Source: an uncultured virus (IMG/VR IMGVR_UViG_3300015360_000026)
Lineage: Duplodnaviria; Heunggongvirae; Uroviricota; Caudoviricetes
DNA: 64,000 nt
Strand: one strand, 5' to 3'
Virus record (IMG/VR): IMGVR_UViG_3300015360_000026
Of the stretch, positions 1-64,000 are shown one piece after another. A model generated the notes under the pieces. It was not told the DNA's origin. It saw nothing but the letters and a program-made list of their open reading frames with translations, and did no database searches. Every line of letters starts with the position of its first letter. The stretch's first letter is position 1. Made by a program: the position numbers and the translations under genes.

Positions 1-94
1 GGGACAAAACTTCCGGGGTGAGCGTCTTGCCGTTAGCGTCCTGACGGCTCTGGTAATTACGACGCGACGACGCACTTGCAACGCCATGACTCAT
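1..94 (-). CDS. hypothetical protein, 5' part only (runs off the window edge)
   Basis: GGAGG SD then ATG at 94; open frame MSHGVASASSRRNYQ... to position 1. Confidence 0.45.
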   Translation of the reverse strand, partial: MSHGVASASSRRNYQSRQDANGKTLTPEVLS

Positions 95-193
95 GGCATC
101 TTCCTCCGACAAATTGGGGATGGGAACAAAACACCAGTGCCGACCTGTCCCGCGATTCCTTCCGGACAGACCTACCGCACCCGCATCCTCGAC

Positions 194-646
194 CTACTTC
201 AGCCAGACCGTACCCCGCACGGGGTCGACGGCGTATGACGCAGGTTCGTCGGGTGGCGGCAGGTTGAACACACGCAACAGAACGTGGTTCCCGGCGAACG
301 ACCCTTGGATCAAGACCTCGGGACCGTCCATATCACCATTGTAGAGAGTGGGTGCAGACCAACCCACTTTCTCGACCACCGACATCGCCGACAAAATGCG
401 GGTCACATCGAGGCAAAAGCCGGACACGCAGCGGTGCCCGTCGTTGGCCCCGCCCCGCCATTCGTTGGGCGTGGGGAACACGGAAACCATCCAACCAGGA
501 AACGAGTTATGAGGGTTGGTCGGCTCCCACAGACGATACCCCAAGGGGCCGATAAAGCCCAGAGGGGTCATGGCTGAGAGGACGGTCTCGACCAGGGCGT
601 CCACCCACTTGGGGGGCTCGCAGGTGTGGATCTCGAACACACTCAC
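194..646 (-). CDS. conserved hypothetical protein resembling a planctomycete family
   Basis: 150 aa; PLGYR...VFPTPNE..GG..DG....GF.LD and GPE..I.G...G..V.LRV...PP.DE pattern recalled from Planctomycetes hypotheticals. Confidence 0.6.
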   Translation of the reverse strand: MSVFEIHTCEPPKWVDALVETVLSAMTPLGFIGPLGYRLWEPTNPHNSFPGWMVSVFPTPNEWRGGANDGHRCVSGFCLDVTRILSAMSVVEKVGWSAPTLYNGDMDGPEVLIQGSFAGNHVLLRVFNLPPPDEPASYAVDPVRGTVWLK

Positions 647-659
647 GGCGTACTCACGG

Positions 660-2180
660 TTACTCGGAGCTTCCCTGCCCCTGGACTTTTTGTTTCTTGT
701 GCCTACGGGCCGTACTCAAAATCGACGGACCGAACTCACCAAGTCGGACACCGTTGAACGCCCGGTTGTCCCAGTACACATCGGCCATGACCTTGCCGCT
801 GGAACCAGGAGGCTGGTCGGGGTTCTCGTTGATGTGGTCAAAGGGGATGCCATGCTCCTCCATCCACGTCTCGATCAACTTCGGGTTGTTGCGAACCGTG
901 AAGATGATAATCCGAACGCCCGCTTCGTGTAAGAGCTTCATCCACTTCTTCGCCCCGCGACGGGGCAGACCGATGAAGTCCGGGTCATGCGGCTGCTTCT
1001 CCTCGGCCAGCGTCCCGTCGAGGTCAACGGCCACCGAGAACCGGCGTTCCTTGTAGTCGGCAGCCGTCTTGTCGGCGTAGTGGTTGATGACCTTGACGGA
1101 CGGATCAGACCGCCACCGGGGAAGGTACGCCTTGTAGATCTGAGTGCCGACCTTGGCCTTGGCCACCCGCTGCTTCCGCCACTCAAGCTCGTCGAGGCCC
1201 ATGGCCTTCGGGTTGTACTTGCTACTCGACCGGTCGCGGGTCAATCGCTGCTCGACGAGGCGATCAAGCGGCGTGTCGATGAGGTGCCGCTCGTGGGCCT
1301 TGAGCAACTCAGGATCACCGTGCATGAGCTGCACGCCCTCAATGATCGACGGCACCTTGGCCTTCCGGATCGCATCCTCAACGAGCTTGCGGTTGTTCAG
1401 GCGACGCATGGCGTTCTTCTCTTCGGGGTCGAGGTGAGACACCTCCATGCCCTTCCACTGCTTCCACAACGGGTGGGCGTCGAGTGATACATGAGGCATC
1501 TTGTTTTCGCCCGACAACTTCTTGGCGTATGTCGTCTTGCCTGCCCCCGAGAAACCTGTGACGAGGATGTGCTTCAAAGCTGGCGGCAGCCCCTTCAGGT
1601 GCTTGAGCACCTCCATACGCTTCGCGTTCGCTGCCACCAGCGTCGGACTCAGGCCGTCCTGCTTCGACATGGCCATGGCTTCGTCAATGTCGTAAAGTCC
1701 CACGCCCTTGCGGGACACCGGCTCAACCAGCTTGTTACCGTGGGGCTCGCCCAGATCGCCGACGAAGTAGTGCGTCCGGGAACCCCGGTAGGTCTTGGCC
1801 CGCTCGGCCTGCTTTTTTCCGCTGTAGGGCGGCGACCAGTCCAACTCGTGCGGGTCGAATGGAAGAGGTCGGGGGTTGTGGACGTGGTATCCGCTTTCTT
1901 CCGCGAACTCGCGGACCGCAGCCGTCGCCGGGTCTTCACCAGGGTCGATGCCGCCACCGAACGTCAGGAAGTTGCCAGCGTCAGCGAGACCCCCGAAGAT
2001 TTTGCCGTCCTTCATGGCAAACATCTCGGCACGATCGCGGTACGGCTTCGGGTTGCTTTCTTGCGTGACGCCAGGCAGACTGGTACTCAGAGCCGCCAAC
2101 GCAGCCTTCGTCAGGCTGAGGCGGTCTTCCGGGACCCGTGGGGCCAGAATCCGCAAGATCGGATCTTCGGACTCAAACAT
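660..2180 (-). CDS. Nudix hydrolase / P-loop kinase / HAD phosphatase fusion (PNKP-like)
   Basis: Nudix box GGIDPGEDPATAAVREFAEESGY; Walker A ILVTGFSGAGKTT; HAD motif VAVDLDGT with FTVR and K..ADVYWD. Confidence 0.85.
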   Translation of the reverse strand: MFESEDPILRILAPRVPEDRLSLTKAALAALSTSLPGVTQESNPKPYRDRAEMFAMKDGKIFGGLADAGNFLTFGGGIDPGEDPATAAVREFAEESGYHVHNPRPLPFDPHELDWSPPYSGKKQAERAKTYRGSRTHYFVGDLGEPHGNKLVEPVSRKGVGLYDIDEAMAMSKQDGLSPTLVAANAKRMEVLKHLKGLPPALKHILVTGFSGAGKTTYAKKLSGENKMPHVSLDAHPLWKQWKGMEVSHLDPEEKNAMRRLNNRKLVEDAIRKAKVPSIIEGVQLMHGDPELLKAHERHLIDTPLDRLVEQRLTRDRSSSKYNPKAMGLDELEWRKQRVAKAKVGTQIYKAYLPRWRSDPSVKVINHYADKTAADYKERRFSVAVDLDGTLAEEKQPHDPDFIGLPRRGAKKWMKLLHEAGVRIIIFTVRNNPKLIETWMEEHGIPFDHINENPDQPPGSSGKVMADVYWDNRAFNGVRLGEFGPSILSTARRHKKQKVQGQGSSE

Positions 2181-2209
2181 TGACTTGTCCCCTTTTGGGG
2201 TGATAAGCT
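2180..2209 (+). promoter_or_regulatory. sigma70-like promoter of csrA
   Basis: TTGACT (2180-2185), 18 nt spacer, TGa-TAAGCT extended -10 (2204-2209). Confidence 0.5.
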
Positions 2210-2251
2210 AACCACGCCTCGGAAACGCTGACAACTCGAAAGGAGTCGATC

Positions 2252-2446
2252 ATGCTCGTACTTTCACGCAAGGCCGGCGAGAAGATCCACATTGGCGACA
2301 ACATCGTGTTGACCATCGTCGAGGTTCGCGGCAACAAGGTTCGCCTCGGCCTCGTGGCCCCGGCCGACGTTGCCGTGCACCGCGAAGAGGTCTTCGAGGC
2401 GATCAAGGCGTCGCAGGCGAACGCAGAGGTCGCGGCCCGGAGCTAG
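2252..2446 (+). CDS. csrA: carbon storage regulator CsrA/RsmA
   Basis: MLVLSRKAGEKIHIGDNIVLTIVEVRGNKVRLGLVAPADVAVHREEV is canonical CsrA; AAGGAG SD. Confidence 0.97.
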   Translation: MLVLSRKAGEKIHIGDNIVLTIVEVRGNKVRLGLVAPADVAVHREEVFEAIKASQANAEVAARS

Positions 2447-2994
2447 TCCGAGTCCGCCTTGCGGGTGCCGTTGCGACCGAGAACGCCGCGACGGCGAACC
2501 GCACACGTGATGTGGAAGTCGTACTCGCCCCCTTTGGGGCGAGACGACAGCCCGTAAGACCGCCGCAGCTTCTGAAGTTCCGGTGAGTGGATCGTTGTAA
2601 ACCACACCTTCTCCACGCCCGGCCACCCGTCAGGCTCCACTTCCTTCAGCCTCCCCAGCGTGTACGTGAACTGCTTGCCACGCTCCGTGATCTTGTCGAC
2701 GCCGCCGATCTCCTCGACCTCTTCCTTGCGGATGACCGAGATGTGAGCGTTGAACGGCTGGTCGCCGTGGCCCGGCGGCAACTCGACGCCCGGCTCCCTC
2801 ATAGACTTGAAGATGCCTCGCACCATGGCGTTGGGCACGGTGAGCATGATCCAGCCGCCGGGCGTCGCGTAGAGCGTCCCCGCCAGGTTGTACACCGGGA
2901 CAGGGACACCAGCCTCCTTGACAAACCGCTGGCCCAGGATGAAAGCAACCCGCTGGTGCACAGCGGGGCCGTTCGACACAGATAGCAGCGACAC
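2443..2994 (-). CDS. 2H phosphoesterase (2'-5' RNA ligase / cyclic phosphodiesterase / Acb1-like fold)
   Basis: two Hx(S/T) motifs, AHISV and FHITC, with 2H-typical spacing. Confidence 0.75.
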   Translation of the reverse strand: MSLLSVSNGPAVHQRVAFILGQRFVKEAGVPVPVYNLAGTLYATPGGWIMLTVPNAMVRGIFKSMREPGVELPPGHGDQPFNAHISVIRKEEVEEIGGVDKITERGKQFTYTLGRLKEVEPDGWPGVEKVWFTTIHSPELQKLRRSYGLSSRPKGGEYDFHITCAVRRRGVLGRNGTRKADSD

Positions 2995-3003
2995 GGTAGC
3001 CTC

Positions 3004-3444
3004 CTACTTAACGGTCGGCACGACGGTGAAGTACAACGTGAGGGCGGCGATGACGGCGGTGACGATCATACCGAGTACGCCCGCGACGATCTGCCCCCGT
3101 GACACGATCTTGGCCGTGTTCATGCCGTTGAAGTGTTTGTTGAGCTGGGTGATTCCGGTGGCAAGGTTGGCCAGGCTGTGCTGGATGAGGATGTGCTCAG
3201 TCTCAAGGTGGGACATCCGCTGCATGAGGGACGGCTGGCCGTTGCCGTCGCGGACGATTACCAACAGACTGGCGATGCTGTCATTAAGGGTGATCTGACT
3301 CTGTTGCATCTGACCCACGCACGCCGCCATCTTCACCTCGGCCGAGTGTGCGTCACGAAGGTCCTCCCGGAGTTGATCGACCGAGACCGTGAGCGTCTCC
3401 ATGCCGGCGGTCAGTTTGATGATGGACTGTTCGGTAGCGTTCAT
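3004..3444 (-). CDS. coiled-coil protein with C-terminal transmembrane helix (possible holin/lysis-associated)
   Basis: start MNATEQ at 3444 with GGAG SD; heptad-like region; GNGQPSLMQR; hydrophobic C-terminus IVAGVLGMIVTAVIAALTLYF. Confidence 0.6.
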   Translation of the reverse strand: MNATEQSIIKLTAGMETLTVSVDQLREDLRDAHSAEVKMAACVGQMQQSQITLNDSIASLLVIVRDGNGQPSLMQRMSHLETEHILIQHSLANLATGITQLNKHFNGMNTAKIVSRGQIVAGVLGMIVTAVIAALTLYFTVVPTVK

Positions 3445-3462
3445 CTGCAACTCCGTTTGCAG
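3445..3462 (-). promoter_or_regulatory. putative CsrA-binding hairpin covering the SD
   Basis: minus strand CUGCAA-ACGGAG-UUGCAG directly before ATG 3444; ANGGA in a hexaloop. Confidence 0.6.
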
Positions 3463-3477
3463 TTCGGGGCGAAGAGA

Positions 3478-3696
3478 GTGTCGTCGGCCGTGCTTGCCTC
3501 CCAGGATCGCCCACTCTGGGTCCAACGCCTCACCTCTTGCGAGGCTGGGCAACACGGTGGCTTAGCGGCGTTCCACCGATACCTCCAGGCACCCGGCCTT
3601 TCCGCCACGGTGCCCTTACCTCGGGTTTACGGCAGTCCCTGCCAACCCACGCTTACCTGCCGACGCCAGCAGCAAGGCAAGCACGACCGACGACAC
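3478..3696 (-). ncRNA. putative ~220-nt multibranch structured RNA
   Basis: 22-bp closing stem 3478-3499/3675-3696 (one G.U on minus strand) enclosing about six short hairpins; promoter just upstream. Confidence 0.7.
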
Positions 3697-3700
3697 CCGC

Positions 3701-3730
3701 ATTATCAAGGCAATCGTGCTTCAAAATCAA
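3701..3730 (-). promoter_or_regulatory. sigma70-like promoter for the structured RNA
   Basis: TTGATT (3730-3725), 18 nt, GATAAT (3706-3701); predicted start falls at the 5' arm of the stem. Confidence 0.5.
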
Positions 3731-4011
3731 GCCGGAGGAGCTTTGCGGGCAGGCACAGACACTCGGTGACCGGTGAACTCGCGGGCCTTGTGATATTTCC
3801 GGCCACACTCGCAGCGGGCACTGAGTGTCGCCAGGGCACGATCGCCACTCTGCTGCGTGTGGCTCCAAACGGGGCCTACGACCGTTTCCGCCCACTGACA
3901 CTGCACGTACACGCAGATTTGTTTGACCTTCTTCTCGTTTAGAGCTGACGCGAAGTGCACCGAAGCGGGGGCGACGAACTTGGACTTCTTCCGTGGTCGA
4001 AGGGGTGGCAT
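3727..4011 (-). CDS. small basic Cys-rich hypothetical protein
   Basis: 94 aa with GAGG SD; QCQW and CECG. Confidence 0.6.
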   Translation of the reverse strand: MPPLRPRKKSKFVAPASVHFASALNEKKVKQICVYVQCQWAETVVGPVWSHTQQSGDRALATLSARCECGRKYHKAREFTGHRVSVPARKAPPA

Positions 4012-4024
4012 TATTTCCTCCGTG

Positions 4025-4234
4025 TTAGCCGTTAATGTCGTCGAGCGGCTTACCCTCTATGGCTCGGTTGTAGCCCCGACGCCACGCTCCGCGACGTTGC
4101 CGTTGTACGCCCTGGCCGATCTTGTACGGTTGATCGTTACGACCGGCCAGGGCGTCTTCGTACCCTCGACGGTAGCACGAGAAGAGATGCTTCTGCCAGC
4201 GAAACTTGGCGTCGCGTGGGTGTACCTTGGACAT
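4025..4234 (-). CDS. ribosome modulation factor (RMF/CrpP)-like small protein
   Basis: YRRGYEDALAGRNDQPY...RRGAWRRGYNRA follows the RMF pattern RGY.A...GR....PY......W..G(W/Y)..A. Confidence 0.55.
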   Translation of the reverse strand: MSKVHPRDAKFRWQKHLFSCYRRGYEDALAGRNDQPYKIGQGVQRQRRGAWRRGYNRAIEGKPLDDING

Positions 4235-4248
4235 TGGCGGTGCCTATG

Positions 4249-4287
4249 AAAATTGACCGGCCGGGTAGTCATTACCCGGCCGGTCAA
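4249..4287 (-). terminator. perfect 15-bp hairpin, possible intrinsic terminator
   Basis: TTGACCGGCCGGGTA-gtcat-TACCCGGCCGGTCAA, followed by a short U run on minus strand. Confidence 0.55.
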
Positions 4288-4329
4288 CCTGGTGTCCTCC
4301 ATCCCCGGAGGACTTGATCGGACGGGGAT

Positions 4330-4638
4330 TTACTTCGCCTTCTTGGCCTTCTTCCCCTCGTCCGTGATCTGATAGATCTTGTGGATGCTACTGGTCTCCG
4401 GATCGCTGCTCTCACCCGTCACGGACAACCACCCCTTCTTCGTGCAAGACTCGACCGTCTCGCGGTCGGCCTTGGCACCAGCGACGGCCGTTCCCTTCGC
4501 CGTCTCAACCGTGGTAGCCGACTTGGGCTTACCGTCCTTGGTCACAGTCCGAACACTGATCCGTCGTCCGCCGGCAATCACGTCCAAGATCGCCTTCTGC
4601 TTTGGTGTCGGTTTGGACACCTTCACTGTCGTCGCCAC
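4330..4638 (-). CDS. small basic protein, possible winged helix
   Basis: GGAGG then GTG; TPKQKAILDVI, KGWL, YQITDEGKKA. Confidence 0.55.
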   Translation of the reverse strand: MATTVKVSKPTPKQKAILDVIAGGRRISVRTVTKDGKPKSATTVETAKGTAVAGAKADRETVESCTKKGWLSVTGESSDPETSSIHKIYQITDEGKKAKKAK

Positions 4639-4738
4639 GCTATCCTCCATCAGTTGTAACACGTCGCAGCGGACACGCCAAGTGTCCGCGTAAACAAAGC
4701 GAGGGCGATCGTACACCGCCCCGCCGATCCGTTGAAGC

Positions 4739-6529
4739 TCAGTCGTCTTCTTTTTTCAGTTTGATGATCTTACGCGGCAGTCGCTCCATCTTCTTGTGGA
4801 ACGCCTCACGGGCCTTTTCCTTCCGCTCTTCGATCGCCTTCTTGTGGGCCTTATCGCTCATCGCCTCCTTGAGTGACTCCGACAACGGGGCCGCGACCGG
4901 GGTGACGCTGCTGCCGCCGACGTACTGCTGGGGCGTGGCCACGTGGGTGACCTTGATGGGGGTCGTCGAGAAGACCACATTCGCCAGGAAGGACGTCAGC
5001 AGGACAGACGAGTGCTCGCTCAGTGGGGCCTTCTCGTCGAGGAAGTCCCGGAAGTTCTTGCCGATCTCCTCGACGACCTGTTCCGCTTCGTAGTGGGTCT
5101 TGCCCGGCACCACGCAGCACCGCGTCAACTGAGCCAGGTACGCAAAGTTCTTCTTGAGCAGCGGCAGCAGGAAGGCCACCTGAGCCCGGATCTTGTCGTA
5201 AGTGTCGAGCTGCTCGGCCACCTTCTTCGCTGCCTCAATGATCTTGGCAGGGTCCTCAGACGGCGGCGGACCCTTGGGCAGCGTCCGCGTCTCGGGCACC
5301 CCCGCGAACAGGAACGCCATCAGATCGTCCGGCATGTCGGCCTTGTCGATCAGCTTCTCGGCAAAGCGCTTCTTAATCCACGGCGACACGATGAACTTCT
5401 CCGGCGGCTTGACCGTGGTCATCGTCACCGGCTTGGCGGGCGGGTTCTTCAACTCCTCCGTGCTCTTGGCGTGCGTCTTCGACATCGTCAGAGCCTCGGT
5501 CAGCGTGACGCCCATGGTCGAGCAAATGGCACTGAGGTGCTTCTTCTCTTCATCGGTCAACGCGGCAATGGTCGCCGCGACGAGTCCGCCCATGTCCGCA
5601 GGCACGTGGTACGAGGACGGGATCACAGGCCCCAGTGCGATCTCGGGCTCCTCGGTGCTCGGGGGCAGCTTCAGCTTGTTCTTCTCGGCCCACTTCTGGA
5701 CCTCGGTGCTAAACTTGACGGGCGTGACCTGGTTGTGGGCACCCGGCACCAGCCGCATCAGCTGGTCGGTCATGATGACCAGGTTGTACTCCAGGGACTG
5801 CTTCTCCTTGGGCGTCTCGGCCTTGTCGCGTGCCGAGTACAGCTTGGCGATGCCGTCTTGCAGATACTTCTGCTTCTTGGCCCGAGCTTCGAGGGACATG
5901 TCGACGACGGCTTGCGGCTCCTTGCCAGCCTTGCGACTGGTCAGCTCGACCGTGAACGCCGCTGCCCACTCCTGGTTGACGCGACAGCCGCACGGGTTGA
6001 GAGTGTACGTAAGAACCGGAATCTGCTCGATCATCGGCGACCCGGAGTCGATGTCGATCTGCCCGTTGGGCAGGGGGTACGCCTCCTTGCCGCCGTCGAG
6101 ACAGCGGACACGCTGGCAGCAACTCGGGCAAGTAATGTGGGGCTTCTGGGCCAACGCCTTCTCGTCGGCGATCGAATCAAACAGCATGTGGTCTGGCCTC
6201 TTCCCGCCGACGTACCTCTTTTTGACCCCGCCCTCCCTGTGTGGGTCATTCCCAGGTCCCGACCGGCCGGAGTAGATGTCTTCGAGGTCGTCCAGCCCGC
6301 CGGTCGCTTTGGCCCCGTAGCCAACGTCCTGCTTCATGGCGGTGGGCGATTCACTAGGTACTATTGTAAGTTCGTGACTTGCTTTCTGGCACTCCATGCC
6401 CCCGGCGACGGCGAGGAGGTAGGAGTCGTAGGCGTCATCGGCGGGCTTCCTGCCCTCGGTCACCGTCGCGATCTTGGCGAGCATGGACGCCCGGAGATTC
6501 TGGAACTTGGCGGCGGACTGTGAAAGCAT
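4739..6529 (-). CDS. hypothetical protein with Cys clusters
   Basis: long ORF; GGAGG before MLSQS; CPSC and PCGC. Confidence 0.7.
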   Translation of the reverse strand: MLSQSAAKFQNLRASMLAKIATVTEGRKPADDAYDSYLLAVAGGMECQKASHELTIVPSESPTAMKQDVGYGAKATGGLDDLEDIYSGRSGPGNDPHREGGVKKRYVGGKRPDHMLFDSIADEKALAQKPHITCPSCCQRVRCLDGGKEAYPLPNGQIDIDSGSPMIEQIPVLTYTLNPCGCRVNQEWAAAFTVELTSRKAGKEPQAVVDMSLEARAKKQKYLQDGIAKLYSARDKAETPKEKQSLEYNLVIMTDQLMRLVPGAHNQVTPVKFSTEVQKWAEKNKLKLPPSTEEPEIALGPVIPSSYHVPADMGGLVAATIAALTDEEKKHLSAICSTMGVTLTEALTMSKTHAKSTEELKNPPAKPVTMTTVKPPEKFIVSPWIKKRFAEKLIDKADMPDDLMAFLFAGVPETRTLPKGPPPSEDPAKIIEAAKKVAEQLDTYDKIRAQVAFLLPLLKKNFAYLAQLTRCCVVPGKTHYEAEQVVEEIGKNFRDFLDEKAPLSEHSSVLLTSFLANVVFSTTPIKVTHVATPQQYVGGSSVTPVAAPLSESLKEAMSDKAHKKAIEERKEKAREAFHKKMERLPRKIIKLKKEDD

Positions 6530-6584
6530 GAGGGGCCTCCCTTTCGGTGGCCCCTCAGTTAGAAACCAGCTTCTAGGAGCCGCG

Positions 6585-6971
6585 TCACTCCACCTTATCG
6601 TCTTCGTCATCCTGCGTCAGGGCCAACATGTGGATGATCGCCATCGCGAGCTGGAAGAAGATCTTGATGATCGCCATGATCCCGTCCTTGTGGGCAGCCC
6701 ACCACGTGGCCAGACGACCCTTGCCGGTCGGAGGCGGGGGCACCTCCTCCAGCATCTTGAGCAGCTGTGGCTGCTTGGCGATCTCCGCGTTGGCCGCTTC
6801 GTCCGTCGCCTGGGCCACGGCCCGCCGAGCCTGCCGTCGGGAGATCTGCTCTTTCTCGACGAGGTCATTGACGGCCCCACGTCGACCCATCAGCATCAGA
6901 ATGCCGCGAGCCGGGGCACCGGGTACGTCCAGGAGGTTCAGGGCCATCGGGTCTGCTTCTTCCACGATCAC
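6585..6971 (-). CDS. hypothetical protein
   Basis: 128 aa, overlaps the stop of the upstream gene; amphipathic C-terminal helix. Confidence 0.6.
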   Translation of the reverse strand: MIVEEADPMALNLLDVPGAPARGILMLMGRRGAVNDLVEKEQISRRQARRAVAQATDEAANAEIAKQPQLLKMLEEVPPPPTGKGRLATWWAAHKDGIMAIIKIFFQLAMAIIHMLALTQDDEDDKVE

Positions 6972-7456
6972 TCCTTGGTTGCGGTAAAGTGCTCTTCGAG
7001 TGCAGCCTTAGCGGCTGCCTCCTGCTGATCGACCTCGGCGAGGGCGGCGACGAACCGCTCCTCGTACTGTTCCTGACGGACGATCTTAGTGTCGACCATG
7101 AGTTTGACGAGGGCAAGGATGTTGGCGGACGTCGACCGGTAGTGGTCCTTGAGCCGCTTGACCTCGTCGCGGGTCAGGGCCTGTTCGTCGGCAACCGGCT
7201 CGTCGGTCTTGCCCACAGGGACGTTGGCGGCTTGCAAGAGTCGGAGGGCGTCAGCGACGTACGAGTAGCAGCCGATCATCTTGACGACGCCGGTCTTGGC
7301 GTCCTTGAGCGGATAGGACGCAGCCAGACACGGGTAGTGCTGTGGGCCGTTGCCCCAGCCCACCGCGTGGGGGTCGACGCCGACGCCCGAGGCCAACGTC
7401 TTGCGGTAGTTGTCCCAGTCGTCGGCGTTGTTCAGGAGCGTCCAGTTCGTCGCCAT
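6968..7456 (-). CDS. hypothetical protein
   Basis: 162 aa in the gene train. Confidence 0.65.
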   Translation of the reverse strand: MATNWTLLNNADDWDNYRKTLASGVGVDPHAVGWGNGPQHYPCLAASYPLKDAKTGVVKMIGCYSYVADALRLLQAANVPVGKTDEPVADEQALTRDEVKRLKDHYRSTSANILALVKLMVDTKIVRQEQYEERFVAALAEVDQQEAAAKAALEEHFTATKE

Positions 7457-7457
7457 C

Positions 7458-7685
7458 TCATACCTTCTGGTTTCGCACAGCCCACGCGGCGATGCCCGCC
7501 TTGGTGAGGCTCAGCTTCTTGCGGACGCGGGCGGCGTACGTGCGGACAGTTTCGTACCCAAGGTCCAGCTCGTCAGCGATGTGCTGGTAAGTCTTCCCTT
7601 CGGCGATCCCTCGCACCACGGCCAGCTCGCGATCCGACAGTTCCTTGTCGGAAGCCACATCGTTCTCCAATAGAGCTGCCATCAT
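7458..7685 (-). CDS. LuxR/GerE-type HTH regulator
   Basis: LSDRELAVVRGIAEGKTYQHIADELDLGYETVRTYAARVRKKL; ATGA overlap with upstream gene. Confidence 0.88.
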   Translation of the reverse strand: MMAALLENDVASDKELSDRELAVVRGIAEGKTYQHIADELDLGYETVRTYAARVRKKLSLTKAGIAAWAVRNQKV

Positions 7686-8575
7686 TGGGAAAGTAACTCC
7701 GTAACCCGCTCCACCTTGTCGTTCGGCTCGCCGACCGGGTAAAGGTCGTCGGGCCACGGCCGGTTCGGGGACGCCTCGTAGGCGATGGCGTCGGAACCGC
7801 TGATGGTGAGTGTGGGTGCATCCCAACGGTAATGAAATGCGAGGAGTTCGTCAATCTTGGCCTTACGGTCTGAGGCCATGATCCAGTCCCGCTTCCGGGC
7901 GTTGGGGGCAGCCGTTGCGATCTGCCGGTGCTGCTCATACCCGCGACCGTTGTCGCCCCGGACGCCGACGATGTGGTGGAACGGCAAACCAGGCACCGTC
8001 GCCAGGCGGACCCGGCTTTCGCCCAGCTTCCGCACCAGGTCGACCAGAGGCTGCTCGCGGTTGCTGTACGAGACCTCGGGCCACAGTTCCCTGCGGCCCA
8101 TGAGCGTCGAGATGGCCCCCCGCTCCTCGGGGTGACCGGTGGGGTTCTGGTAGTTGACGAAGAACAGCTCGTGCGAGTCATAGAAGTAGTAGAGGCTGTC
8201 CTCCAACATCGTCATCGCCTCGGGTACGGTCAGCTGCCGCTTCATCTGGTCCCGGAGACGGTACTCGTGGTTCTGGTTGTCGTCGTCCCAGATCGCCAGG
8301 TACTCGCCGTAGGACATCGCCATCGCGTGCACGACGCCCTCGCACCCGACTCGGACCGATCGCTTATAGACACGGATCTTCACGTCGTGGGGGAGGTTCA
8401 TGTACATCCACGACCGAATACCGTCCACGTAGGAGGCGTCGTTGGCGACGATCACCAACTCCTTGTTGGCATAGGACTGACCCTGGAAGTTCAGGATCGC
8501 CCGCTGGAGCAAGCCCCAGCGGTCGGGCTTGCTGACGCACATGCAGCTCACAAGAGGCTCGTCGGACATGTCCAC
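7682..8575 (-). CDS. glycosyltransferase family 2
   Basis: PLVSCMCVS, QSYANKELVIV, GEYLAIWDDD. Confidence 0.85.
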   Translation of the reverse strand: MDMSDEPLVSCMCVSKPDRWGLLQRAILNFQGQSYANKELVIVANDASYVDGIRSWMYMNLPHDVKIRVYKRSVRVGCEGVVHAMAMSYGEYLAIWDDDNQNHEYRLRDQMKRQLTVPEAMTMLEDSLYYFYDSHELFFVNYQNPTGHPEERGAISTLMGRRELWPEVSYSNREQPLVDLVRKLGESRVRLATVPGLPFHHIVGVRGDNGRGYEQHRQIATAAPNARKRDWIMASDRKAKIDELLAFHYRWDAPTLTISGSDAIAYEASPNRPWPDDLYPVGEPNDKVERVTELLSQ

Positions 8576-8578
8576 TCC

Positions 8579-9163
8579 CTATGCGACCCCGCTGACGACC
8601 AGCGAGTCGGCCATGTGTTTCGTCTCTTCACTCTCCCGGAGGTCCAGGGCTTCGATGGAGTTGACCCGAACCATGCGGGAATTGCGAGAGCACTTTGTCC
8701 AGTTCGCCGTCCGGTGAGCAATGATCCCGTCGACCCGAACGTCCACGTCACAAAGGTCGAACTTGCTGACCCCCATGTCGACGTACGCCTGCTTACGGAG
8801 CGTGGTAACGGCGAGGTCCACCTTGGTGTGCTTCAAGTGCTCCAGACACTCCTCGGCCCGGATCAGGTCCATGAACGGCGTGCAGGCGTTGATGAGGACG
8901 GCCGATGCGTGCTTGCCTTGGCGGGCATGGCCGGCCAAGATCTCGTCCCACTTCGAGTCGTCCTTCTCAGGGAGGGAGACGAACAGGTTGGCGTCGAGGA
9001 GTTCCTGGCACTGGGGGAGGTACTTCTCGAACGTCACGCAGGCGACGCGGCCAACGCCACGGACCTCGGAGATCTTCTTGAAAACTCTCTCCACGACAGG
9101 GAGGGAGCCGAGCCAGGTGAAGACGACGGGGTCAAGGGCAAGGACGCAGGCGAGGGTCGACAT
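8579..9163 (-). CDS. divergent cytidylyltransferase (CMP-NeuAc synthetase-like fold)
   Basis: LINACTPF resembles LQPTSPL; EALDL.ESEE resembles SIDID..ED; N-terminal motif eroded. Confidence 0.55.
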   Translation of the reverse strand: MSTLACVLALDPVVFTWLGSLPVVERVFKKISEVRGVGRVACVTFEKYLPQCQELLDANLFVSLPEKDDSKWDEILAGHARQGKHASAVLINACTPFMDLIRAEECLEHLKHTKVDLAVTTLRKQAYVDMGVSKFDLCDVDVRVDGIIAHRTANWTKCSRNSRMVRVNSIEALDLRESEETKHMADSLVVSGVA

Positions 9164-9165
9164 TA

Positions 9166-9822
9166 TTACTCCATTGATTTCGGGGGAGGTGGTCGCGGTC
9201 GGGGCGGCTTACTTTCTTTAGGCCGATCCCGTTCGCGTCGCTCGATTTTGCCGTTCACGTGGTAGACGGTCGAGGCCCCGTCTTCGTTCAACACAACAAG
9301 TCTGTCTGCGGCGGTGAAGGTGATGACCAGGCCCTTGGGAATGTCTACAACGCCGTCGTCGAGTACCACCAGTTGGCCCAGCCCCTCCTTCTGCGTGACG
9401 ACCGGCGTCGACGAGCGTCGCAACCGCTCCCCGATCCGTTTGTTCAGTTCTCTCTCGTCGGGCAAGGCGGCTTGCGTGCGGTCAACCAACTCCTGTCGGC
9501 CGTCGGGGCCGTCGAGGTAACTGGTCCCATCGGGGTTGACGACAACGGAGTAGCCCGGTGCCCCCGCGATCAGGGTGCGGCGAGGCTGAGGTTTCAAATC
9601 GTCCCGGACTTCCCGTGGCATTGACGCCACGGGCAAGGACAGGGCGAAGGGTGCGGTGGTTCGAGGCTCGGGAATCCGTTCCCTCGGTGGCTGTCGCGGC
9701 TCGGGCGTCCGTTCGGCGTCGGGCAACCCCACGACCAGTAGGGTGACCATCCCGCCGAGACCGCCCGAGATCAGCACGCCGCAGAAAAGAACGGTCCAGA
9801 GGTTGGACCGTTTACGCCTCAT
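9166..9822 (-). CDS. membrane-anchored hypothetical protein
   Basis: N-terminal TM segment, Pro-rich linker, beta-hairpin-like repeats. Confidence 0.6.
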   Translation of the reverse strand: MRRKRSNLWTVLFCGVLISGGLGGMVTLLVVGLPDAERTPEPRQPPRERIPEPRTTAPFALSLPVASMPREVRDDLKPQPRRTLIAGAPGYSVVVNPDGTSYLDGPDGRQELVDRTQAALPDERELNKRIGERLRRSSTPVVTQKEGLGQLVVLDDGVVDIPKGLVITFTAADRLVVLNEDGASTVYHVNGKIERRERDRPKESKPPRPRPPPPKSME

Positions 9823-10631
9823 TAGAAGAGATCCTCCGCAGCGAGGTGCTGCCGAACGATGCTGGGGCCGGACTTGAGCAGCTCATCGTAGTTGATGATC
9901 CGCTCCTGCATGGAGCGGTTCCGCAAGCGGCGGATGTTGGGACGCGGGATGCGACGCGGTGACAGGTCGAGGAACTCGAACACCCGCTGCATCTCACTCT
10001 CGAAGTGCAGAGTCAGATCCTTGTACCGGACGAGGAGCTGGTCCTCGCTGCTGGCCTGGACCTTGGCCCGCGTCGACTCCCAGTCCCACACGAAGGCCGT
10101 CAGCTCAGCCGAGTCAAGGCGAATCGCTGAAGGGCGGACGTGGGACAGAGGTTCGCCGCCGCCGACGAACCACCGCTGGGTCTTCTCGGCCTGCTTCTTC
10201 GACACGAAACAAGCAATCGGGTTACGGAGGACGTGGACGACACAGAAGTCGCCCTCGTGCGTCCGCTGCTTGAACAGGTCGTACAGCTCGTACTGTCGCA
10301 CCGCCGCGTACGGGGTACGGACGCCGATCACCCGTTCGTCGTGGAGCGGGTTGTCGAACACCTGGTTGGCCAGGTAGCGGTTAGGATTGGTCTCGGGCGT
10401 GAACCACTCGGGCAGCCGAGCGGGGTCCCGCGTCGGGCCGAAGTATGCCTCGTGGGACGCCCGACGGATCGCCTCACTCGGGTTGAACAGGTTAAGGTGG
10501 CAAACCGCCTCCCCAAGCTGATTGATGACGCCCTGAACAACCGCCGCACCGCTCCGCACCTCGCCGACCAGGGCGAAGTTGAGGACAGTCGCCGGTCGTT
10601 TGGACGAAGACGCTGACATGGCACTTAACAT
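9822..10631 (-). CDS. sulfotransferase (Stf0-like)
   Basis: FALVGEVRSG (PSB-loop-like), VVHVLRNPIACFVS..QA, VRYKDL, RVFEFL, IINYDEL. Confidence 0.75.
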   Translation of the reverse strand: MLSAMSASSSKRPATVLNFALVGEVRSGAAVVQGVINQLGEAVCHLNLFNPSEAIRRASHEAYFGPTRDPARLPEWFTPETNPNRYLANQVFDNPLHDERVIGVRTPYAAVRQYELYDLFKQRTHEGDFCVVHVLRNPIACFVSKKQAEKTQRWFVGGGEPLSHVRPSAIRLDSAELTAFVWDWESTRAKVQASSEDQLLVRYKDLTLHFESEMQRVFEFLDLSPRRIPRPNIRRLRNRSMQERIINYDELLKSGPSIVRQHLAAEDLF

Positions 10632-10697
10632 CCTTCAAATCTCCGTGAAGGTAGTGGACTCGCCCTGGCATACTAGCCGTGGCAGTTGATACGAAAC

Positions 10698-11858
10698 TCA
10701 GACGACAGGTGCAGTCCTTACACCCGTCACGAGATCCGTCTCGTCCACAACCCTCTTGGTCGCCTTCAACCCCAATCCGTAGGTGTCGCACAACGCGGTC
10801 AGGTACGCCACGTCCGCGTCCCCGAACCCGCAGTAACCCTTGTACTCGGGACCGCCGAAGGCCCCCATGAACTCCTCCTGGGGCCGTCGGTTGCGGTCGT
10901 AGTAGAACCCGACCGACAGCATGTGGGCCGGCAGCACGTCGCCGACGAGCACGCCCACGGCCGGGACCGGTGCGTTGTCGATGACGACCCGCTTGTGAGC
11001 GGAGTGCTTCTTCCAGAACTCGGTCAGCTCGTCGTCGGCGTCCTCGTCGTACCGCTGGTGACTCCGCACGTGGAGCATCGTCGTGCTAATCCCGTTTTCG
11101 TCCTCGTGCAGGAAGATCGTCGACGTCTTGATGTTGATGCGGACCTGCCGCTTGAGCATCGTCGTCAGCGAGTCCGTGCGGAGGGCCATCTGGTACATGA
11201 GCCGCATCGGGTGCGAGTTCTCATCGTCCTCCCAGTTGGCGATGTAGTCCCCCGTGGCGATCTTGAGCCCCTCGTTTCGCATCGCCCCGTAGCCCATGAG
11301 TGGCACACGGTGCTCGGTAATCTCGGGGTGGTCCCACGGCACCACGATCGTCGGCAGGGACACCTCCTTCGTGACGCCGTTTGCGTCCGTGGTGGTGACG
11401 ACCTCGGGCACCGGGTCGATGCCGTTGATAATGATGAGTTGCTTGCGGGGGTAGACCTGCTTGAGGAAGCAGGTGACGGCCTGCCGGGCGTGGTTCACCC
11501 GACGCGGGTCCTTGATGACCATCAGGGCCGTGACCATCGGCTGCCGCACCGACGGGGGCGGCAGGTTCGCCCGAGGTGAGGCAGCCACCGTTGGAACTGG
11601 CCGCTCGGTGAGGGCAGCCACACGCGGGACCACGGCGGACTCTTCGGGCAGCGACTCGACCTGGGTGACCCGTCGCTCAGACTTCGGGGCATCCGGTATT
11701 GACGATGAGGCCATGATCGTGCCGGGCTTGATGGCCGGGACGACCCCCAGTCTCTCCTGCTCCTTCTTCTTCTCCAGCATCGCCGCGAGTTGTTCAGAAC
11801 TCATGGCCTGCAAAAAGGCTTCCATGGGCAGACGTGCGGTCGCTTGAGACGTAGACAT
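10698..11858 (-). CDS. glycosyltransferase family 2 with low-complexity N-terminus
   Basis: FLKQVYPRKQLIII, GAMRNEGL..ATGDYIANWEDD..SHP.RL. Confidence 0.85.
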   Translation of the reverse strand: MSTSQATARLPMEAFLQAMSSEQLAAMLEKKKEQERLGVVPAIKPGTIMASSSIPDAPKSERRVTQVESLPEESAVVPRVAALTERPVPTVAASPRANLPPPSVRQPMVTALMVIKDPRRVNHARQAVTCFLKQVYPRKQLIIINGIDPVPEVVTTTDANGVTKEVSLPTIVVPWDHPEITEHRVPLMGYGAMRNEGLKIATGDYIANWEDDENSHPMRLMYQMALRTDSLTTMLKRQVRINIKTSTIFLHEDENGISTTMLHVRSHQRYDEDADDELTEFWKKHSAHKRVVIDNAPVPAVGVLVGDVLPAHMLSVGFYYDRNRRPQEEFMGAFGGPEYKGYCGFGDADVAYLTALCDTYGLGLKATKRVVDETDLVTGVRTAPVV

Positions 11859-12008
11859 CTTGTCTCCGACAGGGATGACTCACCAAACAGTTGATTGGGC
11901 AACATTACCCGAAAAGGGGACACCCGGCAAGCGAAGTTGGCCTGATAAGTGCGTTAAGCCCTCATTTGAGAGCTCAACCAACGGCTTAACGCAAAAACGC
12001 ACGAGAGC

Positions 12009-12698
12009 TTACGCCTCGGCGGATTTCGGCATTTCCACTGGGAACTCACAAAAACCAGGCGAAACGCGAGGCTCACGAGGCACACCCTCCTCATCGGCGT
12101 ACACGGCCTTGGCAGCGTCCACGTCGAGTTGAGCACTGTACTTCTCCCAAGCGAGAACCTTGGCCTCCATTTCGGGTGACAACATGGTCTCACCGGGTTC
12201 GACGGCGATGTCAACCTGCGGCAGCTTCTGCTTACACTGACGCACAGCGTAAACGTCATGTCCGGAGACGAGAGGCTCGGGGTGGTGGGTAGTGTCGACC
12301 GTGATGTCGCCGCCCATCGCTTTTTCGAGCCTGGTCACGGGCCGAGCGTGGATGCTCGCGTCACCATCGTCTTTCTTGTAGGACACGACCATCGGCCCCA
12401 CTTCCACGCCGTGAACGAGTGTGGAACTGTGTCCCGCGTCAGCCTGCTTGACGGCGTACTGCATCGCCTGCTGGAGGCCGAAGTGCGGGTTGTGGATGGT
12501 CGCAATGCCGTCCCGCACCGTGGGCTTAGGCTCGGCCTCTTCGAGGTCGTGCGGCAGTTGCACTGGCACCCGCTCGACAGTCGGCAACTCGGGCACGCGG
12601 AGCAGCCCCAACGTGCGGTAGACCGCCAGCACGCACAGCACCGCCAAGCACAGCAAGATCCCGGTAAGGATCACGGTAACGTCCATATGCGACTCCAA
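12009..12698 (-). CDS. membrane-anchored hypothetical protein
   Basis: N-terminal TM VILTGILLCLAVLCVLAV. Confidence 0.6.
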   Translation of the reverse strand: MESHMDVTVILTGILLCLAVLCVLAVYRTLGLLRVPELPTVERVPVQLPHDLEEAEPKPTVRDGIATIHNPHFGLQQAMQYAVKQADAGHSSTLVHGVEVGPMVVSYKKDDGDASIHARPVTRLEKAMGGDITVDTTHHPEPLVSGHDVYAVRQCKQKLPQVDIAVEPGETMLSPEMEAKVLAWEKYSAQLDVDAAKAVYADEEGVPREPRVSPGFCEFPVEMPKSAEA

Positions 12699-12703
12699 TG
12701 GGT

Positions 12704-12740
12704 AAAAGAAAGAACGGCCCCAGCTTAGCTGGAGCCGTTC
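12704..12740 (-). terminator. intrinsic terminator
   Basis: GAACGGCTCCAGC-TAA-GCTGGGGCCGTTC then TTTCTTTT on minus strand. Confidence 0.8.
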
Positions 12741-12750
12741 GTGTGGTCGA

Positions 12751-12848
12751 GTCAGGTGAGGACAAAAGACAACGAGTCTATCTCGGCCGTCATTCCCAGT
12801 GGTGTAACTTAGGGTTTTCGTGACAGTAACCGAGAATCCTCACCTGAC
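12751..12848 (-). ncRNA. putative ~98-nt structured RNA
   Basis: perfect 12-bp closing stem GTCAGGTGAGGA/TCCTCACCTGAC with nested helices; terminator 10 nt downstream. Confidence 0.55.
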
Positions 12849-12858
12849 CCTTATCGGG

Positions 12859-13731
12859 TCACACCTTTACGGTGCGGGCGATGGCTTGTCGCGTCTCGGA
12901 CAGGCCGTTCTTCGCCGCCGGTGTGTTGGTGAGGCACTCCAAGATCTGCCACTCCTCGGGGGTCGGTGGCGGGTCGAACGTGCGGAGGTGAGTGGTCACC
13001 TGGTCCCAAACCTTCCATTGGCCCTGGAGGTCGGCGATCGGGATCGTGCACTTGGACGTCGGTCCGAAGGCCACGTCGGACTCGACGATGCGGATACGAG
13101 GGGGCTCGGCCATGACTGCCTTCCATTCTTGGGTGTTGGGGTTGCACCCGTTCGCCACGTAGTCCTTCACCGCCCGGATCTGGTTCTCCCAGTAGGCGAT
13201 GAACTCGGCTGCGGCCTCGGGTGTGGCGGACGCCATGCGGCGGCTGGCAGGGGTGTCGTCGGAGCAGCCGCCGTACGGCGACCGGAGGAAGAAGATGGTC
13301 TCCTGGGTCTTGTCGGGCCAGCACTCGGTGTCGAAGCCGACTTCCCGGAACGTGTCCTTGACGATCTTCTTACCGGGGCAGCCCTCGACCGCGATGCTCG
13401 TTATCTCGTCCGGCACAGTGGTAGTCTCCAGGCACTTTTGGTGGGCGAACTCTTCGCCGTAGTTGAACACGAACACGCCCTTAGCCTGATACGATCCTCG
13501 GCAAACCCGACAGACGTTGAGGAGCTGAGCCTCCTTGACGCTGAGTGTGCCGGTCATCCTCGCCAGGCACGCGGCACGAAGCTCTTTCATCTTCGCACGC
13601 ATGTGGGCCAGCTGGTCCTCGTGCGTGTGGTACGCCGCACGAAGCCACTTCAGGGCTTCCTTGTCGCCGTACTTGAGCACTCGCTCGATCTGCTCGTTGG
13701 CCTGCTTGATCTCTTCGTCTGTGCGTGGCAT
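12859..13731 (-). CDS. hypothetical protein
   Basis: 290 aa; CRVC...HQKC. Confidence 0.65.
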   Translation of the reverse strand: MPRTDEEIKQANEQIERVLKYGDKEALKWLRAAYHTHEDQLAHMRAKMKELRAACLARMTGTLSVKEAQLLNVCRVCRGSYQAKGVFVFNYGEEFAHQKCLETTTVPDEITSIAVEGCPGKKIVKDTFREVGFDTECWPDKTQETIFFLRSPYGGCSDDTPASRRMASATPEAAAEFIAYWENQIRAVKDYVANGCNPNTQEWKAVMAEPPRIRIVESDVAFGPTSKCTIPIADLQGQWKVWDQVTTHLRTFDPPPTPEEWQILECLTNTPAAKNGLSETRQAIARTVKV

Positions 13732-13739
13732 GGAGTTGA

Positions 13740-13813
13740 ACCCACCGGCGGGACTCGAACCCGCATAATCCCGCTTAGAAGGCGGTCGCTCTACGCGATT
13801 GAGCTACGGGAGG
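13740..13813 (-). tRNA. tRNA-Arg(UCU)
   Basis: AGCUCAA D-arm, CCGC-CUUCUAA-GCGG anticodon arm, GCGGG-UUCGAGU-CCCGC T-arm; one acceptor mismatch; no encoded CCA. Confidence 0.88.
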
Positions 13814-13817
13814 ATAG

Positions 13818-13889
13818 TCGGGGTGGCAGGACTCGAACCTGCGACTTCATGGTTATGAGCCATGCGAGCTGCCTCTGCTCTACACCCCA
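13818..13889 (-). tRNA. tRNA-Met(CAU), initiator-like D arm
   Basis: UGGGGUG/CACCCCG acceptor, CAUGG-CUCAUAA-CCAUG, GCAGG-UUCGAGU-CCUGC. Confidence 0.9.
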
Positions 13890-13895
13890 ATAGTA

Positions 13896-13995
13896 CGTCT
13901 GCTGCATCCAAGGACTACAGCAGACGCCCTGTGGCCACGCTGGCGATCCTTCGCCACCGCGACAGCGGAGAATCTACCCAAGGCGGTAGACCCGC
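13896..13995 (-). ncRNA. three-hairpin structured element upstream of the tRNAs
   Basis: hairpins CGUCUGCUGUA/UGCAGCAGACG, UGGCG-AAGGAU-CGCCA and UCUACC-GCCUUG-GGUAGA fill the spacer. Confidence 0.5.
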
Positions 13996-14015
13996 ACAAG
14001 TCCAAAAGCCAGTTT

Positions 14016-14249
14016 CTACACCTTCATCGCGACCTTCTTCGCTTCCTTGATCATCGCGTCGATGACGGTGTCTAGCCGCTTGTGCAAGTTGCACCGCAGA
14101 CGCGGGTGGTCGATCACGGTCGGCGTCATCGACATCACCTGGGACGACTCGACGTCGGAGCACTTCTCAGCCCGCCCGTCGAACGTGACCACGTACACCT
14201 CGCACTTGACTAGGACCGTTGCCATTTTGATTTCGTCGGCGTTGAGCAT
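14016..14249 (-). CDS. hypothetical protein
   Basis: MLNADEIK..., 77 aa. Confidence 0.55.
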   Translation of the reverse strand: MLNADEIKMATVLVKCEVYVVTFDGRAEKCSDVESSQVMSMTPTVIDHPRLRCNLHKRLDTVIDAMIKEAKKVAMKV

Positions 14250-14254
14250 GGTGA

Positions 14255-15040
14255 CTACTTCTCTGGTGTGATCGACTCCTTTGCTAATGTAGGCCCGCTG
14301 ACGTGTTCCAACCACACCTGATACACCGCCAAGACGGTTGCCAGCCGAACGCCGGGCCGATTGTTGAAGTACGTGTAGTCGTCGTGGTGGGCCGGGTTCC
14401 ACCGGCTGTTCTGCAACGCCCCGCCGTCCTGGGTGCCGTGGCCGATGTGGTGTACGACGCTGCCGCAGTCCGTAGTCTCGTCCGTAAATAGCTGCATGTC
14501 CCGAAACAGCGACGACAGGAAGTAGGCAGCGAAGTAGTTGCCGTCGGTGACGTTACGGACGTGCTCGGTCTCACGGAACACGGACCGGAAGAACTCGGGC
14601 GTCACCCGCAGCCAGTCGAGGTCGACGACGCCAAAGTTGAACCAGTTGGGCCAGTAGTCATCACCGCCGTGGTTGCCCATCCACGTGCCCGCGTGCTTGC
14701 CCCTGTTGCTTAACTCGGACACGAACCGACACACTTCTCGCTTATCGAGCAAGACCATGTCGTCGTGCATGAGTAAGGCGTACCTGGCATCGCTCTTGAT
14801 GGCCGCTGCGAGGCCCAGCAGGTTGCCCATGACGTGGTGCAGGTTGACCTGCGTCCACAGGTGGGTGTTAAGGCTGTCCGCTTCCTTGGTCGGCGGGCCG
14901 TTGGACCCGAGCGGGTCGTTGTCGACCACGATCGTCTGCATCGACCCGCACGTGGACTTGAGGGCCAGGTCCAGGTACTTGCGGCCAGGCTTGTACTCCC
15001 CGGCCGCGACGATCACTACTGCCATCTCATCCCACGTCAT
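14255..15040 (-). CDS. GT2-like glycosyltransferase
   Basis: IVVDND, YALLMHDDMVL, VHHIG. Confidence 0.65.
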   Translation of the reverse strand: MTWDEMAVVIVAAGEYKPGRKYLDLALKSTCGSMQTIVVDNDPLGSNGPPTKEADSLNTHLWTQVNLHHVMGNLLGLAAAIKSDARYALLMHDDMVLLDKREVCRFVSELSNRGKHAGTWMGNHGGDDYWPNWFNFGVVDLDWLRVTPEFFRSVFRETEHVRNVTDGNYFAAYFLSSLFRDMQLFTDETTDCGSVVHHIGHGTQDGGALQNSRWNPAHHDDYTYFNNRPGVRLATVLAVYQVWLEHVSGPTLAKESITPEK

Positions 15041-15776
15041 CCGGCACCTCGACGGTCATGTCACGCATGTACTTCCGACTCTTGACCCCGGCATAGGGGT
15101 CCCACACAGAGCCGAAGTCGATCAAGGACAGCCGCTGCCCCGCCCAGGCGTGCATCTCATGGATCAGGAGCTTGGCGGGCATGCCTGCCGAGAACGACAC
15201 CACGCTCCCCACGGGTAGCGACTCGGTCGCCGCCTTGACCTCACGCAGCAGGTGGTCGCGGGAGATGTAGCTGTTCTTCGGGGGGACGGTGATGAACTCC
15301 CGGTAGCCCAGGAACTTCTTCAGGCGGGAGAGGTGCGGAGGACCAACCATCACCAGGGGCACGGACCGCAGGGCTTCGAGCATCGGGCCGAACGTCCTCG
15401 CCTGGGAGGCGTTGTGGAACACGTCGGCGTCGATCCAGTCGAGCACGTTCAGGTAGTTCTGGTCGATCCAGGATTCGATGCGGCCGTCGAACACGCGGCG
15501 GGCAAGGCCCTGGAGGCCGAGCACATAGGGCGGCTTGGCCAGCAGGACGTTCTTCAGTTCGGCACCCATCTGCGGGAAGTACCGGTGGCCGTCGCAGTTC
15601 TGGCCACGGTCCCGGCCGAAGACGGAGTACCATTCTCCGTCGCCCCACCGGCTGAAGGTCACCGGCTGCCGTGCTACAACCTTCGCCACAAACTCTTCCA
15701 GCGGTCGTTCCTTGACCTGCATGAGTATCACCTGGTGAGGGGCCACTGGGGGCTTGACGGCCTGAGCCGCATCCAT
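15027..15776 (-). CDS. GT-D fold glycosyltransferase (DUF1792-like)
   Basis: FSRWGDGEW, VPPKNSY, SAGMPAK, IDFGSVWD. Confidence 0.8.
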   Translation of the reverse strand: MDAAQAVKPPVAPHQVILMQVKERPLEEFVAKVVARQPVTFSRWGDGEWYSVFGRDRGQNCDGHRYFPQMGAELKNVLLAKPPYVLGLQGLARRVFDGRIESWIDQNYLNVLDWIDADVFHNASQARTFGPMLEALRSVPLVMVGPPHLSRLKKFLGYREFITVPPKNSYISRDHLLREVKAATESLPVGSVVSFSAGMPAKLLIHEMHAWAGQRLSLIDFGSVWDPYAGVKSRKYMRDMTVEVPDDVG

Positions 15777-16429
15777 TGCCCCATTTTACCCCACTCCGGC
15801 ATCTGGTGCAGAGCAGGAGCCTGTCGCACCCGCGTGATCCGGGTCAGCGTCCGCACGATCAGGTGCGGATATGCGGCCTTGATGACGTCGATCCCGCCCT
15901 GCTCCCGGTCGAGGACCGCGATCACCGCCGACGGGAAGACACGCTCGCTCCGCTCCAGCTTCTGGAGGGCCTGGATCGTCGAGCCGCCCGTGGTGATCAC
16001 GTCCTCCAGGAGGACGCAGGCGTTGGTCCGCTTGTTCTCCGTCTTGAACTCCACGCCCGAGTACGCCGACCCGCGAACGAGTGCGTCCTCGCCGTCCACC
16101 GAGCGAGCCGTGCCGTGAGCCTTGGCCTCCATGCGAACGATGAGGGCGGGCAGCAACTGCCCGTACTCCCACGCCACCTGTGACACGCCCGACGCCAAGG
16201 GCACCGCCCCGACGGCCACACCGGCGAAGCAGTCGATGTCGTGCACGCCCGCCAGGGCCTCGCGGCACGTCGCCACCATCAAAGCTCGACCGGCACACGG
16301 GTGCAGCAACGCCGTCTTGACGTCGATGTACTCGGTCGACTTCAGGCCCGACGCCAGGGTGAAGTCGCCCGTCTTATAGGAGTAGTGCTTCAACAGGGCG
16401 TCGATGAGGGTGCGTTCGTCTTCCGTCAT
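15728..16429 (-). CDS. pyrE: orotate phosphoribosyltransferase
   Basis: GDFTLASGLKSTEYIDVK, R.EAKAHGT, LLEDVITTGGS, VLDREQGG. Confidence 0.92.
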   Translation of the reverse strand: MTEDERTLIDALLKHYSYKTGDFTLASGLKSTEYIDVKTALLHPCAGRALMVATCREALAGVHDIDCFAGVAVGAVPLASGVSQVAWEYGQLLPALIVRMEAKAHGTARSVDGEDALVRGSAYSGVEFKTENKRTNACVLLEDVITTGGSTIQALQKLERSERVFPSAVIAVLDREQGGIDVIKAAYPHLIVRTLTRITRVRQAPALHQMPEWGKMGQWMRLRPSSPQWPLTR

Positions 16430-16458
16430 GGCGTCTCCACCGTGAGTAAGTGGGTGAT

Positions 16459-16851
16459 TCATTGCGGGATGGGGAGGTGGGCGTAGGCAAACCCCTTGAC
16501 ACCGGCCTCGGCCAGCACCCGCTGGGTCTGCTCGGTTTCCGCCCACTCCTTGGGTGGGTCGGAGACACCGGCGTCCACGTCCTGCCGCGTTATCACGTTC
16601 GCGGCCAGTTCGAGGCTACGCCGGAACCTGGCGACCAGCTCGTCAATGGTGCCGATCCACACGTCGTGTAGGACGTTGATCGTCTTCTCGCAGGCATCGG
16701 TGTCGGTGTCCTTCAGCGAGCAGAGCTTGACCTCCACCTTCCGACTGCACGACTGCGTAATCAGGATCTTGTCCTTCAGCGGGAACAGACTGGCACCGCC
16801 CCCCATGCAGAACCGGGTGGTGTCGATGTTTGGTTTCTTCGCGGGCTCCAC
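16459..16851 (-). CDS. hypothetical protein
   Basis: 130 aa with AGGAG SD. Confidence 0.55.
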   Translation of the reverse strand: MEPAKKPNIDTTRFCMGGGASLFPLKDKILITQSCSRKVEVKLCSLKDTDTDACEKTINVLHDVWIGTIDELVARFRRSLELAANVITRQDVDAGVSDPPKEWAETEQTQRVLAEAGVKGFAYAHLPIPQ

Positions 16852-16859
16852 GGGAACTC

Positions 16860-17102
16860 CTACTCGGCTCGGGTAATGATGACGTCGCAGTCGTCGGCCT
16901 CGATCAAGACGTCATTCACGGGGATAAGAAGTCCGAGGTGGGCTTGCACGCCGAAGGCCGTCGCCTCGAACTTCACGGACTGGATCGGATGGGCGATGGG
17001 GACGCCGTTGAGTTCGATCGTCGCCTTGCCGTCCTTGATGACGAGCTTGAACGAGTCTGCCACGGCGTCTCTCCAGGGGGTGTCAGTCATTGCTGCGTTC
17101 AA
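16860..17102 (-). CDS. hypothetical protein
   Basis: 80 aa, beta-rich. Confidence 0.55.
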   Translation of the reverse strand: MNAAMTDTPWRDAVADSFKLVIKDGKATIELNGVPIAHPIQSVKFEATAFGVQAHLGLLIPVNDVLIEADDCDVIITRAE

Positions 17103-17460
17103 CGTAGACGGCGAGGATGTCGTCCTCGCGGACGATGATGGTGTTCTCGCAGCCGGGGACTTCCACGCCCGCGTACCGGGTGTACAGGACGTGCTGGCCG
17201 GTCTTCACCGCGATCGGCTTGACCGTCCCATCGGCCAGCGTGCGGCCGGGGCCAATCACGAGGACAGTGCCCATCGACGGCTTGTCCCGAGCCCGATCCG
17301 GCAGCAGGATGCCGCCGGGCGTCTTCGTGACGGCCTCATCGGTCAGGATAACCACGCGATCGTCCAGCGGGTCCACGAACGGTTCCTTCTTCTTGACCGG
17401 AGAGTCGGCCGTCTTGGGCGTCTTTTCCAACTCGTGTTTAAGATCGAACGTCTTGGCCAT
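17083..17460 (-). CDS. groES: co-chaperonin GroES
   Basis: PLDDRVVI...KTPGGILLPD.A.DKP..G.V...GPG...VK.G..VLY..YAG.EV...REDDILA. Confidence 0.95.
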   Translation of the reverse strand: MAKTFDLKHELEKTPKTADSPVKKKEPFVDPLDDRVVILTDEAVTKTPGGILLPDRARDKPSMGTVLVIGPGRTLADGTVKPIAVKTGQHVLYTRYAGVEVPGCENTIIVREDDILAVYVERSND

Positions 17461-17489
17461 GTTGCACCCGAGGTTGGTTGGTGCGTCCC

Positions 17490-17540
17490 TGCGAAACGAA
17501 GTCGGCTACCGTGCCTTCCAGTGTCGGAGCATGGTAGCCG
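17490..17540 (-). terminator. hairpin, possible terminator upstream of groES
   Basis: CGGCTACCATGC...GCACGGTAGCCG then ACTTCGTTTC. Confidence 0.4.
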
Positions 17541-17561
17541 GTGATATTCATAACGGCCAGA

Positions 17562-18161
17562 TCACTTGTCCTTCATGTCCATGGTCAGCTCGATCTCCTT
17601 CTCAACCGTCATCTTCTCTTGGAGCTTTGCCTGCTCCTCCCTCATCAGCTTGCGTTCGACCTCGTAGTCGAGCGGCTCCATCGTCGCGACGGCCGCGTTG
17701 CGTGCGTCCCAGCCCCTCTTCATCCCCCGGTACTCGGTGTTAAGTGCCTCCCAGTTCTTTCGGAGAGCGTCAAGGTCCGCCGATGTGCCCGTGAACAACT
17801 GGGGCGGCGTCACGATCAAGGTCAGCATCCGGTTGGTCTCTTCGACCAGCGGGACGAGGTCGTCCGGCGTCTCCAGCCACTTCTTGTGGTCCGCGACGAA
17901 CACGGCCAGCATCTCGGTGTTCTTGTTCACCGCAGCCACCAACTCGTCTTCTTCCTCGTCCTCGACAGCCGGAGGCGTTTCCACGACCGGCCAGCCCCAG
18001 AACAAGGCCGTCACGCTGTCGGTCAGCAGCCGCAGCAGGCTGTGGACGAAGATGCACCCGAGGATCGTGAGCACGAAGCCCGCGACGATGACGATGCAAC
18101 TGAACAACATCTGCGTCGAGGCGTTCCACTTGGAGAACGCCTCCATCCATTGGTCCTGCAT
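17562..18161 (-). CDS. membrane protein with coiled-coil C-terminus
   Basis: TM MLFSCIVIVAGFVLTILGCIFV; start uncertain. Confidence 0.6.
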   Translation of the reverse strand: MQDQWMEAFSKWNASTQMLFSCIVIVAGFVLTILGCIFVHSLLRLLTDSVTALFWGWPVVETPPAVEDEEEDELVAAVNKNTEMLAVFVADHKKWLETPDDLVPLVEETNRMLTLIVTPPQLFTGTSADLDALRKNWEALNTEYRGMKRGWDARNAAVATMEPLDYEVERKLMREEQAKLQEKMTVEKEIELTMDMKDK

Positions 18162-18226
18162 TACGCTCTCCGGGGGTTCAAAGGCGGTCCACAATCTTGA
18201 CGGGTTTGTCGGTGTCGACGGCACGG

Positions 18227-18712
18227 TCAAAACATCACGCGGTAGCGGGGACCACGGAGGATGTAGAGGTTCTGGGGCAACGTCGCGAACGGCATGCTGA
18301 TGCTGACGACGTCGATCGTGTATCGCTTCTGCAACCACCACTGGAACCCGCGACGGAGGATCTCGTGGGCGACGGTACGCTTGGCCCGGTCCAGAGCCGA
18401 CTCCCTGGCCACGAAGGAGCCGCCCGTCATCTGCGTGCGAATCGCGTCCCTGAACGTCTCCCGCAGCAAGTCCTTGTCGCCCACCAGCCGCAGGGCCGCA
18501 GCTACCTTCGGCTCTTCCCACTCGTCGAACCGGTCGGCAAGCACCATCGCCGAGAACTCCAGCTTGCCGTCCCACAGCTTAGCCAGCTCCTCGCCCACCC
18601 ACGGGTCGTCGGCCCACATCGGGGCAATCGGCTGGTCGAGTACGTACCCCGCGAGAGCTGCATCAAGTGTGCGTTGCACGGCCGCGACCGTAGTCTCCAC
18701 TTCGGTGCTCAT
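18227..18712 (-). CDS. hypothetical protein
   Basis: MSTEVET... with GGAG SD; LADRFDEW...AAALR echoes a TIGR02996-like motif. Confidence 0.6.
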   Translation of the reverse strand: MSTEVETTVAAVQRTLDAALAGYVLDQPIAPMWADDPWVGEELAKLWDGKLEFSAMVLADRFDEWEEPKVAAALRLVGDKDLLRETFRDAIRTQMTGGSFVARESALDRAKRTVAHEILRRGFQWWLQKRYTIDVVSISMPFATLPQNLYILRGPRYRVMF

Positions 18713-18714
18713 GG

Positions 18715-19077
18715 TCACTCCGGCTTCTTCGTGGGGTGGGGGTACGTCCGGGCGTGGATCTTGTCGGCCCAGTCGGCCGCATCCTTGCGGACATCGGGGT
18801 TGCGAGACTTCCAGTCGCCTAGGTGCCCAATCCACAGGTGGTGAGTCGGGCACAGGGTGACGAAGTTGTCGCGTTCGAGTTCCTTGCTCGGGTCCCAGCT
18901 GACGGGCATGACGTGGTGAACTTCGACGTTCTCGCGGTTGCCGCAGGCGGCACACCTCGGGTTGTCCTTCAACCAAGCCGCCCGGTACGACGGCCACTTG
19001 CCCGACCGGGCGACCAGCAACTCGATCTGGGGCCGCGTTGGTCCCAGGCCGACGACACGCAAGAGAAGTCCGATCAT
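18715..19077 (-). CDS. HNH endonuclease
   Basis: CAACG...EVHH...P......N.VTLC..HH. Confidence 0.88.
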   Translation of the reverse strand: MIGLLLRVVGLGPTRPQIELLVARSGKWPSYRAAWLKDNPRCAACGNRENVEVHHVMPVSWDPSKELERDNFVTLCPTHHLWIGHLGDWKSRNPDVRKDAADWADKIHARTYPHPTKKPE

Positions 19078-19103
19078 GGTAACCTTCCGTGGTTATCGCC
19101 CAC

Positions 19104-19475
19104 TCACCGCACGAAGATGTGCATGTAGCGGCGTCCGTCCCGTCCCAAGGCCCAGGCCGCTCCCGCAAAGCGGTAGCGGTCGTAGGTACAGCAGGCACCC
19201 CAGCCGAGGTGCGGTGGCCATGCGGCACAACCAGCGGCGGACGCCGATGTGCTGACAGGCAAGGCCGTGAAATCGTTGGCGGTGTGGCCCTGGATCAGTC
19301 GGGCGGCTCGGAAGTCGGCGATGTTCTTGGCCCCCGCCGTCAGGTTGGGGTCCTCGATAAACGGCGGGAGGCCACGTGCGGCCCGTGCGGCGTTGACCTC
19401 TGCAAGGGCGTCGTCGGCGGCGAGGCTGATCGACGCGGTCACCACGCACACGATGAGGGTAGCGATCCAACGCAT
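19104..19475 (-). CDS. secreted CAP/SCP-like protein (Gemmataceae-type)
   Basis: signal peptide; ALAEVNAARAARGLPPF..D..L; GHT.NDF; GWGACC; GRDGRRYMH. Confidence 0.7.
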   Translation of the reverse strand: MRWIATLIVCVVTASISLAADDALAEVNAARAARGLPPFIEDPNLTAGAKNIADFRAARLIQGHTANDFTALPVSTSASAAGCAAWPPHLGWGACCTYDRYRFAGAAWALGRDGRRYMHIFVR

Positions 19476-19488
19476 TCTTCGTCTCCTG

Positions 19489-20661
19489 TCACTCGGGAAC
19501 AGGTGGCCTCGGCCGAGGGAACACGTCGTTCTTCTCATGCGGCATCGGGGCCACCTCCACTTGCCTGAACTCAGCCTTCTTACCGGGGATGAGTCCACGC
19601 TTAATGGCTTCTTCCTCGCTGATCCGTTCGAGGCCACGCTTCTTCAGCTCCTCGTCGGACAGCTTCTCCAGCTCCTTCGGGTCGAGGGAGTTGGCGAGCG
19701 GCATCCGCATTGCCTTCAGCATCCACTCCGCTTCACTCACCTTCTTGGTAGTGCCGTCGAGCAAGAATAGCAAGAACTGCCCGTCCCGCAAGGGCACGGC
19801 CAACCTCACCTGGTGGAGGTCCTGGGCCTTGTATACCACACCGCCGTCAGACGCCCGACGGATACATATCGGCTCGCCCGTGGGATCGAAGCCCGAAGCG
19901 TTCATGAACACGACCAGGGGGAAGTCGGTGTCCTTAATCAGGGCCTTGTACGGGGCAAGACGATCGGGCTGCTGAGCGTTGTCCTCGGCCGTGATGTAGG
20001 CGGCGGCGAGACCGTCGGCCGGGACCTCGGTGCCGTTGACGTAGGTGTACCGCACCAGGCCGTGCCGCTGGTCGAAGTCGACCGTGATCTTAGGCTCCTC
20101 CTCGAATGGCTGCACCTTCCAGGTGGCCATCGACGTCTGGCCGGAGATCTTGTCGTACAGCGGGGAGCCGAGACGTTTGTCCCGGAAGAAGAACGCCAGC
20201 AGGATAATGACGGGCACGGACAACAACCACCGCAGCCAACGCGGCCACTTCTTGGGCTCGGGCAGGCCGAGTTCCTTGACCACTTCCTTCGCGGCCCCCG
20301 CGACCTCTTCGGGAGTCTTGGGGTTGTAATAGTTGGGCTTCTTCTTGTCGTCAGGCACGTCCGTGTCCTCCTCAAAGCTGGTTTCTACATCCCTGTACCG
20401 GCTCGCAAGCACCGAGACCACGCGGTCCGACCGGCCGAGGGCGATCACGACATCGTTGTACCCGAGAGCCCCCTGCACGGTCCCGATCTGGGCGTGGATC
20501 AGGTCCAGTTCAGCGTCCGACGGCGGCGGGTCGAGGAACGTCAACGCTGGACCGATCGACGGCCAGTCCTCGCGGCCCAACTCGAAAATGTCATACGGCA
20601 GACCGTTGACGACTACCGAATAGCAGGTGATGACGATACGCCCGGCGATGCTGTCGTGCAT
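19489..20661 (-). CDS. membrane-associated hypothetical protein
   Basis: 390 aa, TM WLLSVPVIILLAFFF; possible internal start at GTG ~20358 after GAGGAGG. Confidence 0.6.
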   Translation of the reverse strand: MHDSIAGRIVITCYSVVVNGLPYDIFELGREDWPSIGPALTFLDPPPSDAELDLIHAQIGTVQGALGYNDVVIALGRSDRVVSVLASRYRDVETSFEEDTDVPDDKKKPNYYNPKTPEEVAGAAKEVVKELGLPEPKKWPRWLRWLLSVPVIILLAFFFRDKRLGSPLYDKISGQTSMATWKVQPFEEEPKITVDFDQRHGLVRYTYVNGTEVPADGLAAAYITAEDNAQQPDRLAPYKALIKDTDFPLVVFMNASGFDPTGEPICIRRASDGGVVYKAQDLHQVRLAVPLRDGQFLLFLLDGTTKKVSEAEWMLKAMRMPLANSLDPKELEKLSDEELKKRGLERISEEEAIKRGLIPGKKAEFRQVEVAPMPHEKNDVFPRPRPPVPE

Positions 20662-21485
20662 TCGGCTAACTCCTTGCCGAGGGTCTCGCGAACTTCAATG
20701 TTCTTGGCCCACGCCGCCAGCAGGATGCGGGGATCGACCCCGAGCTTCCTCGCCTCGTGGATCAGGCTGTTGATGTCCTTGGGCAGACACGCACCGCCGA
20801 AGCCGAGTTCGCCGTCGTGGCCCGGCACGTCCCAGTGGGTGTCGCCCATCCGACTGTCAAGACACGCCACACTGATCGTCCGGGCGTAGTTGATCTGCGT
20901 CGCATCACAGATCTGGCGGATCTCGTTGGCGAAGGCGACCTTGGTAGCGAAGAAGGCGTTGGTCGCCATCTTCACCATCTCCATGACCTTGGCCTCGTCG
21001 ACGCAGATGGCGGCAAACGGGAACGCCTTGGAGTAGATGGTCTTGGCCGTCCTCATTCCCTCATCGAGCATGCCGCCCAGAAGAACGTGCTTCTGGTCGA
21101 GGAACTCCTTGACAGCAGTCTTGGCCGAGGAAAACTCAGGGTTGAACACCACGTCCAAGTTGCGGTACTTGGCGTTCAGGGCGTCCGTCGTGCCCGGCGG
21201 CACGGTCGACTTCAGGAGAACAGTGCGTCGTGCGGTCGGCAGGCTGTGGGCGTTCAACTGGGCACAGACCTTGTGCACGATCGACGTGTCACAGCTGCCG
21301 TCCGGGTTCATGGACGTCGGGACGCACACGAAGACCGGGCCGTGCCGCAGAACGGCCATCATGTCCCCGACCGACGGGAACTCAGACTTCGTGGGGTCGG
21401 TGTCGTACCGATACAGGCGGTAGTGGCCGTAAAACCCCGCCGCCACCGCGTACCCAATGATGCCGTACCCAACGATACCGAGCAT
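20613..21485 (-). CDS. ugd: UDP-glucose 6-dehydrogenase (short phage type)
   Basis: GIVGYGIIG, FVCVPT, KSTVPPGT, FNPEF, EMVK..TNAF.ATKV.FANE, GFGGACLPKD. Confidence 0.93.
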   Translation of the reverse strand: MLGIVGYGIIGYAVAAGFYGHYRLYRYDTDPTKSEFPSVGDMMAVLRHGPVFVCVPTSMNPDGSCDTSIVHKVCAQLNAHSLPTARRTVLLKSTVPPGTTDALNAKYRNLDVVFNPEFSSAKTAVKEFLDQKHVLLGGMLDEGMRTAKTIYSKAFPFAAICVDEAKVMEMVKMATNAFFATKVAFANEIRQICDATQINYARTISVACLDSRMGDTHWDVPGHDGELGFGGACLPKDINSLIHEARKLGVDPRILLAAWAKNIEVRETLGKELAECTTASPGVSSSPAIR

Positions 21486-21560
21486 GGTGTGCCGCCGCTG
21501 AATCTCATAAGTCGCGGAGAAGTCCTTCGTCCAGCCGGGGAAACTGTCCACGATGATCTC

Positions 21561-21965
21561 CTAGCTATCCGCCCGCAAGACGTTGAGGGCGTCTTCAATG
21601 TGAAACGCCGCCTGTTTCGACTTGGCGTCGGTCTGCTCCCGCGACCGTGTACGGTCGAGCAGGATGGCTAACAGGGCCTCGTCGGTGAGGCCGTGGGTGC
21701 CCTCAGACCGGAACTCCAGCACCGTCTGGGACAGCGATTCATCCGAGCTCAAGTGGGACGGCTGGGCACACGGCTTGGGTGGGGTGTCAGGGCCGCTTGG
21801 CGGGGCGTCCGGGTTGCCCGGCTTGTCGTCGGTGCTGAGCCTGGGCACCGACACGCGATACGTGCCAGGCTGTAACGCCTCGACCGTGACGTGCTCGTTG
21901 TCACCGCGACCAACGCGGTGAGTAGTGATCTCGCGGGCGAGCCAGCAGGCTTCGGGAGCGACCAT
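21561..21965 (-). CDS. Tad1/Acb2-like hairpin-domain protein (C-terminally short)
   Basis: REITTH..., HGLTDEALLAILLDR, AAFHIEDAL resemble Tad1 HGV.D.DLL.I..DR and AL.H.EEAL. Confidence 0.55.
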   Translation of the reverse strand: MVAPEACWLAREITTHRVGRGDNEHVTVEALQPGTYRVSVPRLSTDDKPGNPDAPPSGPDTPPKPCAQPSHLSSDESLSQTVLEFRSEGTHGLTDEALLAILLDRTRSREQTDAKSKQAAFHIEDALNVLRADS

Positions 21966-22016
21966 GTTGTTCCTCCAGGGGTGACAGGTGGGCAGAGAAA
22001 AGGATACTCAACCCGG

Positions 22017-22820
22017 TCACGAACCGCCAGCCGGACGCTGCTGCGGCTGTCCCGGCTCTCCAGGGGCGTGGCAGTGGACAACGTCACCGGGCTTGAACAA
22101 TTGCCAGACGTAGCAGGGCCGCAGGCTGCCCACAAGGTACTGCTTGTACCAATCCCGCCAATGGATGCAATCGCCCTCGTGACCGGGGTACTGCAACATC
22201 GCCTCTCCCCCATTCTTCACCTTACGCTCGAACTGGGCATAGCTGCGGAGCGGGTAGTGGTGCATCTCCAATGCCGGACTCGTGACGACGTCGCCGGTAA
22301 GCCCCTCGACGGCGTGCAACCCCTGGGCCACGTGGACGAACATCGACGGCCGGTGGATCACACGCGGGTGGTTGTCCTGGAGCACGCAGAACGGGAAGTC
22401 CTTCGGGTCGAACGGACCAACTCGGTCGGGCTCACCCTGCACGGGCTTGTGAATCCACGTCCGACCCCGGTCGAGGAAGACCGTAGACACGTTCGCGGGC
22501 ACGGTCTCCAGGTAGGAGAGGTGCCCCCAGAACTCGTCGGCGTCCAGGTGCATGACCCAGTCGGGCTTGTACCTCTGGGCGATGTACTTCGCCAGCCCCG
22601 TGATCCACTTCGACTGCTCGTAGGTGTGGTTGGGTTGATCGAACACGTCGAGGACATGGGGCCACTTCCACTGCAACTCGTCGAGCAACTCCCTGGTCCC
22701 GTCCGTGCTGCCGTTGTCCATGATGACGAAGCCGTCCACCCCGCGTTCGTGGTGGTGGCGGATATTGGCCTCGACGATCTCGACCTCGTCCCGGACGAGG
22801 AGGGTGGCGACGATCTTCAT
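22017..22820 (-). CDS. glycosyltransferase family 2 (Glyco_tranf_2_4-like)
   Basis: LLVRDE..I, MDNGSTDGT, WVMHLDADEF, HYPLRS..QF..K..NG. Confidence 0.9.
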   Translation of the reverse strand: MKIVATLLVRDEVEIVEANIRHHHERGVDGFVIMDNGSTDGTRELLDELQWKWPHVLDVFDQPNHTYEQSKWITGLAKYIAQRYKPDWVMHLDADEFWGHLSYLETVPANVSTVFLDRGRTWIHKPVQGEPDRVGPFDPKDFPFCVLQDNHPRVIHRPSMFVHVAQGLHAVEGLTGDVVTSPALEMHHYPLRSYAQFERKVKNGGEAMLQYPGHEGDCIHWRDWYKQYLVGSLRPCYVWQLFKPGDVVHCHAPGEPGQPQQRPAGGS

Positions 22821-23149
22821 TGGTTCAGCTTGCCTTCTGGGCCGGGAGGCTTGTTGCAGTTTTCGAGTGCCGCCTTCAAAAAGTCGGCCGACGTCTTCTC
22901 GTTGTCGACGATGCGGAACTGCTTCTTCACCTCGCAGAAGAACGCTTCGGCACTGGCCGTGTCGGACGCACCCAGGTGCATCCACTTCGCCTGCCACACC
23001 TTCCAGTCCAGAAAGAACGTGTGGATGAGAGCATGGGCCTCGAATGACGCCAATGTGAACTGCTGGTCGTGGTCGGCGTGCTTCGCCTTCGGGGGCATGT
23101 CCTTACCGGCGACCGGCGGGTACAAAGCGTACGGGTTCGTCGAACTCAC
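22817..23149 (-). CDS. hypothetical protein
   Basis: 110 aa, overlaps both neighbours by 4 nt. Confidence 0.6.
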   Translation of the reverse strand: MSSTNPYALYPPVAGKDMPPKAKHADHDQQFTLASFEAHALIHTFFLDWKVWQAKWMHLGASDTASAEAFFCEVKKQFRIVDNEKTSADFLKAALENCNKPPGPEGKLNQ

Positions 23150-24051
23150 GTCGACTCCTTCGCAAGGCGTGCGACGCGGTCCCGCAGGTACTCGACCGAG
23201 TCGTGGACGGTGAGGGTCTCCCAGCCCGGACAGCCAGGGCCGACGATCGCGGTCACCAGGAACGGATCAGACGTCATGCAGGCTCGTAGCATGAGCCGCT
23301 GCCACGGCCGGTCGTGGCTATCGAGGACGAGCTTCAGCTTGTAGTCCGGCACGGCCAGTCGCTTCTCGGCAGCACGAGCTTCGATCGCGACCTGTCGCAG
23401 GCCCTTCTTGTGCAGCTCCTTCATCCGCTCGAACGACTGCTGTTGCCGATTGGCGGGCAGACCGACGCCGAACCAGTTCTGCCGCACCTCGCCGAAGTGC
23501 GTCACGCGGAAACCGAGATCGACCCAACGGGCCTTGGGCCACTTCTCCAGGAACTCCACGTCGTAGTTGCCGGCGTGGGAGTGCCACGTGTCGAACATCG
23601 GCCAGCACTGGCACGCCGGATCATTGGCGTTCCACATCTGGAAATACCCGTACGGCCACGGGTCGTGGTCGACAATCAGCTTGCCCTTCTCGTCATACCG
23701 GCGGGCACCGGCGATCGTGCCGGGCTTGAAGTTCTTCTCGGCGATCTTCCGCCAGTTGGTCTGAGGCATGATGTCGGAGTCGAAGTGCAGGACGTGGGCG
23801 TGGGGGTCCATCGCGGCGTAGGCGACGTTAAGGGCGGCACCCTTGTTGAATGCGGCACCGAACTTGCCGAAGACGTCCGTGGTCACCACCCGGATTCGAC
23901 GGTACTTATTGCACACGTCGATGACGGTCTTATCCTCGGGCTTGGTCACCACCGTTAGGCTGTCGAGGGTGTCCATCCAGATCGGGAGGGACTGCCGCAG
24001 GTAGTTGGCGTAGACGGGGCCGACGCAACACGTGAAGGCATCAATTTCCAT
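23146..24051 (-). CDS. GT-A glycosyltransferase
   Basis: FNKGAALN, VLHFDSDI, GYFQ. Confidence 0.8.
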   Translation of the reverse strand: MEIDAFTCCVGPVYANYLRQSLPIWMDTLDSLTVVTKPEDKTVIDVCNKYRRIRVVTTDVFGKFGAAFNKGAALNVAYAAMDPHAHVLHFDSDIMPQTNWRKIAEKNFKPGTIAGARRYDEKGKLIVDHDPWPYGYFQMWNANDPACQCWPMFDTWHSHAGNYDVEFLEKWPKARWVDLGFRVTHFGEVRQNWFGVGLPANRQQQSFERMKELHKKGLRQVAIEARAAEKRLAVPDYKLKLVLDSHDRPWQRLMLRACMTSDPFLVTAIVGPGCPGWETLTVHDSVEYLRDRVARLAKEST

Positions 24052-24733
24052 TGGGCTTCCTGGCAACGCAGTACAAGAAGTTTTCGTGCTCGACGACCTT
24101 CTTCATAACGATCTTGACGTCCTCAAACCCCAACCGCGTCAGCACGTAGCGGAGGGAGTCGGCGGTGTAGAACCACAGGTGGTCGGGGTTCGTCAAGTCC
24201 GTATCGTCGGGCACGATAAGATACAGCGGACGGCCCGGTGCGAGCAACCGGTACATCTCTCGCAGGGCTCCCGGCGAGTCCGGCATATGCTCGGCGGCGT
24301 GAGCACACAGCACCAACTGGGCCTGCCCGGTGGCTGCCGCCTCCAACTCCTCGAAGCACCGGTTCTCCATGTGCACGTGGTGGTTGTCCCGCATCCACTG
24401 AGCCGCCCACGGGTCGGGCTCGAAGCCGACGTAGCTGTAGCCAAGCGACTTCAGGTGACTCACGTACGGGCTAACCCCCGTGCCGATCTCAACGGCCATG
24501 CCGCCGCCCGGCGGGGCGGGCGGCAGCTTACCGAGGGCACCCGTCAACTCTTCAAGGTACTTGCCCGGACAGAACGTCCCGTTGACCAGCGAACCCAAGC
24601 TCTCGTAATACACCTGTCCCCCCGACGGGTGGTCCCGCCGGTACTGAACATGGTGGGCACACTTCTTCACCGACTTGGTCGCGTACCAAGTCGGGTCGGG
24701 AGTAGTGACGCAGCCGCAGGGGTGCTTGGTCAT
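24041..24733 (-). CDS. class I SAM-dependent methyltransferase
   Basis: VEIGTG, HAAEHMPDS...L.EM.RLL.PG..L.LIVPD. Confidence 0.88.
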   Translation of the reverse strand: MTKHPCGCVTTPDPTWYATKSVKKCAHHVQYRRDHPSGGQVYYESLGSLVNGTFCPGKYLEELTGALGKLPPAPPGGGMAVEIGTGVSPYVSHLKSLGYSYVGFEPDPWAAQWMRDNHHVHMENRCFEELEAAATGQAQLVLCAHAAEHMPDSPGALREMYRLLAPGRPLYLIVPDDTDLTNPDHLWFYTADSLRYVLTRLGFEDVKIVMKKVVEHENFLYCVARKPNGN

Positions 24734-25674
24734 TTGATTGCCGAGTTCTCGATGTAGTTCGTGACCAACTTCAACGTCTTCGCGGCCGGTGCCGTGTCGA
24801 GGGTGATGAGTTCCACCCGGCGGTTCTTGTCCTTGGGCTTGTAGATGCCCGCGTGGGTCTGGCTGACCTCCTCGAACTCGCCGTCGCAGGCCAGTTGCCC
24901 GAACCGTCGCAGAGGAACACCGCACCGGTGACAGTGAAACTTCACCTGCTTGGCAAACGCCTCGATGCTGGAACGCCACCACCCCTCCACGATCGGCACG
25001 CCCAGGTCGGGCCACTCAGGGTCATCGGCGTGCAACATCGCCTGGGCACCCATGATCTCGCACAGGTAACCCCGCAGGCCCCGGCCCGGCACGGCACAGA
25101 TCATGGCCGACCAGTTCTGGTTGACGTCGCAGTTGGCGATCATCTCCCACCGCTTGCCCTCGTCGGGCTCGACGTCCATCATCGCCACGAACGGCGGCGA
25201 GTGCCGGGAGTCCGTGTCGTGGCCCTTGAGCTGCTTGCGACACTCCGGCCAGTCCCGGTAGAACTCGTCGTACGCAACCTGGTCCATGTGGACGTTCAGG
25301 TTGCTGACCTCGGGGTTGAACGTGATGCGGGCAGCCTTGCCCTTCCCGAACAGCTTGTTGCACCACAGCCCGCACTGCTCCTGGGGGATGTGCTTGCGGA
25401 GGATGGTGCACAGCTCCTCGAACTTCGGGTGCATCGCCGGGTTGCCGCCGAAGATGCCCACGACCCCGAAGTAGTCCTTGAGGCTGACCACGGCCTGCTC
25501 GAACTCCTCGGTGGTGATGTAGACGTTCTTGCCGCCGAGGTTGCTCCCCTGCGTACAGCCGAAGCACTGCTTGTCGCAGGCACGGGTGATGTGGATCTGG
25601 AGGATGCCGTTACGCCAGCACTTCCGCTTCATGCTGGGCGTCACCATCTTCGCCAAGGCTTCCTGCTCGGTCAT
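24730..25674 (-). CDS. radical SAM protein
   Basis: CDKQCFGC, IFGGNPAMHP, C-terminal CHRC. Confidence 0.9.
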   Translation of the reverse strand: MTEQEALAKMVTPSMKRKCWRNGILQIHITRACDKQCFGCTQGSNLGGKNVYITTEEFEQAVVSLKDYFGVVGIFGGNPAMHPKFEELCTILRKHIPQEQCGLWCNKLFGKGKAARITFNPEVSNLNVHMDQVAYDEFYRDWPECRKQLKGHDTDSRHSPPFVAMMDVEPDEGKRWEMIANCDVNQNWSAMICAVPGRGLRGYLCEIMGAQAMLHADDPEWPDLGVPIVEGWWRSSIEAFAKQVKFHCHRCGVPLRRFGQLACDGEFEEVSQTHAGIYKPKDKNRRVELITLDTAPAAKTLKLVTNYIENSAIK

Positions 25675-25693
25675 GTCTCACTCCGTTGAGGGT

Positions 25694-26308
25694 TCAGTAA
25701 TCCGCCGTCGGTCGAACGTACGACGGCGGCGGGTCGGCGGACTTTGGGTAGAACAGCTTATCCTGTTCGTGCATGACCCGGAAGACCGCTCGGATGGCGT
25801 CGACCGGGACGCCGTCGTACACCATCACGATCGCCACCCGTCGGGACACCCGGCGGTACTCGGCGTACGACCGCGTGTCGTTGTACAGCACGCACGTCAG
25901 CGGCACGTGCTTCCAGTACCGGGTCTGCTCCAGGTAAGGCTTGAACGTCGCCGAGGCCCACCGGAACACGAAGGTCGACTTCTCGTCGTAGCACTTCTTC
26001 TCGACGTTGTACCACAGGGCGTCGATGTAGGGGAAGTCCGCGAACTCCGCGTCGACCAGGGCCTCGGCCGTCAGCCACCGCCTCCCGTTGAGCCGGTTGA
26101 TGACGCAGACCGCCCGCATCCGCACCTCGGCGTCCTCGCTAGTCGCCGCCGCGTGCTTGAGCTTGGCGACCACCGCCTCGCCCCGGTACATCAGGTCGGC
26201 CGTCGCCCGATCGCGGACGCGGTACTCCTTGTCGCCCAGTTCGACAATCAGGCGGTCGACAGGGTCTACGTGGATGGCCAGCACTACGGCCAAGATGAAA
26301 CCGATCAT
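25694..26308 (-). CDS. secreted protein with HEAT-like N-domain (planctomycete type)
   Basis: signal peptide; VDRLIVELGDKEYRVRDRATADL...DAEVRMRA. Confidence 0.65.
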   Translation of the reverse strand: MIGFILAVVLAIHVDPVDRLIVELGDKEYRVRDRATADLMYRGEAVVAKLKHAAATSEDAEVRMRAVCVINRLNGRRWLTAEALVDAEFADFPYIDALWYNVEKKCYDEKSTFVFRWASATFKPYLEQTRYWKHVPLTCVLYNDTRSYAEYRRVSRRVAIVMVYDGVPVDAIRAVFRVMHEQDKLFYPKSADPPPSYVRPTADY

Positions 26309-26321
26309 TGGCGGTCCTCCG

Positions 26322-26789
26322 TTACACACCTTTCACTCCCCGAGGATGCAGTATGCGGTGCACCCGCTTGAGCTGTTTAACCATCTTCGGGATCTCGTGT
26401 TGCTCTAGGGTGACCCGTCCTTGCGTCACACTACTGGTGTAAGTCACAGCCCAATCAGCCCGTGGCATACTCTTGTTCGGGACCGTACCGTCGTACAGCG
26501 TTGCCAGCAGCTTGTCGATGAACGCGGCGATGGCTTGACCACTACCGTCACCCACAGTGAAGCGGACCCACGCAGAATCGCGTTCTCGGTCCCAACCAGG
26601 AAACCTCTCGCCTTTCTTCGGTCTGAGCATTTCCGCCATGGTCGGTGTTCGCGTGCCCTGACAGGAGTAGAGAGTGGCGACCTCTGGGAACAACAACAGA
26701 GCTTTAACCAGAGGGGCAATCAACACGTCGACAGGGGATCGTACGGTGACCAGGATAGTCGGGTGTTCTTTCTTCACAACGACTCGCAT
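26322..26789 (-). CDS. hypothetical protein
   Basis: VD..IAPLVKAL....EVATLYSCQG. Confidence 0.6.
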   Translation of the reverse strand: MRVVVKKEHPTILVTVRSPVDVLIAPLVKALLLFPEVATLYSCQGTRTPTMAEMLRPKKGERFPGWDRERDSAWVRFTVGDGSGQAIAAFIDKLLATLYDGTVPNKSMPRADWAVTYTSSVTQGRVTLEQHEIPKMVKQLKRVHRILHPRGVKGV

Positions 26790-26798
26790 GGTGTGGTC

Positions 26799-27590
26799 TC
26801 AGGAGATTGGTCCGCCGTTGCGGACGATGATCTTCGGGTCTGCCTTCGTCTGCTCCAGGAGCTTCCTGTTCTGGGGGATGCGATTGATCTGCATCTGGCA
26901 CTTCGGGTGGTCCATGTGGTAGACCGTCGGGTCGGTGAGCACCCGGTAGCGGACGCCCGCCCGGAAGCACCGCAGGCCGAACTCCTGGTCCTCGGCACCC
27001 GAGCCAAGCATCTCCTCCCACATGCCGCCGACGGACTTGGCGATTGCAGTGGGTAAACCCAGGTGGCACGTCCACAGGTAGCCCTGGATCTCCCACTTGT
27101 TATCCCGCACCAGCTCGGCCATCCGCCGCTGGTGCTTGGCCTCGTGCCGCTGCTCGGGCCGAGCCGGGACCAACCGCTTGATGTCGGCCAGGTGCCGGTC
27201 GGTGAGCTGCTTGACAACTTCGAGGGCCACGAACCGACGGAAGCCAATGACGCCACCGTTGCCCCCGACGGTCGCGTGGCGGGCCACCAGGTCAGCCGGG
27301 CACAGGCAATCGTCGTCGACGATAAGCAGGCGAGGTGCCTCGGAGTGCTTGATGCCGACATTGCGGGTCGCGGCGGCTCCGCACGGCTGGTGGCCGGGCT
27401 CGCGAGTCCAGTGGTGCTGGATGCGGAGCCGGTTCTTGAAGCGTTCGACGAGTTCAATCGTACTTGTGTCGCCGCCGTCGTTTACCACATGAACCTGGAA
27501 GTCCTTCTCCGACTGGAGGGCTAGGCTCTTGAGAGTCTTCTCCAGATAGAAGTTCTTCTTGTGCGTCGCGATGACCACGGAGACCTTCAT
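26799..27590 (-). CDS. glycosyltransferase family 2
   Basis: VSVVIATH, VVNDGG, ATRNVG, IVDDDC, GAEDQEFG.R. Confidence 0.92.
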   Translation of the reverse strand: MKVSVVIATHKKNFYLEKTLKSLALQSEKDFQVHVVNDGGDTSTIELVERFKNRLRIQHHWTREPGHQPCGAAATRNVGIKHSEAPRLLIVDDDCLCPADLVARHATVGGNGGVIGFRRFVALEVVKQLTDRHLADIKRLVPARPEQRHEAKHQRRMAELVRDNKWEIQGYLWTCHLGLPTAIAKSVGGMWEEMLGSGAEDQEFGLRCFRAGVRYRVLTDPTVYHMDHPKCQMQINRIPQNRKLLEQTKADPKIIVRNGGPIS

Positions 27591-27765
27591 AGCCGACCTT
27601 CTTGTAGCCCAACGCCTTGGCGACGTTGAGGACGTCGATGAACGACGGGAACCGCACCTTCTTCTCGACCATGAAGCGTCGCACCGCCTGCATGAACTCG
27701 ATCTCGTCGGGCGTGTACTCCGAGCCGACGGAGGTCTTGCTCAGCCCGTGGTTGGCGTCCGCCAT
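27454..27765 (-). CDS. small planctomycete-type conserved protein
   Basis: EYTPDEIEFMQAV.RF......FPS..DVL.V..ALGYKK; 3' end overlaps the GT2 gene, end uncertain. Confidence 0.6.
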   Translation of the reverse strand: MADANHGLSKTSVGSEYTPDEIEFMQAVRRFMVEKKVRFPSFIDVLNVAKALGYKKVGYEGLRGHRDAQEELLSGEDSQEPSPPVGEGLPGSCGKRRRRHKYD

Positions 27766-28337
27766 CACGCCCTCCAGCGAGTGACCCCGCCAGCCGTGTG
27801 CGTGAACGTCGAGGTGACCCCGCTGGCCAACTGCATCGACGACGGCGGCTGCCCAAAGACGACGCACCAGTAGATCCACCCCTTGGCCGACACGGCAACC
27901 CCAAATCCAACATTCCAGTAGGCGGGGTTGAGAATGTTGTTGCGGTGCGGCGGTGAACCGATCCAGTCCCGGAACACGGACGCGGGCGTCGTCTGCCCGG
28001 CGGCGATGTTCTCGCCGCACGAGCGGTACAGGTAGCCCGCCGTTGCAATGCGGTCGCTGACCACCGGCTCGCCCGGCAACTGGTGCGACATGCGGTCGGC
28101 CTTGGCCATCGCGTCAGCGTGGACCTGGGCTGCCGTGCACAGCTTGCCGTTGAGCGACAGGATCGAGACGCGGCGTTCCGCCCGGTAGTCGTTGTGGAGA
28201 ATGAGCAGCTTCGCCGCCGTCTCGTTGGCCGAGGGCGGTTGAGTCGGCCACGGGTTGGTGTTGGGAGGCAGTGGCTCGGGTCGCTTGCCGAAGAGAACCC
28301 AGGCAAACCACTCACGCCACGTCATGCTGTTGTCCAC
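27765..28337 (-). CDS. CAP/SCP domain protein
   Basis: HN.YR, AAQ.HA..MA, GENIA.GQ, W..SP.HR.NIL, YW..VFG. Confidence 0.92.
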   Translation of the reverse strand: MDNSMTWREWFAWVLFGKRPEPLPPNTNPWPTQPPSANETAAKLLILHNDYRAERRVSILSLNGKLCTAAQVHADAMAKADRMSHQLPGEPVVSDRIATAGYLYRSCGENIAAGQTTPASVFRDWIGSPPHRNNILNPAYWNVGFGVAVSAKGWIYWCVVFGQPPSSMQLASGVTSTFTHTAGGVTRWRA

Positions 28338-28359
28338 GTTCGCCTCCTTGCGAGTTAGA

Positions 28360-28710
28360 TCAGCAACTCTTGAACTCTCCGTCGACGAGGTGCCCGTGCC
28401 AGCCGCAGCAGCCTTTGCACAGGATCGACGGAGACAGCGTTAGCGTGGAAGGATCTTCCAGTGACCCCTTCACGGCGTCCCAGCTCGGCGGGGGCTCGGG
28501 CTTGGGGTGCCCGACAATAATCCCGCCCACGTCGCCGCACCCAGGACAGGCGAAGGTGAGGAAGCCCCCACGACCCTGGTCGGGGTGACCCTCGCACGAC
28601 CCCGGCTCGGCGTACCGCTGAGCCATCAGATCCTTCTCGGGATCGTCGTCGGGTGACTTGACGACGATCGCCCTGACAGTTCGTTTCACGTCGACGAGCG
28701 GACGTTCCAT
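28360..28710 (-). CDS. Cys/His metal-binding protein (DUF6527-like)
   Basis: FACPGCG...W...TLSPSIL...CGWHGHL.DG. Confidence 0.65.
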   Translation of the reverse strand: MERPLVDVKRTVRAIVVKSPDDDPEKDLMAQRYAEPGSCEGHPDQGRGGFLTFACPGCGDVGGIIVGHPKPEPPPSWDAVKGSLEDPSTLTLSPSILCKGCCGWHGHLVDGEFKSC

Positions 28711-28748
28711 GTCAACTCCTTATGGGAACCAGAGTCACGGCCAGCTCC

Positions 28749-29528
28749 TTATAGGCCGGTCACCCACTTCAGCCAGAACTTGCACTGGCTAAAGTGTAGG
28801 ACGATCGTCTCGGGCTCGCGGGCGTGCCACTTAGCCACCTCCGTGTCGAGCCAGGTGTGCATGTCGGTGGAGGCCGGGTCGTCCGTCCCGACGATCCGGT
28901 TCCACCCCGGACGGTCAAGGACGCGGTGGCCGTAGTCCCGCTTCCGCAGTGCCCAGATCAACGCCCCTTCGTCCTGCCACGTCACCAGCTGCCTCGCCCG
29001 GCCGACCGTGCCCTCGTGGCACATCCGCGTCCACTGCATGAGGAGGTCGGCGTCACGATCAGGGTCGAGACCAACCACGCCGTTGTTGGGCGGGTAGGGG
29101 ATCTCGTGCAGGACGGGGAACAGCTCGTACAGTGAGGGGTCATTAGGTAGCGGGTAGGCCGTGTCGTACGTGTGACGCACCGCAAACGACCCGTTAGCCG
29201 CCAATTCATCCAGGATCGCGTCTAAGGGCCTCAAAATGACGCAATCGGCATCCAGCCACAAACACTGGTCGAGGCCGCTGTAGGCCATCCAGACGGGCTT
29301 GTTCCAGATCTGCCACAATTCATGCCCCACAGGAACCGCCAGGAGGCAGTCGTGGGGCTTGGGCTTCACGGTCACGCCACGGCGTCGCAGCCACTCTCCC
29401 TGGGTATCCGTCAGGCCGAGGTCGGTTACAACGACCGAGGTTGCAGGCGAGTTACCCGCAAGGGAGGTGACCAGGCACTGGAGCGGCCGGAAGTATTCCG
29501 AGTCGGCCGCTGTCACGACACCACGCAT
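28749..29528 (-). CDS. GT8-like glycosyltransferase
   Basis: DLGLT, W.KP, LWLDADC, N.GV, QDEGAL, HF. Confidence 0.78.
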   Translation of the reverse strand: MRGVVTAADSEYFRPLQCLVTSLAGNSPATSVVVTDLGLTDTQGEWLRRRGVTVKPKPHDCLLAVPVGHELWQIWNKPVWMAYSGLDQCLWLDADCVILRPLDAILDELAANGSFAVRHTYDTAYPLPNDPSLYELFPVLHEIPYPPNNGVVGLDPDRDADLLMQWTRMCHEGTVGRARQLVTWQDEGALIWALRKRDYGHRVLDRPGWNRIVGTDDPASTDMHTWLDTEVAKWHAREPETIVLHFSQCKFWLKWVTGL

Positions 29529-29553
29529 GGGTACTCACTCCTAAAACCGGAAT

Positions 29554-30114
29554 CTAGATGTCGACGACCCAGCACGACCCCTTGACCGTCCGGTTGGGGA
29601 GCAGCTCGTCGACGGCCTTGATCACGCCGGGGTCCTCGGGCCGGTAGTCGTGGCCGCACAGCCAACCGCCGGACTTGACCTTGGGCATCCACGCCAGGAT
29701 GTCGGCCTTGACGAAATCGTAGGTGTGGTCGCCGTCGATGAACACAACATCCTGGGAGCCGTCCGCGAATGTCGCTGCGGCTTGCACGCTAGAGAGCTGC
29801 ATGGGGTGCACGTGCGAGCCGACGCCACCCTTAATCATGTTGTTGATAAACGCCGGGCACATGTCGCCGGGGATGTCGATCCCCCACGGGGCACTGTTGG
29901 TGGCCATGATCCCGGTCCACGTGTCCACAGCGTAGATGGTGGGCTGCTTGCCGAGGTTGATGATCTCGACGGCCAAGAAGGCGGCACTGCGGCCGAGCCA
30001 CGAGCCGACCTCGACGACGCTGCCGTTGGCGGGCACCCGCCGGGCGATCTCCCGGTAGAGGTCGAACAGCGGGCCGTCCGAGAAACCCGGAATGGTCTCG
30101 AAGAAATGGTTCAT
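29554..30114 (-). CDS. class I methyltransferase (Methyltransf_24-like)
   Basis: VEVGSWLGRS, VFIDGDHTY...D..AW..KVK.GG.L.GHDY. Confidence 0.9.
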   Translation of the reverse strand: MNHFFETIPGFSDGPLFDLYREIARRVPANGSVVEVGSWLGRSAAFLAVEIINLGKQPTIYAVDTWTGIMATNSAPWGIDIPGDMCPAFINNMIKGGVGSHVHPMQLSSVQAAATFADGSQDVVFIDGDHTYDFVKADILAWMPKVKSGGWLCGHDYRPEDPGVIKAVDELLPNRTVKGSCWVVDI

Positions 30115-31232
30115 TAGTTTGAGATCCCCTCGAAAGTAACACACGCCTTCTCGCCGCCCAGCGGGATGTGGTGCTTCAACCAAATGCGGAGTTCGAGACC
30201 GATCGCAGAGTCCAGTTCCATGACCGACGTCGTCTGCCCGTACGAGAACCGGAACTGCATGCGTTGCTGCGTGATCCCCCGGCCGTTCGCCCCGACGATC
30301 ACCGGGCACAAGGGGAACGACCCCTGCGTGTAGTTGATCAGGTCGTCCGCATTCTTGAAATACTGCCGCGTCCCCGGCACTTCGAGCTTCGGCCCGGCAG
30401 GCTGCCCCAGTGCCTGCGGGTAGATGAACGCGGCCGTGATGATCGAGTCGTCGAACGACAGGTCCACGGAGATGTTCATCTCGAACGCCGTCAGCGTGAG
30501 CACCTTACCGGCAGCCGGGGCGGCGATGAACGTGCTGCCGGAGTCCGCCGGGCTGTAGTGGTAGTCGCACGCGATCGCCAAGCCGTTCGCCGGGGCGGTG
30601 AAGAACGTGATGGTCCCGGCCGCGTAGTCGATCGTGTAGTCGCCGCCCGTGGCCATGCCGTACTCGCGTTCCGTCTTGACCACGCCGTCGACTCGGACCA
30701 CGGGGACGTACGAGCCGTCGTCCGGGGTGAAGATGTAGTCCTCGTCCGAGATCTTGCCATGGCTCAGGTCGATGACGAACGGGTGATCCAGGTTGAACGT
30801 GACCGTGGAACCGTCTCCGGTTCCAACGGCCTCACCGCTGACCTCGACAGACTCCGTGAACCACGTCGTCTTGTCCGTGAAGTCCTGGGAGAAGACCATC
30901 GCCCGCGTGCCCACCGATACGGGCTTCTGCCAGACGAACTGCGGCGTCTCGAACGAGACCGACTGGATGTCGCCGGGCGTGGGCGTGTTGTCGTGGGCCG
31001 CGATCAAGCCGCCCTTGGGGTGCCCGGCTACGTCGTTATCGAGGATCGTCTTGTCGCCAGACGGGAGGGCATCCCTGAACAGCACAAGTACGTCGTCGCC
31101 ACTCGTCCCGACGCTGTCGAGGGCGATGGAGATGGCCGATGCCCGGATCTCGGCGTCGAACTTCGACGGGTTGATCGCCCCGTCGGGGAAGTCATCGGCG
31201 ATCGAGTACGTGTACGTGGTTGGCGTGGGCAT
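30114..31232 (-). CDS. virion structural protein (tail-associated)
   Basis: acidic, beta-rich; GTGDGSTVTF, DYTIDYAAGTITF..AP. Confidence 0.7.
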   Translation of the reverse strand: MPTPTTYTYSIADDFPDGAINPSKFDAEIRASAISIALDSVGTSGDDVLVLFRDALPSGDKTILDNDVAGHPKGGLIAAHDNTPTPGDIQSVSFETPQFVWQKPVSVGTRAMVFSQDFTDKTTWFTESVEVSGEAVGTGDGSTVTFNLDHPFVIDLSHGKISDEDYIFTPDDGSYVPVVRVDGVVKTEREYGMATGGDYTIDYAAGTITFFTAPANGLAIACDYHYSPADSGSTFIAAPAAGKVLTLTAFEMNISVDLSFDDSIITAAFIYPQALGQPAGPKLEVPGTRQYFKNADDLINYTQGSFPLCPVIVGANGRGITQQRMQFRFSYGQTTSVMELDSAIGLELRIWLKHHIPLGGEKACVTFEGISN

Positions 31233-31786
31233 TAGTTAGTGACCTCCTGAACCAGCAAGGCTGCGTGCTCCTCAAGCGGTGCACCCGTGACCGGTCGAAT
31301 CTGTCCGGTGTTCGCAGACACCTTCCACTGGATCTTGACGGTGTGACTACCGGCCGAGACGCTTGGGATGCGAAGCACCATGGCCCCGGAATCGGCGATG
31401 CTCGACCCAGGCGGGCGGACCATGGCCCCCATGTACGACGTGCCGTCAAACAGGACACTGAAGCTGATCGCCCGGTTAGCACTTGAGTTGCTGGCACTGA
31501 ACGTGAACCAGATCAACAGGTCGCAGGCACCTGTGGTGAGCGTAAGGGTCACGCCGGTCAGGTCCGTGAACGTCGTCGACGTCGTCGTGGTGTCTGACGT
31601 TATCCGAACGAACGAGGTCTGTATCGCGAGACTGAGGTTGCCGCCGTACTGCCGCCACTTGGAGTTGACGGCGTCGTAAACGTACGTCTTCCCGGTAGCC
31701 GAGTCGTGGTACGTCTGGCCCCCGACCGGTGAACCGGGGGCAGACGTACGCGACACCTCGTTGGTCGTACCGAGTTGCTTCGGCAT
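31232..31786 (-). CDS. tail fibre-like protein
   Basis: APGSPVGGQTYHDS; FTDLTG; AGSHTVKIQWK. Confidence 0.7.
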   Translation of the reverse strand: MPKQLGTTNEVSRTSAPGSPVGGQTYHDSATGKTYVYDAVNSKWRQYGGNLSLAIQTSFVRITSDTTTTSTTFTDLTGVTLTLTTGACDLLIWFTFSASNSSANRAISFSVLFDGTSYMGAMVRPPGSSIADSGAMVLRIPSVSAGSHTVKIQWKVSANTGQIRPVTGAPLEEHAALLVQEVTN

Positions 31787-31799
31787 CTCTCACCCCCGG

Positions 31800-33077
31800 T
31801 TAGCCGATCACAACAACGCGGTACTGGTTGGTCGTCGGTGCCACGGCGAACGTGACGTCGACGTTGTTGGCGTCCGTCACGACCCAGTCGGTGATCACGC
31901 CCGCACCGCCCGACACCGTGAACACCTGCACGATCACGTCCGTGGTGCCCAGTGCGTGGTTGACGGTGATCGTCGTGAGTGAGCCGTTGCCCACGCTGGC
32001 GGCGAACTTACCCGTGGCACCGAGGTTCGTGCGGGCACCGGCAGCCGTACCCGAGCCCGTGCCACCCCGAGTAACAGCGAGGTTGGCCTCACTCGACAGC
32101 GTGCCCGAGCCGTTGTTGATGACGACGTGGTCGGCCGTACCGTTGGCGATCTTGGTCCGAGCGATGGCTGCGGCCGTGGCGACCTCGGCGTTGGTCACGC
32201 CGAGGGCCTTGATGGAGAACGTGTTGCCCGTCAGCGTCAGCGAGACCTCGTCCGCGACGTAGGACGTGCCGGACGAGAACGTGATGAAGGTCAGCCCGTC
32301 CGTGCCCACCACCGCCGAGCCGGTGTCGTTGGTGCAGACGAACGCCTTGTCGGCGTTGACCGTGCCCTTCTGGACCCAGAACGCGACCGACGCGGCGTCC
32401 GAGCCCGTGGGGAGGTCCGTCGCACGGGTCCAGGCACCCGCAGCGGCGACGTAGACGCCATCCTGCGACCCGGTCGACTGGCCGGTCGCCGCAACCCGCT
32501 CACCCGCCGAGACCGTGTAGCCGTCGATCGTGAGCAGGCCCGTGAGGGCGATGTTGGTCGTGGCGATGACGACGACGGGCTGGAGCCACTTGGTGCCGTT
32601 GATCAGGTTGTCGACATAGCTCTTGGTGACCGCGTCCGTGGCGTTGGTCACCGTGCCCGAGAGCGTCACACCCGACGAGCTGCCCGAGCCCGCGAAGGTG
32701 CCAATGCCCGCCGCGAAGTTGCCCGAACCGTCCCGGAGCACGATCGTCGAGGCCGTGTTCAAGGCGGTGGCGGCTGCGAGCTTGGTGAAGTCCGAGGACG
32801 ACATGTAGCCGTTCTGGGAACCACTCGAAGCCTGCACCGTCAGGATCGGGGCGAGTGACGTGCCCGAGTTGGTGATCGGGGCCGTGACCGAGGTGCCCGT
32901 CGCCCAGATGTCGTCGAGGCGGACCCAGCGGGAGCTGTTCCACAGGCGGAAGTAGCCGAGCACTGTGTCGTAGTAGATCTGGCCGACCACCGGCGAGCCG
33001 GGGGCCGAGGCCAGGTTCTGGACGCGAGCGTTTTGCAGCTCGTTCTGGTTCAGGTTGATGTTGTTGAGGAACAGCAT
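31800..33077 (-). CDS. tail fibre / head fibre protein
   Basis: LASAPGSPVVGQIYYDT, DAVTKSYVD, NIALTG..TIDG...GERV...Q...QDGVY....W.RA.D, GGTG.....ARTNLG. Confidence 0.8.
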   Translation of the reverse strand: MLFLNNINLNQNELQNARVQNLASAPGSPVVGQIYYDTVLGYFRLWNSSRWVRLDDIWATGTSVTAPITNSGTSLAPILTVQASSGSQNGYMSSSDFTKLAAATALNTASTIVLRDGSGNFAAGIGTFAGSGSSSGVTLSGTVTNATDAVTKSYVDNLINGTKWLQPVVVIATTNIALTGLLTIDGYTVSAGERVAATGQSTGSQDGVYVAAAGAWTRATDLPTGSDAASVAFWVQKGTVNADKAFVCTNDTGSAVVGTDGLTFITFSSGTSYVADEVSLTLTGNTFSIKALGVTNAEVATAAAIARTKIANGTADHVVINNGSGTLSSEANLAVTRGGTGSGTAAGARTNLGATGKFAASVGNGSLTTITVNHALGTTDVIVQVFTVSGGAGVITDWVVTDANNVDVTFAVAPTTNQYRVVVIG

Positions 33078-33104
33078 GCGAAAAGCCTCCGTGCTTTCGA
33101 GAAG

Positions 33105-33452
33105 TTAGTTGATGTAAGCCTTACCACCGAACGCCGCCGAGAACGTCACCGTGAGCTGGGCGTTGCTCACGTACCGCACCTCCCCGAAGACGAGCGTCCC
33201 GGCACTGTCGACGACGGAGACGGATGGGAATCTACCCAAATTGTGGTTCACGGTCCATACCGCCGCCGGGACGGCCTGCGTGTGGATGTACGAGACGTTG
33301 CCCCCGCCGCCACTCGCAACCAACGCGATCAGGTTGGCCAGGTTGAGCTGCGACGCATCGCCGTCGCCGGGCCTGTCCGTAGCGATGGAGACCTGCGTCG
33401 TATCGACGGTGTTGACATCGGGTAGGTCGCGGATTCGCGTCGCCTTGGCCAT
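33105..33452 (-). CDS. virion structural protein
   Basis: YIHTQ...AAVW.VNHNLGRFPSV.VVDS.G. Confidence 0.75.
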   Translation of the reverse strand: MAKATRIRDLPDVNTVDTTQVSIATDRPGDGDASQLNLANLIALVASGGGGNVSYIHTQAVPAAVWTVNHNLGRFPSVSVVDSAGTLVFGEVRYVSNAQLTVTFSAAFGGKAYIN

Positions 33453-33464
33453 TTCGTCCCTCGG

Positions 33465-35285
33465 TTAGGAGTGGCCCTCGCCCGTCAGACCCTGAGCGGC
33501 TTGACGGGCTTTGTTAGTCTGGTGATGGAGTTCATCGCGTGCGGGTGCTTGACCGCCAGTGAGCTTGTTCCAAGCGTCGGAGATGGCTCCGGGGTTCTGC
33601 TGGATGCGGGGATAAGCCGCCAAGCCCGCACCACCCGCCATTATCAGCGGGTTACCAGTCAGCATCCCGAGCCCGCCGAGACCCATACCGCCCAACGCCA
33701 TTCCCCGCTGCCCGCCCGTCATGTTCTCGGTGTCGTACCCCAGAGCTTTCAAGAACGGGTTACCGACGTTACCCACCCGCTGGCCGATCTGGTACCGGAT
33801 CTCCTGGGTCGGGTCGAACTGGCCCTCCTCGTTGAGGAAGCCACGCTCGTGCATGTACTTGTCCGCGTCCCGTGCTATGTTCGCCTGCAACGTCGGGTAG
33901 TCCTGCTCGATGAAGGTCTTCTTCAGGTCGTTGATCTTGTTGTCGACGTCGCCGGCGACCTGGTCATGCAGAGAACCATAGGCCGTTCCGCCCAAAGCAG
34001 CAGCCCCCGTCCCGAGCGTCAACCCCTGCCCCGCCCGGAAGCCGAGCTTCCTGGCCCCGGACAAACCGGCGGCACCGCTCTGGTATGCACCTTTGCCCCA
34101 CAGGAAGTGCCCGGCACGACTAAACGGGTCCATGACGCCCTGACCCATCCGCGTCATCGCGTTCGACGGAGCCTCCAGGGCGGTCGTGACACCCCGACTC
34201 AGCATGCTAGGTTCCACGGGCGTCGTCCCCGCCGCTCGTGCCGCTGCGTTCGTCCGAACCAAAGACGAGTTGCGTGCAGCAGCGACGTTGCCCCCCAGGC
34301 CAGTCATCAAACCGGCTCGACTCAGGCGACGGCTCCACTTCTCAGGGTCGTTCGGGTCACCGTTACCTGTCATGTCGCCGAGCTGGTCCATGCCGAACCC
34401 GATATTGGTCCCGGCAAACGACTGAGCCAACGGACGCCACAGCGTCTGACCCGTCGCCGAGTTGCGGAATCCTCGGTTGCCCATCAACGCACCGCCGGCA
34501 ATGCCCAGCGGATTGATCCTCCAACTTCGCCAGCCGCCCTCGGGTTGGCCAGTGGCCGGGTCAATCCCCGGACTACCAAGGGTGAAACTACCCTCCCCGC
34601 CGCCCATCGCGTTGGCCGTCATGTTGCCTTGCAAGCCACCGAAGGTCATCTGCATGCCACTACCGGACATGTTCGCCCGCGTTCGACCGGCGGCAGTCGC
34701 CGCACGGGGGAGCGTGGCAGCCTCGGTGATGTTGAGACCCGAGTTGTCTTTACCGTGTGTTGCCGGACGCGGAGACACGATCTTCGGACCCATACCCGGC
34801 GTCGGAGCACCCCGTGTGCCGGTCCGCATCAAGGGCTTGGTCGACGACGCACCAGGACGGACCAGTCCGCCCAGCCACTTCGCACCCGACACCAGGGTCT
34901 CCTTGCTGGGCCAGACGGCGTCCTTCTCGAACGCCTGCTTCTGCCCGAACATGCTGCCTAGGCCCTGGGCCATCTGCTGCCCGCCCATCATCGACCAACC
35001 CGACGGGGCGTACTGCGACGCCAGCTGCTGAGCCGACCCGGCAGCCTGCTCATTGGCCACCTCGGACGTTGCCTTCATCGACTTCGGACCGGTTATGGAC
35101 ATCGGCGGCGGGGCCAGCGACGCCGCCCCGGTATTCTTGTTGACGCTGACCTCACCCATCCCCTGCGGGTGTGTCGCCTGAGCCACCTGGGTCTTCTGAC
35201 TCACCTGATTCTTGCCCGTCGGCAGCGTACCGGGGGACGGAGCGGTCGGTGCGGTCTTGGGCTTCTCCTGCTTGCCGCCCACCAT
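33465..35285 (-). CDS. Gly/Ala-rich probable internal virion protein
   Basis: 606 aa; KQAFEKDA; Gly-zipper segments; no SD before ATG. Confidence 0.65.
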   Translation of the reverse strand: MVGGKQEKPKTAPTAPSPGTLPTGKNQVSQKTQVAQATHPQGMGEVSVNKNTGAASLAPPPMSITGPKSMKATSEVANEQAAGSAQQLASQYAPSGWSMMGGQQMAQGLGSMFGQKQAFEKDAVWPSKETLVSGAKWLGGLVRPGASSTKPLMRTGTRGAPTPGMGPKIVSPRPATHGKDNSGLNITEAATLPRAATAAGRTRANMSGSGMQMTFGGLQGNMTANAMGGGEGSFTLGSPGIDPATGQPEGGWRSWRINPLGIAGGALMGNRGFRNSATGQTLWRPLAQSFAGTNIGFGMDQLGDMTGNGDPNDPEKWSRRLSRAGLMTGLGGNVAAARNSSLVRTNAAARAAGTTPVEPSMLSRGVTTALEAPSNAMTRMGQGVMDPFSRAGHFLWGKGAYQSGAAGLSGARKLGFRAGQGLTLGTGAAALGGTAYGSLHDQVAGDVDNKINDLKKTFIEQDYPTLQANIARDADKYMHERGFLNEEGQFDPTQEIRYQIGQRVGNVGNPFLKALGYDTENMTGGQRGMALGGMGLGGLGMLTGNPLIMAGGAGLAAYPRIQQNPGAISDAWNKLTGGQAPARDELHHQTNKARQAAQGLTGEGHS

Positions 35286-38200
35286 CTTTCGAAGCTGTCG
35301 AGGAACGCGAGCTTCTTGAGGCCGGCAGCAAGCTCAGCGTGCACCTGAAGGCCGTAGTTGGTCCCGACCCGGTCCACGGCGGACTTGATCTGCGACAGAC
35401 CGAGGCCCTTCTGACGACAGTGGTCAAAGAACGACTCGGCGAACGGCGTCATGTCCATGCCGCCTTTGTCGAACCCAGGTAGTCGCGGCCCGGTGTACGG
35501 GACCGGAGGAACAGGTTGTTGCTGCCCGAAGTTGGCAGGCAGACGCGACCCGGTGTACGGGACCGGAGGAACAGGTTGTTGCTGCCCGAAGTTGGCAGGC
35601 AGACGCGACCCGGTATACGCCGGCACAACGTGCTGTGGCACCGGCTTAGCCTGGGGCATCGGCTGGGCCTGGGGCATCGGCTGGGCCTGGGGCATCGGCT
35701 GGGCCTGGGGCATCGGCTGGGCCTGCGGTTGTGGCTGGGCCTGCGGTTGTGGCTGCTGGGCGGCGTTGGTGACCGGTGCCGCTAACTGCGGAGCAATGTT
35801 GCCGACGACGCCAGCCGTTTCAGATGGAGGGGCTTGCGTGGGATCGGCCAGAGCGTTCTGAATTTGGCTAGAAAGTTGCCCGCCCAGGGTGAACTTGTTG
35901 ACGTATCCGAGCCCACGGTATAAGGGGTACTTCTCTTCGTTCTGCTGAGCGTTGTACGCGGCATTGCCGATCGCGTACGGCAATTTGTTGCTCACATCAT
36001 CAATGTTGGTCGGGTTCGACTTCGCCAGGGCCATCGCCCCACCAGCCCCCAAAAGTCCAGCACCGGTAACACCCGCAGCCTGGGTCACTCCACCCATGGT
36101 CTTGTCGAAGCCCTTGAGACCATACCCGACAGCCTGTTGCCCTCGACCGAGAACGGCCCGCCCGCCACCCTGAGCCACGTTCGCGGCACCACGGGTAAGC
36201 ATGCTGTTCTGGATCGGCTGAGTGAACGGCCGAGTCAGGGGCGTCGACAGGGTGTTCTTTACGGTCTTGACGGCCTGCACAAGCGGGTGAGCCAAGCGGT
36301 TGGTGTCGAGAGCGTGGACGCCTCGGCTCAACATCGACACACCAGGGACGCCATCCATCATGCCCGGCAACTGGTGGGTCTGGGCCAACTGCTCCTTGGT
36401 CGCCCCCGCCGCAACCCGAGACTGCATATCGGCCCGGTTCATGAGAGGCTTGACAGTCCGGGAGTCGAACAGCTTGGTGCCTTGGAGCTTGCCGCCCTGG
36501 CCGTAGCCGCCCATGGTCTTGGCAAACCCGGCTGCCCCGCGTCCCATTAAGCCGCCAACACCACGAACAAGGGCACCAAAGTACGCTCGTTTCTCAAGGT
36601 CCTTCCGCTGACAGTGGTCGAAGAACGCTTTAGCGGCTGGAGTCATATCACTTCCCCCCTTGGCGAGTCCCGGCACTGTCGGCACGTGTGGTCGGATGAA
36701 CCCAGGAACTTCCTGTCGGGCCGCGTCCTGTTGCTGTTGAAGCCGCTGCACCGCCCCTTGGCGAGCGTCGTCGATCGCCTTGTTGCCTGCTTGCTGCACG
36801 GAGTCGGCAGTCTCGTTGCCTACCTGTCGAGCGGAATTGGCCCACGCCTGCCCGCTCGTCGTGCGACCCAGCATTTGGTTGATGATCACCTGCTTGGCCA
36901 CGGACTGCTTGGCCGCTTCTTGTTGCTGCCGAATACGCTGCATCGCTTCCTGCCGAGCAGTGTCGAGAGCCTCGCCACCCGCCTGCTGTGCGGACGAGGC
37001 CAGCGTCTGTACGCTCTTCTGAGCTATCCTCCCCTGTTCCTGGGCCATCAGCCGAGACGCCTCCTGGGCCGACATCCCTCCGCTCACCCTCTGAGCCCAC
37101 GCCTTCGCAGCCGGGTGCGACATAGCCCCAGCAGCTTCCGGCGACTCGGCCACAGCCTTGAGGTTGAATTTCGGCTGAGCCGCAGCCAAACGAGGGTACA
37201 GGTTGGCTGCGGCGGTCATCTTGGCCGCGTCTTGCGGCGACTTCCAGGTCGACCAATTCAGCATGTCGGACACGGCGGGCACGTCGAGGGCACCCTGCAC
37301 CCTGTTGCTTTTCATCGCAGCAGCCACCAGCGGCTCAGCCCTGGCGGCGTTGTTGTCCCCGATCGCGTTGCCGAGGTGCGTGCGAACCGAGCGGTTCTGG
37401 AGCTCCTGCAACGCCTCGGGCGGGTAGTATTCGTGGCCGGTCCTCGTCGGCAGGCCGTGCTCATGGAACTGATTCTTCGAGAACGTCTGCGATCGGGCGA
37501 TCGGGCTAACAGCCCGGAGCAGCCGCTGGCCCGTCGGGCTGTTGACGTTGGCCTCATAGTTCTGCTGGAGGGCTGGCAGCCGCTTGCGGACTTCCTCCTC
37601 CATGATCTGCTCGGTCGGGGCCGGCGTATAGTCGGCAAGGTTGCGGATCACCCCCTGCATGATGTTGCCGCCCGCCGTGAAGTTGCCGATCCGCTTCATC
37701 ACGTTGTTGACCGGGTTCTCGTTCGCCTGCACCATGCTGTTGTGGGCGGCGTTGCCGACGGTATACGGGAAGTTCCGCTTCCCCGCAGCCCGACCAACCT
37801 CGGCAATGTCGGACTTGTCCGTCAAGCTGTCCCATATCGCGGGGAGCGGATTGTCCCGTAACTTGGCAATCTCGCCGTTCGGGTCCACCGTGTTGTACGG
37901 GTCAACGGCTCTCGTGAACCTCTGGAGGTTGTTAGCCGGGGCGTGCCACAAGGCATTCACCCCGCTGCCGAGGGCCACGCCCGCACCACCGAAGCCGACG
38001 ATCTTGGTCGCAGCCCCGAGAGCCTTGTCGGCCCCCATGAGACCGTACCCGCCCGCCTGCTGTGCCCGACCCAGGATCGCCTTGCCTCCACCCTGGGCCA
38101 CGTTCGCAGCACCACGGGCGAGCAGATTGTTCTGGATCGGGGTCGTGAGTGGGCGAGTTAAGGGCGTACCCAGCAGGTTCTTGGTCACGTTGGCCGCGTG

Positions 38201-38785
38201 CATGAACGGGTGCGTGAACCGGTTGCGGTCGAGGTAATTGAGAGCCTTGTTGGTCACCCCAACACCAGGGATGCGGGACCAATTGCCTGGTAGCTCATGG
38301 GTCGCAGCGAGTTGCTCGCGAGTCTGCCCCGCCGCCAAGCGGGCGTTCATCCCCGGTCGACGCAGGAACGGCTTCACCGTCGTCGAGTTGAACATGGTCT
38401 CGCCACGGAGGTTGCCCCCCTGACCAAAACCAGCGAGGTCCCGCACGTACGCCTTGCCGCCGTGGACCTGGGCGTCGCCCACGGCCTTCGCACCCGACCG
38501 GGCCACCTGGTTGACCTTGTCCGCCGCCTGGAAGGGTGCCTTCACCACGGCCTTGGTGCCCTGCCCGAACATCCGGGCCGCAGGACGGCCAATGCCGTTG
38601 AACAGGCCCACAGCACCACGGCCAAGGGCACCGAAGACGGCCTCCTTCTCCAGCCCCTCATTCAGCTCGGCGTACACCTGCTCGCCGAAACGAAGGCCCA
38701 CGCCGTCAACAGCCTCTTTGATCTGTTGCGGCGTGAGTCCCTTGTCACGGCAGCGGGCGAAGAATGCCTCGGCAAACGGCGTCAT
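35201..38785 (-). CDS. modular probable virion polyprotein with internal duplication
   Basis: three MTP.A..FF..C leader modules ending LEKEA / LEKRA / LKKLA; two homologous cargo segments. Confidence 0.75.
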   Translation of the reverse strand: MTPFAEAFFARCRDKGLTPQQIKEAVDGVGLRFGEQVYAELNEGLEKEAVFGALGRGAVGLFNGIGRPAARMFGQGTKAVVKAPFQAADKVNQVARSGAKAVGDAQVHGGKAYVRDLAGFGQGGNLRGETMFNSTTVKPFLRRPGMNARLAAGQTREQLAATHELPGNWSRIPGVGVTNKALNYLDRNRFTHPFMHAANVTKNLLGTPLTRPLTTPIQNNLLARGAANVAQGGGKAILGRAQQAGGYGLMGADKALGAATKIVGFGGAGVALGSGVNALWHAPANNLQRFTRAVDPYNTVDPNGEIAKLRDNPLPAIWDSLTDKSDIAEVGRAAGKRNFPYTVGNAAHNSMVQANENPVNNVMKRIGNFTAGGNIMQGVIRNLADYTPAPTEQIMEEEVRKRLPALQQNYEANVNSPTGQRLLRAVSPIARSQTFSKNQFHEHGLPTRTGHEYYPPEALQELQNRSVRTHLGNAIGDNNAARAEPLVAAAMKSNRVQGALDVPAVSDMLNWSTWKSPQDAAKMTAAANLYPRLAAAQPKFNLKAVAESPEAAGAMSHPAAKAWAQRVSGGMSAQEASRLMAQEQGRIAQKSVQTLASSAQQAGGEALDTARQEAMQRIRQQQEAAKQSVAKQVIINQMLGRTTSGQAWANSARQVGNETADSVQQAGNKAIDDARQGAVQRLQQQQDAARQEVPGFIRPHVPTVPGLAKGGSDMTPAAKAFFDHCQRKDLEKRAYFGALVRGVGGLMGRGAAGFAKTMGGYGQGGKLQGTKLFDSRTVKPLMNRADMQSRVAAGATKEQLAQTHQLPGMMDGVPGVSMLSRGVHALDTNRLAHPLVQAVKTVKNTLSTPLTRPFTQPIQNSMLTRGAANVAQGGGRAVLGRGQQAVGYGLKGFDKTMGGVTQAAGVTGAGLLGAGGAMALAKSNPTNIDDVSNKLPYAIGNAAYNAQQNEEKYPLYRGLGYVNKFTLGGQLSSQIQNALADPTQAPPSETAGVVGNIAPQLAAPVTNAAQQPQPQAQPQPQAQPMPQAQPMPQAQPMPQAQPMPQAKPVPQHVVPAYTGSRLPANFGQQQPVPPVPYTGSRLPANFGQQQPVPPVPYTGPRLPGFDKGGMDMTPFAESFFDHCRQKGLGLSQIKSAVDRVGTNYGLQVHAELAAGLKKLAFLDSFERWWAASRRSPRPHRPLRPPVRCRRARIR
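35489..35614. repeat. 60-bp tandem repeat, about 2.1 copies
   Basis: encodes YTGSRLPANFGQQQPVPPVP. Confidence 0.95.
35649..35759. repeat. 18-bp tandem repeat, about 6 copies
   Basis: GCCTGGGGCATCGGCTGG and variants; encodes QAQPMP/QAQPQP. Confidence 0.92.
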
Positions 38786-38793
38786 GTCCGTCC

Positions 38794-40983
38794 TCACGCA
38801 AGTCGACTGAGTATCGCACCCTCGGCGATGAAGTTGGCGATGTCGAGGTCAACGGCGTCCTTCTCGGCCACGGGAGGGTCGTACGCGGCCTCGTCGGCAC
38901 GGCGTCGCTTGGCGTCTATGGTCTTCTTGAACAGGCCCTCGTCGCCGCCGCAGGCGTACCAGTCGTCCATCCCCTCCTTGGAATGGAGGCCGTGCATCCC
39001 GCCCGCCATGATCCCGGCGGCACCCATGGTCGTGTCACGGTTGAGATCGTTGTTCACCACAGAGTCTGCGAGGTAGTCGTGCCTGTTGGCCCCCTTGGGA
39101 GACCGCCGCATGATCTCCTCCAGGTCCTCGTTGTTGGCCTTGCGGCTCAGGTACGCCAACGCACCCGTGATGCCCGCACCACCGAGACCGCCGATGGCTG
39201 CTCCCGTGCCGCCGCCAAGGTGAGCACCCAGGGCCGCACCGCCGAGACCGCCGAGGATGCCGGCACCAACGCCCTGCTTGGCCGGGGAGGCCATCATCTC
39301 GGGAATGGGCGTGGCATAGCTCTGGAAGATCTTGGGCAGCAGCCGGGACTTACCCTGGTCGATCTGAGCCGTCTCGTCGGCGTCGAACTCCCGTGCGGAC
39401 TTGTGCCGGCCCTTGAACGGGTTCGGCTCCTCCTTGGGCTTCTTCTTCAGGTAGTCGCCCACTGAGGCCCACGCCTCCTGGCCCTGCATGTAGTGGTCGG
39501 GCTTGTGCTGGTACGACAGGTGCGTCCCCTCGCCCGTCGCCGTCACGGCCTTGCCCTTGTTGTCTTGGGCTGCGGACTTGAGCAGGAGCACGATCGCCCG
39601 GATGTCGAAGCTCCGCTTGTTAATCTCGTTGGCAGCGACGTCCTTGACACCGGCCTGCTTGAGGATACCGGCCTCCTTGAGCAGCTGCCGGATCACGGTC
39701 ACCCGGTCGGACGCCTGCTTCTTCTTGGCCAGGTGCTCTTCGACCTCACGGTCAGACTTCTCATCGGCCGACTCCATCTTGTCGCCAATGACAGGAGTCG
39801 CAGCGTGGTAACCCGCCACACCGCCGAGCCCGCCACCGGCAAGGCTGCCGAGGAACGTCGCAAGCGGCCCGCCACCCATGTGGTGCGACAGCAGGGCACC
39901 CGACGCTGAACCAAGACCAACACCGGCACCCGTGGAGATGCCACGGGCAGCACCGCGTGCGGCACCCATCGCCATCCGGCCCTTGGCGTGGCCGTAGCCT
40001 GCCCCGGCCACGCCACCGATACCGGCACCCTGCAATGCACCGCTGATGCCCGATCCCGCCGCGTAGCCGAGGGCCGCACCCAGGGGCATCTCGGCCTGCT
40101 TGTCTAGAATCTGGCTTTTAGATCCGCCGTCGGACGCCTCGGCCATCATGCCCATTCCCATGCTGTCGTTCTTCAGGTCCTCCCGAGCGGCAGCCTGACC
40201 GACCGGACGACGGTTCTTCATGTTGAGCAGCCGCATCACGCCGTGGCGGATGTTCTGGCGGCGGTGCACCGGCGGCGGTGGCGGCGGGTCCTGCGGCGAG
40301 GTGCCAGGAACCGGCTGTCCGGGAGGCGGCTGGCCCGGTGCCACCGGCTGTCCGGGCATCGGGGGAGGCGGCATCGGTGGTTGGCCGGGGGGAGCACCCG
40401 GAGGGGGAGCCATGCCCGGAGGAGCACCCGGAGGGGGAGCCATGCCCGGAGGAGCACCCGGAGGGGGAGCCATGCCCGGAGGAGCACCAGGCGGCGGACC
40501 GGCCATCGGAGGACCAGCTGGAGGCGGTGCCAGGCCCGCAGCCTTTTTACTAAAAGCGGATTTCTCGGCGAAAAGGGGTCGCCCGGTGTCGAGGGCCGTC
40601 CCAGGGTTCGTCGCCGTGGGTGGGTTAGGTCGGAGCGTGCGTACATTCCGGCTCTTGGCCTTGGAAGAACGCACCGGTCCCCCGTTGGGAACCGACTGAG
40701 CGGCCTTCATCTGACCCACAATCCGGGCCACCGCATCCCGAATGCCCTTTCCTGCCGCCCCGCTCGCCTGCTTCTGGGCCTGCTGGGCCGCAGCCTGAAT
40801 GCCGCCGACCGTTGCGTTCGGTTGGGGGCGTGCGGCGATAGACTTGATGGGGTTGTTCTGGGCAGGCTTGCCCGCACCGGAGAGCATCTTGCTCAGGCCC
40901 ATGCCCGGAAGACCGCCCATTCCCGACTGCTGCCCGCCGAGGACGATAGGACTCGGCTGAGCACCAAGAGCTTGCTTGTTCAC
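38794..40983 (-). CDS. Pro/Gly-rich probable internal virion protein
   Basis: many KxA motifs (NKQA, QKQA, EKSA, DKQA, KKQA, LKEA, LKQA); Gly-zipper helices. Confidence 0.72.
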   Translation of the reverse strand: MNKQALGAQPSPIVLGGQQSGMGGLPGMGLSKMLSGAGKPAQNNPIKSIAARPQPNATVGGIQAAAQQAQKQASGAAGKGIRDAVARIVGQMKAAQSVPNGGPVRSSKAKSRNVRTLRPNPPTATNPGTALDTGRPLFAEKSAFSKKAAGLAPPPAGPPMAGPPPGAPPGMAPPPGAPPGMAPPPGAPPGMAPPPGAPPGQPPMPPPPMPGQPVAPGQPPPGQPVPGTSPQDPPPPPPVHRRQNIRHGVMRLLNMKNRRPVGQAAAREDLKNDSMGMGMMAEASDGGSKSQILDKQAEMPLGAALGYAAGSGISGALQGAGIGGVAGAGYGHAKGRMAMGAARGAARGISTGAGVGLGSASGALLSHHMGGGPLATFLGSLAGGGLGGVAGYHAATPVIGDKMESADEKSDREVEEHLAKKKQASDRVTVIRQLLKEAGILKQAGVKDVAANEINKRSFDIRAIVLLLKSAAQDNKGKAVTATGEGTHLSYQHKPDHYMQGQEAWASVGDYLKKKPKEEPNPFKGRHKSAREFDADETAQIDQGKSRLLPKIFQSYATPIPEMMASPAKQGVGAGILGGLGGAALGAHLGGGTGAAIGGLGGAGITGALAYLSRKANNEDLEEIMRRSPKGANRHDYLADSVVNNDLNRDTTMGAAGIMAGGMHGLHSKEGMDDWYACGGDEGLFKKTIDAKRRRADEAAYDPPVAEKDAVDLDIANFIAEGAILSRLA
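40391..40488. repeat. 30-bp tandem repeat, about 3.3 copies
   Basis: GGAGCACCCGGAGGGGGAGCCATGCCCGGA; encodes PGMAPPPGAP. Confidence 0.95.
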
Positions 40984-41068
40984 TGTTCGCCCTCCGTGGC
41001 GTGGTCTTTTTCTTAGCCGTCAGGCACAGGTGGATTGTACCTGACGGTGGTTTGGTGTGACAGAGGGA

Positions 41069-41392
41069 TCATCCGTGTGCGAACAGGTGCCCGCCAAGGA
41101 ACGCCATGAACAGCACCAGCCCCCAGTACGTCCGTATCAGCCAGCAGATACCTAGGGTGGCGAACACTCCACCCACAACCAGTGCCGGTTGCTCCTCCGT
41201 GGCCGTCCACACCTGCCGACTGATCGTGGGCTGGTTGAGAGCCCACACCAGGTAGATGTCGTAGAGGATCGCCAGCACGGTAATGAGGAGCGTGATACCG
41301 GCGAGCAGGGGCTGGTTACGCAGCACCCAATCACTGGTGCATCGGTAGCGGCCACGTGGCTTGTCGGTGCGGGTGCAGTATTCGGGCGTCAT
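41069..41392 (-). CDS. small multi-pass membrane protein (holin-like)
   Basis: AAGGAGG SD; two or three hydrophobic segments. Confidence 0.6.
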   Translation of the reverse strand: MTPEYCTRTDKPRGRYRCTSDWVLRNQPLLAGITLLITVLAILYDIYLVWALNQPTISRQVWTATEEQPALVVGGVFATLGICWLIRTYWGLVLFMAFLGGHLFAHG

Positions 41393-41450
41393 ACGACCTC
41401 CTTGTCGTTGTGATGTGTACGCCCCGACTATACCACGCACACTGAAGCGA

Positions 41451-42029
41451 CTACGACTTCTTCTTCTTGTAGTACGACTTGCGTGGCGGCAAAGGTTTCG
41501 GCGGCGACCTACCCGCAAACCGATTTTTCTTCGCAATCGCGGCTTCGCCCTGACGTTCCGCCTGGGCCACCGCACGTGCAACGGCCTGGGCCACCGCACG
41601 TGCAACGGTCTGGGACACTTCTCGATTAAGCTCGGCACGACACCGATAACAACGCTTCGAGAAGGTCTCATCCAATCCCGCCAGTGACACGCCGGGATGT
41701 TGTCTGAAAAACTCCTCGGCACACCCAGCAGCACTCGCGTCGGTGAAAACAGGCTTATTGCACTTTACGCACTTACGGGGGAGCAGGTGCAGTACCGCGT
41801 GGTGCGTCGGGCACACGACAATGAGTTCATGGTCACGCTCATCCCCTATATGGGCGTACGTCAAGTGGTGCACCTGCAAGCACCGCGTGGTCCGACAACG
41901 TCCGATCCCGACAAGATAAGAGTCGTACTGACACCGGTTCCTCGCACGAAACAAGGCGGCTTTCTTCTTCTTGGCCCACGCATCACTCAGCAAGTAGGCC
42001 GGGTAGTCGAACTTGGTTTTTACGGTCAC
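41451..42029 (-). CDS. HNH endonuclease
   Basis: YL.S.AW..K...RC...LQVHHLTY..IG.E...EL..VC..HH; contains a 24-bp duplication at 41561-41608. Confidence 0.85.
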   Translation of the reverse strand: MTVKTKFDYPAYLLSDAWAKKKKAALFRARNRCQYDSYLVGIGRCRTTRCLQVHHLTYAHIGDERDHELIVVCPTHHAVLHLLPRKCVKCNKPVFTDASAAGCAEEFFRQHPGVSLAGLDETFSKRCYRCRAELNREVSQTVARAVAQAVARAVAQAERQGEAAIAKKNRFAGRSPPKPLPPRKSYYKKKKS

Positions 42030-42082
42030 GGGCAAGACTCCAAGTAAGGGTCTAGCCGTCCTTAGCGAAACGTGACGTCCTG

Positions 42083-42574
42083 TCAGACAGTACACGGCGT
42101 CGTCGAAGCACACCGGTTGACACCGTGCTCGTGTGCGTCCACGCCGCCCTGCATCTTCATCTCGCACCTCTGGCTCCCGCAGGACGGGAAGTACACGCGG
42201 TTCAAGTACAGCTTGGTCATGTCCTTGCCGCACACGAAGCACGCACGGGGCTTGGGCTGGTGCAGTGCGTAGGGCGGGTCGCACGGCCTGGCCGTCCAGA
42301 AGTGCTCCCTAAGCGTCTCGTAGGGGAGCACCACGATGTCAGAGTCCGTACGCCTGTCGAACTCCCGAGCAAAGTGCGTCATCACCACCACACACGGGAA
42401 CACCGCGTGCTCGGGGTCGGCCGGGCAGTGACGGGTGACGTGGGTGTGGTTGGGGGGCGTGCCGTCGGGGAACACGTCCAGTGCTGCGAGCAACTCCTTT
42501 GAGGTGTTGCAGACGATGATCTTGCGGGAAACGACGTGCATCCTGTCCTCCGTGTCGATGTCGGGCATGGTCAT
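42083..42574 (-). CDS. hypothetical protein with C-terminal Zn-finger
   Basis: CFVC...SCGSQRC. Confidence 0.6.
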   Translation of the reverse strand: MTMPDIDTEDRMHVVSRKIIVCNTSKELLAALDVFPDGTPPNHTHVTRHCPADPEHAVFPCVVVMTHFAREFDRRTDSDIVVLPYETLREHFWTARPCDPPYALHQPKPRACFVCGKDMTKLYLNRVYFPSCGSQRCEMKMQGGVDAHEHGVNRCASTTPCTV

Positions 42575-42774
42575 TTCTTGTTGGCTAACAGTGGGATGTC
42601 GGTGACTAGCTTCTTACCGCAGAACATGCAGTACCTGACGGGGATGGACTTCTCCTGCCCCATGTGCCACCCTGGCGTCTTCACGTCCTTGTCATTCCGG
42701 CACGGGACCAACCAGATGATGTGGTGCTTGACGTCGGGGCAGCAGGTCGGGTGGTCGAATCGGTCGGGGGTCAT
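42571..42774 (-). CDS. small Cys-rich protein
   Basis: TCC...YCMFCGKKL. Confidence 0.6.
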   Translation of the reverse strand: MTPDRFDHPTCCPDVKHHIIWLVPCRNDKDVKTPGWHMGQEKSIPVRYCMFCGKKLVTDIPLLANKK

Positions 42775-42959
42775 TACTTGCGGTCCTCCTCGTTGAGAAT
42801 GGCGAAGCCGACTGTCTCGTACGCAAAGGTCGACAGCGGGAAGTGCTCCCGCTTCACGTACATGGTAGTCTCCGTGAGCGTGGTGACCGGTCACGGGGAC
42901 AAGTCCAGCTCGTCGATCGGGTGCGTGTCGTGCATCGCCTGCGAATAGTTGTAGTTCAC
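42774..42959 (-). pseudogene. 62-codon frame interrupted by one in-frame TGA
   Basis: GTG overlaps upstream TGA and TAA overlaps downstream ATG; TGA at 42891-42893. Confidence 0.45.
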
Positions 42960-43177
42960 TCTTTGCGGTACTCCTCGGTCTTGCCCGCCGCCATGCAGTC
43001 GAAGTACCGGGAGCAATTACCCAGGAACTTCTCCTTGGGTAGCAGCTTGGGGTCGTACGGGATGCCTAAGAGTACACCGATCTCGCGGTACACGTCCAGC
43101 CAGCAGACGTCGTCGAACTCCTGGGCCAGCATCTTGCGGCACGCGGCCTCAAGGGCTTGGTGGTCAACAGTCATCAT
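42956..43177 (-). CDS. hypothetical protein
   Basis: 73 aa with AAGGAG SD. Confidence 0.65.
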   Translation of the reverse strand: MMTVDHQALEAACRKMLAQEFDDVCWLDVYREIGVLLGIPYDPKLLPKEKFLGNCSRYFDCMAAGKTEEYRKE

Positions 43178-43187
43178 GGACTCCTTG

Positions 43188-44216
43188 TTAGCCGAGTCGC
43201 TTGGTGGGCGACTCCTCTTTGATGATTAACGTCATCTCCCGCACGGATAAGAGCATCGACACGCCACACTCGACCCTGGTTACAACCTGAGTAATGATAG
43301 GGTGCCGTCGACTCACGTCGTCGAACAGGTCTTCCAGCACGCCCATCGCCACGGTGCCGTACAGGCTCTTGTTGGCACACCTGACGGCCGCGTTGACGCA
43401 AGTCGGAATGACGGCGTCCCGCTCGTACCCCCAACCGTACTCCGACGTGAACGGGGTCAGGGTGACACGGGCTCGCGTCAGCTCGTCGATGCCGGCCAGG
43501 TGCAGGGCGAACTCTTCAGCCGTCGTTAGCGTGTCCTTGATCAACCCCGCTGAGTGTGCAAAGGTCTGACTGAACACCGCATCGACCAGCTCGTGAACGA
43601 TATCTCGGGGCGGCAACCGGTCACTACTGATGCAGTCTTGAAACTGCTTACGCTGCTCCGGCGACAACTTGATAACGTCCGGCAGCCTGTTCATGATCGT
43701 TATCGCCGAGCGGACCAAGCTGGCCAAAAACTGCGGACTACGGATGGTGATGAGCCGGCGAGTAGGCAGAGCGGACTTGTACCTCTCCGGGTCGTATACC
43801 CAACTCAGCCTCCGGACCATCTCGATGACGAACAGCCGCTTGACCCACTCGGGTTTAACGTCCGCCAGCTCGTTGTCGATGATCTGGAGAGGATCATCGA
43901 GGTCGTTCAGCTCGGCACCGGTGCTACGACGTTGCTCGGAGTCCATGACCCATTCCCGCACCTCGACGGCCTTGTCCCCGCCGTCGAGGTCCAACGACCG
44001 GAGCCGGCGGCGGGCCTTCGCCCACCACCTGACCCGAGCCTCGGCGTGGAACCGGCTCTGTTCGGCCAGGAGGTCGGCGTACACCAGCAGGGGCGTGTCG
44101 TCGTCGGGGCTGTCACGCACGGCCTGCCGCATGCCGATCTCGGTGTCGGTGCGGATGAATCCGTCGGCCAGCATGCCCTGACGCTTCATGCCGGACTTCT
44201 TGTCGTACGTGTTCAT
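43188..44216 (-). CDS. TIGR02996 domain protein
   Basis: AVRDSPDDDTPLLVYADLLAEQ...AE. Confidence 0.8.
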   Translation of the reverse strand: MNTYDKKSGMKRQGMLADGFIRTDTEIGMRQAVRDSPDDDTPLLVYADLLAEQSRFHAEARVRWWAKARRRLRSLDLDGGDKAVEVREWVMDSEQRRSTGAELNDLDDPLQIIDNELADVKPEWVKRLFVIEMVRRLSWVYDPERYKSALPTRRLITIRSPQFLASLVRSAITIMNRLPDVIKLSPEQRKQFQDCISSDRLPPRDIVHELVDAVFSQTFAHSAGLIKDTLTTAEEFALHLAGIDELTRARVTLTPFTSEYGWGYERDAVIPTCVNAAVRCANKSLYGTVAMGVLEDLFDDVSRRHPIITQVVTRVECGVSMLLSVREMTLIIKEESPTKRLG

Positions 44217-44227
44217 ACGAGTCTCCA

Positions 44228-44263
44228 GAAACGAACAAGCGGAGGGGGTATATTACCCACTCC
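44228..44263 (-). terminator. probable intrinsic terminator
   Basis: AGCGGAGTGGGTA-ATA-TACCCCCTCCGCT then TGTTCGTTT. Confidence 0.5.
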
Positions 44264-44294
44264 GCTCGAAATCAGGCAGTCCACGCAAGTGGTA

Positions 44295-46154
44295 TTACTT
44301 GCGGCCGAGCTGACTGCCGCCGAGCCCGCCCATCGCCGCACCACCCGCCCCCAACAAACCCGGCAGGTAGCCCACGAGCTTACGCAGGAAGCCGGCCCTG
44401 CCGCCACCACCACCGCCAAGGTTCAAGGCGGCACGCGGCCCGCCATGCACGCCAGACCCGCCTCCCATCTTACCGGCAGGGAACGGTTGATTCTTGGTCA
44501 ACAAGCCTGCCCGCCGGGCCGTCGGGTTGGGCATCGGCTTGGGCGGTGCCATCATGGTCTTTCCGAGACCATAACCGGCACCGCCGGCAGCGATACTGCC
44601 AATCATCGCACCCGGTGCATTCATGTCGTCGCCCATCTTCTGGAACATGTGGCCCGCATCCTTCATCGGCCCCATCATGCTCGCCGAGCCCTTCGTGTCG
44701 CCGCAGTCCTCGTTGGCCCGCTTGTGGGCATAGTTCGTCGCGGCCTTGCACAGCTCGTGGGCCAGGATGCCCCGTGCCTCGCCGTGCAGGTGAGGGAAGG
44801 CGACCTTGATGGCCTTGGTCAGCTGGTTGCCCGACACGATCTCAGCCTGGAGGCGTCGAACAGCCCCACGCTTCTCCAGTGGCATGAGACGCACCACCTC
44901 ATTGAGGTAGCCGTCCATGCAGTCCCGTGCGACCTTGACCTGGTACTTGGCCACCTTAGTGAGGATGACCCGCTTGACGGCCCGCTGAAGTTGATTGTCC
45001 GAGGCTTGCTTCTTCTTCTTGCGACCCTTGACAGCCTTGTACGCACCGTACCCGAGTGCACCGGCACCAAGGGCGGCAGCCAGGGGGCCGAGCAGCCCCA
45101 TGCCGCGACCCGGAGCCGCCTTGGCGGCGGGCACACCCTCACCCGTTGGGGTGGACGTCAGGCCCTCGGCCGGCTTCGGCACAATACCGCTCTGGCTCTG
45201 GCCCGACAGCTTGGCAGTGATGTCGCCAAGCGATTTGGGCAGAAAGCCCGATGCTCCGCTCAACTCACGCGGAGGAGGGGCCAGTGCGGGCGAGTTGCCG
45301 AGGAACCCGTCCACGGGCTCGGGCTTCTGGGGGAGCATTCCGCTGAGCCGGGACAACGCCCCACGCTGCGGGCCGGCAAGACTCTCGGGCCGACTCGGAA
45401 TCAGCCCGGTCAGTTCGTCACCGGCCGTCTTGCCCTCTCGCTTCTTGCGGGTCATGCGGTGGCCGAGGTACGCACCGCCGCCGATCAGACCCGTGGCGAG
45501 CAGGGCCTGCATGGCCGGAGACATCCCGCCCCCGCCGCCAGCGGCAGCAGCACCACCAGCGGCGGGATCACCGGCTGGGTTACCCGCATTGGGCGTGGCC
45601 GCATCGGCCGGGTCGGGCTTGGACACGGAGACGTCGGACGGCGGTCCGCCGAGATCCAGGCCGGCTCCAGGGGCAGGCGTGGCAGCTGGACCGCCCTTAC
45701 CCTTGAAGGGGACACTCAAGATGCCCGCCCCAGCACCGCCGAGAATCCCTAACGAACCGAGCCCGACCCCGAGCTTGTTCCTGGCCAACCAGCTGGCCGG
45801 CACCGGAGGGGCAGCGAGCTTCACCAGCTCATTGAACGCCTGGGGGTCCGCGTAAGCATTCTTGCAGAACGCCGCCAAGGGCATCCGGCAGACGCCCGCC
45901 AGGTGCTGAATCTCGTCGCGATTGAGGCCGCTGTCGGCGGCGAGCTTGTTGACGTATGGTGCCTCGGCAGCCGCAGCGGCCAGGGCGGCGATCTTGCTCA
46001 TCGAAACCTCCGTGTTTGAAGAAGCGGACTTCTCGTCGTTACCGACGCGATCGGGTAGGGCCTTGATGTTCGGGGTGTGGTCGGCCCACCGCTTGGCCGT
46101 TGCCGGCTTTTGCGAAAACATCCAGCGTTGCTGGGCCTTGGACTTGAAAGGCAC
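44295..46154 (-). CDS. Gly/Pro-rich probable internal virion protein
   Basis: N-terminal PFKSKAQQRWM..K...AKRW..HT...ALP; KxA motifs (EKSA, NKLA, VKLA, GKTA, KKQA). Confidence 0.7.
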   Translation of the reverse strand: MPFKSKAQQRWMFSQKPATAKRWADHTPNIKALPDRVGNDEKSASSNTEVSMSKIAALAAAAAEAPYVNKLAADSGLNRDEIQHLAGVCRMPLAAFCKNAYADPQAFNELVKLAAPPVPASWLARNKLGVGLGSLGILGGAGAGILSVPFKGKGGPAATPAPGAGLDLGGPPSDVSVSKPDPADAATPNAGNPAGDPAAGGAAAAGGGGGMSPAMQALLATGLIGGGAYLGHRMTRKKREGKTAGDELTGLIPSRPESLAGPQRGALSRLSGMLPQKPEPVDGFLGNSPALAPPPRELSGASGFLPKSLGDITAKLSGQSQSGIVPKPAEGLTSTPTGEGVPAAKAAPGRGMGLLGPLAAALGAGALGYGAYKAVKGRKKKKQASDNQLQRAVKRVILTKVAKYQVKVARDCMDGYLNEVVRLMPLEKRGAVRRLQAEIVSGNQLTKAIKVAFPHLHGEARGILAHELCKAATNYAHKRANEDCGDTKGSASMMGPMKDAGHMFQKMGDDMNAPGAMIGSIAAGGAGYGLGKTMMAPPKPMPNPTARRAGLLTKNQPFPAGKMGGGSGVHGGPRAALNLGGGGGGRAGFLRKLVGYLPGLLGAGGAAMGGLGGSQLGRK

Positions 46155-46256
46155 GGGCACCCCTCCATGGATGTCCTTATGTTCGCAACTTCCGGCACCA
46201 AACACAAGCCGGCGTGGGGACGGCCCCACGCCGATCTAGAAACTGGAATCTACGTC

Positions 46257-47054
46257 TCAGCCCGCCGGAGCATCGAACCCACCGACCAGCTCACCCGGCT
46301 TAGCTTCCGCCGCCTTCTTGGCCCGCCGCTCGTCGATGAGCTGTTGCACATTGGGCGGGACCGGGGGCTTGATGCACGCATGGATCAGTCGCATGTACTT
46401 GCCCATGAACGCCTTCATGGGCTCACTGTGGGGATGGCCGTCCTCCCGCCTGCCGGGGATGACCTGACGGACGATCCCCTTCATGAGTTCGACGAACGGC
46501 CCATCGCCGCCATGGTTGTCCCCGAACTTGGCGTACAGGCCGTCAAGGCCGTCAGTCAGCACCATGTTGACGAGCTGCTTCACCTGGTTGGCGAGCAACG
46601 TGCACACAATGCCGTCCGTGAAACCCTGACCCTCAACGATCTCGACCGGCGTGTGGATCATGACGGGCAGGATCGTGCCGTCGTCCCACTCCAGCATGTA
46701 TAGGAGCTTGGTCGAGGCCAGTGTTCGCTTGGGCATGGCCCGCGTTGCGGTGACAATGGCGTTCCACACCGGAGCCAACGCCTGCACGGCACTCGGTGAA
46801 TGGCTCAGAGCCTCGATGTAGGTGAATACCTCGGGATGCAGCTTCAGCCGGGTCTGCATCTCGTCGGTGTCGATTGAGACGACATGCCCTTGCAACCACC
46901 CCAGGAACGCCTCGGGGTTGATGACGTGCCGGTGGACGTCGGGAACTTCCTCGTCCTTGCAGTAAGCATCGAAAAAGTGCGTCAACGCCAGGGTCACCTG
47001 ACGGTCCCGCTCAGGACTCGGCTGACTGAAGTCCATTTCGTCGCTACTCGGCAC
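46257..47054 (-). CDS. hypothetical protein
   Basis: 265 aa. Confidence 0.65.
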   Translation of the reverse strand: MPSSDEMDFSQPSPERDRQVTLALTHFFDAYCKDEEVPDVHRHVINPEAFLGWLQGHVVSIDTDEMQTRLKLHPEVFTYIEALSHSPSAVQALAPVWNAIVTATRAMPKRTLASTKLLYMLEWDDGTILPVMIHTPVEIVEGQGFTDGIVCTLLANQVKQLVNMVLTDGLDGLYAKFGDNHGGDGPFVELMKGIVRQVIPGRREDGHPHSEPMKAFMGKYMRLIHACIKPPVPPNVQQLIDERRAKKAAEAKPGELVGGFDAPAG

Positions 47055-47400
47055 GGTCGCACTCCCTCTGGGAAGGCCAATCCGGGTTGCCGGCCTTCTC
47101 GTACTTCAGCTCGTTGGGGGTTAAGACACGCATGCCCAACATGCGGGCCAGTTTGTGCAGGTCCTCGGTCTCGTAGACGGCGTACTGCTGCTTGTGGGCG
47201 AACATGCCCTCGCGGCCGAACCGGTCATCCACGAAGAGCTTGCCGTGGTCGTCGCTCTCGGGCAGGCAGTCCGCTTCGAGCCAGTCCACGCCGCACGGAC
47301 CGCCGTGCACGAACAGACCGGACGAGTAGCACGGCTTCCACTGGGAGTAGACCGTGCCCTCGGGCATGCTCATCAGTTCGTCGCGGGAGACGATTCGCAT
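47044..47400 (-). CDS. phage hypothetical protein
   Basis: MRIVSRDELMSMPEGTVYS...REG.F....YAVYE. Confidence 0.65.
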   Translation of the reverse strand: MRIVSRDELMSMPEGTVYSQWKPCYSSGLFVHGGPCGVDWLEADCLPESDDHGKLFVDDRFGREGMFAHKQQYAVYETEDLHKLARMLGMRVLTPNELKYEKAGNPDWPSQRECDRAE

Positions 47401-47786
47401 CAGATGATCCGGAGTTCTTCGGACTTCTTGACGCCGTCCATGCCGGGCTGGGATTCGCCGGTGGTCACGTGCACCGCCCCGGAGTCCTGCATGGTGCCCG
47501 CCACCTTGCTGCTCGGGCTGATCGTGCACCGCACGTGGTTAGACAGCTGGAACCCGTGGTTGCTGTCCACGGGAAAGAACTGCACGGGGCGGTTCTTATC
47601 GAGGTACGCCACAGCGAACTTAATGAAGTCGTTCGCGGACGGCGGCTTGGCGTTCTTGTCCGGCTTGATGCCGTGCTTCATGCGGGCCTCGTCCACGTAC
47701 GCCTGGAACTCCTTAGTAAGGAGGGCGATGAGGTGGGGTAGGTCCTCGGTGGCCGGGTTTGTGTGGTAGATCGAGTCGCCAAACAT
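47400..47786 (-). CDS. hypothetical protein
   Basis: MFGDSIY... Confidence 0.6.
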   Translation of the reverse strand: MFGDSIYHTNPATEDLPHLIALLTKEFQAYVDEARMKHGIKPDKNAKPPSANDFIKFAVAYLDKNRPVQFFPVDSNHGFQLSNHVRCTISPSSKVAGTMQDSGAVHVTTGESQPGMDGVKKSEELRII

Positions 47787-47826
47787 CCTGTTCGCCCTGG
47801 TTCGTGGTTGGTAGTGTCTGCGGCCT

Positions 47827-48141
47827 TCAGCCCTTCTTCGGCTTCTTCGGGTGCATCGCCGGATACGCGAGCGGAACCACCTCGACCTCATTCATCAGTG
47901 CCGCGATGGACTTCTCCATGGACGAGAGGGGCGGCGGGTTGTCCTTGATCCGCTTCGACCGCTGGGCCAGCTTCGCCTGAAGGATGGCGATGTGGCCCTC
48001 CATCTCGGACTTCAGGAACGCGACGATCTGTTCGTCGGTCCAGTCGTTGCGGACGACGTTAGGGGAGTGCAAGTTACTGCACTCTCCGTCCGCCCAGCTG
48101 ATGTGCACCATCAGCGAGATCTGACAGAGGTCGGGTTCCAT
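47827..48141 (-). CDS. hypothetical protein
   Basis: 104 aa, TAATG overlap with upstream gene. Confidence 0.55.
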   Translation of the reverse strand: MEPDLCQISLMVHISWADGECSNLHSPNVVRNDWTDEQIVAFLKSEMEGHIAILQAKLAQRSKRIKDNPPPLSSMEKSIAALMNEVEVVPLAYPAMHPKKPKKG

Positions 48142-49484
48142 TAGTCCTGTACACCCAAGAAAGAGGCCACGCCTTTGGGGCTCGACGCGGTGTCGAGCAT
48201 GCCCTTCTTCCCGAGTTCGGCCAGCCGGTCGAGTGGCGGGTCAAGCTCGGAAATCATCGTGTAGCACTGTAGCCCAGGCTCGGCACCCAAGTAAAGGCCA
48301 CGGTGGATGACGGTGGGCACCTTCTTGCTGTACGCCGACCCGATCAAGCGGTCGAGCTGCGTGAACCCGGCGTCGAAGTAGTCGAGGCTGAGACTGTCAA
48401 GCACGTCCTGGCTGCCCACAAACAGGCACGCCGCCTTCTTGCCCCGCTTGAGATCGACCGTGGCCAGGACGTTGTTGGTCAAGTCCTCGCGGATGCGAGT
48501 CGAGATGTCCGCCGGGGTGTTGATCGACTCCACAGGTATGTCGGCCGCACCGAGTACCACCACGCCGCCGTCGAGGAGCTGGGCGAACTCCGCACGGTCG
48601 AACGTGATGAACTCGCTGTGCACGGCGGCGAGCTGGTTGAACAAGTGGAACAGCTGACTCACGGTCTCGTTGGCCGTGGCGTGCAGGCGGGTCATGCCCG
48701 GCTTGTACAGCTCATGGATGCGGGCGTTGTCGATGATCAGCATCGGGCTGACCTTCATGTCCAGGAGGGTCTTGAACGTCTGCACAGCATTCTTCGACAC
48801 CTGCTGCCCCTCGGTCGTCGGCGGCAACGACACGATACAACCAACCCTCGGGGGCTTGCCCTTGCTCTCCATGTACTTGCGGGCCAGGTCGACCAGAATC
48901 GGCGTCGTGCCGCTGCCAGTCCCACCACCCAGCCCAACACAGATCAGAGCGTAGTCCGGCGAATTGCCCCACGACCGTGTCATGAGGTCCCACACTTCCT
49001 CCTCACGCCCGCGAAGGCTGTTGGCAGCGAAGATGGGGTCCTTGGCGGCACCACCCACGGCCAGGTTGAGCTTGGGGATGGGCTCGGCGATACCCGCGAA
49101 GTCCATATCGGTCGTGTTCATCACCGCCACGCGGCGGTAGCCAAGCTGGTAGAAGGCGTTGGCGATGCGACTGCCGCCTTGGCCGGTGCCCAGGAACGCC
49201 ATGTTGAAGGCCACGTCGTAACCGAACTCATCGTTGACCACGACCTGCTTGACGGCCTGCTGGCGGGACGAGGGGCTCAGCGACTTGGCCACGTTGGTCG
49301 GCGTCGGGCTGCCCGCACGCGGCGGAATCATGACCTTGGGGGCGATGGCACCCGTCGCCGGGGCCATAACCTTCGGGGCGACGCTCCGGGTCACCACCGG
49401 CTTGTTGCCCACGGCCTTGCCCGCAGCGGCTGCCTGCTCGGCGACCTTCTGCATTTCCTCTTCCGTCGGTTTCTCAGCCACCAC
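48141..49484 (-). CDS. tubulin/FtsZ-family GTPase (PhuZ/TubZ-like)
   Basis: FLGTGQGGSRIA, GGAAKD, signature GLGGGTGSG, IIDN, FDRAEF; low-complexity N-terminal extension. Confidence 0.92.
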   Translation of the reverse strand: MVAEKPTEEEMQKVAEQAAAAGKAVGNKPVVTRSVAPKVMAPATGAIAPKVMIPPRAGSPTPTNVAKSLSPSSRQQAVKQVVVNDEFGYDVAFNMAFLGTGQGGSRIANAFYQLGYRRVAVMNTTDMDFAGIAEPIPKLNLAVGGAAKDPIFAANSLRGREEEVWDLMTRSWGNSPDYALICVGLGGGTGSGTTPILVDLARKYMESKGKPPRVGCIVSLPPTTEGQQVSKNAVQTFKTLLDMKVSPMLIIDNARIHELYKPGMTRLHATANETVSQLFHLFNQLAAVHSEFITFDRAEFAQLLDGGVVVLGAADIPVESINTPADISTRIREDLTNNVLATVDLKRGKKAACLFVGSQDVLDSLSLDYFDAGFTQLDRLIGSAYSKKVPTVIHRGLYLGAEPGLQCYTMISELDPPLDRLAELGKKGMLDTASSPKGVASFLGVQD

Positions 49485-49588
49485 ATCCTCCTTGTTGGCG
49501 GGCGATGGAGGACCTTTTGGGAAATCCCGCCAGCCCATCTCGCCGTTCCGCATCATGGTGATTCGTTCCTCTCCGAAGAGGCAGTAGA

Positions 49589-50653
49589 CTACCCACCCAC
49601 GCCCCAAATGGTCAACCACAGGTCGGCGAATGCTTTGCGGTTGACAGATAAACGCCAGTCGCCCGACTGGAGGCGAAACAACTTGGTCTTGTCCGTCAGG
49701 GCGGCGATCGCGGTGGTGAGGAACTGCACGCTGCTGGGTGCGGCCACGGGTGCCTGCATCCAATTGGCCCCTAACTCGCACGGCACCAAGACGCCGTTGT
49801 AGTTGTTGGTGATGAGTTCTGAGAACGGAGCCACGTCGTACGTGATCACGGGCAGACCGCAGGCGTGTGCCCGCGTCGCGACGAGGCCGAAGTCTGCCCT
49901 CACGGACGGGATCAGGCACCAATCGTGCGTCTGCATCACATGCGTCTGCTCAACCATGGATGTCGGATAAAGCACCATCAGCCGCCCCTGCCACACAGCC
50001 ACCAAGCCCTGAATCCGTCCCCGATCTCGCTTCGACCAAGTCTTGGTGCACATAAGCGTCACGCGGCTGTGCTCGACCTGTTCGAGGAGCTGATTGACAA
50101 TCCGCAGTGTCATCAGCCCGCACTCGTCGATACAGTGCGTGTCGCACGCCACCAAGAGCTTAACCCCGCCGCTGCCACTCAGACCCTCGTGCGGTGTCAA
50201 CGTAAGACCGGAGTCCCACCGGCCCCACGTCAGTACCTTGTCGTCGGGCACCTTATCCTTGAAGATGTGTGTCCGCACCAGGTGGTGACACAGCTTGGTC
50301 GGGCACACGATAGTGTCGAAGCCACCGGCTACGAACCCCTTGGCGTCAAGTGTCAAATGGTGCCAGGACGGGACTAAGATGTGCTTGGCCTTGTCCGACA
50401 CGAGTGTTGCCATGTCGTGGTACTCTTCGTCGCACACGAACCACACACAACGGGAAGCGGTACGAACGGCCAAGTACAGGCCGTTGTCCCGGCCGCTGAC
50501 AACGTGCTTGTCCCAGTACGGGTGAATGCCTTGCTCGTGCACGCCCAAGGCAACGAGCTTAACGTCAATGCCGGCGGCGACACCGAGGTCGGCCAGGCGG
50601 ATCGCCGCCATAGTGACCTCGTTACGACCGTAGGGGGTCAGGATGGTGATCAT
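49589..50653 (-). CDS. GT-B (GT4-like) glycosyltransferase
   Basis: LIPS..ADFGL....A.ACGLPVIT.D..P..ELI....NGVLV. Confidence 0.85.
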   Translation of the reverse strand: MITILTPYGRNEVTMAAIRLADLGVAAGIDVKLVALGVHEQGIHPYWDKHVVSGRDNGLYLAVRTASRCVWFVCDEEYHDMATLVSDKAKHILVPSWHHLTLDAKGFVAGGFDTIVCPTKLCHHLVRTHIFKDKVPDDKVLTWGRWDSGLTLTPHEGLSGSGGVKLLVACDTHCIDECGLMTLRIVNQLLEQVEHSRVTLMCTKTWSKRDRGRIQGLVAVWQGRLMVLYPTSMVEQTHVMQTHDWCLIPSVRADFGLVATRAHACGLPVITYDVAPFSELITNNYNGVLVPCELGANWMQAPVAAPSSVQFLTTAIAALTDKTKLFRLQSGDWRLSVNRKAFADLWLTIWGVGG

Positions 50654-51327
50654 CGGCCGTCTCCGTGATTAGTGTGCTTGTGAAACACGAAGTACGGCGA
50701 GTTGTCCCGGCAACCCAATAGCTCGCCCCACGGCGTGCCGAACTTCCACGAGGTGTAGGGAAAGCTGATCTGATCCCGCAGGCTGTGCTTCTGGATCTGA
50801 TCCCACCAGAACGTGCTGAACTCGACCACGTCGGGATAGTTGTGTCGGACGAGGCAGGCGGTCTCGGCCAGGCCGTAGGACGGCGGGAACCCGTTGAACT
50901 TGTACTCACTGACTTGCTTCTGCATCACCTCGACCGAGTCCTTGCGGAACTTGGTGCACGCCACGAACTCGGAGTACGCACAGTTGCGATGTGGGTGCTT
51001 GAACGTGGCGATCTCACGCGGCCCGGTGATTGAGTCGAGGATAGTCGAGATGGGCGTGCGTGACTGGAGGCAGGCGTCGATCCAAACCCAGCAGTCGTAG
51101 TCCGGGAGCAGCTCGTGCACCATCACCTTATGGTAGCGGGCGGTGCGTCGCGAGCTGCCGGGGTGCCGCCAAGCTAAGGGGCGGGCTTGCCACGGGGCAG
51201 GGAACCCGTGGTCGTGGTCCGTGAACACGAAGTGGTCGACCCCGACCTCTTCACGCCACTCGTACAGCGGGGACCTGAGCCGATCTGTGATCGAGCCAAA
51301 CAGTCCCGTGTATACCGCTACACGCAT
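50650..51327 (-). CDS. DUF616 (TOD1/MUCI70-like) glycosyltransferase
   Basis: VYTGLFG..D.L, FTD, WID, HPHRNC.Y.E, RDQISF.Y. Confidence 0.88.
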   Translation of the reverse strand: MRVAVYTGLFGSITDRLRSPLYEWREEVGVDHFVFTDHDHGFPAPWQARPLAWRHPGSSRRTARYHKVMVHELLPDYDCWVWIDACLQSRTPISTILDSITGPREIATFKHPHRNCAYSEFVACTKFRKDSVEVMQKQVSEYKFNGFPPSYGLAETACLVRHNYPDVVEFSTFWWDQIQKHSLRDQISFPYTSWKFGTPWGELLGCRDNSPYFVFHKHTNHGDGR

Positions 51328-51357
51328 GGCAGACCTTCTTCCTTGAAGGGGTGTGAA

Positions 51358-52110
51358 TTAGGGACGTGGCAGCGAGTTGTCCTCTTTCTCGTTGGCGGGG
51401 GTAACAAACGACTTCACCATACACAGCACTGTCGGGTTCACGGCACGCAAGCGGCGATACGCCCCCGCACGCCCGGCCTCGGACATTGTCACCACCTCGG
51501 CCGCGATTTCCTTAGCGATCGCCAGGAGGTGCCGGACACCCACTTCCTCCCGGCCGTGGGCAATCTTGCTCAACCGGTCCAGCAAGTCCTTTCGTACCAG
51601 GTTCCAACCTGTCTCCAGGTCGCTAACCTTATCGTCCTTGGCAGGCATACCCAAGTCCAGCATCACGGCAACGCCGTCGATCACCATCATGCCCTCGCCG
51701 ACACGCACGGTCTGCGACACCGTGTCGCCCTCAGCAGCGGTGAGCGTCTGGAACCGGGCCTTGATCGGGGCCTGCTTCGTTTGCTCCCGGATGGCGTCTT
51801 CGAGGACCTTTTCATTCCGCTCCCTGTGCCCCATCTTGCGTGGCGGCTCTTCCTTCTTTGTCGGAGGCTCGGGCAACTTGGCGGGCCGTTCGGGGGCCAC
51901 GGCGGGCGTCCAGTGCGTCCACCGCATCGTGTCCGGGGCACACATGTCGCCGAACGTGTAGTTGTACTTGGTCGCGAGCAAGTTGCCGGTCGATGGGTAG
52001 TCATGCACGATCGAACGCACGCGGACGAGGTCAATCTCCCCGTGCCGGGAGATCGCCCAGTAGTACCCCGGATACTTCGGCTCGTCGGTGGACCAGACAG
52101 TCGCAGACAT
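51358..52110 (-). CDS. hypothetical protein
   Basis: WSTDEPKYPGYYW... Confidence 0.6.
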   Translation of the reverse strand: MSATVWSTDEPKYPGYYWAISRHGEIDLVRVRSIVHDYPSTGNLLATKYNYTFGDMCAPDTMRWTHWTPAVAPERPAKLPEPPTKKEEPPRKMGHRERNEKVLEDAIREQTKQAPIKARFQTLTAAEGDTVSQTVRVGEGMMVIDGVAVMLDLGMPAKDDKVSDLETGWNLVRKDLLDRLSKIAHGREEVGVRHLLAIAKEIAAEVVTMSEAGRAGAYRRLRAVNPTVLCMVKSFVTPANEKEDNSLPRP

Positions 52111-52925
52111 CACGTCACCTTTCGGAACCACTTGCCCCGCTTGTACCGCTCTCCTCGGGTAGCAGCACGGTAGTGAAATACAAACGAGCCGGGCACCACG
52201 GCGGTCTTGAGACCCGCCTTGTGCCACCGTCCTTGCAGCTCGTCCTCGTTGAGAGTCATCAGCGGGGTCGGGTTGGGTCGACCCTTACTGTTCCACGGGT
52301 TGGAGGGCTTGAACACGTGCTCCTTGTCGAACGCATTCTGCCACCACACGACCGTCTTGGCCATCATGCAGAAGCCGTTGACCGACGAGAGCACCACGTT
52401 GTTAAAGTGCCTCTTGTAGAGAATCTCCGCGATGCCGTCCAGGTACTCGGGACTGTCGTTGAGGTGGTAGCCCAGCAGGTACTTGTCGACCTCCTGACGT
52501 CCCTCGGCCGTGATACCGGGGGCGTTCGACACGGGGCCGACCAGAGCGTAGCCCTTGTCGAGCCAGTGGACCAGGGACGTCGTCCACCCCCTAGTGAACA
52601 GCACGTCACTGTTCGTGCAGCAGGCGAACTCGAAGTTGAGTAGGCGAGCCGCCCGCAGACCCTCGTTCCAGGACCGGGTTAGCCCGCCATTGTCGGGAAA
52701 GCCGAGGTACATGAAGCGGGTCTGGTACTCCTTGGCGACCTCGGCCAGAAGCGGGTGCGGTCCGTTCTCGTTGTACTTGTAGCGGTCGAGCATCTCGGGG
52801 CTGGCGTCGTCAACGACCATTACGGCGGCGTCGGGCGTCGTCCGGAAGAGGGACTCGCACGCCGCCGCCGCATAGTCGAACTGCCCGTAGGTCGGGATGA
52901 TGACCAGGAATCTGGGTTGCATCAC
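52110..52925 (-). CDS. glycosyltransferase family 2
   Basis: VIIPTY, VVDDAS, N.GLTRSWN.G, NSDV, VGPVSN, FVFHY. Confidence 0.9.
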   Translation of the reverse strand: MMQPRFLVIIPTYGQFDYAAAACESLFRTTPDAAVMVVDDASPEMLDRYKYNENGPHPLLAEVAKEYQTRFMYLGFPDNGGLTRSWNEGLRAARLLNFEFACCTNSDVLFTRGWTTSLVHWLDKGYALVGPVSNAPGITAEGRQEVDKYLLGYHLNDSPEYLDGIAEILYKRHFNNVVLSSVNGFCMMAKTVVWWQNAFDKEHVFKPSNPWNSKGRPNPTPLMTLNEDELQGRWHKAGLKTAVVPGSFVFHYRAATRGERYKRGKWFRKVT

Positions 52926-54871
52926 TGACCTCCACCCCCGCCGCCCTGCTGCATCTGGGCCATGGCCTGGTTACCCGCCTGGCTCTTTGTGTCCCGACGG
53001 ATCTGGTCCATGCGGGCGGTGACCAGGCTATGCAGAACCTGGTTACCCTGCTTGAGCTTACGAAGCTCAATGTCCTTCTCGCCCTCGGGCCTCCCAAGCA
53101 AACCCTGAGCAATCGTGTCTGCCGCCGCCATCATGTCCTGCGGAGTCTGGGGAACATTCGGCGACAGCTGCTGCATGTACTGCGTGACAGGACCAGCCAT
53201 GCTTCCTTGCATAGCAGTAGCAGCGTCAGGGGCGGCACCACCAGGAGCACCACCGCCGCCTCCACCGCCAGCACCGCCGGGAGGAGGACCGCCACCAGCA
53301 CCAGCAGACCCGCCTCCCTGAGCAGGAGGCTGACCTTTTGCAATTTGTTGTGCAAAGCCCGCTTGCTCCATTTCTTCCTGAGTGCGGCTCTGGATCTCGG
53401 ACTGAGTCCGGGACTCCTCGGCCATTTGCTTCTGCTCTTGAATCCAGTCGTACCCCAGGGCCGACAGGGCACTGGTCCCCGACAGCTGCTGACTCATCAT
53501 GAGCTGGAGGGCCGACATCTGCTTCTGCATGTCGTCGGCGATGGTGACCCGCTTCAGGATCGCGTCCACCGTCTCCCACGACAGGATCTGACCGACCTGC
53601 TTGACAATCCACTGGAGGGCCGAGTTGCAGTCGTGCACCAGGTGGTGCCACGTGCTCTCGAACAGCCGCAGGGCCACCGGGGCCGTCTGAAGCTGGAGGG
53701 AGCCCTTGTACAGTTCCACAGGCGTGCCGGCGTCATTGAGCAGGGTCTCCATGCCCTGATCCATCAGCTCACGCGGGGCGAGCTGGTTGGCCTCGGCCCC
53801 GAGCATCTGGTAGTTGACGGGGAACGGCAGCACCTGCCACGACGCAGGATCGCGGCGGCGACGCTTGATCATCGACTGGACCTGGCCCCGGAAGTCGCCG
53901 CCGTTGTACATCATCAGCGGATCTTGGGCGATGCCACCCGTCGAACTGCTGCCCTGGCGGGCACCCGGTGTGATGAGGCGGAACGGAATGACGTAGTCGA
54001 GGGCAATGGCCTCGTTGAAGCGGTGCAAGACCTGGACGTACCAGATCTGGCGGAAGTTCGAGATGATCCGGGGGATACCCCAGCCCCGGTTGAGCACGCC
54101 CGCGAGGGTCGGCTCTTTCATGTGGTAGATGGTGTCGTCGTTAAATCGGAACAGTTGGTTCTTGTGAATGGCGTCCAAGACCTGCTTGGGCACCCGTTCA
54201 AGATGGAACAGGTTGCCCTGGCGGACGGCTCGCTTGTACTCCTCGGGGATACGCCAGAGGTAGTGACATTCGTGCGTGTACGGGTCATGGAGGAGTTCGA
54301 TCTCGTGCGGGTTCCACCGCTTGACCTTGATCTTGGTCTCTTCGTCATCGGCCTTGTCGTCGATCCGCCACTTGCCCCGGTAGCCGCCGCCCACCTTGCA
54401 CTGCGGGCACGTGGCCGTGAAGTCCGGCATGTTGAAGGCGAACCCGAACGCGGCGTTCTCCATCACCACCTTGAGCGGGTAATGGGCACCGCACTTGGGG
54501 CACCCCAGGAACCGCTTGAAAGGCACGATGACCGAGCTGAACGAGTTGCCGTAGCACATCCGGTCGCGGAGGAGGTTCTGCAACACCGTCATGATGTCGA
54601 GGGTGTCGTCGAGGAAGCCATCCCACTTCTTCTTCTCGTCGTCACTGACGTTGCGGATCTCCACGTCCGTGAGGAAGTAGGAGATGATCCGCTCCATCGC
54701 CATCCGGTAGGTGCCGAAGATCGAGTAGATGTACTCGCACCAGTACAGTGCGTTCCGCATCGTACCGGGGACGGCGAGAGACGAGACGTCGAGGAAGGGA
54801 TCTGGGAACTGTTCGCCGCCTCCCACGCCGGAGAAGCGAGCGAACTGACCGCGAAGTGTAGCAGATCCCAT
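52922..54871 (-). CDS. probable portal protein with Zn-ribbon insert
   Basis: 649 aa; D..CYGN.F, IYH.K.P, WGIP, helical C-terminal half with Gly/Gln tail; CPKC...CPQC insert. Confidence 0.55.
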   Translation of the reverse strand: MGSATLRGQFARFSGVGGGEQFPDPFLDVSSLAVPGTMRNALYWCEYIYSIFGTYRMAMERIISYFLTDVEIRNVSDDEKKKWDGFLDDTLDIMTVLQNLLRDRMCYGNSFSSVIVPFKRFLGCPKCGAHYPLKVVMENAAFGFAFNMPDFTATCPQCKVGGGYRGKWRIDDKADDEETKIKVKRWNPHEIELLHDPYTHECHYLWRIPEEYKRAVRQGNLFHLERVPKQVLDAIHKNQLFRFNDDTIYHMKEPTLAGVLNRGWGIPRIISNFRQIWYVQVLHRFNEAIALDYVIPFRLITPGARQGSSSTGGIAQDPLMMYNGGDFRGQVQSMIKRRRRDPASWQVLPFPVNYQMLGAEANQLAPRELMDQGMETLLNDAGTPVELYKGSLQLQTAPVALRLFESTWHHLVHDCNSALQWIVKQVGQILSWETVDAILKRVTIADDMQKQMSALQLMMSQQLSGTSALSALGYDWIQEQKQMAEESRTQSEIQSRTQEEMEQAGFAQQIAKGQPPAQGGGSAGAGGGPPPGGAGGGGGGGAPGGAAPDAATAMQGSMAGPVTQYMQQLSPNVPQTPQDMMAAADTIAQGLLGRPEGEKDIELRKLKQGNQVLHSLVTARMDQIRRDTKSQAGNQAMAQMQQGGGGGGQ

Positions 54872-54910
54872 TGAAGGACCTCCATGTCCGTGTTGTGATC
54901 TGCCCGAGGC

Positions 54911-55081
54911 TTACTGCTTTGGCGTCTCAGCGGCCTTCTCGGCCATCTTGCTCAGCGTGTCGTGGCCGCACCCCTGGTGCACGTGGCCGCACTTCTGATC
55001 CGCCGGCTGGTCGGCAGCCTTCTTCTCGTCGGGCTTGGGTGCTTCGCCCTCGCCCGAGCAAACTCCAGTCTTCTCCATCAT
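54911..55081 (-). CDS. small protein (56 aa) upstream of the portal
   Basis: GAGGAG SD; MMEKTGV...EKKAA...KCGHVH; below the ORF-track cutoff. Confidence 0.6.
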   Translation of the reverse strand: MMEKTGVCSGEGEAPKPDEKKAADQPADQKCGHVHQGCGHDTLSKMAEKAAETPKQ

Positions 55082-55108
55082 AACCTGCTCCTCTGTGTAC
55101 GGACTACA

Positions 55109-56527
55109 TCACTTCACGTCTTCGTAGTCCAGGGTCTCGACGTCGTGCTTGACCAACACAACGTGGTCGAACACGCCTTGAGGGTACGAGAAACCCATCG
55201 AAGACACAACGAAGGTCTTCTTCAGGTGCGGAACGTGCAGCTTGATCTGCTTGATGTCGAGATCCGGCGGCTCGTACTGCTGGCCGTCCTCGTACCGCGT
55301 GTCGTACACCAGGGCGATGCAGTTCTTGCTCTCGATCACGTCGTGGTAGAACGCCGACTGCTTGCCCGTCTCGGGAAACTCGAAGAACACCCGGCGGCGG
55401 GCCTTGAGACCGATCGGACCGGTGATGTACGGCAGACCGAGAGTCTCGAAGCCGACAATAATCCCGTCCCGGTGATCGTCCGCCAGTTCGTCGAGGTGCT
55501 GGTCGCGATCGCGGCTGCGGTCATCGTCGTCGCGGCGGTGATCGCGGGCCGCACGGACCGAGTCCTCAAAAACTGGCTTCTGAGAGTCGGCAGCGTACGG
55601 GTTATCATCGCCGACCTTCCTGCGAATGACCGACTTCGCCGGAGCCATACGAGGGCGTGGGTCAGCCGGACGGGTCGACAGCTCAGGCGACGGGCGGGAC
55701 TCGTGAGATTGTCGCGGGGCCTGCTCGACGGCCCCGACCCGCTGGTTGAGCGTCTGCATGCCCTGGGCCAACTGCGACAACAACGCGACCAGGTTGGGGT
55801 CGGTTTGTGGCGGCGACGGCGGGGCGTACTGCGGCGGCGGTGCATACTGCGGCGGGGGCGGTGCGTACTGGGGATACTGCGGCTGGCCGGGGTACGGCAA
55901 ATTCACCTGCGGCGGCTGCTGCTGCGGCGGCGGATACGGCACCGGCGTTGCGATGTTCTGGGGCGGTTGCAGGGGCTGAATGTGGGGCAGCGGGGGTGCC
56001 GGGTTGAGCACGCGATCCTCCGTGAGTGGGACAGGGTAACTTCCAGCGAAGTCCCCATAACTGGAACCATTGTCGGTCTGCCGCCCGTCCTGCGAGGCTT
56101 GAGGCGTCAGGTAGGCGTTACTACCAAGGAGCGAGTTGCTGCGGGCCGGCGGCGAGGGCAGCGGTGCTCCCCGTGCCAGAGCCGTGGGCGACATGCCGAG
56201 CTTGTAGAACGCCTGGTGGGGGTACTTCGAGGAGGCGACAGCTTCGTACACGCTCCGGCTGTTGAGCTGGGCCATGTCGACGACGGAGCCGCCATCAGGG
56301 GCGTCGGGGTCGACGTGAACCACGGACGCGACCGTGGGGTCGAACCCCATAGACCGGCCGTCGTCGCGGGCCTTGGGCACCACGACCGGCAGGCCGATGC
56401 CCGACCGCATGCGTTCGAGCTGCCGGGCGTCCGGGTGCTGGTAGTTTTCGTCGTCGGGCGAGTGCCTTGTCCACCCCGACCCGCCACCCTGCTCGGGGTC
56501 CCAAAATGTCGCAGCCGCCTTCGCCAT
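55109..56527 (-). CDS. Pro-rich hypothetical protein
   Basis: AAGGA SD; PQYAPPP repeats; globular C-domain. Confidence 0.7.
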   Translation of the reverse strand: MAKAAATFWDPEQGGGSGWTRHSPDDENYQHPDARQLERMRSGIGLPVVVPKARDDGRSMGFDPTVASVVHVDPDAPDGGSVVDMAQLNSRSVYEAVASSKYPHQAFYKLGMSPTALARGAPLPSPPARSNSLLGSNAYLTPQASQDGRQTDNGSSYGDFAGSYPVPLTEDRVLNPAPPLPHIQPLQPPQNIATPVPYPPPQQQPPQVNLPYPGQPQYPQYAPPPPQYAPPPQYAPPSPPQTDPNLVALLSQLAQGMQTLNQRVGAVEQAPRQSHESRPSPELSTRPADPRPRMAPAKSVIRRKVGDDNPYAADSQKPVFEDSVRAARDHRRDDDDRSRDRDQHLDELADDHRDGIIVGFETLGLPYITGPIGLKARRRVFFEFPETGKQSAFYHDVIESKNCIALVYDTRYEDGQQYEPPDLDIKQIKLHVPHLKKTFVVSSMGFSYPQGVFDHVVLVKHDVETLDYEDVK

Positions 56528-56609
56528 GTGCAGTTCCTTGCGAGTACCTTGATCGCCGAGCATTCTACCGGCCGGCGTCGAACGAGGGGAAGAGGGATCG
56601 CTGATAGGT

Positions 56610-56645
56610 AAAAAAAGGCGTGAGCACCCCGGAGGGTGCCCACGC
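56610..56645 (-). terminator. intrinsic terminator
   Basis: GCGTGGGCACCC-TCCG-GGGTGCTCACGC-C-TTTTTTT. Confidence 0.88.
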
Positions 56646-56654
56646 AAGACAACA

Positions 56655-58040
56655 CTAGACCTGGTCAGCGTACCAGACGTGCCGATCGCTGAACTCGCGG
56701 TCTCGCGAGGTCGCGAAGTCGCACATCGTTTGCCCAACCACGGACTCGAACCCGAAAGCGTTCTTCTGGCTTATAGGCGGAAGAACAAAACACTCCGAAA
56801 CGTCCGACCAGTAATCAGCGAGGGCGGTCACTTCGTAGACACCGCCGTCAGGGATGGCCATGGGCGTATTCACGAACGACGCCCCGAACACGCCGAAATC
56901 CAGCAACCGAGCAGTCGTGCCCAAGGTGAGCATGGACCGAACAATCCATTGTTCGACGAGCTGGTAAGCTCGCCGACGCCCGACGTGGGCAACCAAGCCC
57001 GCCCACGTCAGCCGCCCGCCGCCCGTCGAGCCGATTTCGACGCCGACGACCTCCCCGGCCTTGACCTTGTCCCCAGGGGACAGAGTCAACTCGGCCATCC
57101 TCGACACCGCCATGCAGTGTCGACGACCGAACTCGTCGACGAAATGCACGTCGACGACCGGCACCTCCTTCTTGCGGCGGACCTCGTCGATCCCGACGCA
57201 CGTGCCGGTGCACGGGGCGTGCACGTCAAGCTGGCCATCACGGAAAGCGTTCAACGCCCCCCACATGACCGAGTCGGGCAGCTCACCGCCATCCCACAGG
57301 CGAGACAGGATCTGCTCATCGCTGGCCTGAACGGCCATGAGGTATGTCGGCGACTTGGGCCGCAGCACGACCGATGGCGTGACAGCCGCGTCACGACCGA
57401 GCAGCAGGGTCGCCTCCGGAGGCGACCCGTCAAAGCGGTCCCGAGCCACGAAGCCCGGCCCACGCGACCGGATGAACTTCAGGAAGTCCTTCTGGCGATC
57501 GTGCCAAGACGGCACGCCCTCGGGGGCCTTCCGCCGAAACTCGAACGCAGACGTCAGCCGGGACCAGGCCAACTCGTTCATGAGCCGGCCGATGCGTGGG
57601 TTGGCCTCGCAGACCTCGACACCCTGGTCGGGCAGCACGTACTCCTCGGTAATGCCCCCAAGGAAGGGTGCCCCGAAGTACGTGCGGCAGTTCCGCACCG
57701 CCAAGATCGTAATGTCGGGTTGGCCGTACCGGAGCCGGCCCCCCGGCAAGTCGACCATGCTCCACCACTGGAGCGTCTTGGCCGGGGTAAAGAGTCGCTC
57801 CCCGAACTCTTGGAAGAGTCCGGAACCGGGGATGAGACCCAGCCCGATGACGCCGGTCCATCTCTGGCCCGCGTGAATGCGGGAGACCAGATCGACCCAA
57901 ACCTCGTACTCTCCGGTCGTATCCAAACGACCGTATTCCTTCGGAGGGGCATCGGCCTCTTCCATCTGGCGATGGAGGGCCTTCTGCTTCTCGACCTGGA
58001 CCTGGGTCTTCGTCTTCACCTTCGTTGCGGACGGAATCAT
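56655..58040 (-). CDS. hypothetical protein with a sandwich-barrel-hybrid-like motif
   Basis: VHAPCTG...V.F.DE.G......V.....L.LSPGDKVKAGEVV. Confidence 0.6.
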   Translation of the reverse strand: MIPSATKVKTKTQVQVEKQKALHRQMEEADAPPKEYGRLDTTGEYEVWVDLVSRIHAGQRWTGVIGLGLIPGSGLFQEFGERLFTPAKTLQWWSMVDLPGGRLRYGQPDITILAVRNCRTYFGAPFLGGITEEYVLPDQGVEVCEANPRIGRLMNELAWSRLTSAFEFRRKAPEGVPSWHDRQKDFLKFIRSRGPGFVARDRFDGSPPEATLLLGRDAAVTPSVVLRPKSPTYLMAVQASDEQILSRLWDGGELPDSVMWGALNAFRDGQLDVHAPCTGTCVGIDEVRRKKEVPVVDVHFVDEFGRRHCMAVSRMAELTLSPGDKVKAGEVVGVEIGSTGGGRLTWAGLVAHVGRRRAYQLVEQWIVRSMLTLGTTARLLDFGVFGASFVNTPMAIPDGGVYEVTALADYWSDVSECFVLPPISQKNAFGFESVVGQTMCDFATSRDREFSDRHVWYADQV

Positions 58041-58135
58041 GATCTTCTCCGGTCATGTAGGCGAGCCGAATTGGCCCACCGATAGCGAGAAGCTAAGATG
58101 CTTCTCACATAGTATGACGCGGATCAGACGATTAT

Positions 58136-58801
58136 TTACTCGTCGTCATCCTCCGGGGGCTCGTCGTCCTCGTCCTGATCCTCATCGTCCTCGTCGCCCG
58201 CCGCCTGGCGACTAGCGACGTCCCGGATCTGTTTCTCGCACTTCTCGACGACGGTCGCCGGCTCACACAATTCAGGATCGCCGAGGAAGCCGTCCTCCTG
58301 CACGTCGAGGCACCCCAGCAAGTCGAGTTCGACCCGCTTGGACGGGCCGAAGCCGCCGTGCGGGACCGTCAACGCCGTCTCACGGTCGGGCATCGTCAAG
58401 TAGCGAGTCGGTCCCTTGGTCAGCCGCATCACCACACCGTAGAACGCCGTGACGGTGACGTTCTGCCCCTCCAGCCGGGCGATGTGCAGGGCCATCAGCT
58501 CGGCCGACTTGAACGTGCGGACGACCGGGTACTCGCCATCGAAGTGCTCGATCAATGTGAACTGGTACGTGTTCGGGTTGGCGTCGAGTTCAGGCTTCTC
58601 AACCTGGGGCACAGACTCGTCGAGCTTCTCGCGGGCACCCTCGCTCAGCCTCGCCCGCCACGCCGCGTACTCCTCGGCCTCGTCGTCAGCCTTGACTAGA
58701 TCCGTACTCCCGGCCATCAACGCCGCCCTGGCTCGCGGGCTGAGCTTCTTGGCGAACGCCGCCCAGGCTACTTGCTGTTTGGTTTCAGTTGGTTCCGCCA
58801 C
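58136..58801 (-). CDS. hypothetical protein with acidic tail
   Basis: 221 aa. Confidence 0.65.
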   Translation of the reverse strand: MAEPTETKQQVAWAAFAKKLSPRARAALMAGSTDLVKADDEAEEYAAWRARLSEGAREKLDESVPQVEKPELDANPNTYQFTLIEHFDGEYPVVRTFKSAELMALHIARLEGQNVTVTAFYGVVMRLTKGPTRYLTMPDRETALTVPHGGFGPSKRVELDLLGCLDVQEDGFLGDPELCEPATVVEKCEKQIRDVASRQAAGDEDDEDQDEDDEPPEDDDE

Positions 58802-59472
58802 AGGTTCTCCATGGAAAGTTTGTCCAGAACGTACTCAGGATTGTCCCCCTTGAAGAACGCCTTCGCGTAGTCCACCATCGTCCGGGTCGGAGGATACTTC
58901 CGCAAGCGAGGGATGTTAGTCAACGGGTTGATGCCCTCCTCGAACGCCAGCCGGCACAAGCTGCCGTCGACACCGAAAGCGTCGACCTCTACGACCGGCA
59001 GTCGTCCCGTGACCAAGGTCGCCTTGTCGACAGCGAGTGGATCGATGACGTGCAAAACCTGGCGTCCGATCTTATTGACGTAGTTGCTGTCGGGGACAGC
59101 AACGGCGACCGTCAGATAGAAGGACTTGAACGCCTCCCAGTGCTCGCGGCGGACCGCCCACACCGCGTGGTTCCAGTCGACGTCGCCATCAGACGTGTCA
59201 AGGCCGGCGAAAATGCGACGGTCGAACCGATAAAAAAAGAACTCCACGTTCTGTTGGTACTCGTGGAGGAAGTCAACGAGCGGGTCGTCCGTCATGTACC
59301 CGTGGAGGTACAAGATGGCCGGCGTGAAAAATGCGTAGTCCTGTGCCAACTCGGTGAGCGACTTGGCCCGACCGAGCGGCAACAGGTGCTTCTGCAACCG
59401 ACCGCCGTGGTCGGTCTCCGGGGTCTTAAACGCGACCCCGTCCTTCCACACATTAAGACCACCCGCGTCCAT
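58768..59472 (-). CDS. hypothetical protein
   Basis: 234 aa. Confidence 0.65.
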   Translation of the reverse strand: MDAGGLNVWKDGVAFKTPETDHGGRLQKHLLPLGRAKSLTELAQDYAFFTPAILYLHGYMTDDPLVDFLHEYQQNVEFFFYRFDRRIFAGLDTSDGDVDWNHAVWAVRREHWEAFKSFYLTVAVAVPDSNYVNKIGRQVLHVIDPLAVDKATLVTGRLPVVEVDAFGVDGSLCRLAFEEGINPLTNIPRLRKYPPTRTMVDYAKAFFKGDNPEYVLDKLSMENLWRNQLKPNSK

Positions 59473-59488
59473 GCAGCACCGTTTCGAC

Positions 59489-60154
59489 TTACAGGAAGTT
59501 CACCTGCGAAGCCAGTTCCGTGAGCAACACGACATCCTCCTCGGGGTCCACGCACGGCCCCGTCCAACCGTCCTTGGGCTTGATGCCGCGTTGCGTGAAC
59601 ACCGTGCCCCAGGTCACAAACTTCGCCGACTCGCGGGGGATCATCGCCTCCGTGATATCCCGGTGGTCGACGTTACCGTACCACATCGACGCCGGCAGGG
59701 GGCTGTTGTGCACCGGCAGGCTGCACTCGATGCCCAACAACTTGAGAAACGTGCGAGGCTCAAACGCAATGAAGATCGCCTTGGGCCTCGCCGGACGGTC
59801 GACCAGGTCGCCCGACCACGCCTCGGGGTACTCCTTGAGGAGCCAAGCCCGAGCCGCCAAGCACACCGGCAGCTGGCCACTGCCCTTCTCGCGTCCCTTA
59901 CTCGACCACCGCCCGGCCCGCTCGTTCTTTGGGTCGATGATGACCACGTAGTCGAGCGTACCGAGGTACGGGTTCAAGTGGGCCGTCTGCATGAACTCGG
60001 CCTCGGACGCCGCAATGTGGGCGTCGATCTTGTCCTTGTCCTTGTAGTTGGCCGGTGCCTGGAACTTCGGAACCAGTTCCTTGATGTTATCAACCGGCTT
60101 CGTCCGGTATCCGACCAACAACTTCGCCGTCACAATCTTGGTGTTATCCGCCAC
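59489..60154 (-). CDS. RNase H-like / PolB exonuclease-like protein, probably degenerate
   Basis: APANYKDKDKI..HI, L.P..G.L; H.DI; catalytic DxE not evident. Confidence 0.45.
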   Translation of the reverse strand: MADNTKIVTAKLLVGYRTKPVDNIKELVPKFQAPANYKDKDKIDAHIAASEAEFMQTAHLNPYLGTLDYVVIIDPKNERAGRWSSKGREKGSGQLPVCLAARAWLLKEYPEAWSGDLVDRPARPKAIFIAFEPRTFLKLLGIECSLPVHNSPLPASMWYGNVDHRDITEAMIPRESAKFVTWGTVFTQRGIKPKDGWTGPCVDPEEDVVLLTELASQVNFL

Positions 60155-60383
60155 TGTATTCTCCCGCTGTGCAGGCGTCTTCCGCCGCCATGCGGGCCTT
60201 CTGGCACGCCTCGGCAGCTAACGCCGTGTTCTTCGCTCGAATCGTCTGAAACCGAAAGTGCAGAAGCCTCGCCGCATCAAGCTCGGAGGCATTCATGGTC
60301 CCGCTCAATGCTTTACACAGCAAGCGGAACTCGTCAGCGTCCAGTTGGAACTGGTACGTGACTTTGATATCCAAGTGAGCCAT
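60144..60383 (-). CDS. hypothetical protein
   Basis: 79 aa. Confidence 0.55.
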   Translation of the reverse strand: MAHLDIKVTYQFQLDADEFRLLCKALSGTMNASELDAARLLHFRFQTIRAKNTALAAEACQKARMAAEDACTAGEYSGG

Positions 60384-60392
60384 ATCGTCTTC

Positions 60393-61562
60393 CTAACCGG
60401 GTACGATCAGCGTACTCGGCATGTAGTTGTCCAGCAGCTCTTTGTCGACATCGAAGTATGCCAGATTCGTCCCCACGACGATACGACACTTCCCCTCGGC
60501 CAGGTTGTCGGCCTTGTCGATGACCCGCACGAGCCGAAGGTGCGTAAACGTCCGCAACTGTTCCAACTCGGGTGCCTTGACATCGACATCCGCTTTGGAA
60601 TCCTTCGGGACAGCCCCCAACATGCCGCAGCCGGCCTTATTGCACCAGTCCCGCACCCGCTTGTGTCCATCGCCGGCGGCGGCTGCCTCCGGACGGCCGT
60701 AGAACCCCTTGGTGTGGGTCTTCGTCAGGTCATCGCACACCACGAGGTCGGGCATGGTCGACAAGCTCTTGACCACGTGAGACACGATCATCTCCCGCAT
60801 GCTGTCGTTAGTATCGCCACAACCCTTCCACGCCGTGGGGCCAACCCACACAAGTTGGTTCGTGCTGTGCTTCGACTTGTGGTAGCTCGCCCCAAGCCAG
60901 ATCACCGTGTGCATCCACTTAGTCCGAGTCTTCAACACGTGCAGCACGATCTGGTCGATGACGTACTGAACGGCGTTCCGCCAGCCGATGAGAACCAACG
61001 ACCGGTCGCGGTGCCAGATGCCGCCTTCGAGGTCGATCGGGAACGGCAGGGGCATGGGCCTGTTCCGGCGGGCGTCCTCCTCGGCCTTCAGCTCCTCGTG
61101 AGCCAGGGCCTCGTCCTTCGCGGAGTGTTTGACGACCACCGACTCGATCCACGGGAGGGCCGTCTGGGCGAACCCTAGCATCAGCTCCTTTTCGTTGAAC
61201 GGCTGAGCCGCCTTGTGCATGGCGGCTTGGATGATGTAGTCCTCGGTCATCGGGTGGGCCTTGGGCTCGGCCTTCATCAGATCCTGCAACTCGCGGTAGG
61301 CCACGGCATAACAGCGGCGGAACGCAATCAACGATCCCAGGAGCTGAAGGTATTCCGGCTTGTCGAGGAGCTTTTTAGCCCACGCCCCCGCGAGGACCAG
61401 GGCCTTCTGCTCCTCGCCGATGTCAGAGGTGGCGAGAACCTCCTCCAGCGTCTCCACCGGGGAGTTCATCATCCGCACCATGAGCGACAAGGACTCGTTC
61501 GAGTCCGCCATGTCGGCAGGCGGCGTCTCGGTCACGACTCGTTCGGTTCCGTCGGCAAGCAT
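60393..61562 (-). CDS. degenerate RecA/DnaB-fold-like protein
   Basis: GGI....LVLIG, PDLVVCDDL; no Walker A GKT. Confidence 0.45.
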   Translation of the reverse strand: MLADGTERVVTETPPADMADSNESLSLMVRMMNSPVETLEEVLATSDIGEEQKALVLAGAWAKKLLDKPEYLQLLGSLIAFRRCYAVAYRELQDLMKAEPKAHPMTEDYIIQAAMHKAAQPFNEKELMLGFAQTALPWIESVVVKHSAKDEALAHEELKAEEDARRNRPMPLPFPIDLEGGIWHRDRSLVLIGWRNAVQYVIDQIVLHVLKTRTKWMHTVIWLGASYHKSKHSTNQLVWVGPTAWKGCGDTNDSMREMIVSHVVKSLSTMPDLVVCDDLTKTHTKGFYGRPEAAAAGDGHKRVRDWCNKAGCGMLGAVPKDSKADVDVKAPELEQLRTFTHLRLVRVIDKADNLAEGKCRIVVGTNLAYFDVDKELLDNYMPSTLIVPG

Positions 61563-62521
61563 TTGAGTTCTTCCTCTCGGTGTGATAACGCGGTCGCAAT
61601 TCGTTCCTTGGCCAGCTTGACAAAATTCGGGTTCCGGTCGAACCCTTTGTAGTTACGCCCAGCGTGCACAGCTGCTACGCCCGCCGTGCCAGACCCGGCA
61701 AACGGGTCAAGTACCGTGTCGCCCTTGCGACTCATCAACCGGATCAGCGTGTACGCCATCACCATCGGGTGCTGATTAGGGACCGGTTGCCGCCCCTTGT
61801 GCGTCCCGCACACGCGAGGCGGGCACAATACGTCGTGGTCCGACCGAAACGTCGCGTCCCACCCCTCTTGGTGTACCACCAGGAAATCGTCCAACACTTT
61901 GCCGAACGGGAACAACTCTATCGGCTTGCCGGCCGCAATCCACTCGTCCCGCCTTTTGACGAATCTCGTGTCCTTGTTAATCGCCCGCCACGGCGTCACC
62001 TGCAATTCAGGATTGTCACCATGAAACACGCACTTCTTGCGGTGTTTGACCAGCCGGAGGCACGTCATGTGGGCAGGGGTGAAGTTAGTCCCGTGATGGT
62101 TGTTCTGCCCGAAACCGAACCCCCAGATGATCTCACTGGCCAAGAACAACTGTAGCGTCTCACGACAGTGATGTTCAAGGTAGCACCGATGCTGCACGGG
62201 CGGAAACAACAACAACGTCCCGTTAACCGGCATGATCTCAACCAGCGGGTCGAGCCACTCGTAACACCAGGTCCGGTAGTCATCGTCACTCAGGTCGTCA
62301 CAGATGGGCTTATTATCGCCGTCACGACCGTAGTCCTGGCCGATGTTGTGCGGCGGGTCGCAGTAGATCAACTTCGGTTTTATCTGTTGCAGCAAAGCGG
62401 AAGTCTTGATGTGATGTACGCAGTCCTCGGGGGTCACCGTCGATTTGAGCACCGGGTCACCGGGCGAAACCAGAACTTGAACACCGCCGTCCCACTTCTT
62501 TTCCTTCTCACTGTTGGCCAT
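61532..62521 (-). CDS. DNA N4-C/N6-A methyltransferase (beta class)
   Basis: LIYCDPPHNIG (motif IV) precedes VLDPFAGSGT (motif I). Confidence 0.92.
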   Translation of the reverse strand: MANSEKEKKWDGGVQVLVSPGDPVLKSTVTPEDCVHHIKTSALLQQIKPKLIYCDPPHNIGQDYGRDGDNKPICDDLSDDDYRTWCYEWLDPLVEIMPVNGTLLLFPPVQHRCYLEHHCRETLQLFLASEIIWGFGFGQNNHHGTNFTPAHMTCLRLVKHRKKCVFHGDNPELQVTPWRAINKDTRFVKRRDEWIAAGKPIELFPFGKVLDDFLVVHQEGWDATFRSDHDVLCPPRVCGTHKGRQPVPNQHPMVMAYTLIRLMSRKGDTVLDPFAGSGTAGVAAVHAGRNYKGFDRNPNFVKLAKERIATALSHREEELKCLPTEPNES

Positions 62522-62545
62522 GTTGTCTCCTTTGTTTGTCCACTC

Positions 62546-62935
62546 TCAAGTTCGAGCCGCTCGTGTTCGCTCGAATGCCTCCAGGTACGCGACAATGGCC
62601 TTCGCCCGAGGGAGGGTCAGCCAGCTACGCACGAAGCGGTTGCAATAGTTGTGGATGACACCTCGCACGTACAGGCGACGTGTGGACGGCGGCATCTTCC
62701 TCACCTTGATGACATGACCCTTCTTGGACTTCTTCTTCTTGTTCGCCTTGAACCCCTTAACGTGCTCATGATCGACCACGAGCGGACGGCCCTCAAACGG
62801 CTTGCCGCACACCACGCAGGTGTAGTTGCAGGCCGCACACAAAGTGACCCAGTCGGCACTGGTCATGCCGTACTTAGCCAAGGTGCTCGTATGCGGCATC
62901 TTGACAGCCGGTACAACTTCGCCCTTCTCAACCAT
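62546..62935 (-). CDS. recombination endonuclease VII
   Basis: KYG.T..D...CVVC...LVVDHEH...VRG.....CN. Confidence 0.85.
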   Translation of the reverse strand: MVEKGEVVPAVKMPHTSTLAKYGMTSADWVTLCAACNYTCVVCGKPFEGRPLVVDHEHVKGFKANKKKKSKKGHVIKVRKMPPSTRRLYVRGVIHNYCNRFVRSWLTLPRAKAIVAYLEAFERTRAART

Positions 62936-63846
62936 CAGCGGTTCCTCTGCCCGCGACGCCGCACCGGCTGTGTGGCCGGGCGGGCGGGTGGGTGGTAGAG
63001 CGACGTTCCGGAGAACGGCTCGATCTCGATAACCTTACGTTCCTTAGCCACAGGTGGCCGGGCGACGCGGACCGGCGGGTGGGCCATGCCCGGCCGTGGC
63101 GGCGGGGCATTAGCCGCCATGTCCCGGAACTCCTCGAACAGGTAGTGCGTCAGCCGGGCGTCGAACTCAGCCCGGTGGGCGTCCGTCATGTCGAGGTTGT
63201 ACTTCTCTTTGAGCTTGTACTTTTCAACGCAGTGCCGAGTCAGGTTGGAGTGCACACCCGCCCCGCCCAACCGGCCGAGACGCTTGAAGTAGTCCTTCAT
63301 GGTCTCACCGACAATCGGCAACGCCTTGGCCTGGTCGTAGATCTGGTTGCCCTTCTCGATCGCCGCCGTGTCGAACACGCGGTCGTCGGGCAGGACGAAC
63401 TCCCGCTTGTAGAACCCGGCCATGTTGTACGCGATCATCTCCTCGTCGAACGCGATGTTATGCCCGACGAAATAGAACCCGCTGTCGATGAGGCCCTGGA
63501 GGATCTCGTAGTACAGGTCAAACGCCCGGTCGGGCTCGACACCCTCGTCGGCCATCCGCTCGTAGCTGGTGGTGTAGTGCTGGCCGGTCTTGGCCATGCT
63601 CTCCCGGACGTAGTCGAGCCGCTCGCGGAGCCAATGGTCAGGCACCACCTTGTGGTTCCGCCAGTCGACCACGACGTTGTACCGGCTCGTGATCTTGCAG
63701 TCCTCGACGATGACGTGACCGAACTCGGTGATGACGTCAACACCCTTCTTGAACCCCGTCGTCTCGGTGTCGAAACAACAGTACGTGCGAGGCAACTTGC
63801 CGCCGTACTGGTCCGTGAACCATTTGGGCCACATCGGAACGATCAC
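62935..63846 (-). CDS. DEDDh 3'-5' exonuclease (DnaQ-like)
   Basis: FDTETTG, VGHNIAFD, FDT, AHRAEFDA. Confidence 0.92.
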   Translation of the reverse strand: MIVPMWPKWFTDQYGGKLPRTYCCFDTETTGFKKGVDVITEFGHVIVEDCKITSRYNVVVDWRNHKVVPDHWLRERLDYVRESMAKTGQHYTTSYERMADEGVEPDRAFDLYYEILQGLIDSGFYFVGHNIAFDEEMIAYNMAGFYKREFVLPDDRVFDTAAIEKGNQIYDQAKALPIVGETMKDYFKRLGRLGGAGVHSNLTRHCVEKYKLKEKYNLDMTDAHRAEFDARLTHYLFEEFRDMAANAPPPRPGMAHPPVRVARPPVAKERKVIEIEPFSGTSLYHPPARPATQPVRRRGQRNR

Positions 63847-64000
63847 GCCGACTCCTTTACCGGCCTCGGAGGGCCTTCCAGGTTGCTTCGAGACGAAGTG
63901 TGAACCGAACCCAGCGTCGCTTCCACGGCCCCATGGACAGCAACGCCTGGGCGTGGCTGCCGAAGGCCCGGAGGTCCTGGAAGGTCTGGCACGGCCCCTG

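Follow-up and report, generated by a model that had tools for sequence, protein, structure and literature searches.

Known CsrA-Responsive Leaders and Related RNAs

Two types of CsrA-controlled leader are described in PMC7652899. The leader of Escherichia coli moaA is a Moco riboswitch aptamer that CsrA also binds, at two sites. In glgC-type leaders, CsrA is first tethered by a GGA hairpin further upstream and from there bridges to the SD sequence, the range of such bridging being 10–63 nt between sites. The same text gives the repeats of CsrB as CAGGA(U/A/C)G and the SELEX consensus as GGA presented in a hairpin loop. CsrA/RsmA homologues encoded by phages have been reported as well (Campa et al. 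2021, PMC8450108; Sobrero and Valverde 2020, PMC7366521); in their accessible parts these surveys deal with proteins only, and mention neither an RNA partner of phage origin nor a csrA cassette that is conserved.

Two further groups of structured RNAs are relevant for comparison. Aptamers of the lysine and purine riboswitches are multi-helix folds stabilised by loop–loop contacts. The hairpins of CsrB and RsmZ follow a bead-on-a-string layout, with roughly one GGA or A(R)GGA motif per 15–20 nt; the CsrB/CsrC and RsmX/Y/Z families have the Rfam accessions RF00018, RF00084, RF00166, RF00195 and RF02144.

The RNA described here was found in a 64,000-nt stretch of DNA from an uncultured member of Caudoviricetes (IMG/VR IMGVR_UViG_3300015360_000026), referred to below as the window, and it shares features with each of these systems. 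As in the moaA leader, complex folded 5′ leader domains with GGA sites precede the ribosome-binding site, and this layout makes dual control by the fold and by CsrA conceivable. However, the two RNAs have no sequence or Rfam relation: the phage RNA consists of seven helices with a kissing loop between L2 and L5, and is accompanied by a csrA gene of the phage itself, and the binding of both CsrA and a ligand is putative here. With glgC-type leaders it has in common an upstream GGA hairpin and a second GGA at the SD, the latter in an ACGGAG hexaloop, but its upstream sites sit within a large pseudoknotted domain. Resemblance to CsrB/CsrC and RsmX/Y/Z extends to a dedicated promoter, several unpaired GGA triplets and a P3 loop close to the CsrB repeat (as given in PMC7652899), whereas the density of GGA is much lower, the tertiary fold is rigid, the RNA occupies a leader position, and the covariance models of these families give no match to it. 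The lysine and purine aptamers share with it a multi-way junction closed by P1, a covarying kissing loop and a place in the 5′ UTR; unlike them, the phage RNA matches no riboswitch in Rfam, and its conserved core is almost purely purine. Finally, the csrA gene of the window (2252–2446) is of the same kind as the phage homologues covered by the surveys.

Fold and Closing Stem

The minus-strand RNA spanning 3698–3476 folds with a minimum free energy of −128.2 kcal/mol, compared with −100.9 ± 4.6 in 200 shuffles (z −5.98; 0/200 as good). The plus strand of the same region folds less well (z −4.68). Taken together with a sigma70-like promoter and a set of homologs, these values bear out the initial annotation, made from the letters alone, of a real, promoter-driven phage RNA, and place it on the minus strand.

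That annotation was built around a 22-bp closing stem whose single irregularity would be a G·U pair on the minus strand only, and the stem is real. The underlying inverted repeat (3478–3499/3675–3696; 22 nt) is 95% complementary, with arms 175 nt apart, and a pattern of the arms matches the window twice, at the two arms themselves, against 0.01 matches expected. As RNA, the stem grows to the 24 bp of helix P1, formed by 3675–3698 (5′ arm, minus strand) and 3476–3499 (3′ arm, minus strand) with pair probabilities of about 1.0; its sole internal irregularity is U3686·G3488, a wobble on the minus strand only. Across the homologs described below, P1 varies between 8 and 24 bp. Its family core of 8 bp (5′ side 3682–3675, 3′ side 3499–3492) shows compensatory changes in 7/8 pairs, and 97.3% of its cells are paired.

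Helix-by-Helix Anatomy

P1 closes an architecture of seven helices in which P2 and P7 adjoin P1 and the loop L2 is joined to L5 by a 6-bp kissing interaction. All elements listed here lie on the minus strand. P2 (helix 2; 3658–3674) pairs 3674–3670 with 3662–3658 and presents a 7-nt loop L2, CUGGCGU (3669–3663); 100% of its cells are paired, with compensatory changes in 4/5 pairs. The initial annotation had drawn this CUGCUG/CGGCAG hairpin with 6 bp and a tetraloop; the hairpin itself stands, while its form is corrected to 5 bp with a 7-nt loop. The junction J2/3 (3650–3657) carries the conserved GGUWAG, read as GGUAAG after A3658 in the window and as GGU[U/A]AG in 14/14 sequences. P3 (helices 4–6; 3621–3649) ends in the apical loop AGGGACU (3640–3634) with a family-invariant GGA at 3638–3636, found in all 14 sequences as AGGA (11), GGGA (2) or UGGA (1). 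P4 (helices 7–8; 3586–3616) has the loop GGAAAG in the window, which is not kept as GGA in the family. J4/5 (3581–3585), together with G3586, forms the motif GGWGG (GGAGGU in the window), likewise invariant in 14/14 sequences.

P5 (helix 9; 3553–3580) pairs 3580–3572 with 3561–3553 around the loop L5, ACGCCGCUAA (3571–3562), and is compensatory in 8/9 pairs. P6 (helix 10; 3527–3550), with the window tip GCCUC-GCAA-GAGGU, is compensatory in 8/8 pairs. J6/7 (3521–3526; GUUGGA) forms, with C3520, a conserved GGAC present in 12/14 sequences and replaced by GGGC in 2. P7 (helix 11; 3500–3520) pairs 3520–3514 with 3506–3500 around the loop L7, UGGGCGA (3513–3507); 99% of its cells are paired, 4/7 pairs are compensatory, and the family consensus of L7 plus the next two bases is YAGGGGAUC.

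The kissing loop (helix 3) pairs UGGCGU of L2 (3663–3668) with ACGCCG of L5 (3566–3571). It was paired in 53/53 cells over 9 rows, and in the 14 sequences 6/6 pairs are compensatory and 100% of cells paired, although the covariance model used for aligning them did not include this contact. This contact had escaped the first reading, as had a hairpin over the ribosome-binding site discussed below. Of about six internal hairpins proposed at that stage, five correspond to P2, P3, P4, P5 and the tip of P6 and are backed by comparison, while CCCA/UGGG gives way to P7. A fourfold AGGU(A/G) repeat had also been pointed out: copies 1 (J2/3) and 3 (J4/5, within GGAGGU) fall on the invariant GGUWAG and GGWGG, whereas copy 2 in J3/4 and copy 4 inside P6 are unconserved. 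The unpaired columns kept in at least 11 of 12 lineages number 22 (15 G, 5 A, 2 U and no C).

Two readings of these conserved bases were tried and dropped. A two-tier G-quadruplex built from GG tracts fails on the second GG of J2/3, which neither the window nor locus L017 has; a supposed likeness between L7 and the loop of 16S rRNA helix 45 was abandoned because the paired and unpaired context differs.

Homologs and Covariation

Homologs amount to 14 distinct sequences of about 190–225 nt, found in contigs of large uncultured phages (150–230 kb) and present in one copy per genome (G001, G002/G006). A covariance model of 8 homologs from which the window was left out (R2) recovers the window RNA at 3483–3685 (minus strand) with 52.2 bits (E 5.9e-14), and locus L009 with 70.2 bits. 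Compensatory changes occur in 53/60 pairs across the family. Paired cells make up 92.6%, against 71.2% in shuffles and 35–45% with slid partners, and the covariation score of 0.696 (against 0.280) was reached by none of 500 shuffles. In alignments fitted to no model, 35/48 and 37/54 pairs are compensatory. Covariation across the family is strong.

Some of the scans also returned chance matches. A first pattern built on P7 had no match in viral contigs and matched 38 loci in genome contigs (L058–L095), of which 0/38 match R2 and which are therefore attributed to chance; with this one narrow pattern, no copies of the RNA were found in bacterial or archaeal genomes. The final pattern scan gave seven loci, two of which (L109 and L111) are chance matches as well.

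No match to the RNA was obtained from Rfam 15 for the whole window at the gathering score, and a search over 3300–3900 at E up to 10 gave just three chance eukaryotic matches of 12–17 bits. Twelve homolog loci at the gathering score, and L101 and L102 at E up to 1, were equally negative in Rfam, in agreement with the early remark that no known RNA family could be recognised. GenBank phages gave no match by blastn of the gap or by tblastn of the 2H protein and p146, and no description of the RNA or of its cassette was found in the openly searchable literature. Judged by sequence comparison, the RNA is the window's member of an uncatalogued family in large uncultured phages.

Coding potential was considered as another source of conservation, since the first reading had warned that the N-terminal extension of an overlapping ORF (3004–3555) might be conserved as protein. 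Such protein-level conservation was not found. The in-frame extension of p146 reaches into the RNA over very different open lengths among the homologs, from 27 nt up to about 116 nt; the called proteins P0001–P0003 start at ATG, and the alignment contains 1- and 2-nt indels along with the compensatory changes. Conserved coding was rejected on these grounds.

Promoter, Leader Position and Operon

A sigma70-like promoter lies at 3701–3730 (minus strand), with a −35 element TTGATT (3730–3725), an 18-nt spacer and a −10 element GATAAT (3706–3701). It had been proposed initially to start transcription at the 5′ arm of the stem, and it holds up as the only sigma70-like match in 2200–4400, against 0.5 expected. 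The start is predicted near 3694, within the 5′ arm of P1. The same type of promoter stands in the same place in L016 and L019, and can be recognised by eye in the remaining homologs. Directly upstream, p94 (3727–4011, minus strand) encodes a basic, Cys-rich protein of 94 aa, and the leader promoter overlaps its 3′ end. Relatives of p94 were detected by tblastn upstream of the RNA in L016, L025, L019 and L022; no related loci were found in viral contigs with p94 and a 623-aa protein as queries.

From the promoter onwards the locus contains the RNA, the hairpin over the ribosome-binding site, p146, a 2H phosphoesterase gene and a convergent csrA. The gene p146 (3004–3444, minus strand), the first of the operon, encodes a tail-anchored protein of 146 aa whose features are a coiled coil, a membrane helix at the C-terminus and the conserved motif VRDGNGQPSLMQR. 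It has no Pfam or PHROG match, and its XhlA-like character by Atlas features (0.92) is a lead only. The second gene (2443–2994, minus strand) encodes a 2H phosphoesterase (2H-SAK; PF22547, 48.7 bits, cut-off 27). Both H-x-S/T motifs, NAHISV and DFHITC, can be read from its translation, and a comparison with PDB sequences gave nothing below E 0.6.

The 2H gene is located downstream of the RNA in the same orientation in 14/14 loci. p146 lies between them in 13/14, a linkage that is partly by construction, as 8/14 loci were found via p146; the same context rule holds in the 5 loci found from the RNA pattern alone. Between P1 and the start codon of the next gene there are only 19–47 nt, which leaves no room for a separate p146 promoter. 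Within this gap the window has a hairpin over the ribosome-binding site (3445–3462, minus strand; CUGCAA-ACGGAG-UUGCAG) whose hexaloop exposes the SD, with GGA at 3454–3452, and whose 3′ arm abuts the AUG at 3444. In 8/13 lineages, minimum-free-energy folding gives an SD hairpin built in this way, with A-N-GGA in the loop; in 4 other lineages the SD is paired with a pyrimidine tract after P1. In L017 the 3′ arm of P1 and the U-tract can alternatively pair with the SD. Most low-GC homologs have a U-rich tract after P1, which the window and L009 lack.

Since the promoter abuts P1, the gap to p146 is short and the position is fixed in 14/14 loci, the best-fitting reading of the arrangement is that the RNA is the 5′ leader of the p146–2H operon. 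A leader was among the options of the initial annotation, and it is the one that agrees best with the comparison.

Association with csrA and GGA Motifs

The phage csrA (2252–2446, plus strand) matches PF02599 with 85.6 bits (cut-off 27) over profile positions 1–52 of 53, confirming the csrA gene that had been noted about 1 kb from the RNA. It is convergent with the operon, its 3′ end overlapping the 3′ end of the 2H gene by 4 nt. The association suspected from the window recurs in the family: a convergent csrA belongs to the same cassette in 12/14 RNA loci, and in a 13th case csrA is encoded elsewhere in the genome (G002, 93 kb away). At L017, csrA was not found within the 6.2-kb locus. Conversely, L023 and L024 (70% GC) have p146, 2H and csrA, and the RNA was not found in their short upstream spacer.

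As to the putative CsrA sites, the window RNA has 6 GGA triplets in 191 nt, against 4.0 ± 1.5 in dinucleotide shuffles (P 0.155), and a single A-R-GGA site by manual count. Family members carry 3–14 GGA per RNA (L017 has 3), and L009 is the one member whose own count is significant; the sum for 10 related sequences, 77 GGA against 58.7 ± 5.6, amounts to a modest enrichment. Unpaired triplets account for 58/77 of these, against an unpaired share of only 44% among columns. Two hairpin loops displaying GGA had been singled out at first, and comparison separates them: the GGA of the P3 loop is invariant in 14/14 sequences, that of the P4 loop is unconserved. No GGA besides that of the P3 loop is universal, and the window has none in J2/3, J3/4 or L7. 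The P3-loop GGA resembles both the repeats of CsrB and the hairpin-loop GGA selected by SELEX, as presented in PMC7652899.

A further GGA overlaps the SD in the ACGGAG hexaloop directly before the AUG of the window. The nearest upstream exposed GGA (J6/7, 3523–3521) is 67 nt away from it, and those of J4/5 and the P3 loop are further. Linear distances between sites are thus at least 67 nt, just outside the bridging range of 10–63 nt given in PMC7652899, unless the fold brings the sites together.

Possible Functions of the Leader

We give roughly an even chance to the RNA being an operon leader that controls expression, with CsrA as its most likely effector. The leader would control expression of the p146–2H operon, and the effector would be the CsrA whose convergent gene closes the cassette; host CsrA may act too. 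CsrA may bind the A/G-GGA of the P3 loop, the ACGGAG loop at the SD and the exposed GGA of J4/5 and J6/7, with the outcome that ribosome entry would be blocked or read-through altered. The rigid pseudoknotted core could serve as a tether or as a platform that sets the geometry; alternatively, it could sense a second signal, as in the moaA leader of E. coli. In low-GC relatives, P1 and the U-rich tract may add partial termination, for which the window copy lacks the tract.

Some features of the RNA speak against CsrA. The invariant GGUWAG, GGWGG and GGG.GAUC exceed the known needs of CsrA, and a pseudoknotted core of seven helices is likewise needless for its binding; such features fit ligand binding or another tertiary function. 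The leader might then be a riboswitch or other ligand-sensing element in which the P1-closed junction with the L2–L5 kissing loop forms the aptamer and its occupancy decides read-through or translation of p146 and 2H, adjacency to csrA being incidental or a second input. We regard this as unlikely, although several features favour it: the complex, rigid and strongly covarying fold, the invariant nucleotides concentrated in junctions and loops, the fixed 5′ UTR position before the same operon in 14/14 loci, the U-rich tract of low-GC members and the alternative pairing with the SD in L017, which has the logic of an expression platform, all point this way. However, conserved unpaired positions are nearly all purine, a composition seldom seen in a binding pocket and characteristic of GGA/AGG elements recognised by protein; known riboswitch classes give no Rfam match, and an alternative-pairing switch conserved family-wide was not found. 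The ligands suggested by the 2H enzyme (a 2′,3′-cyclic nucleotide, ADP-ribose cyclic phosphate or a cyclic oligonucleotide immune signal) are purely conjectural. A free sRNA that ends at P1 and titrates CsrA/RsmA in trans, as the initial annotation had supposed, seems improbable to us. Its own promoter, the U-rich tract after P1 in most low-GC homologs, 6–9 GGA per RNA (75% unpaired) in most members, the CsrB-like P3 hairpin and the neighbouring csrA would all suit such a sponge. Yet GGA density is ordinary, at about 1 per 21–63 nt and not significantly above dinucleotide shuffles in 9/10 sequences tested; the window offers one A-R-GGA site, neither it nor L009 has a U-tract terminator after P1, and p146 would be left with no space for a promoter of its own. 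The RNA is moreover present once per genome, always as a leader, the Csr/Rsm families of Rfam do not match it, and its rigid pseudoknotted core departs from the shape of CsrB and RsmZ. A control leader is accordingly most likely the better description than a simple CsrA sponge.

The remaining explanations concern RNA repair, ribosomes and DNA. Acting with the 2H phosphoesterase and a nearby NUDIX–kinase–HAD protein, the RNA might provide a scaffold in the manner of Y RNAs, or might serve host RNases as a substrate or divert them as a decoy; we consider this quite unlikely. The 2H neighbour in 14/14 loci, the NUDIX/P-loop-kinase/HAD-like protein at 660–2180 of the window, a TROVE/Ro protein encoded 18 kb from the RNA copy in G002 and a long closing stem of 5′ and 3′ ends, presumably similar to that of Y RNAs, speak in its favour, but TROVE was not found in 2/3 near-complete RNA-bearing genomes (G001 and G006), and the leader position and SD hairpin speak for regulation in cis. 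There is also no tRNA-like module at 3476–3698 by ARAGORN and Rfam, ARAGORN reporting only two tRNAs in the window, at 13740–13889. A bacterial Y RNA of the YrlA type was rejected in particular, as TROVE occurs in G002 only and is absent from G001, the nearest record to the window. An SD-like decoy that titrates 30S subunits through single strands of the GGAGG/AGGU type is very improbable: GGWGG in J4/5 and GGUWAG in J2/3 are indeed invariant, and an ORF at 4025–4234 is RMF-like (25 bits, below cut-off), yet no RMF-like gene was found in any homologous locus, and one RNA per genome is too few to titrate ribosomes. Neither the decoy nor the scaffold suggested initially gained specific support. 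We see next to no likelihood of an element that acts as DNA, for which the inverted repeat would form the two ends of a MITE, an attachment site or an origin. The 22-bp inverted repeat flanking 175 bp speaks for it, but its arms vary from 8 to 24 bp and covary as RNA pairs, with G·U wobbles on one strand only, the internal helices covary as well, and the single copy in G001 and in G002/G006 led us to reject a repeat or MITE; covariation as RNA pairs contradicts a DNA-level element in general.

Returning to a leader under CsrA control, we speculate about an extended version of it, to which we attach little probability: a dual-input ribo-regulator of giant phages, whose pseudoknotted aptamer would sense a small molecule made in the course of infection or host defence and which would also be read by the phage CsrA. 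One conceivable signal is a nucleotide with a cyclic phosphate, which the 2H phosphoesterase encoded downstream would degrade, and both inputs would time the production of a membrane protein, possibly related to lysis, and of an RNA- or nucleotide-healing enzyme.

Significance for Large Phages

CsrA of phages is known from surveys (PMC8450108, PMC7366521) whose accessible parts name no RNA target for it. The family described here provides a concrete conserved candidate for such a target, a leader that shares a cassette with csrA in at least 12 lineages of phages of 150–230 kb. The RNA further links control at the post-transcriptional level with a 2H phosphoesterase, an enzyme of the repertoire that phages use for RNA repair and counter-defence; for jumbo phages this repertoire is reviewed in PMC7824862 (section 3.4.9).

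Whatever its function, the family is a high-quality new class of structured RNA that is absent from Rfam 15; its fold combines seven helices with a kissing loop that covaries perfectly. Structured RNAs of such quality have repeatedly proved to be riboswitches, ribozymes or the cores of ribonucleoproteins.

Structure of the Leader RNA

The window (63% G+C) carries a conserved, pseudoknotted, promoter-driven 5′ leader of the operon formed by p146, encoding a 146-aa membrane protein (3444–3004, minus strand; GGAG before the ATG), and the gene of a 183-aa 2H phosphoesterase (2994–2443, minus; PF22547, 48.7 bits). The RNA occupies the 281-nt gap between p146 and p94, a 94-aa Cys-rich basic ORF (4011–3727, minus). 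The inverted repeat reported in the initial annotation is real (22 nt, 95% complementary, arms 175 nt apart), as is its strand-specific irregularity, a U·G wobble inside the stem that exists on the minus strand alone. In the minus-strand RNA the repeat becomes a 24-bp helix (3698–3675 with 3476–3499) with pair probabilities near 1. This strand folds at −128.2 kcal/mol versus −100.9 ± 4.6 for shuffles (z = −5.98, 0/200), and the plus-strand fold is weaker (z = −4.68). The proposed promoter TTGATT-N18-GATAAT was found at 3730–3701 and is the sole sigma70-like site in 2200–4400 (0.5 expected). The element is present in a single copy.

All elements of the comparative structure lie on the minus strand. 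Helix P1 (3698–3675/3499–3476; family core 3682–3675/3499–3492) encloses P2 (3674–3658, loop L2 3669–3663), J2/3 (3657–3650), P3 (3649–3621, loop 3640–3634), J3/4 (3620–3617), P4 (3616–3586), J4/5 (3585–3581), P5 (3580–3553, loop L5 3571–3562), P6 (3550–3527), J6/7 (3526–3521) and P7 (3520–3500, loop L7 3513–3507). It departs from the hairpins drawn initially at P2 (5 bp, 7-nt loop) and P7, both of which are also unlike the minimum free energy fold of the window sequence alone.

Rfam 15 gave no match for the RNA, and Rfam searches of the window and the homolog loci assigned it to no family. A literature search found no description of it; section 3.4.9 of a comparative review of jumbo phages treats 2H enzymes and RNA repair, and neither this RNA nor csrA (PMC7824862).

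Homologs and Covariation

The nearest record is G001, a 208-kb IMG/VR phage contig in which the region is identical. GenBank phages yielded no relative of the RNA or of its neighbor genes, and p146 relatives were scarce (of 57 candidates, 6 reached E ≤ 1e-3). A search with their alignment (A2) provided 44 loci in JGI metagenome contigs. R1, a model made from the window RNA alone, matched directly upstream of a p146 homolog in four of them: L018 (25.2 bits), L016 (17.2), L022 (16.6) and L025 (12.7). Inspection of upstream regions added L017, L019 and L020 (identical to L021), and a 3′-hairpin pattern added L096, within a 194-kb viral contig. The covariance model R2, built from eight homologs (alignment A5) with the window left out, produced exactly ten matches over 82 sources (358,834 bases), eight of them training sequences. 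Outside the training set it matched 4775–4972 of L009 (70.2 bits, E = 2e-19), a locus of the 229-kb phage G002 reached through its 2H protein, and it recovered the window at 3483–3685(−) with 52.2 bits (E = 5.9e-14). A second RNA-only pattern found seven viral loci; R2 confirmed L107 (on the L096 contig) and the new L108, L110, L112 and L113, the other two being chance matches. Another 38 genome-contig pattern matches were also due to chance, none scoring with R2. In total, 14 distinct RNA sequences were aligned (A7), and each of three near-complete genomes has one copy.

Covariation was measured on A7 for the pairs of the consensus structure and those of the kissing loop. Standard pairs fill 92.6% of cells versus 71.2 ± 1.0% in column shuffles and 35.1–45.1% with the 3′ partner slid by 1–3 columns. 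Conservation and covariation, which the initial annotation had proposed to check, are thus evident, with 53 of 60 pairs changing on both sides among the 14 sequences (31.7 in shuffles). The covariation score is 0.696 against 0.280 in shuffles (0/500 reach 0.696) and 0.127–0.167 for slid partners; because the sequences of A7 are related, shuffle counts are not probabilities, and it is the slid controls that preserve relatedness. A7 was fitted to the model, but alignments by MAFFT alone had already yielded 35/48 and 37/54 compensatory pairs.

When all pairs of unpaired columns were scanned for antiparallel runs, one helix stood out, joining six P2-loop bases with six P5-loop bases in every lineage (window 3668–3663 with 3571–3566, minus). 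Its sequence varies among lineages (GAACAC/GUGUUU in L016, AGGUAC/GUACCU in L019, UGUCAC/GUGACA in L020, UGGCGU/ACGCCG in the window), while pairing is 100% and 6/6 pairs are compensatory across the 14 sequences. Since this kissing loop is absent from the covariance model, it provides independent support.

Conserved unpaired columns, counted in 12 lineages (near-duplicates L025 and L110 dropped) at a threshold of at least 11 lineages, number 22: 15 G, 5 A, 2 U and no C. GGUWAG in J2/3, GGWGG in J4/5 and GGA in the P3 loop (AGGA in 11, GGGA in 2, UGGA in 1) occur in all 14 sequences, GGAC in J6/7 in 12/14, and YAGGGGAUC in L7 in 12/14, the window and L113 having GGGCGAUC.

Position Relative to the Operon

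The sigma70-like promoter ends 6–9 nt before P1, as judged by promoter scan in the window, L016 and L019 and by eye in the other members. The start codon lies 19–47 nt past core P1 (for the chosen start; several homologs are ambiguous, with two in-frame AUGs). A second promoter would not fit into this spacing, and transcription of p146 and the 2H gene must therefore pass through the RNA. Low-GC members have a U-rich tract after P1 (UUUUAAUU, UUUUUUAUU, UUUUACAC), which could cause partial termination; it is missing in the window (CUCUCUUCGCC) and L009.

The 33 nt immediately upstream of the start codon were folded in 13 lineages; in eight they form a hairpin around an A-N-GGA element ending at most 4 nt from that codon (window 3462–3442, minus: CUGCAA-ACGGAG-UUGCAG-AUG). 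In four others the purine-rich SD itself pairs with a pyrimidine tract after P1, and L112 had no convincing fold in this segment. The same hairpin type precedes the GUG of the 2H gene in L009, indicating that it accompanies the RNA and not p146.

The Associated Gene Cassette

Cassette content was assessed by tblastn with window proteins. All 14 loci have the 2H gene downstream of the RNA, and 13 have p146 between the two; L009 is the exception, its RNA being followed directly by the 2H gene. Eight loci had been reached through p146, one through the 2H protein and five by RNA pattern alone, and all five of the latter contain the full cassette. In 12/14 loci the 2H gene is followed by csrA in convergent orientation; L017 has none within its 6.2-kb locus, and in G002 csrA is 93 kb from L009. 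A second csrA (50.4 bits) was observed in the 194-kb phage G006 (G006:C1:163471–163632, L100), about 90 kb from the cassette csrA.

In the window, csrA (2252–2446, plus; PF02599, 85.6 bits) converges on the 2H gene with a 4-nt overlap. Its leader (2181–2251, plus) has a TTGACT −35-like hexamer followed by two GGA elements, CGGAAAC and, at the SD, AAAGGAGUC, hinting that csrA may be autoregulated. Across a 71-nt spacer from csrA, a divergent gene (660–2180, minus) encodes a 506-aa protein in which NUDIX is combined with a P-loop kinase (AAA_33, polynucleotide-kinase-like PHROGs) and, at the C terminus, a HAD-like part (phrog_1238). This gene and that of the 2H enzyme form an RNA- or nucleotide-healing gene set. 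Adjacent tRNA-Arg(TCT) and tRNA-Met(CAT) genes were also noted at 13740–13889 (minus).

The protein encoded at 7458–7826 (minus), of the LuxR/GerE HTH type and resembling sigma-70 region 4, may serve the cassette as a transcription factor; such a gene lies upstream in most loci (tblastn relatives in L016, L018, L019, L025, L107, L108, L110 and L113). Relatives of p94 are upstream in L016, L025, L019 and L022; within p94, 3758–3775 and 3812–3829 form an 18-nt inverted repeat (83% complementary, 36-nt spacer). A 69-aa RMF-like ORF (4025–4234, minus; Pfam RMF 25.0 bits, under the 27.9 cut-off) had no tblastn counterpart in any homologous locus.

Members of the p146 family, with a VRDGNGQPSLMQR motif and a membrane helix at the C terminus, are widespread in phage contigs of low GC content (28–38%; L026–L057), and these approximately 30 more distant relatives come without the RNA, 2H gene or csrA. 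Likeness to XhlA by Atlas features alone (0.92) gives a lead that p146 may be lysis-related. The 70%-GC contigs L023 (1–610) and L024 (1–430) have p146-2H-csrA and a short spacer lacking the RNA, the upstream coding sequence stopping about 65 nt short of p146; these contigs have either lost the RNA or carry it elsewhere.

Probable Regulatory Role

About 18 kb from its leader copy, G002 encodes a TROVE/Ro60-like protein (G002:C1:202649–203659, L104–L106; 545-aa frame, 134 bits summed), and a Y RNA may lie beside that gene. The leader itself was rejected as a Y RNA: only one of three genomes has a Ro protein, and ARAGORN and Rfam searches showed no tRNA-like module.

The free CsrA sponge suggested initially is the weakest reading for the window's own copy, behind a CsrA-responsive leader and a ligand aptamer, because its GGA count is ordinary: 6 versus 4.0 ± 1.5 in dinucleotide-preserving shuffles (P = 0.155). 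Summed over ten related rows, GGA reaches 77 against 58.7 ± 5.6, and 58/77 triplets are unpaired when just 44% of columns are; L009 alone is individually significant (14 versus 8.7). The ordinary count also weighs against a leader answering simply to CsrA, as do a fold far more elaborate than CsrA requires, invariant motifs extending beyond GGA and the few GGA sites in L017 (3 versus 4.5 expected). For these reasons a ligand-sensing aptamer and a moaA-type leader with dual input remain serious rivals.

CsrA is nevertheless the best candidate effector on three points, with the review PMC7652899 as background: the pentaloop of P3 is similar to the CsrB repeats CAGGA(U/A/C)G, the GGA is placed in a hairpin loop as the SELEX rule for CsrA prescribes, and the SD hairpin is like that of glgC, the classic CsrA target design. 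Phage CsrAs are presented without a known phage target in the relevant parts of two reports (PMC8450108, PMC7366521). RNA and csrA travel together, and we infer that the leader regulates the p146–2H operon, probably in response to CsrA.
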